64,000 bases of DNA. It comes from Prorocentrum cordatum. Lineage: Eukaryota. The stretch spans positions 62,001 to 126,000 of the forward strand of contig CAUYUJ010000003.1 of assembly GCA_963575745.1 (NCBI GenBank), read 5' to 3'. Each line of letters opens with the position of its first letter. Position 1 is the stretch's first letter. The notes beneath the pieces are model-generated. The model searched no databases. It was not told where the DNA came from and saw only the letters and a program-made list of their open reading frames with translations. The position numbers and the translations under genes are program-made. This document shows positions 1 through 64,000 of this stretch, piece after piece.

Positions 1-684
1 GTTCGACTGATTTCGACATGAGCGCGCGCGAAGCCCGTTTGGTAGCATTTCGTGAAAATCTAGAAAAACCTATGGTTTTCGTTTTCTTAAGATTTCGCAA
101 GAGCTCTCGCGGAAGTTTTTGTTAGCAACTCTGTGTTGCGAAACCCGATGTTTTTGTATGATTTTTGGAAACTCGATTGCGAAATCCTTTCAGCACCGAG
201 GGTTTTTGAAGGATTTCGGCATGCGCGCGCGACGACGCGCGCGTGTGCACTTCGTCATATTTTTTGCAAGGGATTCGCGAACAAGTGTTATGTTAGAGCA
301 ACAAATGTCACCGCATAGTGTTTTTTGCAAGGGAACCTCAAGGGGGGGGGAACCGGCCTAGCTGGGATGATATGATTTCATATTTAAGATGGACGAGTGT
401 GCAGAATGTATGTATATATATATGTATGTATATATATATATATGAAATTATACTATCCCAGGGGGACGCGTTAAATCCGGGGGGGGGGGGGTAGAGTCTA
501 TTCTTTTTTTAGAAAGGAGAATTAATCACTTGCCGAGCTTGAAATTGTCAACTCCACTGCTCGCGCAATCATCCCACCCACCCACCCGCAAATGGGACCG
601 AGCACAGATATCGCTCCGGGGTCGTCTTGGAGCCCTCGGGGGCGTCTCAAGAGCGCCCCAAGAAGGCTGGAGAAGCAAGACGGC

Positions 685-1204
685 CGACGACGACGACGAC
701 GACGACGACGACGGCGGCGACGACGACGACGCCGACGTCGACGACGACGACGAAGACGACGACGCCGACGCCGACGACGACGAAGACGACAACGACGTCG
801 CCAACGAAGACGACGACGAGGGAGGAGGGAGGACGACGACGGCGACAACGACGACAACGACGACAACGACGACAACAAGGGAGGAGGGAGGACGGCGAGG
901 ACGCGAACGGCGAAGAAGGAGGAAGGACGGCGACGCCGACGACGACAACGACGAGGGAGGAGGGGAGACGACGACGAGACGACGACGACAACGACGACGA
1001 CGACGACGGCGACGAAATAGGAGGGACGACGACGAGACGCCGACGACGGACGACGACGACGACGACGAGGGAGGAGGAGGAAGGACGACCAAGGCGACAA
1101 CGACGACGGAAACGACCACGACGCCAAAGAGGACGACGACGACGAACACGAGGAAAGACACAGGACGACGTAGGCGACGACGACGACGATGCGGGAAGAG
1201 GGAG

Positions 1205-1235
<31 letters not shown>
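685..1235. repeat. Degenerate (GAC)n microsatellite
   Basis: Visible gacgacgac runs; source of the poly-D/R/T ORFs. Confidence 0.95.
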
Positions 1236-3812
1236 CTGCAAGAGCGCGCGCGCACGCTTTTGTTGAACATCCGTGCTGCGAAACCTTGTGTTTTTGTATG
1301 TTTTTTGGACGCGCGGTTTTGAAATCCTTCCGAAACCGATGGGTTTTGAAGGATTTCGTCGTACGGGCGCGACGACGCGCGCGTCTGCACTTCGTCCCGT
1401 TTTTTTGCAAGGGATTCTCGCGACGGCACACGCGCAAAGGCGTTCGACAGATTTCGACATGCGCGCGCGCGACACCCGTTTAGTAGCATGTTGTGAAAAT
1501 CTTGAAAACAACCTATGTTTTTTCACCAAGAGCTCGCGCGTAAGCTTTTTTAGCAAATCAGTGTTACGAAACCCTGTGTTTTTGTATGTTTTTGGAAGGG
1601 AGTTTCGGACATCCTTCCGGCATCGAGAGTTTTTGAAGGATTTCGGCATGCGCGCGCGACGACGCGCGCGTGTGCAGTTCGTCCCGTTGTTTGCAAGGGA
1701 TTCGTGGCAAAGTGCTATGTTCGAACAACAAATGTGACCGCATAATGTTTTTTTTTTTTTCCGCAAGGGAACCTCAGGGGGGGGATGCCGGTTGGCATGG
1801 GACATTGTGATTTCATATTTAGGATGGACATGTGGTTATAATCATATGTGATTTACATGCCCGAAAGGGGCCCCGATAACGCGGGGGGGGGTAGAATATA
1901 TTTTCTTTTAGAACGGAGAATCGATTTTTACAGACGGGCTGACGCATTGCATGTTCTTGCAGGCATCCCACCCACCCACCCGCAACGTGGTTTGCAGAAC
2001 CCGTGCGACGGCGATTGCGATGAGTGCTTGGCGTTGGCTGGTGCATGTCTGCGGCCTCGCCGGCCCGCGCGCGCGCGCAGCGGCCAGCTTGTGCGGCGCG
2101 ACCGACGGCCGCGGTGGCAATGGTCGCTAGACGCATCCAAGCGGGCACTTCAGTGCGCGTCGGCGACTTTGGCGGGCGCGGTATCATGGCGACGTCCGCG
2201 ACGGTAGGCGCGATGATGAGAGTAGCGATGCTGGCCGCGATGCTGACAGCGACGACGGCGCGGCCAATGGCGGCGCCGATGTTGACGACGCCGACGACGA
2301 TGACGGCGTCCTCGCATCGGCGGCGAAGGTTTTGGAAAGAGTTCGACGCGCGCGTGGCCGACGCGCGAGTGGCCGCGCAGTGATGTTTGAGACGGATCGC
2401 GCCCCCCCCCCCCCTCAGCGCGCGCGCAGGGGCGTTCGAATGATTTCGGCTTGCGGCGCACGAGGCTTGTTTTGCAAAAATCAACGAACATGTTGGGGGA
2501 TCCGTGGATGTCACAAGGATTCGCCGGAGCCCGAGCGCAAGCTTTTTCAAAAACTGATCTTGCGAAACCATATGCTTTTAATGTGGTTTTGGGGTACTCG
2601 GTTGTGTGATCCTCGCGAAACCTTAAGTTTCTGAAAGATTGTGGCCGCGCGCGCTTCGTTTCATTTGTTGCAGAAAGGATTCGTGCGACAGCGCGCGCGA
2701 GGGTGTTCGAACGACTTCGAAGTGCGCGCGAAGACCGCTTGGTCGCGTTTTATGAAAGTGTTGAACAACATATGGTTGTCGTAAGAATTCGCAAGCTCGC
2801 GCGCGCAAGCTCCTTCTGAACATCCACGTTGCGAAAACGTGCTTCTACTTGATGTTTTGGCACTCGATTTGACATCTCCGCGAAGCCTGAATTTTTTTTT
2901 TAAAGATTCCGGCATGCGCGCGCGACGGCGCGCGCGCGTGTGCACTTCGCCCCATGCGTTGAAAGGGATATTTGAAAACTGTTTCTTCTTGATCCACGAG
3001 TGCCAACGCATAGCATTTGCAGAGGGTGGCGGGGAGGGTCGATGCCGAATGGGCGATGGGGCAGAATCGCAAGTAGATTGCAATGCGAAAAGGTGCGCCG
3101 TTAATTCCGGGGCGGGGGGGTGAATCCCGACGCTGTTTGAGAAAAGGAAAACTCACCAACGCTCGCAGTGCGTTGTCAACTCCGCTGCTCGCACAATCGC
3201 CCCAACCGCCCGCCCGCAACATTGGTGGGCAAATCCCGCGCGGCTGCGATTGCGATGAGAGCTTGGCGTTGGCTGGTGCATCTCATCGGCCGCGCTAGCC
3301 CGCGCATGCTCGCGCGCGCAGGGGCCGGCCTGCGGCGCGACTGGTGCGGCCGCGGTGGCGCGGGCCGCTGGGCGCATCCCAGCGGGCATTGCCATGCGAG
3401 TCGGTGACTTGGGCGAGCGCGGTATCATGTCGACACCGACGACGGAATACGCTATGATGAGAGTTGCGACGATGGTGACGATAATGGGGATGGCAACGGC
3501 AAGGCCAGCGACGTCGCCGATGTTGATCACGCCCGCCGGTAACGATGATGATGTCCTCACGTCGGTGATGGAGGTTTTGGACGGAGTTCGACACGCGCGA
3601 GCGGCCGACTCGCGCGAACGGCCCGCGCGGTTTCATGCGACGCGGATCACGCCCCCCCCCCCAAAAAAAAGGACGCGCGCAAAGGCGTTCGGGTGAGTTT
3701 GACATGTGGAGCGGGGGGCTCCTTTGGCATAGTATGATGACAATATTGAGACACCCGTGGCTCTGAAGGATTCGCAAGAACGCGCTTCCTTCATTTTTCC
3801 AGAAAGAAAATG

Positions 3813-3919
3813 CATGTATGTATGTATGTATATATATATATGTATATATATATATGTATATGTATATGTATATGTATATATATATATAATATATATATAT
3901 ATTATATATATATATATAT
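3813..3919. repeat. (TA)n/(TATG)n microsatellite
   Basis: Direct observation. Confidence 0.95.
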
Positions 3920-4139
3920 CCGCCGGCCCCCTTGCGGGGCCACCAGGCTGCAGGCCGAAGGTTCGCAGTTTCCTGTGCCAGTTGCAGCTTCCAGTTTCCA
4001 CCGTTGCATGTCTGCTTACTGCTGCTTGCTGTTCCTCGTTGATGGGCCGCGCGAGGGGGGGGGGGGGGGGGCCCAGGCGGGCGCGTTCAGCGCGCCCTGA
4101 GCGCGCTGTCTGGCTTGCTGGGGTGGGTAAAAATTTAAA

Positions 4140-4690
4140 CCCTCGCGCAGATCAGCGGGGCCAGGGTCCAAAAGCGCAGAGGATTTGCTACATGTTTGAA
4201 ATTCGGTGGCAACCCTCGCGCAGATCGGCGGGGCCGGGGTCAAAACGCTCGTGGGATTTGCAACGTTTCTGAAAATCGGCGGCGCCCCTCGCGCAGATCG
4301 GCGGGGCCAGGGTCCAAAAACAGACGCAATTTGCTACGTGTCTGACATTCGGTGGCACCCCTCGCGCAGATCGGCGGGGCCAGGGTGCAAAGACAAAAGG
4401 GGCGTGCCACATTTTTGAAATTCGGCGGCGCCCCTCGCGCAGATCGGCAGATCGGCGGGGCCAGGGTCAGAAAACCCATGGGATTCTCAACATTTCTGAA
4501 ATTCGGTGGCACCCCTCGCGCGGATCGACAGGGCCAGTGTCCAAAAACATAAGGGATGCGCAACATTTCTGAAATTCGGCGGCACCCCTCACGCAGATCC
4601 GTAGGGTCAAAATCAAAAAACACAAAAGGGTTTGCTACATGTCTGAAATTCGGTGGCACCCCTCACGCAAATCCGCAAGGTCAGGGCAGA
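4140..4690. repeat. ~73-bp tandem minisatellite, ~8 copies
   Basis: Unit ccctcgcgcagatcggcggggccagggtc...tttgc(t/a)acatttctgaaattcggtggca starting at ~4140, 4213, 4286, 4358, 4431, 4512, 4585 and 4660. Confidence 0.9.
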
Positions 4691-6125
4691 AAAACATACA
4701 GACCCCCACACTGCTTCGCGGCGGCGCCCAGACCTGATGATTTAGCTTTTGCATCTCCCATTGTCCGAGACAGGGGGCCGGCGGCATGGGGCGAAGCCCT
4801 TGCGGATAAACATGTGAACACATGATGTTGCAAAACGTTTTTTTGTTATCCCCGCCCCTCTCTGTCTTTCTCGGATTTCGGAATTCTCGTTTTGACATCC
4901 TTTCGACACCTATGGTGTTCGAAAGATGTCCGCGCGCGCGGCGACGCGCGCGCACTTCGTTGGAATTCGAGCGACAAAGATTCTGGCGACAGCGCGCGCA
5001 AAGAACCGCTCGAACGATTTCGACGCGCGCGCGCGAGAGGCCCGTGTGGTAGCATGTTGTGAACATGTTGGACAACATATTTCTTTGGTATATAAAAGCC
5101 CACCTGCAAGGGCGAGGGCGCAGGTTGTTCTGAAAACTCTCGTTCCAGATCCATGATTACTTGGTATGTTTTCGCGGGGCTCGATTTTGACATCCTTAAG
5201 GCACCCGGGGTTCTAGATCGATTCCGGCATGCGCGCGCGCCGGCGCGCCCGCGCGCACTTCGCCCCGTTTGTTGTAAGGAACTGTTGCAAACCAATGTTT
5301 TTGGATAAACAAGCGTGCGCGCATAATTCTTCCAGAGGGTGAGGGGGAACTGTTGCCGGCCCGGCCGGGATGATGCGAGTTCACATTCAGGATGGGCGAT
5401 GGGGGCCCTGCTGCTGGGATGGTTTGATTGATGGCGAACTCACTGTTCCCGACTTTTATACATTGCGTCTTGCTGAGCAACCAAGACCGACTTTTATGCT
5501 TCGTGCGCATTGAATCGGGCATGCATACAGACAACTAAAGGCAAACAAACACAATCTGACAGCACACAAGAAATAAACATAGACAACACAAAGGCAACGA
5601 AATACCAGGTTGGCATTGACGCATGCTGGTTGTTTAAAACAAACCGACGCATCCAAGTCGATGTAAGTCCATGCGCCCGCAAGGCTGGTTCCATGCTTGG
5701 CGACTCCCAGCGGGAGTCGGCGAGGTGCCTGGTGACTCGCTTCGGCGTTGCCCTATATGGGGGGTCGGCGAGCTGTCCCGTGGCTCGATTCGGCGCAGCC
5801 CTTGGGGTCCAGCGGGTTTTCCCGAGGCTGTATGTGCATTTCACGATCGATTTCCCTCTCCCTCCTCGCTCCTGTTCGGTGTATATATATATATGTATAT
5901 ATAAATATGTATTTGTTGTCTATCTCTCTCTCTCTCTCTCTTTCTCGCCATTTCTTTGCCGTCGCCGCCGCGGCCAGCGACCCGTTGTCCGCGCCTTCAT
6001 CGTCGCCGACAAGCCATGGTGCCATCGTCGCTCAATCAGCGCCGTGCATCCGCTCATCCAGCGTCATCCAAACATCCAATCACCCACTTCTTCCAATCAA
6101 CCAACCATCTGGTCGCCCAGCCGTC

Positions 6126-6147
6126 CCGCGGCCGTTTTGGCTTCCAG
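6126..6147 (+). other. Degenerate dinoflagellate spliced-leader relic (candidate)
   Basis: ccgcggccgttttggcttccag vs DinoSL CCGTAGCCATTTTGGCTCAAG: 14 of the first 17 nt match and the three differences are T>C/A>G. Lies ~40 nt upstream of the ATG at 6189. Confidence 0.5.
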
Positions 6148-6188
6148 ATCAGCGCGCCCGACACGCGCGGTTTGCAACGTTTGGGGCG

Positions 6189-7314
6189 ATGGCCCAGAGC
6201 GCCCCGCGCCCGACGACGGCGCGCTTTGAAGTCGGAGATCTGCAGACGGCCTGGAAGGCCGACGCCGAGCGCAGGGGCCCAGGGTTCAAGCGGGGCGGCA
6301 ATGGATGCGCGAAGGGGCGCGCGGGCGCTGCAGACCGAACAGGTTCGGTTCAGCGCGCCCGCCCATTGGTGGCGCTCTCGAAGCTGCCCCCGAGCGATTG
6401 TCCGAACCATATGTTGGTGAGGCAGGCCTCGGCGGATCTGCGCGTCGACCGCGCGCTCGTCGCGGGGGCGGGCTCCGACCGCTCGTGAAAAGTGGCGTCG
6501 GGGGCAGCCGGCGCCCGGGGGGCCGCGTGCAGGCGCGCGTGCAGCGCCGCCAAGGCTTTGGGGGTCCCATAGGAGTTGAAGGAGCAGCCTGATCGCGATC
6601 CCAAGGCGCCCGATGCCCCCGCCGCCGCGGGGCCCCGCGCAAACCGGCGCCCCTGATCCTGCGGGCCTGCGCCGTCGCGCGGCGCCGCGGCGCCCCCGTC
6701 CTCCGAGGCCCCCAACGGCGCGACCATGGGCAGCGACGTCGGCAACGAGGCGGTCCACATCGAGGACGCCGAGGGGAACGAGGCCGACGGGGGTGGCCCC
6801 ATGCAGGAGGAGGCGGGCGTGGAGATCACCGCGTAGAAGCGCATGCGCGCCGATTGCGTCGCAGCGGGGGGCCCCATTCTCGGCGACGACGGGGGCGGCG
6901 CCGGAAGCCCGTCTTGCAAGAAGGGCGGGCAGCGCGAGCGCTCGGTCGGGCCTCGCTGCATGGTCGCTGGGAAATACGCCGCCCGAGGACGTTGAAGATG
7001 CGCCGACAGGGGAGAAGTCGGGCGCGGCCCCCAAGCCCGCGGCGGGCCGCGAGCCGACGGAGGCGATGGAGCGAGGACCACAGCCGCGGGGCCCATCGAC
7101 GGCCCCGTTTGCGCCCAAGCCTGAGCGCCACGGAGAAGCCTGCGTCGCGCGGCGCTGCGGGGGCAAGGTTAAGTTCGCGGCTGGCCAGAGCGGGTCCCAG
7201 TCGGCGTCCTACAAGGAGAATGTGGAGGAGCTCGTGGCGCGCGCCTCGGAGGGGAAGATCGCCGCCGTCAAAGGCGCGCCGTCATTTTTGGCTGGCCGTT
7301 TGCCTCTGCAGTGA
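6189..7314 (+). pseudogene. Decayed, frameshifted ORF of unknown function (possibly TE-associated)
   Basis: Protein-like segments MAQSAPRPTTARFEVGDLQTAWKADAE...LVALSKLPPSDCPNHMLVRQA and ...SASYKENVEELVARASEGKIAAVK in different frames; preceded by an SL relic. Confidence 0.35.
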
Positions 7315-7820
7315 TTCCCCCGACGCGCCAATTCCATGCCGTCGCGAGGGTTAGAACGGATGCGAGGTCGCTCACTGTCTAGTGCAAGTCTCTCGGCCGT
7401 CTCCCACGAGCTTCATAAATCCGCATTGTGTCTCGCAGTCGCTCGGCAGCCTCAGCTAGACGCAAGTAAAGCGCTGTGTAGCACAAAGAGCTGCATGGAC
7501 CACCGAGACGTATGCCCGAAAGAACAGACACATCTCCCATTGCACCATCATCAACGCATGCATCGTTGCCACCGTCATCGCATGCACTGTCATCGCCAGC
7601 ACGCCTTACTGACATTACTATTGCAACCACATTCGTAACGCAGATCATCACCACCACCGCCGTCGTCATCATCCTCACTCACATCGATGTTACACAGCTT
7701 CGGCGTCATCGTCATCGTCGTCGCTCGTAGCATCGTTTGTCATCGTCGTCATTCTCGCCGCCCGCGCCACGCACCGACACTATCCGGACCACATTCGCTT
7801 TGCATGAAGACCGCCACCGC

Positions 7821-7857
<37 letters not shown>

Positions 7858-10635
7858 GTCGCCGTCGCCGTTGAGCCGCCCCTTTAGCGCAAGCGCTGCA
7901 TGTCGGCACGTCCGGTTCCTCTTTCCAATCGAGGGCAGGGGCGCGGTCTGGGGGCGGGCGCGCCCTGCCTGCGGCGCCCCGAGGCCGCGAGGGCAGGGCA
8001 GCCCGCGATCGCAGTGTGTCTTCTCAGGGGGTCGCCCTCGAAGCTGGGCCTGTCGCCGTCGAGCAGCCAGCGCCGCCGGCGACCCCGTCCGCGCCAGGGG
8101 CACCGCGTCTGAAGTCCGAGCCTGGCCCATGGAGGCCCCATCGGCGCGAAGTTGAAGATCTCGTCAGCAGAGGCCCAGAAAAAAAAAAAGGCACAAGGTG
8201 CAGGAGTCGAAGGTCGGTTCAGGGAAGTATGACGACCGCGTCGGCTAGCTGCTGTCGGCGAAGGGCCGCGCGTTCCCAGGTGACTTCATCCAGGAGCGCA
8301 AGACGATCGAGAACATCAAAGGAAAACAGCTGCGAGACTGGCTGGATTTCGTGAAAGGAGGCGCTGACAAAGAATAGCGAGGTTAAACTCTCAAGGGCAC
8401 TGAGAGCGGCTCCGCCATTGTCAGCTTCGCGCCCCAGTTCGTTGATCACCCCTGGTTCGTCAGCGCCGTGGCCGCGCGACCCGCGGGCGAAGCGGGTCGC
8501 GGAGGGCTCCGAGACTCCTGCCGGGGCGACCACTGCCGCCGAGAGCGCGGGCGCCAGGCGCGACGATCCATCTTCGCGCGAGGGCTGCGCGAAGAAGTTC
8601 AAACCCGAGCGCGCGCCGGCGGGCCCGCCGGCTGCCCCGGCGTCGACCTCGGCCGCCCCGCCCGCCCAGCCTGCCAGCGTGGGCCCCCGCGTCAAGGGCG
8701 CCCGCTCGCACTTGAGGAAGGCGATCTCGGCGCGGGATCGCTGCCGTCGCGACGCGGGGGCGGCGCTCTCCCGCGGCCAGTGCAGCGGGAATGCGGCAGG
8801 GGGCAAAATCGAGAAGGACGCAGATATGCTCGAGGTCTATTGCGAGAGCTTCGATGCGAAGGTTCGGGCCACGGGGCGCTCTCACTTGGCAACTAGCGCG
8901 CTCGCCGGGGCCCAGATTGAGGAGGCGGCCGCGCTCTGCCAGGGCGTCGAGGGCAATGTCCAGGAGGCCGCCAAGAAGGGCGCCTCGCCTAAGTCTCGGT
9001 TTGATATTTGAGCCGTCGGCGTAGAGCCGATAGCGGGCATTCGAAGAAGGGGGGCCCGATGCTGCTCTGATATTTGTTGGGGGCGGGGGGCGTGTGCCAA
9101 CGATGTCCAAGAAGTCAGATCGGAATCAGATCTGACTCAGATCAGAGACAGATCTGCCGTTGTGGCTTCAGAACTTCCGAGCGGCCCATCGCGGGCCGCC
9201 CCCCGTCGCGGGCGCGGGTGCGAGGGGGGGGGGGGGGGGGGGGGGGGGGGGCGGCGGAATAAGAGGACGAGGTAGAGGAATGCGATGAGGAGGACAACGG
9301 CGACGCGCCCTAGGAGCGCGGGGTGTTTTCGACACCCCGAAAAAAAGGGCGGGGGGGTGGCATGCCATGCGCGTGTTTGGGACGTTCTCTCCCCCTTCTT
9401 GACATTCGGGATGCTGGCGACGCGTCTGGCGCTCCGAAGGTGTCGGCGGGCTGGGCCTGCGTTGCCTGGCTGGGCCCTTGGGGCCGCCGTCGCTTCGCCG
9501 CGGGGGGGGGGGGGGGGGGGCGCTCCTCCGCGGCCGCGACCGAGCAGTCGCTCGACTGACGTAGCCGCGTTTGCGTCGTGCCATTCGCCATCTTCGCCGT
9601 CGCCACCCTCGCCCCACTCCTGATCGTCCCGCTCTTCCCCCCCAGGGGTGCGAGGACAGGGCGGCGCCTGTTGGGATGCGCCCCCCCCCCCCCCCCCCCC
9701 CCCCCATCGCTTTGAATTTCGGCTGCTGACTCGCTCGGGCGACCGATGGCCGCGGCCGTCTGGCGCGGTCCAATCTCTTGGCCTTGCCCGCAGGGTCGTG
9801 GCATTCCACGGCCGATTCGAGTTCAGCGGGGGGTTCGCAGCGCGACGGGCGCGCGCTGTTTTCGCCTTGGCGCCCCGCGCGGGGGCCCGCGACGACGCGG
9901 CGCTGCTGCTACCGAAGCAAACGCAAGACACATCGATGCTGCGTCGGGCCGTTGTTGGCAGCCTGGATCGAGCGAGTTAGGCAGCGCGAGCCGTCTCGAT
10001 CAGGGCCCTAAGCAGTTTGCCGTGGGTCGTGGTCCCGGGGCCGCGCGGGCCATCGGTGGCCTCCGTCCTGGCTGTTTTGGGGTCTTCTGTTTTCCCTGGC
10101 GGCGTTGTCTGAAACTGGCGAAAAACTAGGGCCCGTCGAGCTTGCTGGCCCATCGCCCTGACTCTTCTAGGCGCCGTCGCATCTCGCCCCCCCCCCCCCC
10201 CCCCCCCCCCCTTAAGTGCGAAAGGACAAGAGGCCCGCCCAGGGGCGAGATGCACCCGCGCCCCCCCGCGGGGGCGGCGACGCAGACGGGCGCAGGGGCC
10301 AGGGGCAGAGGTCAGAAAAAGAAAGGCAGCAACTGGAATGCCAGAACCACCAATTTCCCGAATTTTACCCCGGGAAGGCGCCGCCGCAGGCGCTGCAGGA
10401 ACAGCGCTGGGAATGCATCGGCAACTACAAGATAAACTGCGAGAGATGAGGGGGGCGCGGTGCAATCGTTATTCTTTGATGTCAAAGCGCCCCTTCTAGC
10501 GCCGCCCATCTCAACGAGCTCGCGAGGGCATTGTCAAATTCGGGAATGGTGTGCTTTCAGCCAGTAGTCGTTCTGGCCAGAGTTTGTCGCGCGCACTCGC
10601 GCTGGCCACCAGTTCGTCATCCTCGAGCGACCGCG

Positions 10636-12400
10636 ATGGGAGCAGATGCCGGCGCCCTTGCGGGCGCCGTTGGAGGGCGGCAAACGCCGACGCGCTGGAG
10701 GCCGGCGTCAAAGACTGGCGTTGGAGCCTGATGCTTCCCCAACTGGCCGAGGCATGCGTCGTTCGGCAGCTGGGCTGCTTCTTGATTGGGGCGACGGCGC
10801 GGTCGGCGCGTCGGAACTGCAGCGGCGCGCGGCGCGTGGCAGAGGGGGGCGCGCGCGACCGCCCCGTGATGTCGCGCGCCTCGCTGCGATCGGATCTGCG
10901 CAAAATGCCCGAGCAGGTTGGGCGAATTAGCCGGAGTCTCGTGGGGCACCTCGGCCGTTGACCCCTGTCGGCGGAAGGCTCTTCAGTCGAGTGGCGCTGC
11001 CTTCGACGCGGCCTCGATGTCTTCGCAGCGAACGCCCTCAGGGTTTCAAATTGATATTTGGAACAGACAAGCAACGGCTACGTGAATGTTGGTCTTCCTT
11101 CTTAGCCTTGCCAGCGACGCGAAAATGGAGCGCTGCGTGTCCTATCTTGAGAGGTGCGAGCGCGGGCGATCTAGGGGCTACTCTCCCGTGCGCGATCCAC
11201 GCGGATGCTGCGCCGTGCTCGAACAAAAACAGTTTCGTGAGCATATATGTTGCGTCTCTTCTGCAGAAGGGCGAAGGGAATATTGCTCCATTTCCATGCG
11301 CCACACGTGTTAAAACGAGCGCTGGTTGTCATGTTGTAATATGCGGCGCTATCCTGGCCGACGTGGGCTCGCTTGCGACGGGCGTCGTGGGCGGCGCGGA
11401 CGTCGCCGGCGGCGCGCGCGGCGGTCGTTGGAATGCGGTCTTGCTGATGGCGAAGGCCGACGAGCAAGCGAGGTGCGAAGAGTACGGACTCAACCACTAC
11501 TGAAGTGATGAACCGTGCTCGGAGTGCATGTGCAGTCGCACCACTGGACCATTTACTGGCATTCGGGGAGGATTTGCGTGGAGGCACAGAGAACGAATGC
11601 CCTTCCAGTGCTACTCCGCGAGGCTGGAATAACACTTGCACCCGCTAGCTCGGTCTCGCTACTTCTGTTGTCGCTGGTTCTTTTCTTGCACATCATACGT
11701 GTGCTGGACGTCAAGGGGGTGGCGTCCCTTGTCATTGGTGGTGCGCTGTCCTTCCTTTCTGCAATTGGCTGCGCTCGGTGGTAATATTCAGACCCGCTCG
11801 GACCGCGTACGTTGATTTCTGGCTGAATATTATTGCGACGAGCGGCGTGGAAGCAATCGCCTTCCAGCCACGCGGAAACCTAAATAAGCAAATGAATGTT
11901 GGTGGGGGCATCCATGGCCAATACTTCGAAGCGGCCAACATGCGCTGTGCGGTACCAGCCTCCCACCAGATCTGCAGAAGGTTTCTCGTTTCAGAATCAG
12001 TGGAGCTGACCACTGCGATAAACATGTGTTGGAAACATTGGTTGGACTTTACGACGTCCTCGACCATGAACACACGTTCGTGTCAGATGAATATTGCAGG
12101 AGGTTCCGAGCTGCGACAATATCGTATGGGCTGGAATGCCACAGAGCGCGGCAGCATGCTCCACGCAGAAGGGTCCTCGCATGGAATCTTGCACGACAAG
12201 TGCACACCATACACCGCGCGGCACTAATGGCTACGGTTCTCAACCCTCCCTTCGTGCAAAACTACGATGAATAGTTCCAGATGGGGACGACAGGGCGCGC
12301 GTGGAAGATGTCTATGAGCGCTCGTTTTCGGAAGCACGTTCAAAAAACAGTATGGTGAAACGTTTCACTGCCCTTCTTGTGCGAGTTGAACTGCGACAGC
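10636..12400 (+). pseudogene. Decayed transposase-like gene (CACTA/Plavaka-like by recollection of motifs)
   Basis: Frameshifted segments LPCAIHADAAP, LLMAKAD..EEYGL(N)HY*SDEPCSEC, LHIIRVLDVKGVASLVIGG, EAANMRCAVP and LNPPFVQNYDE resemble a widespread dinoflagellate transposase-like family (HGD / KGD..HY..PC..C / D.MH / NP...NY..E). The family assignment is inference. Confidence 0.45.
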
Positions 12401-13030
12401 ATGTTCAAACAACGCTGCTCGTGGCATTGACTGCTACCTTTCTGATACAGCCTGATTTGCCACGGATGCCCAACAACATATGTCGTTTTCTGCTGCCTGC
12501 CCCTGAAGACGAGCTCGAACGAGGGCGGGGTCAAGAGGGAAGGGGAGCCACGAAATCCCCTTGAAGGCCAGACCCTGGCGCGTTTCTAGGGGGGGCCAGG
12601 CTCTTGCCCGTTCCTTAGCCTGCCGAAGGGGGCAGGCTGAAGCCGTGCATCGGCCGCTGGACCCTGGAATCCCTATCCATCGGCCGCTGAACATTGGAAT
12701 CCCTTTCCAACGCTTCGTTGTCACATGCAGAATACGTGCAGCAAATCAAAAAAACACCATCATAACATCGGGCATACATGCATATGCCACTCATAGTTCG
12801 AACGTATGGCTTTACGTATACAATACCATACATGATTATAAATGAGCTTAGCCGGTCATCAGTTAAAAAAATGGTTTTGTTGTCGGAGGTTGGGGGGTGA
12901 GATCGAAGTGGAACGGAGAGCCCCCCACCAGGAAATCGGTTTCGGTTTCGTGTTCGTGCGTGCCGTGCGTGCGGGCGAGGCGAAGCTGCGTGGGCGGGCG
13001 AGAGGAAACTCTCCTGTGGCTGAGGCGCGG

Positions 13031-13190
13031 CCGGACCAAATGATTCTCCCTCCGGCAAGCGGTGGCCCGCGGTGGCCCGCTGGTGTCCCGCCGGTGTCCC
13101 GCTTGTGGCTGGGCCCCAACCGGACCAAATGATTCTCCCTCCGGCAAGCGGTGGCCCGCGGTGTCCCGCCAGTGTGCCGGTGACCCGCTG
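13031..13190. repeat. 89-bp-period tandem duplication
   Basis: ccggaccaaatgattctccctccggcaagcggtggcccgcggtg at 13031 and 13120. Confidence 0.9.
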
Positions 13191-13199
13191 GTGCGAAAA

Positions 13200-13462
13200 C
13201 GATAGTGAGACCGATGACGAAATCGATTGTGAGATCGATAGTGAGATCGATACTGAGACCGATAGTGATATCGATCGTGAGATCGATCGTGAGATCGATA
13301 GTGAGATGGATAGTGATATCGATTGTGACATCGAGTGATATCGATCGGGAGATCATTCGTGGGATCGATAGCGATATCCAGAGTGATATCGACAGTGCAA
13401 TCGATCGAGTGAGATCGCTAGTGAGATCGATCGAGCGAGATCGATAGTGGGATCGATAGTGA
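13200..13462. repeat. 12-bp GATC-rich minisatellite (gagatcgat[a/c]gt)n
   Basis: Direct observation; a more decayed copy lies at ~15765-16070. Confidence 0.85.
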
Positions 13463-13829
13463 AAAACTGGACACCAAGGCTCCCAAGAGCGAGCGGCAAC
13501 GCAACAATCACCACTGTTGCCCATTGCTAGCCCCTCTCCCCCCCAACCTCCTTATCAGCCGCAGGGTGGTCGTATAGGCACCTATCATGCAAGCGATCCT
13601 TGTTGTCTAATTCAACTGAATCAGACCCCGAACGCCTGATTATAAAAGTGACGTGGGTCAGCTATTGGGGTGGGATCCTATGTAAAGTACAGTACGGAAT
13701 GAGTGGCGGTTCAATTGGGGGGGTGTAGATCCTAATGCTCTTTTAGAACAGAGAATCTATATGGTGAAACGTATGCGGTGCAATTTATGCGGACCGTATC
13801 TAAGTTATGCAAGATAGGCTGCGACAAGC

Positions 13830-14575
13830 TGGCGACGGCAACCATGAAGCCACCAGACCGCCAACCACGCCCAGACGACGAGCAGCGACGTGGCGGCGAC
13901 GGGGCGGCGACGGCGACCACGAAGCCGCCCGACAGCCACTCAGGCCCAAACGACCGGCGGCGAAGAGGCGGCGACGGGGAGGCGACGGTGACCACGGAGC
14001 CGCCACACCGCCACGCCGGCACAGTTTTGCATCACACATCTGTAAAAAACCCTCGTTGCAAGCACTGTGTCAGGAATGTTTGCGTATATACACATACATT
14101 TGATACGTATATATATGTACATATGTGTAGATGTATGTATATGTACGGACGACGTTGCAATGCACGTAAGACAGCAATTTCAAGCAATGCAATGTAATGC
14201 AATGTCAAAGCGGTGCGATTGAAATGCAATGCAATGCACTGCAGGCAGTGCAAGCCGATGCAAAATTATGCAAGGCAATGCAAAGCAATGCAAAGCACAA
14301 CGTGGGAATGCGAAACAATGCCACGCAACAAAAGTCCACACGCCGTGCGGCGACGAGGCAGCGACAGGGCGGCGACGAGGCGGCGACGGCCGGAGCCGCC
14401 CACCAACAACACCCAGACGACGGACGGCGACGAGGCTGCGACGGGGCGGTGAGGGCGACTACGGAGCCGAAAGACCGCCATGCAGGCCCAGACGACGGGC
14501 GGCTACGAGGCAGCGACGGGGCGGCGACGGGGCGGTGACGGCGACTACGGAGCCGCCAGACTGCCACGCAGGCCC
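13830..14575. repeat. ~75-bp GC-rich tandem repeat split by an AT-rich/(ATGCA)n insert
   Basis: Unit gacggcgaccacggagccgcca...cccagacgacgggcggcgacgaggcggcgacggggcggc at 13830-14020 and 14340-14575. Confidence 0.75.
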
Positions 14576-14653
14576 AGTTCCTTAGAAGACAACTGAGGAC
14601 CCCTAAGCGCAACCACTGTTTGGGGAGTTCGATTGACCATAACATTGGCGTGC

Positions 14654-14701
14654 CCGAGAAAACTGCCAAATCCAAGTTTCCATGTCCAAATTACCTGTGT
14701 C
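14654..14701 (-). CDS. Putative exon of unknown host gene X (DTGNLDMETWIWQFSR)
   Basis: Long pyrimidine tract then AG|G acceptor; 48 nt, phase 0; GC donor. Confidence 0.4.
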
Positions 14702-14916
14702 CTCGCTTAGCAGGAAGAGGAGCGGCAACAGTAGGAAAAGGGACGGTAGCAGCAGGAGGAGGAGGAGCAGACAAGCGAAACGCGAGCGGTCAGCGCGAGC
14801 GCGCAACCCGAGGGCGGCCACCTGCAAGAGGGAGCGGCGGGCGGGCCCGAGGCCAGCCAAGTGGACTCCGTCATGATGATGAAAAACATGAGCGATGACG
14901 GGGACGATGATGATGC

Positions 14917-14958
<42 letters not shown>

Positions 14959-15074
14959 GAAACACGAGCGATAATGCTGACGATGGTGATGAGGATGCGA
15001 GCGAGCGAGCGAGCGAGCGTGCCTTGCACCAGACGGCGTGTGAGCAAGGAAAGCAACAGGCTGTCGCAAGATGC

Positions 15075-15131
15075 CTTCAGCAACTGCTCCAAACCGCCAC
15101 TGCCACTTCCAAGGTCGCGCACTGCGCTGCC
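15075..15131 (-). CDS. Putative exon of unknown host gene X (GSAVRDLGSGSGGLEQLLK)
   Basis: tttcctgAG|G acceptor, 57 nt, phase 0, AAG|GC donor. Confidence 0.35.
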
Positions 15132-16214
15132 CTCAGGAAACCGCGGGAACCAACAACTTCCAGACAATTGCACCAGAGAAAAACCCAACAGGTGTTTTTT
15201 TTTTGAACGTTTGACAGGCACCATGCGCGGCCGCAGTTTCGCCGTAGGGCCCGAAGATGCGCCCTAAATTCGGATTCCTTGTCGCCTTTTCGGGCGTACA
15301 ACGGTCGAGACGGCCCAAGAAGCCTCCAAAACAGACGACCTGAGAGGGCCTGTCGAAGGCCCAATACGGTCTCAGGACGGCGGCGCGACTGCCCGAAGAG
15401 ACCGAGCAGACGGCGAAAAGGGCCCCAAGACGGACCTCTTGAGTCTCAAGACTGCTCCACGGAAGCCCAGGACAACCCCGAGACGGGCCGAATGAGCTCC
15501 CAGAAACGAAGTCGAGAGGTGCCGGGTCTGACGGAGTTTTTCTAACGCCTCGTCTTGCCAATGACCATTGTCATTCGCATCGTATCATGAGCAACATCAT
15601 CATCGAACCCAATCATCGTTAAAATGATCATTCTCATCATCTTGACCATCATCATCGTCGGCATTGGGTCTTCGTTGTCATCACCATTCGACCAGCCGGC
15701 GCCCAGATGCCTCTGCCGGCGCGGCGGTGGTATTTGCCGCAAGGCATCTGGATAGTCGCACCACCGATCGACCATTCACAATCGACCGCACTATCAATAG
15801 GGAGATCGATCGCGCGATAGATAGCAAGATCGACTGCGAGGTCGGTAAAAGGGTCGATCGTGAGATCGATCATGACACCGGTAGTGAGGCCGATTGAATG
15901 AGATCCATCGTGAGATCCATAAAGGTATGGATCGTGAAATCGGTAATCATAACGATCATGACATTGATAATGCTATATATTTGGTAAGATGGACGAAGGG
16001 ATCGATCATGAGGTCGACAATGAATTCGATCGTGGGACCGATAAACACATCGATGAAAAGATCGACCAAGAATCCGAGAACCCGGAAACCCAGGAACCCT
16101 GCCGCCCACCGAAGTCGGCCTTATAACCAATAACCAGGAACCATGGAACCCGGAACCGGGAACCTGGGAACCTGGCCGCCCACTGAAATCGGCCGGGAAC
16201 TTGCGCCAAATTTT

Positions 16215-17575
16215 TCAGTCTCCGCTGGACCCCTTCAATGCAAGCACTGATTGGGGAGTTACCTGTTTAAGACACAATGACCCCATGTCTCTCTTGGACA
16301 GACGCGATGTCCTCGGACGGCCGGTTTGCGAAACGCCATGATTCCCCGTGCAAGCTCCGAGCGCAGCAACCGGGTCCGATTCTGGTTTCTGGGCCAGTTG
16401 CGCAGTGGAGAACACCTGTCCTGTAGCGAGGCACACGCACGTTCCCCTTCTTTCCCTCCAGACCTCCGCAGCACCGCTGTATTGGAGACGCGGCTGATGT
16501 ACGCAGATGTGACTCGACCATCTGTCGATGCGTCGCCCTCAGCTGTGCTCAAAAAAGCAGGAAGCCATACATATGTGAGCCTGGATACCGCGCGAGCGTT
16601 GAACATCAGATTTGTTGTTCCTTGGGGTATTTGATTTGGACAGAACCGTACGCAACGTCTTAACATCGCACGTCACTGCATCAAACCTCCAGCCTGGCTC
16701 GGATCCACTCGTGCCGTCTGCCGGCAGCAAAATACAGAGATATGTGAGAAACGATGTGCTCTCCAAGTCTTCACGACATCACGGTGATTTGGAGCATTCG
16801 TCCCCGCGCCCATTAATTCAACCTTCTCCTAACTGATCTGTAAGCCATCATGCATACCACGTGCTTCCACGCAGCGCATCAGCTCATGGCTTCATCAACT
16901 CGGGATCACTGCCGATGAACGGCGCGCCGTCCGCGTATACGAGCTCTCACGCGAACATTTCTTGCGGTTTGTTGTCAAGGTTGCTCTGCACGTCAAGATA
17001 AGCGTTTGTTAACATCATCGTCATGACAATGGTGAAGAGACTTGGTGGCAACGCCCCGCACCCCTGGCCGATGCCGTCAGCTTGCACATGCGAGGACGAT
17101 GTGCGGCCGACGTTTGCAACCACGAAAGTACGGTCCTTGTACATTCCCTGATGTAAGATCATCTGCACGACCTGTTCGGGGCAATCAAACCTGCCCACGG
17201 ACACCGCGAGTGCGTCTGGCGAAACTGAACTCAAGTCTGCCCAGTCTAAAGCGAAATGCATTATCCGCCCATCTCGAGTGGCCCAAGCACCATGCCGCAA
17301 ACACGGCGTCTGTCGTTCTCCGTCTGGTTGTGAAGCCAAGTTCGGTTTCCAGGTCTTGTTTACTCGGCGCGCGCGTTCTTTAGACAACGCAACAATGTCA
17401 TGGCAAACACCTTGTACCCGATGAACAACAAACTGATTGGCCGGTAGTAATCGCACGAGGCCGGGTCTCCCACAGTGTACAGCATACGCCAGAAGTGGAT
17501 GTCATTTCTTCAAGAACTCTTTGTGAATCCAGACCATATTGCGGAACCGGGGTAAGTTCAGCGTTGGCGCACCAT
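16215..17575 (-). mobile_element. Decayed non-LTR retrotransposon (LINE) reverse transcriptase fragment
   Basis: Minus-strand motifs GDPASCDYYRPISLLFIGYKVFA, ELGF...TTDAVF, FALDWA, GIGQGC..LPPSLFTIVMT and ELVYADGAP (YADD-like), with stops and frameshifts. Confidence 0.85.
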
Positions 17576-17579
17576 CGTC

Positions 17580-18035
17580 CGATGATGATGCTGGTTAGAA
17601 GAAGGGTGGGGACGAAGATCAAAGCGAACGGATGCGCCCAGCCAGCATGATGCGGATGACGGCGGCGCTGAAAGGGCGATCGAACGGACAAACCTGGCCA
17701 GATGGCCTCGTCATAATCAAGGGAACGATTGCGATGATGATGCTGGTGATGATTATGATGATGATGCCGAAAAGGACGAGGATAATGACGATGAGAGGGT
17801 GATCGAATGAACGAACCTGGCCGTATGGACTTCGCCGCGATGGTGAACATAAGATGTTAATGATGCTGATGCTGATGGTGTTGATATTGTTGATGATGAT
17901 GATGTTTATGGTGATGGTGATGTTCATGATGGTGGCGATAATGACATTGTTAATGACGATAGTAATGATGAGGTTGACGAGTATGCCGATGACGATGAGG
18001 ATGACGACGACGATGAGAGGGAGACCGAACGATTG
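17580..18035. repeat. Degenerate (GAT)n-rich repeat with recurring gatcgaacg..acctggcc motif
   Basis: Direct observation. Confidence 0.75.
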
Positions 18036-18207
18036 AACTCAGTGATCCAGCGCCAGGTCGCAAAAGACCAGGGCTGCTCCGATGGCCTTCCTCAACTTTG
18101 CCACTTGTTGAGGAGTGGAACTCTGTGCTCGGCGAAGGGCGATCTGTAGACTCTGAGCCCGGAGCCCTTGAGATCTCTATAAGGTTGGCGCTGGGCCGGT
18201 ATCGCAC

Positions 18208-18300
18208 CTCGTGCCCCACGTTGAGGAACCAGGGGTGCTTGCTAATCTGCATCGCGAAGGCGTGCTTGGCACTCTTGTCTTCTTTCAACACGTCATTCAC
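18208..18300 (-). CDS. Putative exon of unknown host gene X (VNDVLKEDKSAKHAFAMQISKHPWFLNVGHE)
   Basis: ttttcgacAG|G acceptor, 93 nt, phase 0, GAG|GT donor, protein-like composition. Confidence 0.5.
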
Positions 18301-18727
18301 CTGTCGAAAACGCGCGGTATCTGCTCCCAAGATCGACACAAGCCGAAGGGCGTCTGGGCGCGAGGGCACGGCGCAGAGAAGACTGGGCCAAAGCCGTTGC
18401 AATGTCCAACCTTGAAAAGTACGCCCGTACCTTTGCGAATCAGCTTGCTTTCGGCTCCGAAAGCTGGGCGGCACGTCGGCTTCAGGGGTATTCAACTATG
18501 TTCAAGACAGCATTGGCAGCCAGACGCGTATGTATATATATATATACAGATATTACGAATTAGCTTGCAGCCCTTTCGTGATTCGCCAGCGGTGTTGTCA
18601 ATTCGGCAAGATGGACATAAGCCATGAACGGCACCCAGGTGCTTGAGTCCTCAGGGGAGCCTTGACCAAGACCTGCATTGTACCGGTTCTGTGATGTTGC
18701 TACAGCTTCTGCTGCCCTTGCCAGACA

Positions 18728-19545
<818 letters not shown>

Positions 19546-20962
19546 TCGTGCGCCAGTATGTGTAGTCCGCGAGTCTGTTCACAACACGCGGTCCCCCCCA
19601 TGACAACGGCACTTCAGGTGCTCCCGCCTTCGGTAAATACCACAAATATCACACCTGCACTGCTCATGCTACTACTGTTGCTACGGGGCCCAGAGTCATC
19701 TGATCATGTGGTAGGGGGCAAGTGGTAAAGAATAAAGGGTAAGGATTTGGTGCATCCGGCTGCTGAACACCGTATGGAGCATCGAACACATCTATGGGGA
19801 GCTTGGGCAAGCCCGCTTCTGATGTTTCTTCCTAGATAATTTATGGAGCATGAGACATCTGCGAGGGGTCGGGGCCTCCTAGCTCTGTGTAAGACACAGG
19901 GCAGATATGAAATCTCGGTGTAAAGTGGGGGGGTACATATCACATTGTATGCCTATGCAGAGACAATCGGCCATGTGAGGAATTTTACTGTTACGCTCAT
20001 ACCGCCATGTGCAGCAGCGTAGCTGTGACTGGTAACACAACTGAACATATATAACTGCACATCCTGGAACTGAACACCCTGGGGCCGGCTCGCTTCCGAG
20101 GAAAACCCAATTCGGTCAAACGGACATAACGAAATTCATATGAGGGGGGCTTGGGTCGGCTCGCCACATATTTGACATCGAAGAAATCAATTGGGACTGG
20201 GATAGGCCCGGTTCCGATCAATTTCAGAAACATAACAACAGATGCGACGAGCTTTTGGTGCGGGGCCTTCGGGGCCCTGGCGCGTATGGCGCCCGAGGGT
20301 GCAGCGTCTGGGTCAACTGACACATCTGGCGCACGTTTCTCGTATGATTCCGACAGGTGTCTTCGGAAATCCGAAGGATGCCCTGAGAACTTCAAAGGAC
20401 TGAGGACCCCGTGGGACTTTCAGGGCCCACTGAGGGCCCTGAAGAGTCCCACGGGTTCCCCAGGCATCCCGAAGAATCTCAGCATAAGCACGTGCTCGCG
20501 AGGTCTGGAGTCCTCCTCCGAAAACTACGACACAACCGAAAGGCTGTCGAGAGGAGCTCCTGATGCATTATGAAATGCCGTAGGTTGTTTCATAAGAACC
20601 GTGAAGAGTTCCGAAACCGTCCTGAGGCACTCCCTGCGTGATCGGATGAAGACCACAAGATACCTGCTGCAACACCAATACGGATCGTCAACCCATCGGG
20701 CGCCAACAATCTCTATCCAGGCGCGTCAGAGGGTGATGGCCAGATTCCCGTGACTAGGTATTTTCCCACTGCTAGAACGACGTGAGCAACAGACTACCAC
20801 CTTCCCAAACTACCAGTAGCCCCAACAACATCAACCAACCAAATGCTTAGCGAACCAACTGAACATCCAAACAAACAACGACCAGCTGACCAAACTACTT
20901 TCCTGCTTCGGATATTCACTTGCATACCACGTGGCAGACTGACACATGGGCTGGCTACAATT

Positions 20963-21137
20963 GGACCTAGAACATAAAAACATCCTTCAATGACGTGAGA
21001 CCCTCCGCCGGCCAAAATGAAGAGCATTCGAGGGTGCTCTCCCTCAGGATGCACAAGAACATCCACCAAATACGAGTAACAGCACGGTACACTCCCCGAA
21101 TCGACTTCGATCTGTTACCTCGGTCCTCGGTCCGACT
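20963..21137 (+). repeat. ~170-bp dispersed SINE-like repeat, copy 1
   Basis: ...tgagaccctccgccggccaaaa...ggatgcacaag...ctccccgaa(c/t)cgac(c/t)tcgatct...ctcggt; also at 22337, 27697 and 62262. Confidence 0.85.
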
Positions 21138-22336
21138 GTCAACCATTTGCCAATTGTCTGGCTGGCAAACTATCCCCCAACTCATGGCACATGGCTTCAA
21201 AATTGCCACCATACCTCCCGTGCCCGACCTCCTGTTTGCCCTCTGCCCTCCTCTCTCTTTCACCGCCATCCTCGTCTTCGTCACCGTCTTCGTCATCGCC
21301 ATCGTCGCTACTCCTCAATGCCATCACCACCCTAACCACGATAATCACAGGCGACGTCCTCACCGTCCTCCTCTTCCTCGTCGCAGTGGTACAGTCGTCT
21401 GGCGCCTCCTCCTCCCCCTCCCCCCCTCTCCTCACCCACCCGTCCTCACCCTTAAGCCGCCCCGCTGGCTCGCCGTCCTCCCGCGCTGACCCATAGCTGC
21501 ACGCCGAGGGGCCCCGAGAGGGCGCCCGGAGGAGCCCCCACGCGGCCAAAGAGAGCCCGAAGGACCGCCCGAGACGCCAAATGGCACGACCTTTTTTTTA
21601 GCCCCCCGACACGCAGCACGCAGCCCGTAGCGTGTTGATGCGGAGCTCAACACGAACGTGCGACAGTGATGAGGGCATCTTGCGAGTTGGCTCTTGCTAT
21701 ATTGGCGCTGGACCCCAATGAGCGCCTCCGACCGAAAGAGTGCTGAGGCATGTCCTGGTGGGCCTGCTTCGAAATAGACTGGCTCATCTTCACCCACTTC
21801 TTCGATGCTCAACACGCGGATTGGAAACGTGGGTCTGGCGCGATGCGTTCGCCAAAACGTGGGTCGACACGTGCGTGAGGCACGGGTTGTGTTTCAACAC
21901 GTGCGTATCGAAGGAAACCCCGATAGCTCACAAGATGGTCCGCAGAGTAATCCCAGACTGGCCGAGCCAATCGAAAACCTAAGGAACTCAAGCAGCTTTT
22001 AGCTCTTCCTGGATCCCTCTGAACATGGCTCCGCGAGAGCCTCCGACGGCCGCAAGAGGTCGTCTGTAAGAGCCCCGGACGGCCCAAACGGGCCCAAGAC
22101 TGCAAACATAAGGAAAGCTGAGTATGGGACGAAGCTTTTTGCGGGGCCCCTAAAGATCCTGGGTGCACCAGGACCGCCGAATGAGAAGCCATGTAAGGAC
22201 CTAAGGAACAGCGAGAACCTTCCGAACCAGATTTTTTAAGACGGGGGCGCGCGGACTCTCACACACCAGCGAGACCTTGTGAACCCCAATCACAAGAAGG
22301 GATGACCTGCGGTGCGACCTCCCCAGGTGCATATCC

Positions 22337-22516
22337 AGACCAAAGACATAATAATATCCTTCACGAATATGAGACCCTCCGCCGGCCAAAATACCCCAAA
22401 CCACGATATCACCCGAGGGTACGTTCCCCCATCATGCACAAACACATCCAACACACACGACGAACAATAGGGTGCCCTCCCCGAACCGACCTCGATCTCA
22501 TACCTCGGTCCGATCG
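22337..22516 (+). repeat. ~170-bp dispersed SINE-like repeat, copy 2
   Basis: Same motifs as the 20963 copy. Confidence 0.85.
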
Positions 22517-23299
22517 TACTTACCCATGTCATTTAACTCCGCGAAGCCCGCCACGCGATGCGCAGCGCGCGGTTATCTCCGCGCCCCCGCGGGGCCACCC
22601 TTGGAGAAAACGGCCGCTTTCCTGCCGAGGCCGTGCCGCGCGAATCGCGACACTCTTCACGCCCCTGGGGGAGACCTGGTACACATCACTGCGACGCGCA
22701 TACCCGTATCCGCGCCCTCGCGGTCTGCATTCCGGGGCGCGATCTGCGGATGCGCGGTCGCACGGATACCTTCCACGCGGGGCATCCGCGAACAAAACGC
22801 CCCGTATCCGCGGGGTCGCGGCCCAGAGGCCCAGCCCGCGAAGCCGTGGATACGGATGTATGTAAGTTAAAAAGGTTTTCTTAAAGTGCGTGTAGATAGG
22901 ACCATGAGCAGCCCAAATCCAGCGTCAAATTTCTGATGCCGAACTTTACGCTCTGCTTTTGGCCTAGCTTCCCCCCCCCTTGGGCCCCGGTTGGACGGAG
23001 GGGGGTGGGAGAGCCCAAAGTGTGATCCGAGCTGCGAGAGATCGTCCATTTCACGTGGGCTCAAGTTTCGACGAAAGCAAGCCTTTTCCCCTGCCAGAGC
23101 GAGCCGTCCCAGCGGGAGGCCATCTCAGCAACGAAGCTCTTGTTGTTCGCCGTGTGCGCGCTGGGGACCTCGCTGGTGCGCGAAGAGGCGGTGGACAGCT
23201 GGGTGGATTGCGCCGCCCACCACTTCGAGGCGTATTACTGGGACGAGCTGTCTCCCATCGCCGCCGGCGACGGGGTGTGCGTCGAGCCCGACGAGGAGC

Positions 23300-23650
23300 A
23301 GGAGGTGGAACCCCATACGTCCATGCCCCCGCAGCGATGGTGCAGAGCCTATCATCGTCCATGGTCCGAGGACAAGAAGGGCCTCATCATGCTGCGGGCG
23401 ACGAGGTTCACGAATACGGCGGGAGAACGCCGATGGGTGGCGATCGCTCTTGCAGGGAGGCTTCAGGTGACCGGCCTCTCGGTGGCAGCGGAGGTGCGAT
23501 CGACCACGTTCGCTGGAGTGGACCACGGAGCTTTCTCAGGCTCGTCTGCTCGAGAACAAGCTCGGCTGACGAGCTCATGATGGATATTATTCCCCTCGTC
23601 CACTGGTTGGACCAATGCTGTGTCGCTGTTTTCCGTCGGGACAAAAAGGG
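23300..23650 (+). pseudogene. DIRS-type RNase H-like remnant
   Basis: RWCRAYHRPW...GAIDHVRWSGPRSFLRLVCSRTSSADELMMDIIPLVHWL resembles the W...W / GRS...CR..AA..L...HW pattern of DIRS RNase H; heavily degenerate. Confidence 0.45.
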
Positions 23651-24318
23651 TCGTCAAGCAGAGAAATGACGGGAGCGCTTGGGGGAATATGACCCATTAC
23701 GTCATTTGTCGGGATGATAGAACGATCTCGTGCAATCCCCGAAGGAAAAATTATCCGATCATTACCTGCGGTCATTTGCATATCATATGCGACAATCGAG
23801 CTCTCGGCTGAGAGCCAATCATTCGCAAGAGGAGCGCTGTTTCTGGCAAGAGTGGGGTGTGAGGATGAAGCTAATACATTGGTCTCCTCGCTCAGGATAG
23901 GTGTCTCTGACATGATTTTCATAGTCCGTTAAGCTGTGAGTAAATGTACTCAAGAGAACAAGGGAAGAGAGGAGGACGGACGGCGACGACACCGACGACA
24001 GTCCGCAACCTTTCAACTCTCGCTCCAATGGGCCCGCGGTGCCCATAAACCACGATCCTTGTACGTGTACCTAAACAGCTACGGCGAACGACGGCAAGGA
24101 GCGAACAAGGAGAGAATAATAACAACCGTTCCGCAAGCTGTTGGGCGACCAAATGGAAATCAGGGGCATGCACGACGACTACGCCCAAGACTTGCATCTC
24201 TGAGCCGGCTGGTCTCCACGACGACCTGCAGCGGCACCGCCAGGGTAAGCGCGGCCAGACAGGCGACCTCAGCGGACGACTCGAACGAGAGGCACGATGA
24301 GACCGCGATTCCGAGGAC

Positions 24319-25542
24319 ATGGACCTACCTTCAGGAGTGAGCTTAGCCATGGTAGCTGTAGATGTGCTCGCGTCGAAAAGAAAGGGCTCTTACGAGACGG
24401 AAATCGCAAAGACCCAAGCTGTCGTGCGTAGGCGACCTTTCGTGCCCATGAAGAAGAAGGGCCCGATGGCTGTCGAGAACGCCGCCGCTGAGAAGCCCAT
24501 CGCAAGGAACTCCCTGGGCGGCGACAAGCTGGAGCGCCCCTTCAGGCTGCTTGTCCACGCCGTGCAGGACGACACGAACAGCGAGTACATCAAAGAAGTG
24601 GAGCCCTCTTTGCGCGACGTGTACCTAAAGCATCTACCTTTCTCAAGCCCAGGAGAGCGAGATCTCACGGTGGCCGCCGAGCCGGACAACCAGTGGTTTG
24701 TGAAGCGGGCACCCTTGAATTGAGGCATCAAACAGTATCACGGCCTGATGCACATCTTCCCCGAATGGAGGTCCGAGATGCCCATCGCACTGAGAGTTCT
24801 ACACAGTTGGGAGAAATACCCAGATATGTGGGAAAGGGGGCCCGCCTCCGTTGAGGCTATCTATTTCGTAGCACGCGAAGCCGTTCCGCGAGGTCGCGTT
24901 GATGAAGGGATGGCTTGTCTGCTCGCTCACGACTGCTACCTGCGAGAACAAGACTGGCTGTAGCTGAGGAGCGAGGACGCCCACGTGAGCCACAGAGACC
25001 CAGAGGACCCCAGATCGATCAAGGTGGCGATCCTGCTGGGACGACGACATCGAGGAGAGAGTGTAACGAGGGGTCAGGAGCAGGGCGTGGCCATTGACGA
25101 CCTGGGGATTGCAGCGGTGCTGGCGCAGCGCGCGCGGTCTGTCCTGAAAAGCGCGCTCGTGTTGAACACCACCGCAGCAAAGGCGGGCACAGTATGGCGA
25201 CAGATATGGTCAGAGAAGCAAATCAGTTGGATGGGACCAGTGCACATGCTGCGAGGTAGTGGACCGAGTCACGACATCCTGCACAAAAGGCGGTCCATCG
25301 ACGAGATCCAGAGGAGAGGCCGGTGGACACAGAGTAAGAGCATGGCACGACACAGCAAGCCGCACTCCGTGAAAGTTCACAACGCCAAACTACTGCCAGA
25401 AGTGAAACGACTGGGACGAGAAGCCAAACATGATCTACGACTTATCCTCCAGAGTATCCGCTCGAGCAACCCGTGGAATGCGGCCAGCTTGGCAGCCATC
25501 CAAATCGTCGGCTCACACGGCTCCAGGCCACGGCGCCCATGA
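24319..25542 (+). pseudogene. Tyrosine recombinase (DIRS-type), two in-frame stops
   Basis: ORFs 24319-24723, 24748-24963 and 24985-25542 share one frame. Box I DCYLR, box II HMLRGSGPSHD, IQRRGRW, and RHSKPH at the catalytic Tyr position (TAC>CAC inferred). Confidence 0.88.
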
Positions 25543-26997
25543 ACGAGTCAGATTGAGATGTGACGGCTTCGCCGATGTAGCCCGTGCCTGCCCGCTGCCC
25601 GAATGCTCTCCTGCTCCCACGTCCGTCTCTCGTCCAAAATATTATGCAATAGAGTCCCACGCTCCCAAGTCCCAATCTTTACATGTGAACCGAGGTTACG
25701 GGGTGTGGGAATGTTTTCTCGGAATGCTGGCCCTCGACACCTTGAATTCGCAGGTGCCCCGGTGCCCCGGTGACCCGGGGCCCTTGTGCGAGGCCCAGCT
25801 GCCACCGTCGGCGGCGGAGAAGCTTTGGAGTGGCGTGCTGAGCGTGCCGCGGTGGGGTGAAAAATCATGTCTCGCCTGCTCATCGCTCCGTCTTAGGATA
25901 CATGTTTGTTCACGGGCGTTCGTAGGGTGCGTGTAGGTAGGGCCGTGAACAGCCCCAAATCCATGTGAAAATAACTTCTCGCCTTCCCATCGCTCCGTCT
26001 TAGGATATGTTTTCGCCCGTGAAAGCACCCATCTGGACTTGTTTGGGGGGCGTGCGGACTCTCGCGCCCACCAGTGCGGAATTGGCCAGCGTCCGAATCC
26101 GCGCGTTCTCCAGCGCGGAACGGCCGGGCCCAGCATCACTACTTTTTGTTTCGGCGGCTGATTCGTGGCCCTCGTGTGGCGCAAGAAGACGTCTATTCCC
26201 CCCCAGACCGGAGCCAAGAGTACTTCCAGGTGCACACCAGTACAGGCAGGACAAAATGTAATTGCGGTGGCGGTGTCAAACTATCAACGCTGGTCACCAT
26301 TTGTGTTGCTGGTCCTGCGATCACAGCTGATGCTGCTTCCACTCCTGCCGCTACTCCTGTGTGTCCTGCTGCTGCAATTGCCGATGAAGACGCTATTGCT
26401 GTTGCTCATGGTGCTGATGCTGCTCACGCAGGCCGCCACCTCTGCTATTGCTGCTGCTACTGCATCTACTGGTGCTGCCACTGCTTCCCGTACTTGTGCC
26501 ACTGTTGCTTCACTGGCTGCTGTTGTTGCTACTACTTGTGGGCTGTGCTGCTGGGAATTCTGGGAAGGTAAGCTCTGGGGCGCGACGACTGTTCAGGACA
26601 GGGGCAGGGCCGGCACCCAGGCGATGACACTATTTTGGGTTGGGGGTGTGGCTGGCGCTGGGGAGGAAAGCTCAGACTGAACTGGGCACGTGGATTGCGC
26701 TACGGCGGAAGCAATTCTGGGCTGATAGTGCCGTCTGTGCTGAGGCAAAGACACCACTCTCAGCAGGGAATGGCAACTTTGGCAGCGGAAGCACCATACC
26801 CTGGGTTCGCCGTCCTTCTCAAGAGTCAGTAACTTGCGAGGACCTCCCACGTGAAAGGTTTGGGAAGGCCAGTCAGTGCGCATGTCCCCAAGTGCGCATT
26901 ACGAATCCCACCTGGACGGGCTCAAAGAGGAAATTACAATTTGTATCAGCTGCCAGGTAACTGCTGCATGCAAGAATCTGCATATGCTAACCGCGAC

Positions 26998-27060
26998 CTC
27001 TCCGATGAGGCCCTTGACCTTCTCGACGATTTCTGTATTTTCCCCATTCGGAACAGTAGC
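26998..27060 (-). CDS. Putative exon of unknown host gene X (ATVPNGENTEIVEKVKGLIGE)
   Basis: aAG|G acceptor, 63 nt, phase 0, GAG|GT donor. Confidence 0.4.
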
Positions 27061-27242
27061 CTTCCACCCCGTCTCGACTTTTCCGAGCAGTCTGCAATCT
27101 TCCTCGCAAACTCCTCCGTGCAACGCATCTGCACCCTCGGTAGGCCCCCTTCCACCTGCTCTTCGCGACAATCGCCCTCTTCAACGTAGCTCGACTGATG
27201 CCATGGTTTCTGCCCAACCGTCAACTCTCGCACCCTCCTCTC

Positions 27243-27273
<31 letters not shown>

Positions 27274-27696
27274 GTCCCCGGTTTTCTCCCTCCACCGATT
27301 CCGCCATCTCCGATCCTGGTAAGCCGTGCCTTGCTGGCAGGGTCACGTGGCATGCAAGCCGCAGGAGAGGAGGGGAAGCGTCAAGAACGGGGTCGGGAGG
27401 ACAGATATAGGTGGTGGAGCGGCAGGGGGCGGCAGGAGGACGAGGGAAAGAGCACGCACCATCGGTCTTGGCTTCCCTGATGATCGACTGCTCGCTCCCT
27501 GTCTGCACGATCGCTTACTGTCTGCTCGACTCGTCCTCGTTCTCCAACCCTCTCTTTGTACTTTCTACACCCCTGGCTCCTCGAGAGGACCGTGCTCCTC
27601 CTGAGCGAACTGAGCACCCAATGGCTGCTCGCTCGTCCTCCAGGCTTTCCCCCGACACTTCTGCCTAAATGCTGAATATTCGCCCACGTACGGCCC

Positions 27697-27871
27697 GCCC
27701 TAGGACAGAATCGCATCCTTCAAGAACATGAGACCCTCCGCAGGCCAAACCAAGGAATATTCGAGGATACCCTCCCCGAGGATGCACAATAAACGCTTAC
27801 AAGAACGAGAGACATCAAGTTACCCTCCCTGAACCGACGTCGATCTTGTTTGTATCTCGGTCCGACCGTAT
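27697..27871 (+). repeat. ~170-bp dispersed SINE-like repeat, copy 3
   Basis: Same motifs as the 20963 copy. Confidence 0.85.
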
Positions 27872-27927
27872 TCGCTGATGGCTCTGACTCCTCCCCCGAT
27901 CGTCATTCCCTCCCCTTCCGCCCATTC

Positions 27928-28020
27928 CTTGATGAGGTCTTGGAAGGCGCCCATGCACAGAGATATCTGCGCCTTCTTGTCCCCATCGGGCGCAAGCTGC
28001 CCAAATAACTTCTCTGCCAC
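27928..28020 (-). CDS. Putative exon of unknown host gene X (VAEKLFGQLAPDGDKKAQISLCMGAFQDLIK)
   Basis: gAG|G acceptor with CTAAT nearby upstream, 93 nt, phase 0, AAG|GA donor. Confidence 0.45.
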
Positions 28021-29539
28021 CTCCATTGCCCGATTAGCGAGCCAGCCAGAAGCAGATAGACCACAGGTCGGGGGTTGTTAAAGGTGCCCCTGGCCCAAGG
28101 CGTCCCCAGCCTTTCGCTCCATTTTGGAGCCCGCGGGGCCCTCTAGGCCTCGTAAGGGATTCTCTGGAGACCGTGGGGGCGTCCTCCGAAATCCTGGGAT
28201 AATCTTGGACCAAGGGCACGTTCTGCAACACCCGAACATGAGAAGCAGCGGGGTGCGGGGGAACGCATGGCAGCACATGATGGGACAAGACACCTGACCA
28301 ATGTACCTTGACGTCGCCGTGTGTGAATCACATCTCTTGCAACATAAAAACAATGCGTGTACTTGCCCAAGTTTAGCAGGGGCTACCCGGGGCGCGTGAA
28401 GGCCAACAATCGCTGGCATCAACAGGCTAGGGTGTATTCAACAGGGACTTGTAGGGTGGAGTGGTGACAACCAGCATTGGTGACAATCAGGGCTACTGTG
28501 TCTAGATAGGAACTAGTAAGGCTAATTGTGACAATTGCCGTTGGCAAAAATCAAGGCTAGCAGGGACAATGAATGGGATAGTGGTGGTCAGGATATCCTC
28601 CACTTCTTCCCCCCCATTTTTTCAACAGCGCAACAACCAGTGAACGCATCATCGCAAGCCTAAAGTGATCCACATATTCCGGTGCTGTTTTGATCTCGCA
28701 GAACAGTAAACGACATCAGAAGGTCAAGAAGGAGGAAGGGGAAATGGGCAGCGTACTTGCCAAAATCCGCTGCCGCGCGCACCACCTGCTGGATGCATAG
28801 CGGCATCACAGAAGTAACAAACACCCCAGAGAAGAGGGGGGAAATGGAGCGAGGCGGAGAAGAAGAGGGCGAGGGAAAACAAACAAGAAAAGCACCCATG
28901 CATAGCTTAGCGAACCCAGCGCACATGCAATATCTGTACAAATGGTCCGTACCCTTCGGCGCCAGCCTTGCAAAAATGCTCAAAGGCGACATGGACGACC
29001 GATTCCAGGAGGAGACACCGTCCCGCGAATCTGCTCGACGCTTTGAACACGGCAAAGGTTGCAAGCGCCGGCAAGATGAGCGCCTGTCGTCGGCTGCATC
29101 GAGGCACATGAAGGTTTCTAGACTGACGTTTCGGATGCCGATGGGTCTGGCTTCAAGTGTCGAGGTGAAAGGGCACGCCTCGCGATGCTCGATGATGTCC
29201 TGCGCTAGCCGGGAACATTCAAACCAACAATGGCCCACCTGCAGGAAACCCCGCGCCGTGCACTGCCCATTCCTTTGTGTCATCCAGGCAGCAGCTACTA
29301 CACGCGAGGCGCCAACCGGCTGAACCTTCGAACAACTTTCGGCGCCTGGCGTGCAAGCCGGCAGGTCAGGGTGGGAGGCGCCCACCTTGCAAATCCCAGC
29401 AGCCCTTTCGGGCGCCAGGTGGTTTAGCGAGCCTCCTCTGCCAACCCCCTTCTTCCCCCTAGGAGAGGGGTTTACCCCTCCCTCTATCCCCTCCCGCTGG
29501 GTCTGGAAGGGTGCTTTTGCGAGGCGATAGAACGTCCAA

Positions 29540-30080
29540 GATGGCCCAATACGACCCAAAGACGGCTTCAGACAGCCCAAGATGAGTCAAGATAGCCTGC
29601 GAGTGGCCATGGAGCCTTCCAAGGACGCCCCCTAAGGGGCCAACATCCTTCCAACATCTGAAGAAAATCCATGTTGTTTTGCATTCTCGCCTTTTCGCTT
29701 GCGAGAAGTTTCAGAAGCTTCAGGATGATTCTAAGGTGGCCCAATGGAGCCCAAAGGGGGGCCCAAGAGGGCCCCGACACGGCCACAAACGCGCTCACGA
29801 GCGCCCGAAGAGCGGCCCAAGAGGCGATTTTGAGGGCTGTGACGGGGAGACCATTTTGTATCACCCCCCTTCTTTGATCGATGGTCTTCAAGATGGCCCC
29901 AAGAGGCTCCGAAGAGGGGCCAACAAAAAAACCCGAGAGGGTCCCAAGAGAGCCCCAAGAAACCCCCAAGAGGGCCCCTCGTGGGCCTCACACGCCTTCA
30001 GAATTTCCCCAAGACGGCTCCATGATGACCCCAAGAGGTCTCCAAGAAACTCCCAGAGCGAAAGATCCGCAAAGGCCTCG
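29540..30080. repeat. GGCCC(C)AAGA-rich dispersed repeat family
   Basis: Recurrent ggcccaagagg/ggcctccaagacgg words; related copies at ~15300-15500, ~21500-21580, ~22030-22200, 49710-50620 and inverted at ~54090-54190. Confidence 0.8.
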
Positions 30081-30499
30081 ATAAATGTCTCCTGTCGTCA
30101 TCGTCGTCGTCCTCGTCGGCGTCTAGGGATGCTGACCGCGTGCTGGCTTCTTCCGACATCCTCCTCCTAGCTCCCTCTACCTCCCCATATCTCCTCCAAT
30201 CTCCTCCGTCCTCCTCCTGCCTCCCCCTGCCTCCCCACACCTCCTCCTACTTCTCCTACTGATCCTACCTCCTCCTCTCATCTCCTCCGACTCTATCGCT
30301 CCCCAGAACCACCAACGCACGGGGGACCCTTGCGGGTCACCGGTGCGCCTCCTGCTTGCTCCTGGTTCCTGCTCCTTCTCGGCCTGTCCTCTTCATTTCC
30401 CTTCCTCCTCCTTGCTGCGCTCCATCCTTCTCCTTCGGAACAAAGTCTGCGAAGACGGATGCGGGCCACTCCTAGATTGTATGCTGCAACGCATCCCTC

Positions 30500-33400
30500 A
30501 TACAGGCCACTCGCCTGGTGATTGTCTTTGGATGGTGGGTACACGCGAAGTGTCAAACGATTGCTGCGGAAAAGGGGTCTAGACCAGGGTGAGTCTATGT
30601 TGCCAGGGTGAGTCACCGCTTTGGTGACTCTCAGACTTGCCAGGGTGAGTCCCTCCCCATCGTCCCTCCATCCTCCTCGTCCTCCTCCTACATCGCGCGT
30701 GTGCGCATCGAGGTCCATGAGTCTTACTGACCTGCCTCAGCCTGCTGCAAGGCCTGTGCACGAGCAGATCGCGCACACATTGGGAAGTCGAGAGGCGATG
30801 AGAGCGTGTGGCATCGTGCGTTATATATGTAGTGCTCAATGCTCGTGCATTGCCATGCCAAGTCGCGCTCCTCGTCTGAGAGGCTCCTGGCCAAGCCGAT
30901 TCGCGAGTCCAAATGATACGGCATCGGGCGATCAAGGAACCGGGCCTGATGAACCACTGATGAACTGCCGGCCACAAGGCAGGGCAACTCATACAGTGGG
31001 CCTGTGAATCCTTCGCGCGCCCTCAGCCGAGCAACCAAAAACGCGCTGGCGGTCCACGTGCGCCATTCCTCGCTCAGTCGTCCACCCGCCCCCATCGAAA
31101 CACCTGGTGCGGCATCGGGATAGGCTGGCACAAGTGCGAGAACTTAGATGCTCCCAACGTGTTGTACCAGCGAACTGCTAACAAAGGGGGCGGCCTGCTG
31201 CCTGGCAATGTCCCGAACGACCTCGGCCCGCTCGCGAATGACCAGATCCGGCAATTCATCGACGTCAGCAGGGCGGTCTACGCCCCGAGGTCTTCTGCTC
31301 ATGCCGCAATCGGGACCTGTCCAGCCAGGGGCATGGCGCGCAATGAGAATGTCGATTCTCCGATCCCGAGAACCGATCAGGGCGCGCTCTTGAATCCCAG
31401 AGTGTAAGGGCACATTGCGAGAGCCCACGCCAAGCCGCTGAAAGGGATCTCCTTGCATCACCCCAGACACTCTCATACCGAACGAAATGAAAACACCCAC
31501 CGGCGGACAACAACGCGCGCAAACACGTGCGTGGACTGCATAAGAGAGCGGAAACCTAGGGGGGGAAACCTACATCCGTAAGGACCTCCCAGAAGTAGCA
31601 ATGGCAGAGGGAGGGAACGGAATTGCCGAATTCGAAGAGGATGACGATGATGATGAGAAGGAGCGGGTGCCTCACGGATGCTTCCTCGGGCATTCCTGCG
31701 ACTCTGGCCGACGCGTCCAAAGGAAGAATCACATTGTTCAGGGAACTGCGATCTACGCGAACCCCCTGCTGGTCGGGCAGCGCACGCCCACTGATCATTC
31801 GCTTAATGTTGTGATTACCATGAGTCCGAGATGAGTTTCATGTCCGAATGTGTAAAGGGCCAAGGTCGGGTCGACGCTGGTTCTCTCGCTACCCTGCTAC
31901 AGCAGACCCCCTCTTTCCGCTTGTCGCGAAAACCAGCAAATGCACATGATCATTCAATCCTACAGGCAGAGGTCGCCCAGAAATCATCTCACTCATTGGA
32001 TCATGCAGTACTTCCGCTGCGAATGGGTGGCGCCGCGCAGCGAGCGGTAACCCGTCGGGGCCTGGCGCCGTGAATTTGGCTGTCCGGATGGCCATCCGGA
32101 TCCGAGCAACGCTGGGGGGGGGGGGGGGGAGAAATCATTCCAGTTGAAAAGGCCTATCGTGCTTCTCAAGATACCTACGAACGCGCCAAAGCGGGGCGCC
32201 CTTCAAATTGACTGCAGGGAGGGGCCCAGCGCCAGCGCGGCGCAGGCGCCACTTCCTGGGTCTCCGAGACCGATCGGCCCTCAGGAGTGGTATAATCCTG
32301 CAGGGGTAACGTTTTCCTGTTGGGTGACCCGAGCTTGCCTCGACGACGCCGCGCGCGCACGTGCGCGCTCAATCTCTTCTTCCCCTGCCAGGCGTTGGAA
32401 TCCCTTGCTGCTGTTTCAGTCAGCTCTAACCTTCGAGCGAGCAGTTGCTGCTGGGGGGCCCCATACTCGCGACGATAGACGACGGCCGCCCTCATAGACG
32501 CCCGCCCCCCCCCCCCCCCCCCCCCCGCAGCACTTGCCAGTGGGCGGCAGCAGCAGCAGAGGCCGCGGCAAAGGGGCGAGAGGCGAGGAGCAACTCATTT
32601 TGATTGAACGCCCTGGAAATCAAGCGAAACATCCGAGACTTGGTTTTGGCCTCAGAGGCCTGGGCCCGATTGGGGGAACTTCTGGCGGCCTCTCTCAGCA
32701 GACGCTTATGCTCGCGCCATTTGAGGGCGGCGGGGTGCGAAAGGGGGGGAGGGGGGGGGGCTGCGAGCGCGCAGAGAGATGGTGCTGGGCGGCAGGCGAT
32801 TCACAGACATGCTGCGGGATGGGCTGCTCATGCTCAGGCTTTGCCTGCGCACCCCAAACGTGGCGCCCGCATGGGGCATGATCTGGTCTGATATGCCTCT
32901 CTGATACAGAGACTCGGGGGCACCCGGCACCGTGGCGGTAAGGATCCAGTGGGGCAAGAGCCAGCCTAGCGTGCTCGCATTTATCTTGTCCACCTGGATG
33001 AGCCTCTGGCCCCCCGCGATGAAGTGCGTCGGCTGCTCTGGGTCGAGCCCCGGCGCGCATCCCAATGGTTCCGCCCATTCCTGTGTCCGCTCGCGAGATC
33101 GCGGAGCAGCCATGGAGCCCTTGTTGATCCCAGGAGTACCCAATTACATCGCCGCTTTCTCATGGAAGTCGACGTCGCCCATGACCATGACCTTCGAGCG
33201 CACCAGGCTGGCCTCTGCGATCTCTACCTCGGCCGATATGCGCGCCAGGATCCTCTAGGTGTCGTCCGCGCTGATACCGAAGTTGTGAATGTTGTAGATT
33301 GCCAGAATGGTGTCGTGCCCGCGACGAATCTGGGGCCTCGGCGCTTAGCGGCTTAGCCAAGCATGATGACCGCGTGCTGTATGCGTCCCTGCTGCAGCGC

Positions 33401-34560
33401 CAAGTCTGCATCTGAGACCAACGGCCATGATAGCAACGTCGCCCGCGCCGTGGCGAAGAACCGATGAGAAAACCGCAGCCTTGTTATGAACCAACTAGGC
33501 ATGTTGGTGCCACTCTTCCGGTGTGCCATGAACTTCTTGTACTGCTAAAACCGAATGCTGTCTTAGAAATGACCTGAAGAAGGTACGGGTCGGTGAAAGG
33601 TGGAACAATGTACGAGTGTCCCGGGCATCATGACCGAATTAAATTCGCCACCGGACCTCCTTGGAGACATGGAAGACGCCGTTGGATATTGAGAGGACCG
33701 CGTCTTTGTCGATGCCCTGTTTTAATACGGAGCCGTAGTTCCAGAGCAATTTCGTATCTGGGTCCCTTTCCTCACCTACCCCCAGACGAACTGTCGGGAC
33801 CCATTGCGCTACAACGCTGCCTTTCGTACGACCATGTCAAAAGCGCAAATGCGGGTGGAGCTCCGTGACCATTGCCGAGAGCCTTTTGGTTTGAATCTCT
33901 CTGCGTACCATTCCTGCCGCCTTGTCCACCCCCAAGAAGATACGAGACGAGCCACCCTCGATAGTGTCAGCACTGAAGTGCCTCCACTCACCATTGGGCA
34001 TCTTGAGATGCCGACGAGCTTTCTGAACCTTGCGCATGGCCGCATTGGCGTCACCCGACATCTCCAGACTAATCGTGCCATCAAGGTTCCTGTCCAGCTC
34101 GAGAATGCCCTTGATGGGAATGGCCGCCTCTGGTGTGTAGACCTGCTTGCGGATCTGCTCGGGCTGCTCACGCATGAGCTGCTGGTCGCGCTCAACCTCG
34201 TTCTGGCGGCGCCTGAACTCGACCAACTCTCCTTGGACCTGCGAGTTGACATTCTCCTGCTACTCCGCCACCGCCATGACCAGACTGGTCGTGCAGTTGT
34301 TGACCTGTGTGATCATGGAACCCGTGGCCTCTTCCATGCGCTGGTCAATGGTGAGCTCGAACTCTTTCTTGAAGCTGGCGGGGAGCACCTCGACATTGGA
34401 TATCCAGCCTGGCGATGCCGGTGGTACAGCTCCACCTCCACCAACGGGTGCAGACGGAGGGCCGAGTCGCTTGACTGTTCACCTCCAGCACGTGCCATTG
34501 TCCATGGGTCACCGTTGGCAGCATCCATCGGATCAGGAGAACGACTAGCAGAACCATGAC
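30500..34560 (-). mobile_element. Near full-length decayed LINE (ORF1 + AP-endonuclease + RT)
   Basis: Minus strand, in order: coiled-coil ORF1 (33837-34226, ...DKAAGMVRREIQTKRL...HP), EN motifs LAVQEVHG (~33530), VMGDVDF (~33170) and ISDQ (~32890), RT motifs TAPGPDGLP (~32060), ILFEFGNSVPSL and SGVMQGDP (~31460), then WYNTLG..SHLCQP. Many frameshifts; 3' boundary approximate. Confidence 0.82.
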
Positions 34561-34834
34561 GCTAGACATCCCGCATCGCAGGCCCGCCCCCTCCTCCTCC
34601 TCCTCCTCCTCACCCTGCTCCTCCCTCGTCCTCCTTGCCTGCTGGAACTTCCTAGAGGCCCCCCCCCTCCCCCCGCAGCAAAACCTTGGCCTGATGAGGC
34701 GTCGCCGCCTTCGGCAGCGACGCCTGCGCGCCTGGCCGCCCAGCTGCGGACTGCGCGTTCGCCGCGCCCCACTCCGAGGCCTCGGGGATCTCAGCAAACG
34801 CACTGTCCTAGGAGTCCTACATAGGCTCTCTATA

Positions 34835-35320
34835 TTTGCCTCCTCCTCGTCCTCCTTCCTCCTACTCCTCCTCCTCCACCTTATCCTCCTCCTCCTCTCA
34901 ATCCTCCTCCTCTTCCGTCTCCTCCCTCACCTCTTCCTCCTCCTCCTCGTCCTCCTTTCCTCCTTATCCTCCTCCTCCTCCTCCTCCTCCTCCTCCGTCT
35001 CCTCGCCTCCTCCACATCCCCCTCCAATCCACATCTTCATCTCCTCCTCCTCCTCTTCCCCCTCCTCCTCCTCCTCCTCCTCCTCCTCCTCTCCTCCTCT
35101 CCTCTTCCTCCTCCTCCTCCTCTCTCCTCCCTCACTCTCCCCTCTCTCTCTCCTCCTCCTTCTTCTCCTCCTCCTCCCTCCCCCCCCGTCCTCCTCCTCC
35201 TGTCCTCCTCCTCTTCCCCCTCCTCCTCCTCCTCCTCCTCCTCTCCTCCTCTCCTCCTCCTGCTCCTCCTCTTTCTCCTCCTCCTCCTCCTCCTCCTCCT
35301 CCAACCCCTACTCCTCCTTA
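34835..35320. repeat. (CTC)n polypyrimidine microsatellite
   Basis: Direct observation. Confidence 0.95.
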
Positions 35321-35391
35321 CTTAGCACGCCCAAATTGCGGATAAGAGTACATGGGCGGGCGAATTGGTCGCGGGGTGGGTCGCGGAAGGG

Positions 35392-35725
35392 ACAACAACA
35401 GCAGCAGCAACAACACTAATACCAACAACAACACCAACAACACCACCAGCAACACCACCAGCAACAACAGCAACACCAATACCACCACCAACATCAGCAA
35501 TAACCACCACAACCACAACCACAACCACAACCACAACCACAACAACACCAGCAACACCAGCAACAACACCAACAATACCAACAACAACGACGACAACGAC
35601 TACGACGACGACAACAACACCACAAACAACAACAGCAACAACACCACCACCACCAACAAGCAACACCACAACTGCAGCAGCAACAACAAACCAACACAAC
35701 GCAACAACACATCCAGCACCAACAA
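35392..35725. repeat. (AAC/ACC)n degenerate microsatellite
   Basis: Direct observation. Confidence 0.9.
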
Positions 35726-35879
35726 TCATTCTAAGACTTTTGGTTTTGAGATGCTCGCGAAAGGTGGCAGGACGAGACGACGTGGAGAGATAATGATGCA
35801 ACGCGACAGAAATGACCAGGAGTGGGATGGAGCAAGAAGGGTGTTAGGAGCAGCAGGAAAACAAACAACGAACTGGGCG

Positions 35880-37705
35880 GGACGGGTCGGGCGGGCCCAG
35901 ACGGCCGGGTTGAGCGGGCGGGTCGCCGAAGCGTTAGTCCTGCATGAACCACGAGGAAGTCTTGAACTGCAGCGCGATCCCCCAATACATCGTGAGGCAA
36001 TCCGATGCGGAAGGAAAGCGTGACTCTCTGGATAAATTGTGAAGACGTCCTGCGCGAGAGCGCGAGTATGCATTACTTGTGAGGAGATATCAAACTGGAG
36101 CTGTTGTGTGGGTAGTTCGGGGTGCAGAAAACAGATCTGACGCGCAAGGCTCTCCCTTGTAAAAAAACAGGGTGCGAGCCCCGGGATGAGCCCTTCATTT
36201 GAAAACATACATGGGCACCCGCGGGGGATCAACAATAATTGTTTTGTAGAGTTGATAATTCAACAATGAATTAACAGCTATTCGTGCACATCTGCTCGCG
36301 TGTCATTCAACATGTATACCGCAATCCCCCCAAAACTACCCTCTTCGTTTTCGATGATACCCCCTTTGGGAGGATATCTTCCCAACCTGCCGCGCGCCAT
36401 TGGCGCACAGACCCCAAAACAGTGGAAAGGAGGAGGGAAGGAAAAAGGGGGAGAGAGAAGGATAGAACGCGACATACAATGACAGGAGGGGGAAAGGAGC
36501 AAAGAAACAAACGGTACAATCAGACTGCAAGCAATCCAATAAACTTGGTACGATTTGCCGGACTGGGATCGTGACTGGATCTACGCACGACCGGAGTCCG
36601 AGTCTCAGGAAGGTGCGTCGGTGCGATTTCGCCCAGGCACGGTCAGGAAGTCCCGCGGGCGAATTACGTTGGCGACGGCGACGGCGACGGCGGCGGCGGC
36701 GAGACGGACGACGACGACAACGACGACGGCGGCGACAGCGCGGTCCAGTATTCAGGGCGCGCGAACCCAGAGGATAAGCGAAGTAAAACTCCAGCAGGGG
36801 CGCCTCAATCAAATTCTAGATGGCGCCTTCCCCACCCGTCGCGCCTGCCCCGTGCACCTGCGTAAGTCGTCCTCGGGGACCTCCGCTGCCCTTAACAGTG
36901 GTCCGACAGGTTCCGTTCCGAACGCATTATCCCAACATGTCTCCACTACTCGGATCCGTCCAACAAACATCGGGTTCGCAGTGGATCCGTCCAACAGGCG
37001 CCAGTTCCGCATAGGATCCGTAGCGGATCCCCGCCCAGATCCGACGACCTAGGCGAGGTTGACACTCCCGAGCGGGGACCCTCCTCAATGTCTTCGGGGG
37101 GCCCTGCGCTTGTTTTCGGTCGGGTGCACGATGCTGCGTCCATCGCCCGCGACCTGCCGCCAAACTCCCTTTCCCCAGGCTGGCTGGCCCGACGGCCCCT
37201 TGACTGGCTGGACCGACAGTCTGCCAACTCGTGCGATGTGAAGCTTCAGGCCAGAATCTCAAATCGTACCAATTTACCTGAATGTCTGTAGCGGGTCGGG
37301 CTGGCGGACCCTTGCGGGCGAGTCGGGCCCAAACGGCTGGGTTCGAGCGGGCCAGTCGCTGAAGCGTCGGTCCTGCATGACCAGCGAGGAAATTGCAAGT
37401 AGAAGCGCGATACCCAAGTAAATCGCAGTAACGTCCCAAGCGAGAACAGGATTCGACGTCTCAATCTCTTGTCAAGAAATGCCACACGAGAATGCGATTC
37501 CCGTATTGCTTGTCGAGAACTCCTGCGCGAGAGCGCGAGTTACCAACACGTCGTGAGGAATTCTCGACCGGGAGCCGTTCTGTATACTGGGGGCCAGGGG
37601 CACAGCTTGAGCCCCACGACTTACCCTGATATGAAACATGGTGCAAGCCCTGGGGGAGGCACTTCAACCGGAAAAAAACATAATGGGCACCGGAGAGGGG
37701 GGAAC
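35880..37705 (+). repeat. Diverged ~350-bp direct repeat pair (35880-36230 and 37320-37705)
   Basis: Shared colinear words gggccca(g/a)acggc..ggtt(c)gagcggg, gaagcgt..gtcctgcatga, tcctgcgcgagagcgcgagt, ggtgc(g/a)agccc, atgggcacc. Confidence 0.7.
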
Positions 37706-38149
37706 ATCCAAAGTTATTCGTCAGAGAATCCAGCAAGAATCCGCACAACGGAATCACACTTCAGCCGCGCATCCATGGACAATGAATGACCGCTCGGCCC
37801 CCTCACTCTGACGAAAGAACTCGTCCTCGCCGCACCGCCAGGCGTGTCAGTAGGGCGCGGTCTGGGCCCTGCAGGCCAAGACCCTGAAGCTTGAAAGATC
37901 CAAAGGCCACAGGGACGGATGGTCGGCCCTTTTCAAAGCATGGTTGTCGCCCCGGGGCCGCGCGTATATATCTGACAAGTTTCCACCACAGAAAAGGCTA
38001 CACGGATCGTGGATGGGCTATGGATGGCCTATATTCAAATGTGGCTCTCGTCTCAGCGCCGCGCGCGCTCTAATTACTGGCAATTACACGGCTGGAGGGC
38101 GATCCGTTTTCATTGTGTGGCTCTCGTCTTAAGGCAGCGTGCATTTATG

Positions 38150-38420
38150 TGTCTCCCCACGATGTCAGCACAGGATGTATTGCTGTCCACTTCCGGGCCC
38201 CTTCCGCACAGAACGGTCACCGGCAAGAGATATCAGGGATGGAGAAGTAGAATGGGATGTTGGATGACTGGATGGGATTGGCAAGAGAGGGGCTGTGAGG
38301 CACGTGCGGCTGAGCCAAAATGGGTACGGACATCGCACCCTTCTCTGTATGTTCAAGCACATAGGCAAACGTCGGAGGACACATGTGCGAACTAATGAGC
38401 TGCTGGCGCTCATTCCCGCA
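38150..38420 (-). repeat. 3' LTR (271 bp)
   Basis: Aligns by eye to 48257-48528 with 22 substitutions + 1 indel (~91.5% identity); TG...CA termini. Confidence 0.95.
38310..38330 (-). other. DinoSL-like sequence inside 3' LTR
   Basis: Minus strand TCCGTACCCATTTTGGCTCA-G vs DCCGTAGCCATTTTGGCTCAAG (1 mismatch, 1 deletion). Confidence 0.9.
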
Positions 38421-38428
38421 GTCCCCCG
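38421..38428 (-). promoter_or_regulatory. Short putative polypurine tract (GGGGGAC) before 3' LTR
   Basis: Immediately upstream of the 3' LTR on the element sense strand; unusually short. Confidence 0.35.
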
Positions 38429-38762
38429 AAAAATAATGGGCTTGAATAGAGGTGCGACATCCGAGACCCATCTGGCATCCTTCAAACGATTCACACTAGC
38501 AGTACTGGCACTGGAGAGCGCAAGAAAACGGCAATTCGGACACCGTCCTCGTGGCTAGGCGGAGCGGCCTGACTTAACAAGAGTCCACGCCCCCGCGTCA
38601 GGTCACACTCTGGCCACTTGGCGTTCCCGAAATAAAGGGCAATCACGGGCGCAACGAGAACACTTGGACAGGAAAGATACGCTCCAAAACATGCAAGAGA
38701 ACTTCCGCCTCGCCAGTGCCTTGAAAACGGAGAGGTGAAAGAGGCGAGACAGAGGGCAGGAT

Positions 38763-39420
38763 TCACTGCAACTGTCGCCTGGGCTCGGCTCTGGATCGGT
38801 TCTTGACTCGGGGGTCGTCCTTACGATCTGTCAGAGAACCGTCTTCGGATCTTAACCTAAGCATGCCCGGCTTGAGTAAAGCGAGCTGGGCAGCATTCGT
38901 CTTGGCCGTATCGGCCTTGGTGAGGCAGTCGACAAGCATGCGGGGATGGGGCGCCCACCTGATCGCACTCCCTATCCGATCCATAGTCTCTCTAACGACG
39001 GCTAGATCTATGGCGGCCCTCCTATCTGACATGGTCCCCGACGTGAGTTTCGAGAGGGTGTCATAGATCCCCTTCGCGTCCACGACGCTGACATTGCCGG
39101 TCACCGGCTCGCCAAGCACAGCGCAGTCTTCCTCAAGAAGACTAACGAACGGACCGAGGTTGCCCCGCCACCGCTCGTGGACGACATTGCCGCGAGTGAC
39201 GTCGAGCAGCAAAATCTGGAGCCACTCCGCTTCGCCTAAAGCGCTAGAAAGAGACAGGGTCTCGCCCGCCAGAGCGGACGCCACTTGACTGCGAAGTTTT
39301 CCCGATCGCCACGCGATCGGGGTCACTCGGGCCCGGGGCCCGTGAGCCAAAGAATTATCGGCAATGTAAATATGCTAAGCCTCTTGTGGATGCTGAGGGG
39401 CCCCCTTCTTGTCCTCGGCC
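38763..39420 (-). pseudogene. Copia-type RNase H
   Basis: PIAWRSGKLR..ASALAGETLS, VVDAKGIYD, DRRAAIDL, IRWAPHPRMLVDCLTK (ADxLTK-like). Confidence 0.92.
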
Positions 39421-39559
39421 CCCGCTCCACCGCAGTCGCCGGCCGTGGCCAGCGCAAAACCGCCTGGTCGAAATCTCCAGACTATTATGGGGAGGGACGC
39501 GGTGGACCTCAGGTGGTCCATAATTTTGTTGGCATCCAACCGGTCCTTGACAGAGTGGG

Positions 39560-40450
39560 CATTCACCTTTGCGGCAAGAATCGAGGCCGCGCCCGCGGCC
39601 TCGGCGCGGGACTCTCGGCCCGCCCACTGCAGCTTATACACGAGCGACCGGAAAGCGGCCACCTCGCCGCCAACAAGGGGGGCCTCGTGATTTCCCCTCC
39701 GACCCCGAGCCAGCGGAATCTTCAGAGGCTGTTCCAGAATGTACTTCTCCTGGTCCACCAGGGCCCTGTCCCCGCCCAAACGCGGTCTCCTGCCAATATA
39801 CTCGACGCCTGCGGCGTCGAGCTTCTTCATCGTTCCAAAAATAAACCTAGCTTGGAACGGCTTCAAATAGTTCTCCGCACCCTTCTCGGAACGCGATGGC
39901 CCAGTCGCCCACTTCGACAAGGACCTGGGCCTGGAGGGCCTGCTTGGCCCGTTCCACAAACCAGCACGGTTCGAGGCGAGTCCGCTCATGACATCGAGAC
40001 CGGAGAGAATTAGCGGCGGTCTGATGAAACTCGAGGGGCGCGTCATCGAGACCGTAAGCGGAGCGATCAACTCGATGAGGGACCCCGGGGGAACCGGAAC
40101 CCCTTCGCAGGGCTCGACGAACCCCCCCCTGGCTCTCTTGAGAGGCTCCGACTGGCAAAACGCGTTTTTTAATGTCCCCTATGTAGATGCACAGCTTGTA
40201 CATGAGCGAGACCACCAACAACAGCATCAGGGCTTCCATGCACGGAGTGGGGGCATAAACCTGAAGTTCGCTCGCGTCCTCGTCTTGGTGGCCCCTCACG
40301 CGCCATATAGACTTGGCTTTGGGGGGGGCCTGCGTCCCCTCTTGGGGTTTCCATCTCCTGACCATCCTACTGGAGACGATCCTGGCGGGAAAGAGACGTC
40401 GCAGCTCCTTGGCTTGATCGGGGGGGTGAACGATCGCTGCGCGAGTGCCC
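39560..40450 (-). pseudogene. Copia-type reverse transcriptase (frameshifted)
   Basis: VSSRMVRRWK, KAKSIWRVRGHQD, YAPTP, GDIK, YGLDDAPLEF, EPCWF, LVEVGDW (xVDD with D>G), FRSLVYKLQWA. Confidence 0.92.
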
Positions 40451-41599
40451 TCGGCAATTGCTTTCCATTCGTTCTCATCGGACTCGTCGAACTGCCTGAC
40501 CTCGGCCCCGCGGTTCACGAGTATAGAAAGATCACCCCCCCCCCCCCCGGTCCCAAGACGATTTCAACGTCGGGGTTGCCGTTCGAGTAGGTACACCAGT
40601 TCCCAGTCCAACCCTCGTTTCGAACCTCATCGTCAAGCTGACTACAGAAAGCTTCCTGGCCCACCTCCCCGTCACACAGGGAGGCCCGAAGAGTCTCCGC
40701 CCGGGATTCCGGCCTCTCGGGAGACCTGGAGCGGCGATCCTCGGCTGGCCGCGTTTCCAGCTCATGGGCCTGCTGCTGGGCTCTGCCTGGAGTGGCGCCG
40801 CCAAACCTCTCTCCAAGAGTGCGGGATCTCTGAGCCCTGGGGCCCAGTTCCAGCAGCTCTCGCCGAGCGCTGTTCTGCATCGGGCGATTGAGCCGACCGG
40901 GGTCTATTGGCTCCGCGCTGCGATGTCGACTAGCCGTGTCAGAAGCATTGAGCTTGGGAGCACTAACTGGCGGAGCAGAGGAAGAAGGAGAGGCGGCAAG
41001 AGGAAGGTTGGCCGACGCCCCAGAACTGTCCCCGTCCCCCTATCTCGTTTTTCCCCTTGAGGTGCTGGTTGCCTACGCCTACTGGTCTCGCCTGGACCGC
41101 CGCCCCTGTCGGTGACACTTCTGGCGACGGGCAAAACAGAACGGCTTTCAGGCCTACTGGAACCCCTTGAAACGACAGTAGTTGAATCCCCCCCGCTGGA
41201 CACTTGTCTGGACTGACTGACGTCGGAGACCTCCGCCGCTTCCTCGCCGGGAGCCCCGGTGGCTTCCGAAGCCTCATCGAGCCGACTCTCCTCTGGGATC
41301 GGTCGAAGAGCACTTCCGTTTGCTTCCGCTGCCGGATGTCCCCCCATGCTTTCTCCCGGGCCCTCTGACAGTCCTGGAGGAGGAAGTGGAGGCTCTCCAA
41401 GCGCTCCCTCGGGTCCAGCACCTGGGTCCTGCTCGGCAGGTGGGGCTTCAACCGGCCCGGCTTCTGCGACCTGAGCGTTGGGCCCCCAGGCCTCTGGCGG
41501 AGGAGGGCCCTCCGCGGCGACGTTGGCCCCCGCCCGATGGTTGCTCGCTTGGGCATCCCTGAGCAACATCTGAACTGAAACATCGGAAAGAATCTCGGC

Positions 41600-42670
41600 C
41601 CCCCGGGACTCCTCGGTCGTGGCGCGCCTAACTGTTTCCGTAGAACACTTCCAAAGTCTAGATCGCATCGCCACCCGCACAGAAGTGCCGTTATGGAGAA
41701 CGACAAGCCCGGGACCGACCCGTCTGTCTTTCTGCAGCGCAAAGGTTTTCTGGCCCCCCCTGGGTGCCCTCCTCCAGACGTAGACCCACTGCCCAGGGCT
41801 GAAATGCTTCTCTCGACGCACCGAGGAGCGGACAGCATCCGCCAAGCGCCGCCGATTTGAGCTCTCGAAGAGCTCTTTCCTGGCCAGACGGCGGATGGCA
41901 TCGCGACGAGCGTGCTCAGCCGCTGCCGCGTCGCTGTCCCAGGATCCGGGAGAGAGATCTTCGGCCCCCGCGACCTGGAGGGGGTCGCCCCCGGTGAGGT
42001 CGTTCGGGATTCTGGGGTTGATCCTGAAAACAAGTTGATACGGCGTGAGTTCCCCCCTGTGGAGGTACCAACTCTTAGCCGAGACGACCTCATGAACGAG
42101 GAGTTTCGAGCTCGGCCGGCGTGGCGACGAGAACCCCCTCGGAAGCCTTCGCGAGGATGTCTTTCACCCAACCCCCGCGCCTTTCGGCCCGGCCGTTTTG
42201 CCGCGGACTCTCCGAGTCCGTGAAGTGTTACAAAACTCCTGGGCGTTCTATTCCCCGCTCAAATTCTGCCTTGAACTCCGGTCCTCCGTCCGCGATGGCA
42301 AGGGGGGGGCCCCGAAGGGTCGACTGCAACGCCTCATGCGCGCCCTCCAGGCCCCCAGAGCAGTGCCATCGTACATCTCGACGGTTTGAAAGTTAGTGCC
42401 AGAACATATCACGTTGAGAAAGGCCAGCTGCTGGTCCTGAAAGGCAGCGCAAAAGGCGTCCATATCTTATTGAACTCAAAAGTCCTGGGAACGGCGGCTG
42501 GTCGCGTGCTGTCTGGGCGGGCGTGGGCAGCGCAATCCCCGCACTGGTATTCATCGCCAACAAACTGCAAGACCTCCGGCTTGGCCTGGGCAGCTCTCAG
42601 GATTTCAATGAAAACCTCCTTGTAGGGGTGGCCCAAATTAATGTGGACCTTGTGGATCATTCTTCGGACC
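41600..42670 (-). pseudogene. Integrase (HHCC, DDE core, C-terminal GPY/F-like module), frameshifted
   Basis: HKVHINLGHP...CGDC; FLNVIC; ADGGPEF; ESPRQNGRAER; FSPGQWVYVWR...RVGPGLVV. Confidence 0.9.
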
Positions 42671-42867
42671 TTCGGGGTGATCTCGAGCCTGGAGGGAACC
42701 TGGTTGTCTTCCTCGGCTTCCTCGGGACCAGGCTCTTCCCCGACTTGGCCTTCCCCCGCCTCCGCCGGGAAGCTCGCGGCCACGTGGGGCTGCCTATGCT
42801 CTGGCTGCCTGGCGCGAGCGATCTGCTCCGGCGTCGGAGGAGGGTGGGCCTCCTCAGTGCTGGATCG

Positions 42868-43494
42868 GATTGATTCTGCCAGGGCTCTGCAAAACTTAGG
42901 AGGGTAGACTCGGCCCGCACAAGTCATGGCTCCTCCTATAAGCTGGGCGCGAGGACGGTCGCCCAGGCATCGGGCATCCTCGAAACGCCGCAGAAGAAAA
43001 GCCTCGCAATTGGGCATCAACCTAATGGGTTTCTTCGAGAGCCCCCCACCCTTGGCGACTGAAGCCCCGACGCGACACATATCGATATCCGCGACTTGCA
43101 CCTCTGGGAGCTCAGAAATAAACCGGACAACGTTCGTGGACCATGAGCTGGCCTTGGCCGGATGCTCGAAGACGAACTTTCTATGGTTCTGATGCTGCTC
43201 CAAAGCCACTTCCATGGCGAAACCAAGAAGGACCAGAGCTTCGGCGTGCTTTCGGCGCTGATGCTCTGATACTTCTTGGTGAAGCTGGCCATTCTGAGCT
43301 ATCGAGAACTGGTCGCAAGGAGGCTCTAGGGCCACCAGCCACGGCCTTTCCTCCCTGAGACGAGTTCTAAACCTCCGCCTGTGGTCCTCTCTTCTGAAGC
43401 CCCCTCCCCCCTCCTGATCGAAGCTGCCGATGCCCCTGATGCCGGCATGCCCCGCGTGCCTGGCGATTCTTGGCGGCGAGAACACCTCGGCAAA
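42868..43494 (-). CDS. Cytosine-5 DNA methyltransferase-like domain, in frame with the integrase N-terminus
   Basis: Motif I FAEVFSPP, motif IV LEPPCDQFS (Cys codon 43315-43317), motif VI FVFEHP, motif VIII-like DMCRVG...KKPIR, motif X-like YPPKFCRALA; uninterrupted within ORF 42409-43611. Confidence 0.85.
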
Positions 43495-43806
43495 AGCTCG
43501 CCTCCTCAGCTGAACCCTGATACTCTTGATCTTGCTAGGGGCCCCCGAATCGGCAGATATACTCTTCCACTCTCGCTTGCTAAAGAGAACCTCCCTGTCG
43601 TCGGAATTCAAATCGCTGAAGATGGTGTCATCGAGCTCCCTGCATCTGAAACGGATCTTATCCTGACCCCCCCCCCAGCTCGGTAACCTCGGAGAGGGGG
43701 CATAGCTTAATGAAAGACTCCCAGGACCGCGCTTCCATGGTGTATTCGTTTGGGTGATTGGGATCCCCTATACTGGTACTAGTACTGGATGGCTTCACTG
43801 CCCTAC

Positions 43807-45651
43807 TCACTTCCACTTGGCGTCGCTGCTGTCGTAGCGGTAGTCCTGCCACCCCGTCGGGGTCCAGCCCTCCTGGGCCAGCCTGCGCTTCTCCACGTCC
43901 TTCTGGTGCTCCTGGGCCTCCCACGCTCGCTCGTCCTCGGACCGCTGCCAGGCTGCGGGCGACCAGGGCGCTCCTTTGGCTGCGGAGCCTCCTGCTGCCA
44001 AGCTGTCGCCGTCGGGTGCCCCGCCGGCGTGGCTGGCGCCGGCTCCTGCGATGGCTGAAGTGAAGGAAATGTCGCTATGCTGCTGATGGTGGACGAAGAC
44101 ACTAGCTGGCCTTCCTTGTCGCGGATACCCCTTGGATTGGCAGTGTCCTTCTTCATCAGGCTCCTCTGCGATGCATACCCTTTCGGTGGTGGCCAGGGAA
44201 CCGACGGGCCCGCTGGCGCCATCGTCTGCTGAGGAGGCAGGCCGTGCGACGGGTAGGCGGGGGTCACGGGCGCCGTCCCGACGATCCCCCAGTCGTGAAG
44301 GCCCGCCGCCTGAGTCGCCATGCCGATTCCGACCACCTGCCTGACCTGGGCGGGCGGCGTGGCGATCGACATCTGCGGTGCTCCTGGAGGAACTCCTGCT
44401 GGTTGAAGTAGACCCGGAGGCCCCTGGTGTCCGACTTCTTCCGCCTGGCCTGCCACCGCTGCTGCTGCTGCCCCGCCGTGTCCCGGCCCTCGCGCCTGAG
44501 CGCTCGCCAATGGGACTGGCTGCGGGCTGAGCTGGTGCGCCAAGGCGGACTGCGGCGTCTCCTGCTGTGTGGGGGTCTCGGTCTGCGGCTTCAATGGCGC
44601 TCCTGGCTGCGAGTTCGACTGGAGCTGCGACTGCATCGTGGCCGAGGCGTTCATATGTCCTGAGATGGTGCTCTGCAGGCCCGCAATCACGCGGTCCTGT
44701 GCCTCCTGCTTGGCCGCGATGTTCTGGGGGAGCTGGAGCGTCTCCTCTGAGTTTCCTGCGTCGTCCGAGCTCGCCGCCCCCTCGATCATCGGGCACTTGG
44801 CTGGAGCCTGACTCGAGTCCTTGCGCTTCTGAGCTCTCGCCTGGCGAGCGTGCTCCTCCACGTCCTCCATCGCGGCGTCGGGCTGCTCCTCCTTGCTCAT
44901 GTAGGCCTCCTCTGCTGCTCGACGGTCGCGAGCCGCTGGCCAGGGCTGGGGGGGCTGGCACGACTTCGCCCTGGAACGACCTGGGAGGCGGGGCTGGCGC
45001 GTTGACCGGGGCTTGCCAGTCCTGCGAGGGGCCCCCATACTGGGCGGAACCCTGGCCGCACAAGGTGCACGCTGCCGTCGAGCGCTTGCAGACGCACGAG
45101 ACGTCGATCCTCGGCTTGCCTTTCTCGGGCTCGACCTCCCGGCAGGCGACCCGCATAGTGCAGGACGAGCAGACCCGCCACTGTCCATGCCCATTGCATC
45201 CGTGCTGGACGCTGGTGGGCAGGTGTCGACACGCGTAGAACGCGTCCGGGATCACCCGCAGGCGCTTGACCAGATTCGTGGGCCAGAACCTTTTGTTGGG
45301 CATCGTGCGCCCGAACTCGTCGGCAAGCTTGTTGAGCCAGAACATTATGCTGCCCACGATGGCAGCCCAATCCTTCTCCTTGCGGTTCAGGTTGGACGGG
45401 GCCTGCGCCCCCGTGACAGCGTGCGTCCAGGTGGAGCTCGGGTCCATCAGGTGGTCGACCAGAGTCGATGGTCGCTGAGCACGACGCTGCGCCTCGGTCA
45501 GCTGCTTCTTCATTCTCTCTGGCGGTTGGCCGGCATTGGCGCTGCCGACCGACGGTGCACTTGGCATCTCTGAACTGCAGCGAGCCTCTCGGCCGGGGCT
45601 CTCGCCGCGGGCTGACTTCGCTTCTCTCTGAGGCTCGAAGACTCGAGCCAA
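43807..45651 (-). pseudogene. Nested ORF with Cys/His cluster overlapping the pol linker in a shifted frame
   Basis: CRHLPTSVQHGCNGHGQWRVCSSCTMR plus further Cys pairs, then a Q/P/A-rich region. The protein-like frame switches at ~44930 and ~43950. Confidence 0.6.
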
Positions 45652-46139
45652 ACCGCTGTAGCAGAAGAACCGCCGCGATAAATATCACCGCCCACCTGTG
45701 GATGACATTCTTCTGTAAGGGGTCCCGCTCACCATCTCGTCGCGATATCTCCCCATGGCATCTCCTCGTCCCTGAGTGTCTGGATCCTTTAGCTGACGAT
45801 CCAGGCTGCCCAAGCCCCTTTGCGACGCCGTCTTCGGAGCGATTCCCTGGATCTTCACTGGGCTCGCTGTCCCTTGTCGGCGCGCCAAAACCGCCGAAGG
45901 GCCCTCTGGTCCCCAGACGGACCCCCAGACCGAGCCCCAACCTCCCCCCGAGACCGTCGTAGCTGAGTGATTCGGCCCTGTGGGAGGAGGAAAAGTGGAA
46001 GAGGTGAGAGGGGGGGTCGACGATCGTCGATGCCTTGCATGCCCCAACAGCGCTGTCGCGCTGAAAATCGCTTTCCTTAAGGCCAGGGCGCCGCGGAAAC
46101 AGAGAGGCTGGACACCCAAAGTTCCTGGGGGATTGGAAC

Positions 46140-46540
46140 TCGTCTTTTCGAATTGTCCCGTGGCCGCTGGGCATCCCCCTCATGGGGGTCTCCACTCCCA
46201 GGCGCCTCAAAGTCATGACACTGGTGTCGAGATCTATCTTGGAACCTAGCATCTCCTGAAGGCCTACTGGAAGCAACGGGGGCACTTCTTCCTGCAAAAC
46301 GTCTAGCTCTACTATGCCCTCTTTGCCCTGGATTCCGGTCGGGACCAGGGCCGCGTGCAAAACCCTAGTGCCACCTCCTACTCCTCTGGCATTCTTGCTC
46401 CTAGGCTCTACCAAAGGGATCTCGAGGCTTATTTTCTTCAGCCTCTGGGGGTGTCGCTCGAGCGCCTGGGCCCCAATCAGGCCCTGGCCGGCGGCTGCGT
46501 CTACTGCTGCCTCCCCGGCCTCAACCGTGAGCAGCGCCAT
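46140..46540 (-). pseudogene. Aspartic protease domain
   Basis: AAVDAAAGQGLIG (DTA>DAA), RGVGG flap, VPPLLPVGLQEMLGSKIDL. Confidence 0.85.
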
Positions 46541-46669
46541 CGCCTGCGCGGCCCGGCCCCTCTCGATCTGCTCCGTCTCCGACGCGATAGGGTCCAGCAC
46601 GTTCGCGAAGACGAAGCCCGCGACGTTCGCGACCCCTCCTGCGGTTGCACTGGCACTAGGACTCTGGCC

Positions 46670-48204
46670 ATTCCGCTTGGGACACTCACGCGCCCAGTGG
46701 CCCTTCTCGTTGCACTTCCGACACCTGGTCTTCTTGGTGAGTTCCGGAAGCGGGAGTCTTGTCTTCCTCTGGCGAAAGGTGCCATCCCCGCCCCGGTGAC
46801 CTCTATTCCCTCGTAAAGTCGACACTTTGACCGTCTCCTTCGTCCTGTCGAAGAACTTGCGATCGACCTTCATATTTCGTTTGAGGCCCCTGTTCTGCTT
46901 CCACGTCTTACGTCTGTCCTCCTGCATGCTAGCGAACGCCGCCGGCAGCTCGTCATCGTGCAGGTTCAGGTTCTCGATGGCCAAATAGATCTCGGCTCGC
47001 CCTCGGTGTTGAGGGTTGATGCGTCGTCGTAGTCTACTATCGAGTCGTCGTCGTCGTCATCGTCCACGGAGTAGCTGGGCTCATTATTCGTCCATTGTGA
47101 TGTCCACGATGACGCAGCTCCTCGATCTGTGTGGTACGTACGTGCCCTCTGGTGGGCAAGGTGCTCCTTCCTCGTCACGTCCATCTCTCGGATGGCTTCG
47201 AGGGCGTCCGGGTACGAGTCCTTCGTGGCCATGGGAACCTTCATCAGCTGCTGGCCTCGCCCGTCCAGTCCCACGCCCTCCTCTAATAATATAAACGTCC
47301 AGTCTTCTGGCACGGGCAATGCCAATGTGCCGACTTTGTCGAAGGCCAAGTCTATCCTTGCGGCGTCCTCCGTCGAGCCCTCGCCTTGGCGCCTCTGGAA
47401 GGAGAAGAGGCACTCCCTCGCGGCCTTGCGCTTCTCATCCCCGACGCGCTCACCGCTCAGGAGGTCCAGGCGGTCGGTCACCTTCTGCGCGCCCTCCCAC
47501 GACATGAAGACGTCGACTGGGATGTCCTCCAGCTTCCTCTGGAGGTCCATGGGCAACACCTTCAGAATGCGATCGGCGTGCTTGGTTTCTCCAACATCCG
47601 TGCTCTGGCGCCACCTCATGATCTTGCGTCGCCATAGCTTGTACTCTGGCCATCCTGCCCACGGCTCGGGGTCCGCGACGTTGCGGCCCCTCTCTTTCCA
47701 GCTCCAGCCGCCATCTTTGGAGTCATCCCACTTCCAGTTGCCGTCATTCTGGTTCTCGCTCCAACTCCAGCGGCTATGCCACCAGCGATCGTTGTCAGCC
47801 CGCTCGGGGGCCCTGCTGGACGCAGAGCCGGCTGCGGCTCTGTCCCTGGCCCACGGGTCTGCTCCGTCTCGCTGCCATTCGTCCTCTCGGTGTGCATTGC
47901 CCTCGGCTCGCCTGTCGTCCGCCTCGGGCTCTGGACTAGGCTGTTGAGCTTGGCTACGCACGTAGGTGAGGATCTGCATCAGCTGCGCTTCCGAAAGCGG
48001 GCTCGAGATGCGGTATTGCTCCGCAATCGGCTCTGGTTACCGAGCACTCTCGAGCAGGCCTCGTAGTTGCTCATCTGAAAGCCTGATGCGTCCGTCCTCG
48101 TCTGCCCACTGTCTCGCTGTCCCAATAGCCGTCGCTACCGGCCCATGGCCGCTCTGCCCGGATCCTCGGGATTGGTTATCAGCAATCTCCTCGTCCGCCG
48201 GCAT
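46670..48204 (-). pseudogene. gag with CCHC zinc knuckle (premature stop at 48037-48039, frameshift ~46975)
   Basis: ATG at 48204 (MPADEE) in frame with ORF 46966-47979 (PEPWAGWPEYKLWRRKIMRW...QRRQGE); CRKCNEKGHWAREC in the next frame. Confidence 0.88.
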
Positions 48205-48243
48205 CGGCCCGCAGAAAGTCGACAGAGCGCCGGTCGTACCGAC

Positions 48244-48255
48244 GCTCCGCCACCA
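48244..48255 (-). promoter_or_regulatory. Primer binding site TGGTGGCGGAGC
   Basis: Starts with TGG 1 nt after the 5' LTR; two A>G changes from the tRNA-iMet-type PBS TGGTAGCAGAGC (tRNA identity inferred). Confidence 0.75.
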
Positions 48256-48256
48256 C

Positions 48257-48528
48257 TGTCTCCCCACGATGTCAGCACAGGATGTATTGCTGCCCACTTC
48301 CGAGCCCCTTCCGCGCAGAATGGTCACCAGCAAGAAATATCAGGGATGGGGAAGTAGAATGGGATGTAGGATGACTAGATGGGATTGACAGGGGAGGGGC
48401 TGTGAAGTACGTACGGCTTGAGCCAAAATGGGCACGGACATCGCACCCCTCTCTGTATGTTCAAGCACATAGGCAAACGTTGGGGGACACATCTGCGAAC
48501 TAATGAGCTGCAGGCGCTCATTCCCACA
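48257..48528 (-). repeat. 5' LTR (272 bp)
   Basis: Partner of 38150-38420; followed by PBS and gag on the minus strand. Confidence 0.95.
48417..48438 (-). other. DinoSL-like sequence inside 5' LTR
   Basis: Minus strand TCCGTGCCCATTTTGGCTCAAG, 20/22 to TCCGTAGCCATTTTGGCTCAAG. Confidence 0.92.
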
Positions 48529-49709
48529 CGTGTTACATGTTCCCAACTAGCTACACGGATGGCCCGCGGTTCGTTTCCAAAACGTGCTTCTCGGTGCTTC
48601 ACTTTCAAGGTTTCGATTGCTACCAGGTGCGCGAATCGAGGACGGTCTGCTCTTGAACATGTAGCTCTCGCTCCCAAACTCATTATGCTTTAAACCCAAA
48701 GAGGGGGCTTTTCTTCTTGGAACAACTACACGAATGGAGGGTGGCTCCATTTCACATTCAAATGCCCGCCTTCGCGCCTCACACTTTTGTGAGAGGCGGC
48801 GTGCATGCCCGAAGCATCGAAGAGCAGTTGACAACTGTAATAGTGGTAATGGTCATTGTTTTTGTAGTCGTGATCGTAGTTCTCGTAGCTCCCGTATGCT
48901 TCATATTGCCACACTCGGCCAGCCATACCGACTTGGCCACCGTTGATATGGGGAGGGCGGGATGCGAGGTTATAGATCGGAGGGACGGGAAAGATGACAC
49001 ACTGTGTCTGCCAAAACTCTACGGCTACCTTCCGGGCTAGCCGTTGCACATATTTTCTCTTTTGTATTTCGTTCACTCCGTCTGGTGTACCCCTCTTTCT
49101 TTCGATGTGATCATGTGCATGATTATGGTTATGTGATTCGTTGCTCCTCCTCCTCCGCTCGATCGTACGGTCGGTTACTCTTTGCCTTACGTGGCACTAC
49201 GTCTGCTCTTGACCTCAATACCTGGCCTTTGTCTGCACCAACCTGCGACCGTAATTTGTCGCCAAGGTGACCTAAGTCGGCTCGCTCCAATTTTTCCCCA
49301 CAAGAGCGCCACAGGCAATGCTGCTCACGCTTGCCCAACGCGGCGAGCAGGATGAGCAAGGGGGCGAGGAGGATGAGGAGGAGCGGAGGGGTGAGGAGAA
49401 CGAGGAGGAGTGGAAGAGCGATAAGGAGGAGGGGATTCGTAGAGCGCACGGGCGAGGACGAGCACGACGAGGCCAGGGGAAACATCGGCTTCAAATGGAG
49501 GTCTCCGCCCGCGCGCCTCGCCCCACTGCTGCCACTCCTGCCACGAGGTGTCCTCCTTCAGGGCCGCGGGGGGGGGGTGGGGGGCACCGCCGACCGCCGA
49601 AAGGAGTGCGGGGCCGCCGCCGCGGAGCGAAAGAGAGCGGCACCCTCGTCGGAGCTCAGCGGGGAACTCTCGCGCGAGGGAGCGGGGGGTGGCAAGAAGG
49701 ATGAAATAA

Positions 49710-50620
49710 CAGCCCCCCCAGAGGCCCCCAGGGGCCCCCAAGAGGCCCCCAGAGGCCTCCAGAGGCTCCAAAACTTCCCCCAAGAGGCCTCAACACCGGC
49801 TCCAAGAAGCCTCCGAGAGGCTCCCCCTGAGATCCCAACGAACATCCACTAGACTTATAACCCACAACCCAGCCACGGTGGCGGGACTTACCGTAGGCAG
49901 CTGGATCCGCCGCCCCCTTTTGCTTTAGCAAAAGGGTGCCTGGCGTGCCGAACGATATGGCTTTTGGCCTTTGGTTCTTTTTCCAAAAGAACTCCCCCTG
50001 GGGCTCCGGCACGTCCCGCCGGCCACCCGGAAACTGTATCAGTCGATGCCTGAAACTGCCGTTCGCTCGGGACATCCTCAACAAATCGCGAAGATGGCCC
50101 AAGATGGCCTCCAAGTCCGCCCAAGATGGTCCAAGACGGCCTCCAAGACGGCCCAAGAGAGTCCAAGACGGCCCAAGAGGCCCCCCAGAGGCCTCCCAGA
50201 CGGCCCAAGAGGCCTCCAAGAAGTCCTCCACGAGGGCCCGAAGAGACCGAAATTATTTATTTTCCGTAGGTTCTTGAAGGATTTTGGCATTCGCGCATTT
50301 TCGGCATTCCGACGGCCCCAGACGGCCCAAGAGGTCCCCAAGATCGCCCCAAGAGGCCCCCAAGAGGGCCCCATGACGGCCCAAGTGGCCTCCAAGATGG
50401 CCCCAAGAGGGCCCCAAGATGGCCCAAGAGGCCTCCAACAAACCCAAGATGGCCTCCAAGACGCCCAAGATGGCCTCCAAGACGGCCCCGAAGCGCCCCA
50501 AGAGGGCCCCCAGTCGGCCCAGAAAGGCCTCCCAAACGGCTCCCGACGGCGTCAGACGTGCCAGGTACCCACCAAGATGGCCGAAGTTGGCTCGAGAGGC
50601 CCCCAAGAGGGCCCACACCT
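49710..50620. repeat. GGCCC(C)AAGA-rich repeat array
   Basis: Dense ggcctccaagacggcccaagagg words; same family as 29540-30080. Confidence 0.85.
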
Positions 50621-50629
50621 ACATTCGCA

Positions 50630-55415
<4,786 letters not shown>

Positions 55416-56573
55416 ATGGCGCCCACGGAATTCCAACCAGAGAACTGTAGGGTTCGCATGGTAGGGGTGCCTGTTGTGACGTAGCTCGTGGCAGGGGAGG
55501 GGCGGGAGCTGGAGACAGGAGTAAGGGAACACGATGCCAACACCAGGAGCAAGAGCCAGGCAGTCAAGGTCCTGCCTGGCGGTGTGGCCCCCCTTGCTTT
55601 GCGGCGTCCTGCTCGAGACGCCTCCGTCCCCCAGCTCTGGGGGGAGGCATCGTGGACCTCGCGGCTGGAGGTGGCCCTCTGGTGGTGGTGGTGTCGCTTC
55701 TCCTTCCCCCGATGGAGAAATGGAGGGAGGGAGGGAAGGGAGGGGATAGGGGAGAGGACGGGAGCAGAGGGAACAAGAGGGGGGGGGGGGGGGGCCGTGC
55801 CTCGTCGTGCGACTTGCGGTGCTGCCCCTATGTGTAGAGCGGCGGTCAGGAGTCCACGATGCTGCCGAGCACCGCGCTCGCGAGCGGCCCACAGACTGTG
55901 TCACAAGATGATGGCCCATCAGACGTGCACACTCAAGCTACTGGCCCACGGGGCGCTGAATTAGGAGCGAACCCCCTTCTTGGCCCCTCCACCCCAAGCG
56001 CCTGGGTGCACGAGGAGCGCTAGAGGAACAACCATCGAAAGTCATCAAAAATAGCGAGACCATTCCGAAACGGAACTGGTTCTTCCATCGTTTTGATGAT
56101 ATTTGGGCGCTTGCCGCAAAATCTGCCGCTACACATTCTGCTGGAGATGCTGTGGCCGGCGTTCCAGTGGGACGCGCCGGCTTCGGCCAGATCCTCGCGC
56201 CCCCCTCTTCGTATCCCCGAGAGCCGCCGACGTCGAGCACTTCGAGCAGCTTGCACCCAGCTGCGAGGAGGCCTTGCACCTGCCGCCTAGCCGCGATCCC
56301 TCTTGGAGCCCTTGCCATCGTTTGGACGTTCCTTCCTCGTGCATTTCTCGGTTTCCTGCTTTTCGTTTCCTCGCCAGATGATTTAGGATGCTGATCGATG
56401 GCCCTCGCCGAGACAAAATGCACACGCCCGAGCGATGCCAGGAGCCCCGCCCGGAGCCGACGCCGTCGGCCCAAGACGACGACGCCGACGACCGTCCCGA
56501 CGAGGTCCTTGTGGCTGGAGCCGCCCCCGGTGGACCAGTGCTCTTGTTTGCCGGCGGGTGTCGACCAGTCTAC

Positions 56574-56652
56574 CTGGAAAAGCGGCTTGTTCGCGCCGCA
56601 CTGGCGGCACGTGCTGCGGTTCGAGAACTGCAGCTCGTTGCAGCTATGACAT
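56574..56652 (-). CDS. CSD/RanBP2-ZnF gene, exon 4 (CHSCNELQFSNRSTCRQCGANKPLFQ)
   Basis: Pyrimidine tract + AG acceptor; phase 2 completes the Arg of GDWR|C to build the second RanBP2 finger. The 3' boundary (CAG|GT) is uncertain because the frame stays open. Confidence 0.8.
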
Positions 56653-57299
56653 CTCGGGCGAAGAGCAGGAAGAGGCGGAGGAGCATGAGGAGCAGGGCAT
56701 GTACGGAGAGGGACTTCACTGCCTGGCTGGCGCATACTCTGTGCCCTTGCGGGCCCACGGTCTTTTTCAATATCTTCATGCCTCTCTTTTTGTCGCTGCG
56801 CCAGCCAGGTGTTATTATCTTATTCCTTTAGGCCTCGCACTGTCTGTTTTTCACGACGCAACAAACTCTCGCTTAAAATATGGCCAACGTCAAAAACGAG
56901 GACCAGGAGGAGGAGGAGGCGGCGGAGGAGCAGGAGGAGCAGGATGAGGCGGCGGAGGAGCAGTTAGTTGTATGAAGAACGGGTGGTAAGGACGCAAGGC
57001 CCTTGGAAGCCGAAACTGGGATCTTCTGGGCGGCGGGCGACCAGTGGAACCAGCGAAATCCGGGTCGCAGAGGCAAGGACACAATGGTATCCTAGATGAA
57101 GGCGCGCGTCCTTACACTAGGCGCGTTGACTGTATGACATCTCGTTGTGAGAGGAGCAAGAAGAGGAGGCGGAGGAAGAGAAGCAGAAGGAGGATTCTGC
57201 CGTCTCGTCGCTCCCCTCCTCTCCCCCACTCTTAGAAGACGCCCAAGGACACTTTTTTGGGGAGTGGGGGGCTGTGGCTCCCACTCCAGCAACATATCT

Positions 57300-58500
57300 G
57301 GGCGACAACGTCTCCGACTCCTGACTCTGGCTCCTATCCCCCTGCGTTTCCGGCTCCGACTCAAGTATCAGGTCTGGACGACAACGTCGCCGTCTCCGAC
57401 TCCGTCACCTATCCCCGCGACTCCCGCTCCGACTCCAGCACAGGGTCCGATCGGCAGCGTCTCCGACTCCAACTCCTGTCCGCACGATTCCGGCTCCGAC
57501 TCCAGCACTACCCGGACGACATCGTCGCCGTTCCTGACTCCGGCTCGTATCCCCACGACTCCGGCTGCGACTCCAGCACAAGTCTGGCTGACAGCGTCTC
57601 TGGGTTCAGCTGCTATCCACACGACTCCGGCTCCGACTCCTGCACCAGGTCCGGACGACAGTGTCGCCGTCTCCGACTCCGCCTGCACCAGCGCCGACGT
57701 CAGCACCGACTTCAGCACCAACGTCAGCACCTACGTCGGCACCGACGCCAGCGTGTACGGCAGCACTGGCCAGCACCAACGCTGGCGCCTACGCCGCACA
57801 AGCATCGCCACCAACATTGCCGACGTCAGCGCCGACGCCTGCACCGACCTCGGCGCCTCCACCAGTATCTGAGGTACGCCAAGACGCCAACTACAGTGCG
57901 AGGCGCTGTGCCTCCTTGGATTCCCGAGGCGCTGTACCCCCTTGGATTCCCGAGGCGCTGTACCACCTTGAATTCCCGAGGCGCAGTTTACCCTTGATTT
58001 CCGAGGCGATGTACCCCCTTGAATTCCCGACTCTGGTTCATTGCAAGCTTCCCCGCGTGCCGGCGCATTCATTATCCGCCAGCACATCCCTCCGACTTCC
58101 CACCACCAGCTCCACCTACCAACCTCCAGACGCCACCAACCCCAGCACCTACACCAGCGCAGAAGCCAACACCGGCGCCAGCTCCTTCTCGACACATTCG
58201 CCAGCTCCGACACCAGCACCATCGTTGGCAGCAGCGCCTGGGCCTACGACGCCTGCACCAACGCCAGCGCCTGCACCTGACCAGCGCCGACGTCAGCACC
58301 GACTCCAGCACCAACGCCGGCGCCTACGTCAGCACCGACGCCAGCGCGTACGCCAGCACTGACACCAGCACAAACGCCAGCGCCAACGCCGCACAAGCGC
58401 GGGCACAAACATTGCCGACATCAGCACCGACGCCGGCACCAGTCTCGGCGCCTACACCAGCATCTGAGGCATGCCAAGACGCCATCTACAGTGCGAGGCC
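57300..58500. repeat. Intronic ccgactccagcac-type tandem repeats with internal duplication
   Basis: 57685-57900 ~ 58280-58497; the Pro/Thr/Ala-rich translations follow from the repeat. Confidence 0.75.
57899..58030. repeat. 26-bp tandem array, 5 copies
   Basis: cgaggcgctgtacccccttg(g/a)attcc head-to-tail, no spacers. Confidence 0.9.
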
Positions 58501-60149
58501 TGGTCGACAGCGTCTGTGTCTCCGACTCTGGCTCTTATCCCCGCGACCTGAAGGCTGCCTGTCTGTAGTGCGCCTTGTGGCGAGCCTCTCTGGGTATGTT
58601 CTTCTGCTTCCTCTCTCTCCCCCCGTTCTTTGCACGTGCTCCGCTAATTGGAGTTTTCCGATGTTTGCATCTGGGGGCCAGCTGGTTCGCACCCGGCCGC
58701 CCGACCCAGTGAGCCGCACTCTTTGGGGGCCGTTCCTGGCTCGAGCGATCGCTGCGCTCTAGCGGCCTGGTCGGGCGATGGGCGCCACGACCCATTTTTC
58801 ATGTTACCACACATGTCCTTCATTCGACTTGCGTAGCTTTCTGCCCAGTTTTTTCCGCCCCTTCGTCTCCCGTCGTCCTCTCTCTCTCTCTCTCTTCTCC
58901 TCTCTCTTTCGCCGCGTGACTGCACGTGTTCCACTGATGATTTGGGCGTGGGCCGTATCTGGATGCCGCTGCGGGGCAGGCGATCCGCGCTTCTTAATAC
59001 CGTTTCTGGATTTCAATTGGCCTGACGTTCTCGTCTCCCGTCCCCCTGCTACTGTGCGCTGCTTGCCGTGCTCTCCTTCCTTTCTGCTCTGCTGCCTCCT
59101 CTCTCGCTCGCTTCCCTGCCTCTCTCCCTGCTGCTCCTGCCTCTTCCTCTTTCCTCCCTGCCGCCTGCTTCCCTTTCTCTGCTGGTACTGCTGCTGTCCA
59201 TGCGACCCGCTGTCTCTATAAAGCTTTTTCGGAACTATAGCTCCATGGAGTGGAGGTGCGGTTCTTGACGGCTGGGTCTTCCAGTTTTGTCCCTCCCCAG
59301 CTTGATGCATCGGCGACTGCGCTCTTCACATGGCAAGCTAAGGGACCACACGGTTGCCTCTGGCGATGCGTTGAAGGCGCCCAAGGACACGCAAATAAAC
59401 AGGCACGAATCCCATGAGTCCCCATAGTTTCCCATAGTTTCTGGAGCTTCGTGTTCCCCTCCACTTCCCAAATGTTCCAACATTCCTCCTCGGAATCGAC
59501 GATTCATTGTGTCTGTTCTTCTTTCCCCTCCTGGCTCTTCTATTACAGGCTCCTGACCAAGAAACAATCATTGCCCTCCCCAAGCCAAGCCCCCTCCTCG
59601 TGCCCAGGCCAGGGATAGCGGATTTCTTGGATCTGCGCTGGGAGTGGCGACGCGCGGGGAGCACCCAAGGCTTCGGGGGGCCCCTTCCGGGCCCCAGATC
59701 CGGGCCGAAGTCGGTGCGTCCTTCCGAAGCGCCGACCACGCCCCTCCCCCGTCCACCCCACCGGCTTCGGCGGCGAACCTGAAAAGGGGGGGGGACCCTT
59801 CGGGTGCGAGGTGATGGTTTGTTTCCGGAGTTTTCGTGGGGTCCCAGCGGTCTTCTGGCCTCGGGGTGCGTTCCAGCGACTGCGCCTCGCCGAGAGCGCT
59901 CCAGGGTGCCCGGATCGCCCCGAGCGGCCGCCAGAGAGACCCGAGCTGCGACCCGCAAGCCAAACGCGTCGGCGAGCAGAGGGAGGAAGCGAGAAGGTGC
60001 CTCCTCCTCTCAGAGCTCTCTCCACCCTCCTCCTCCTCCTCTGCATCCTCCTCCATGTCTTTTCCTTATAAATAACTTCTCCCTGTCGCACCCCGAAGCC
60101 AATTTTTAGGGCGGGCCGGGCGTTTCGCCTGAGACTTCCTCTATGACCC

Positions 60150-60452
60150 TGAAGCGGGTCGTTTTCAAAATGTGGTTCTCGCCTTAGAGCCGCGTGCATT
60201 CGTTTCAAACAATTGCACGAGTTTCACGGAATAGGGGGCGGGCCGTTTTCAAAATGTGGCTCTCGCCTTAGCGCCGCGTGCATTCTTTCTCAAACAATTG
60301 CAAGAAGTTCGCGGAATAGGGGGCGGAGCGCCGCGTACACTCGCTTTAAACATTCGCAAGAGTTTCACGGACTGAGGGCGGCTCTTTTTCAAAATGTGGC
60401 TCTCGCCTTAGCACCTCAAACATTCGTTTTACAATTCGAAGATGTTCACGGA
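60150..60452. repeat. ~80-bp tandem repeat (ttttcaaaatgtggctctcgccttagcgccgcgtgcatt...)
   Basis: 3-4 copies; diverged relatives flank the LTR element at 37910-38149 and 48529-48595. Confidence 0.8.
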
Positions 60453-60774
60453 TTCCCATGATCAGCGTACCAGAATTTGTTTCTGGAAGGGCTCAAGATT
60501 AGGAGGGCGCAACAGTTACGTTGATCCGCGGTGTTAAAGTCCCAAGAATGGCGTTCTGGCGCTATTCAGGATCGCAAGTACGTAACATTCAGCTTGATCC
60601 GTGGCGTCCGAATCCCGAGAACAATGTTTTGGCATGCTTCTGGGTCTTCAGACGGATGTCTTCCTACGGGGCAGCTCCCTCAGAGGAAATGCACCGTTTT
60701 AGGGGCCTGTGAGGAGGGAGCCTGGAGGGAGGGTCTACTCCAACATTGTTCATGACTCTTGGGCTTACACTGGT

Positions 60775-60905
60775 CCTCCTCCTCCTCCTCATCCCTCTCC
60801 CCCTCCTGCCCCTCCTCCCCCCTCTCCTCCTCCTCCTCTTCCTCCTCCTCCTCCTCCTCCTTCTCCTCCTCTTCCTCCTCCTCCCCCTCCTCCTCCTCCT
60901 CCTTC
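60775..60905. repeat. (CTC)n microsatellite
   Basis: Direct observation. Confidence 0.93.
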
Positions 60906-61140
60906 TTCTCGGGCCTCGGGCCTTCGTGAGAAGTATTCTGAGTCTGCCCCGGATCTGCAGGAAACTCGCTCAGGATGCCAGAGGGCTTCCGGGAAGCCCC
61001 GCCGCCTTCTGAGAGGGCCTGCCCCATCTCGCTTCCCCCCCGGGCGCGCCTCCGAGTGGTGGAAGCTGGCAAGTGTTTAGGTCAACGCCCATTTCATACA
61101 TGATGCCGGGCGCGCGCCACATAGACCGTAATCCGATACA

Positions 61141-61187
<47 letters not shown>

Positions 61188-61836
61188 CAACGTGAATGTG
61201 TTCCGAGACACCGTGGTCAAACACGATGGCGCTATATCGCAAGGTAAGCACTCCTGACATTCCACTCGACCAGTGCAAGTTTCAATCAGAAGGCATGCTG
61301 TGGTACGCCTCTGTCTCCTGGAGACCTTGTGGCGCCGCTGACCTGTTACCAACTTCTCTTGCCACGTTGATGCGTTGAGGCGCTCCCTGTGCCAACGGCG
61401 CCGGGGCTGCGGATCCCACAACAACCAACGGCGCCGGGGCTGGCGTACATGCTGGGAAGGTACCTCATGGCGTGGACTTTCCAGTAGAGGCGGCGTTCTA
61501 GGGAAGGTGATGGACACACCGCACTTACAATTCTCCGAGATCCGGAACCTTCCGCAAGGCTCTGCGAAACAAACCCAGAAGAACCTGCGAAGACCCACAA
61601 GTCTCCCCTTATCGATGGCCCCCTTTCGAGGTTCACCCCTGAGATCCGACGTTGCGATAAAATTGCAACATCAGGAGCACCAGACTCCATCTCTCTGCGT
61701 CATTTTTCGAGCTGGATCGATCTGTGAGGGTCCCGGGGCCCGAAGTTGGGCGAAAACGCCCGGTGTGAAAAAATGCATCGCTACGATCTCAGGGACAACG
61801 CAATATGAGGACGAACGTTTCTCCGCCCCAAGGTGC

Positions 61837-61938
61837 CTCCAGTCACCCGGATGCATCTGCGGGGCGGTGTTGTCGTCGTAGTCGTCCTCCTCTGGGGGCC
61901 ACTCCTCCCTGGGAGGCCTCTGGCCGATCTCGCACTTC
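61837..61938 (-). CDS. CSD/RanBP2-ZnF gene, exon 3 (KCEIGQRPPREEWPPEEDDYDDNTAPQMHPGDW)
   Basis: cAG|G acceptor, 102 nt, phase 2/2, AG|GC donor. Supplies the 4th Cys of finger 1 and the GDW of finger 2. Not in the ORF track. Confidence 0.88.
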
Positions 61939-62261
61939 CTGCCAGGTGGAGGGGTCGGCAGCAGCGGGCGGAGAAGTCCGAAGCAGAGAGGGTCGTCTGT
62001 CTGCTCTGCTTACGACGAAGCCAGGACGAAGATAGCATCTGGGGAAGATAAATCGAGAATCTCGGAGATCCGACGGTTCTGGTCGATGTCGTGGGCGCCG
62101 CCTTCCCAAAGCGTTCCGGATCGCTCCGAGGGCGTTCCGGAACGCTCTAGAACGGATTGATCCCCGTCCCTAGCCCCGTCCAACATCTGTCTGCTTCGCT
62201 GCCCCACGCGTCGAGTGAGATATCATGGGCGGAAGACAACAGCAACAAAAGCAGCACAGTC

Positions 62262-62430
62262 GGACCTAGGCAAGAAAAACATCCCTCAAGAACATGAGAC
62301 CCTCCGCCAGCCAAAACATACAGAACATCCAAAGGTATCCTCCCCCAGGATGCACAAGGACATCCAACCAACAGGAAGAACACTAGGGTACCCTCCCCGA
62401 ACCGACCTCGATCTTACACCTCGGTACGAC
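62262..62430 (+). repeat. ~170-bp dispersed SINE-like repeat, copy 4 (intronic)
   Basis: Same motifs as the 20963 copy; ~25 nt from the exon-2 donor. Confidence 0.85.
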
Positions 62431-62454
62431 TGTAGCAGCAACGGCACCATGCTC

Positions 62455-62687
62455 CTGCATATCTTATTCCGGCCAAAGTTGGTGAACATGCAGTTCTTGC
62501 ACTCCCAGTCTGGCGGGTGCCCTTTTCTCCAATTCCTCTTCCAAGCTTCCTTCTGGGCCAACTTCTTCTCAGATAACTTTTTAGGCCCGATCTGAACCCG
62601 TTTGCCGGAACCAATATAAACCATATTTCTGGCCCGCACGTCGTTGCCCGATTTGCCACCGAGGTAGATCTCGAATTCCACGAGGTC
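62455..62687 (-). CDS. CSD/RanBP2-ZnF gene, exon 2 (end of cold-shock domain + first RanBP2 finger)
   Basis: cAG|G acceptor; DLVEFEI...VRARNM (CSD beta4-5) and DWECKNCMFTNFGRNKIC; 233 nt, AG|GA donor. Confidence 0.88.
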
Positions 62688-63171
62688 CTGTGGATCAAGA
62701 TCGCTGCTCCGACCGCAGCTTGGATGACTCAAACACATGCAAGTTTGGTCCGAGGGAGCCTGAGGCGAAACACACAACCAGGCACCAACACACTAAACAA
62801 AGAAGATGCCTCGCCTGCCCATGCCCACACATTTCAGGACCTTCTCCTCCTCGTTTGGCAAGAGAAAGCGTGCACACATGTCAGTAACACCCTAGGATGA
62901 AACAATCTCAATTCGCTTCGCTCTGCTCAGCAATCTTCTACCACCCCCTAAACGTGCACCCGCCACACGCCCTACCTTGTTATTCCCCGAACGTTCATTC
63001 ACCTTCCCGCGTTTCGATTTGTGCAATTGACCCGAACTGGAAACCGGATGGAAAACAGGATGTAACACAGGGAGTCTGGATGGCTGCTAAGGACATCAAC
63101 GTTCTGTCGATTTGGATCCTTGAAACGGGAAGGATCTCGCGTGCGGCCTCACGCGTAGCATGGGTGCGCGC

Positions 63172-63172
<1 letters not shown>

Positions 63173-63228
<56 letters not shown>

Positions 63229-63252
63229 CGTGCGTGTGTGTGTGTGTGTGTG
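63173..63252. repeat. (GT)n microsatellite
   Basis: Direct observation. Confidence 0.95.
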
Positions 63253-63370
63253 TCTATCTCTATCTGTCTCTCCCCATCCAAGAAGGCGAATCAGATGTGT
63301 GACCTTCGCGCCCGCGTTGCTAACTATTCGCGCAACCGTAGTTTCTTCTTCTCCCGAGTCAGAACGCGTC

Positions 63371-63592
63371 CTCCCGCTCGAATTCGACTTCCGCCATATC
63401 TGGGCTCTCGGTGATGTGGAAGAACACCTGTCCTTTAAAATGCTCAGAGGCGCAGAAGCCCCAGCTCTGCTTCTTCACGAGCTGCCACTGCGACCTCACG
63501 ATGCCCTCTATACGCTGACCAACTAAATCACGTGGTTCTGGTTTCGCAGAGTCAAACTGATCTTCCGTCTCGCCAGATTCCATCTCCATCAC
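63371..63592 (-). CDS. CSD/RanBP2-ZnF gene, exon 1 seen (cold-shock domain N-half)
   Basis: GIVRS...SWGFC (RNP1-like), QVFFHITE (RNP2-like); GAG|GA donor. The 5' boundary is uncertain (AG|G at 63592 or ATG at 63589). Confidence 0.82.
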
Positions 63593-64000
63593 CTCCAGGA
63601 CCAATCGGTATAGGCTATCCTTCTGAACTTCCCCACGTCATCACCCGATGCCGTACCGCTACCACCCCCGTCCGAATGTCCCTGCTTCCTCCGCTTCTCG
63701 TCCTTCGTTCGGGGAAGCATCGACCTCTCGTTCGCTCGTCTACACCTGCAGTTACAACACATCTGCCACCGTGCTACAAGATTGAACGAACGTTTTTATC
63801 CTGAAGTTCTGAATCCTCCTCAAGGTTAGCATGCTCGAAGGTCTCATACCCCCATTTCCACTCTTTCCTAGGGACGCTCCCGCGCACCTGGGAAATTCCG
63901 CGATGTCATGGGAGGGTGGTTCGAAATCTGGCACGCCCTTAGATGGCCCGAGCTCCGTCCTGAGGCGGCGGCGTGAATGGCAATGTGTGTTCCGCAAGTT

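Follow-up and report, generated by a model that had tools for sequence, protein, structure and literature searches.

A spliced-leader copy inside both LTRs of a decayed, copia-like retrotransposon from the dinoflagellate Prorocentrum cordatum

Among trypanosomatids, the non-LTR elements SLACS, CZAR and CRE are found inserted in spliced-leader (SL) RNA genes. The locus reported here has in common with them a retroelement tied to SL sequence, but what it carries is a copy of the spliced leader within a long terminal repeat (LTR). Cer1 of Caenorhabditis elegans, a Ty3/gypsy element, is likewise an LTR element in an organism with SL trans-splicing. As far as PMC3315495 describes its transcripts, the full-length Cer1 RNA avoids SL1 trans-splicing and a subgenomic RNA can receive SL1. 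In contrast to the present locus, the leader is added to Cer1 in trans, to the subgenomic RNA only, and is not encoded by the LTR.

In dinoflagellates, the formation of relic leaders by reverse transcription of trans-spliced RNAs is a known process, and the relics treated under the Slamovits and Keeling model in PMC7245778 and PMC5585692 are 5′-truncated, tandem leader copies that precede retrocopied host genes. According to the description of relic structure in PMC7245778, which also supplied the canonical leader used here as reference (DinoSL, DCCGTAGCCATTTTGGCTCAAG), the AG at leader positions 6-7 is reused as an acceptor when recycled transcripts are re-spliced. DinoSL RNA genes are reported in tandem arrays, often with 5S rRNA or tRNA genes (PMC8045281, PMC12584245). 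The gene-level statistics of Song et al. (2017; PMC5585692) cover 500-bp upstream regions. In the results given there, recycled leaders lie upstream of retro-element coding regions, and RT-type genes are enriched among relic-bearing genes, the term “RNA-dependent DNA replication” being over-represented where relics lie upstream of genes in two Symbiodiniaceae genomes.

Copia elements of dinoflagellates are represented by SmTCL1-4, heat-activated Ty1/copia elements of Symbiodinium microadriaticum. In PMC5776459 and its supplements these are ~10 kb long with short LTRs (248 nt in file 7) and have the domain order gag-PR-INT-RT-RNaseH. The element described below resembles them in length, in its short LTRs, in its apparent domain order and in a near-identical putative primer binding site (PBS) 1 nt after the 5′ LTR. 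It differs in its leader, as the annotated 5′ LTR of file 7 has, by eye, no leader-like motif. When the PMC5776459 supplements, with four copia loci of S. microadriaticum, were searched in sense orientation and within printed lines for the core of the leader (an 8-mer in eight block phases and a 7-mer), only three unrelated short matches were returned. Since these four loci have no sense leader motif, leader capture is not general among dinoflagellate copia LTRs.

The DNA analysed here is a 64-kb stretch of P. cordatum sequence, referred to as the window. Like the DinoSL relics, it contains a genome-encoded spliced leader that arose via reverse transcription, and like the loci of Song et al. 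this recycled leader stands upstream of a retro-element coding region. Unlike the relics, it is a full-length single copy, has lost the AG 6-7 acceptor, and lies inside both LTRs of a retrotransposon instead of before a retrocopied host gene; the available text of PMC5585692 makes no statement on relics in LTRs. The unusual aspect is this location, inside the LTR, on the sense strand and in both LTRs. We found no description of a leader inside an LTR in the accessible dinoflagellate SL and LTR literature, and provisionally regard the finding as a variant of the known SL-relic phenomenon that is new in its location.

Leader copies in the two LTRs

The element, its LTRs and the leader copies occupy the following positions in the window.

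38150..48528, minus strand: whole LTR retrotransposon, 10,379 bp, apparently of decayed Ty1/copia type (LTR pair and broken coding frames)
48257..48528, minus strand: 5′ LTR, 272 nt, TG...CA ends, direct repeat
38150..38420, minus strand: 3′ LTR, 271 nt, TG...CA ends, direct repeat
48417..48438, minus strand: DinoSL-like 22-mer in the 5′ LTR (LTR positions 91-112; changes A6>G and G7>C; 20/22)
38310..38330, minus strand: DinoSL-like 21-mer in the 3′ LTR (G7>C; one A missing from CAAG)
48411..48416, minus strand: CCGTAC directly 3′ of the leader, no GT donor (read from the sequence)

A preliminary description of this DNA had placed a DinoSL copy on the sense strand of both LTRs, 90 nt into the LTR and with no GT donor after it, and our analysis bears this out. 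On the sense strand, the 5′ LTR reads TCCGTGCCCATTTTGGCTCAAG at 48438-48417, identical to the canonical leader at 20 of 22 positions, and the 3′ LTR reads TCCGTACCCATTTTGGCTC-AG at 38330-38310, one mismatch and one gap away from it. In both LTRs the copy begins at LTR position 91, keeps the TTTTGG core of the leader intact, has a C instead of the canonical G at leader position 7, and is followed by CC, not GT.

Only these two sites were recovered when the 64 kb were searched with a 21-mer (≤3 mismatches), and a 15-mer search with the leader core returned the same two. The 21-mer matched in 0 of 100 dinucleotide-preserving shuffles of the window at the same threshold, and the estimated chance of a match of at least 19/21 anywhere in the window is ~6e-5, which rules out a chance look-alike. 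Because the two copies descend from one sequence, they were counted as one event.

An SL RNA gene is ruled out as well. The 22-nt exon-like part of such a donor gene is present, and in both copies the GT splice donor and short intron are absent and no intron-like sequence follows. The copies number only two, one per LTR, with no tandem array and no 5S context, and no Rfam family was matched in the whole 64-kb window. Together with the shuffles, these absences leave a very small probability that the 22-mer is a fragment of an SL RNA gene or pseudogene inserted in an ancestral LTR, or a coincidence, even though it has the Sm-like AUUUUGG core that any leader copy would have.

The 22-mer is instead a reverse-transcribed copy of the leader in its spliced form. 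The leader is joined to LTR sequence without a GT intron, as a product of splicing is, and its presence in DNA implies reverse transcription of a trans-spliced RNA. Origin from a spliced RNA agrees with two features noted in the preliminary description, the missing donor and the sense-strand offset common to both LTRs. As in relic DinoSLs, a genome-encoded leader is fused to non-intron sequence. Unlike them, it is not at the 5′ end of a host-mRNA retrocopy but 90 nt inside both LTRs.

The two LTRs differ from each other at 2 of 22 leader positions and at 21 of 250 flanking positions, so the leader has decayed like its flanks. This is the expected pattern in a dead copy and is uninformative on earlier selection. 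Three AGs occur at LTR positions 75-80, and the next is formed by the last two bases of the leader (111-112). No AG lies directly 5′ of the leader today, the nearest being 11-16 nt upstream, so the acceptor used at capture is not visible now.

Two further features of the LTRs were noted. The CCGTAC that follows the leader in the 5′ LTR repeats leader positions 2-7, the non-canonical C included, and the corresponding CCGCAC of the 3′ LTR (38304-38309) matches leader positions 2-7 at 5 of 6 bases. The repeat may be a microhomology trace at the capture joint, or chance (~1 in 4,000 for 6/6 at a fixed place, a post hoc figure). Near the upstream end, both LTRs contain a 7-bp perfect palindrome, AATGAGC...GCTCATT (48502-48522 and 38394-38414), whose stems are unchanged between the LTRs and whose loop differs by one base.

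The TTTG that the preliminary description had noted upstream of the leader is present in both LTRs, at LTR positions 52-55; the spacing it had given carries no weight, as an estimated 1 in 10 or so stretches of 15 nt hold TTT[T/G]. Motifs of this kind are central to an alternative in which the leader belongs to U3 and acts as a core promoter. Its TTTT/TTTG would be TATA-like, transcription would start tens of bases downstream and give an RNA without the leader, and the leader would be inherited through the U3 of the 3′ LTR. Song et al. (2017) proposed recycled DinoSL as a basal promoter via TTT(T/G), and PMC5585692 reports stronger conservation of the TTT(T/G) motif and of relics at -50 to -100. 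Here TTT(T/G) is kept in both LTRs and the TTTTGG core is undamaged. However, the first Met of the gag-like frame is ~440 nt downstream of the leader, not the 50-100 nt of that promoter-retrogene model, and the leader has no extra conservation between the LTRs, where none is expected after insertion. A promoter role is in our judgement unlikely.

The host element and its relatives

The LTRs are 91.5% identical (19 transitions, 3 transversions and 1 gap), end in TGT...ACA, and have no further copies within the 64-kb window besides the pair. The longest block identical between them, 36 nt, is at the LTR end next to the PBS and ends in CA. This block is relevant to the idea that the leader and some or all of the next 160 nt were taken from a host mRNA by template switching, in which case part of the LTR would be a host 5′ UTR. 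The leader is in spliced form, and reverse transcription is in general prone to copy-choice recombination with RNAs packaged together. The PBS-side LTR end, however, is exactly the part that is identical over the longest stretch and that ends in CA as an LTR should, and we consider transduction of a host 5′ end improbable.

The internal parts of the element are listed in sense order.

48243..48255, minus strand: PBS-like site TGGTGGCGGAGCG, 1 nt after the 5′ LTR
46969..48036, minus strand: gag-like open frame, 356 aa, no Pfam match
46676..46723, minus strand: CCHC zinc knuckle (PF00098, residues 112-127 of frame 47056-44900)
42853..43275, minus strand: domain conserved in alignments with P0002 and P0003, outside any known family, lying between protease and integrase, no Pfam match
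42532..42645, minus strand: integrase N-terminal H..H...C..C zinc-finger motif, read from the translation
40907..42163, minus strand: putative integrase C-terminal part, frame-shifted relative to its neighbours, matching the middle of P0002 by eye
39850..40563, minus strand: reverse transcriptase remnant (PF07727 RVT_2, weak)
38766..39374, minus strand: RNase H-like C-terminal part of pol, matching the P0002 C-terminus by eye, no Pfam match
38421..38434, minus strand: polypurine-tract-like stretch, sense ...CGGGGGAC, just 5′ of the 3′ LTR

Since the gag, CCHC, integrase, RT and RNase H frames are all on the minus strand, this is the sense strand. The zinc knuckle is a PF00098 match with an E-value of 2.9e-6 (27.5 bits, cut-off 20.8), and the RVT_2 match has an E-value of 0.028 (14.4 bits against a curated cut-off of 31.6, which it does not reach). 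The element's frames gave no Pfam match to rve or RNase H, and a Pfam scan of thirty further short frames gave nothing relevant. In the alignment of the integrase motif with relatives, H375, H380 and C412 are invariant. The best database relative is P0002, an unnamed protein product of Prorocentrum cordatum, which covers 63% of a 452-aa frame at 52% identity (E 4.5e-83).

In the sense direction, the gag-like frame is followed by the CCHC knuckle, the domain of no known family, the integrase motif, the integrase C-terminal part, the RVT_2 remnant and the RNase H-like end. Read from translations and the P0002 alignment for the integrase and RNase H parts, this arrangement fits the Ty1/copia order. 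The long frames between the LTRs are broken by stops and frameshifts, and the element is a dead, decayed LTR retrotransposon, apparently of Ty1/copia type.

We take TGGTGGCGGAGCG as a candidate PBS. In an S. microadriaticum copia element (PMC5776459, supplement file 7), the sequence that begins 1 nt past the annotated 5′ LTR agrees with it at 12 of 13 positions, and this identity supports the assignment. The 64-kb window contains no tRNA gene, and hence no partner tRNA gene for TGGTGGCGGAGCG. A hairpin with a 14-bp stem (48221-48251, minus strand) takes in the 3′ part of the PBS-like site together with the first few bases of the leader region. The predicted RNA fold from the leader to the PBS is not better than that of shuffled sequences (z -0.91).

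Two internal regions have further features. The domain at 42853-43275 is ~140 aa long, has a motif like FxFEHPxxASSWST and is common to P0002 and P0003. Its structural neighbours in the Atlas include a cluster in which 93% of the members have RVT_2, and a weak feature-based lead (0.85) connects it to a cluster of DNA methylase fragments. The ~1.9 kb that separate this domain from the protease-like part consist of GC-rich, low-complexity open frames (43800-45700, minus strand) that have no matches and contribute to making the element unusually long for the copia type. P0003 is a 280-aa fragment with the source label Pyramimonas sp., a green alga, and is 53% identical to this copia polyprotein, which suggests either transcriptome contamination or a shared element family.

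No target-site duplication is present. The 5-mers that border the element were compared at 38145-38149 and 48529-48533; in the sense direction one reads ACACG and the other CATAA, and the two flanks are not homologous. Recombination between two elements may account for this, or a rearrangement of the flanks. If the LTRs come from two elements, both carried the C7 leader, and from this we would infer, but only infer, that the leader is a trait of the family.

Other copies were sought in several datasets. In DNA run X1, 366 contigs match along the element, 24 of them at ≥99% identity, 33 at 95-99%, 98 at 90-95% and 211 below 90%; metagenome run X2 contributed 61 contigs, X4 11 short pieces and X3 none. 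X1 and X2 contigs occur along the full extent of the element. On these counts, many diverged look-alikes exist. Three X1 contigs continue past the LTR edge at 48528 into letters like those of 38421-38434, so other copies share this LTR-to-polypurine junction.

Pattern and protein searches gave no relatives. An LTR 21-mer without the leader found two loci in a metagenome scan, both on bacterial-looking contigs with no LTR similarity by eye, and none in viral contigs. A second LTR-end pattern was absent from genome contigs and hit the viral contigs once, with a chance 20-mer lacking further similarity. Protein-guided locus searches were likewise negative, both with two window frames and P0002 in viral contigs and with P0002 in genome contigs. 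A 129-aa open frame that runs through the 3′ LTR and leader had no match as a protein, either in a word-indexed collection (70-226 aa) or among 1.84 billion protein representatives.

Proposed capture of the leader and the change at position 7

From the observed sequence, offset, strand, missing donor and kind of element, we infer a capture route in which the RNA was the element's own and the leader was inherited passively. An ancestral RNA, most simply the element's own genomic RNA, would have received the leader by trans-splicing, at an acceptor that lay within the 5′ LTR. Synthesis of minus-strand strong-stop DNA would then have run to the very end of this RNA, leader included, and in an imprecise first strand transfer the leader copy would have been joined to the upstream part of the LTR. 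Through ordinary LTR synthesis, both ends would have received the order “U3 part - leader - rest of LTR”. On this view, the leader would mark the 5′ end of the copied RNA and hence the point where R began when capture took place, and in the present copy it would be a decaying fossil.

Capture from a trans-spliced RNA at the then U3/R junction, copying to both ends and subsequent passive decay is the best explanation we have, with about an even chance of being correct. It is preferred because the leader is at the same offset on the sense strand of both LTRs, far beyond chance; because it is fused to CC and not GT, as in a spliced RNA; because the C7 variant common to both LTRs was already in the integrated cDNA; because the parts needed for LTR copying are present, namely TG..CA ends, a PBS-like site, a G-run 5′ of the 3′ LTR, a CCHC knuckle, an integrase motif preceding RVT_2 and an RNase H-like end; and because reverse transcription of trans-spliced RNAs is an established source of encoded leaders in dinoflagellates, with “RNA-dependent DNA replication” genes enriched among relic-bearing ones. 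Decay of the leader at the rate of its flanks, the 19 transitions among 22 substitutions and the broken frames agree with a decaying fossil in this copy. In the preliminary description, the first of two options was a trans-spliced RNA that became fixed in the LTR and was copied to both ends, and this is the reading that we too find most likely.

Several points stand against this history. The first jump should be blocked by a 22-nt unpaired tail on the strong-stop DNA, and capture would require a rare illegitimate transfer. Nucleotides added at the end of strong-stop DNA are known to become part of the U3/R joint in yeast Ty1. An AG directly 5′ of the leader is missing from the LTR of today, the mismatch between the 5-bp flanks complicates a simple history with one insertion, and the S. 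microadriaticum copia loci have no leader motif in sense orientation.

The C at leader position 7 is found in both LTRs, so the variant was already present in the integrated cDNA. In the mRNA leaders of Amphidinium carterae, positions 2-7 vary very little, according to the leader data in bioRxiv 10.1101/2024.02.20.581179, and a natural variant leader with C7 is thus unlikely. The same preprint describes the A. carterae leader as heavily modified, which makes a reverse transcription error at capture a possible source of C7. The low variation at these positions also makes C7 a sound marker for telling cis-encoded from trans-spliced leaders, as the preliminary description had suggested. The shared C7 is by itself no proof of inheritance over several cycles: one cycle copies strong-stop DNA into both LTRs, so a single capture cycle with a reverse transcription error also places the change in both, and a fresh capture and a leader-bearing parent fit alike. 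C7 also removes the AG at leader positions 6-7, and with it the acceptor behind the truncated relics that form on re-splicing.

The loss of this AG is compatible with a leader that the element writes for itself. Transcription would start at leader position 1, R would begin with the leader, and the genomic RNA would be leader-like without trans-splicing and handled as a mature host mRNA. This was the second option of the preliminary description, which also suggested that the leader may mark the U3/R boundary and that read-out from the 3′ LTR could tag downstream host sequence. The layout is fully compatible with LTR replication, the leader being the first 22 nt of R; C7 in both LTRs takes away the reusable AG, and positions 2-7 rarely vary in real leaders. 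On the other hand, real leaders are heavily modified on the SL RNA and a cis-encoded copy need not be, the upstream TTTG does not exceed chance, and the leader was observed in a single decayed copy of the element. We hold a self-encoded leader to be decidedly unlikely.

In a different scenario, the leader would aid strand transfer. The RNA would start upstream and be trans-spliced at the terminal AG of the leader (LTR 111-112), which recreates “leader + R”; the leader of the 3′ LTR would then pair with the end of the strong-stop DNA, and C7 would block mis-splicing at AG 6-7. It agrees with this that no AG occurs between the three at LTR 75-80 and the one formed by the last two leader bases, and the transcripts of Cer1 in C. 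elegans, as presented in PMC3315495, show that trans-splicing and genomic-RNA function can conflict. But the 5′ end of the RNA would be the template for R in each of the new LTRs, so that progeny should have G7, unlike the C7 observed, unless transfer occurred early. This makes the scenario very improbable.

More broadly, the leader could be a selected LTR part of an active copia lineage, either as a self-written leader or as terminal homology for the first transfer, with G7>C disabling the internal AG. We view selection in this general sense as possible but rather unlikely. If true, an LTR retroelement would have adapted to life in a host with trans-spliced mRNAs.

Surroundings of the element and meaning for dinoflagellate LTR elements

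Apart from the retrotransposon, the window seems to be free of recognisable genes, judging from its open frames and from the tRNA and Rfam searches. Outside 38150-48528, no Pfam match (E≤0.001) was found in 68 long stop-to-stop frames (68 of the 92 of at least 170 aa). Simple and short-period repeats are frequent in the remainder of the window (18600-19900, 51650-52700, 34800-35700, 60740-60940, 49700-50520, 29730-30030, 50600-51100, 54740-55400, 13170-13440, 15780-16080 and 4074-4625), including long TAC-type and CCT-type trinucleotide tracts, C/CA-rich tracts and a 73-nt tandem repeat. Arrays of a 10-11-nt CCCAAGAGGCC-like unit occur just upstream of the element and again near 29.8 kb, and there are also arrays of a 12-nt GAGATCGATAGT-like unit.

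Promoters and transcription start sites of dinoflagellates are poorly defined, and LTR elements in these hosts pose a puzzle, since LTR replication needs identical sequence at both RNA ends and the host replaces the 5′ ends of its mRNAs. A leader-bearing LTR is a concrete and portable test object for these questions. If young copies keep the leader, this would bear on whether an encoded leader replaces trans-splicing, on the TTTT-type promoter, and on trans-splicing versus strand transfer. If the leader is private to this copy, the locus would be a rare molecular record of a trans-spliced LTR-element RNA whose leader survived reverse transcription.
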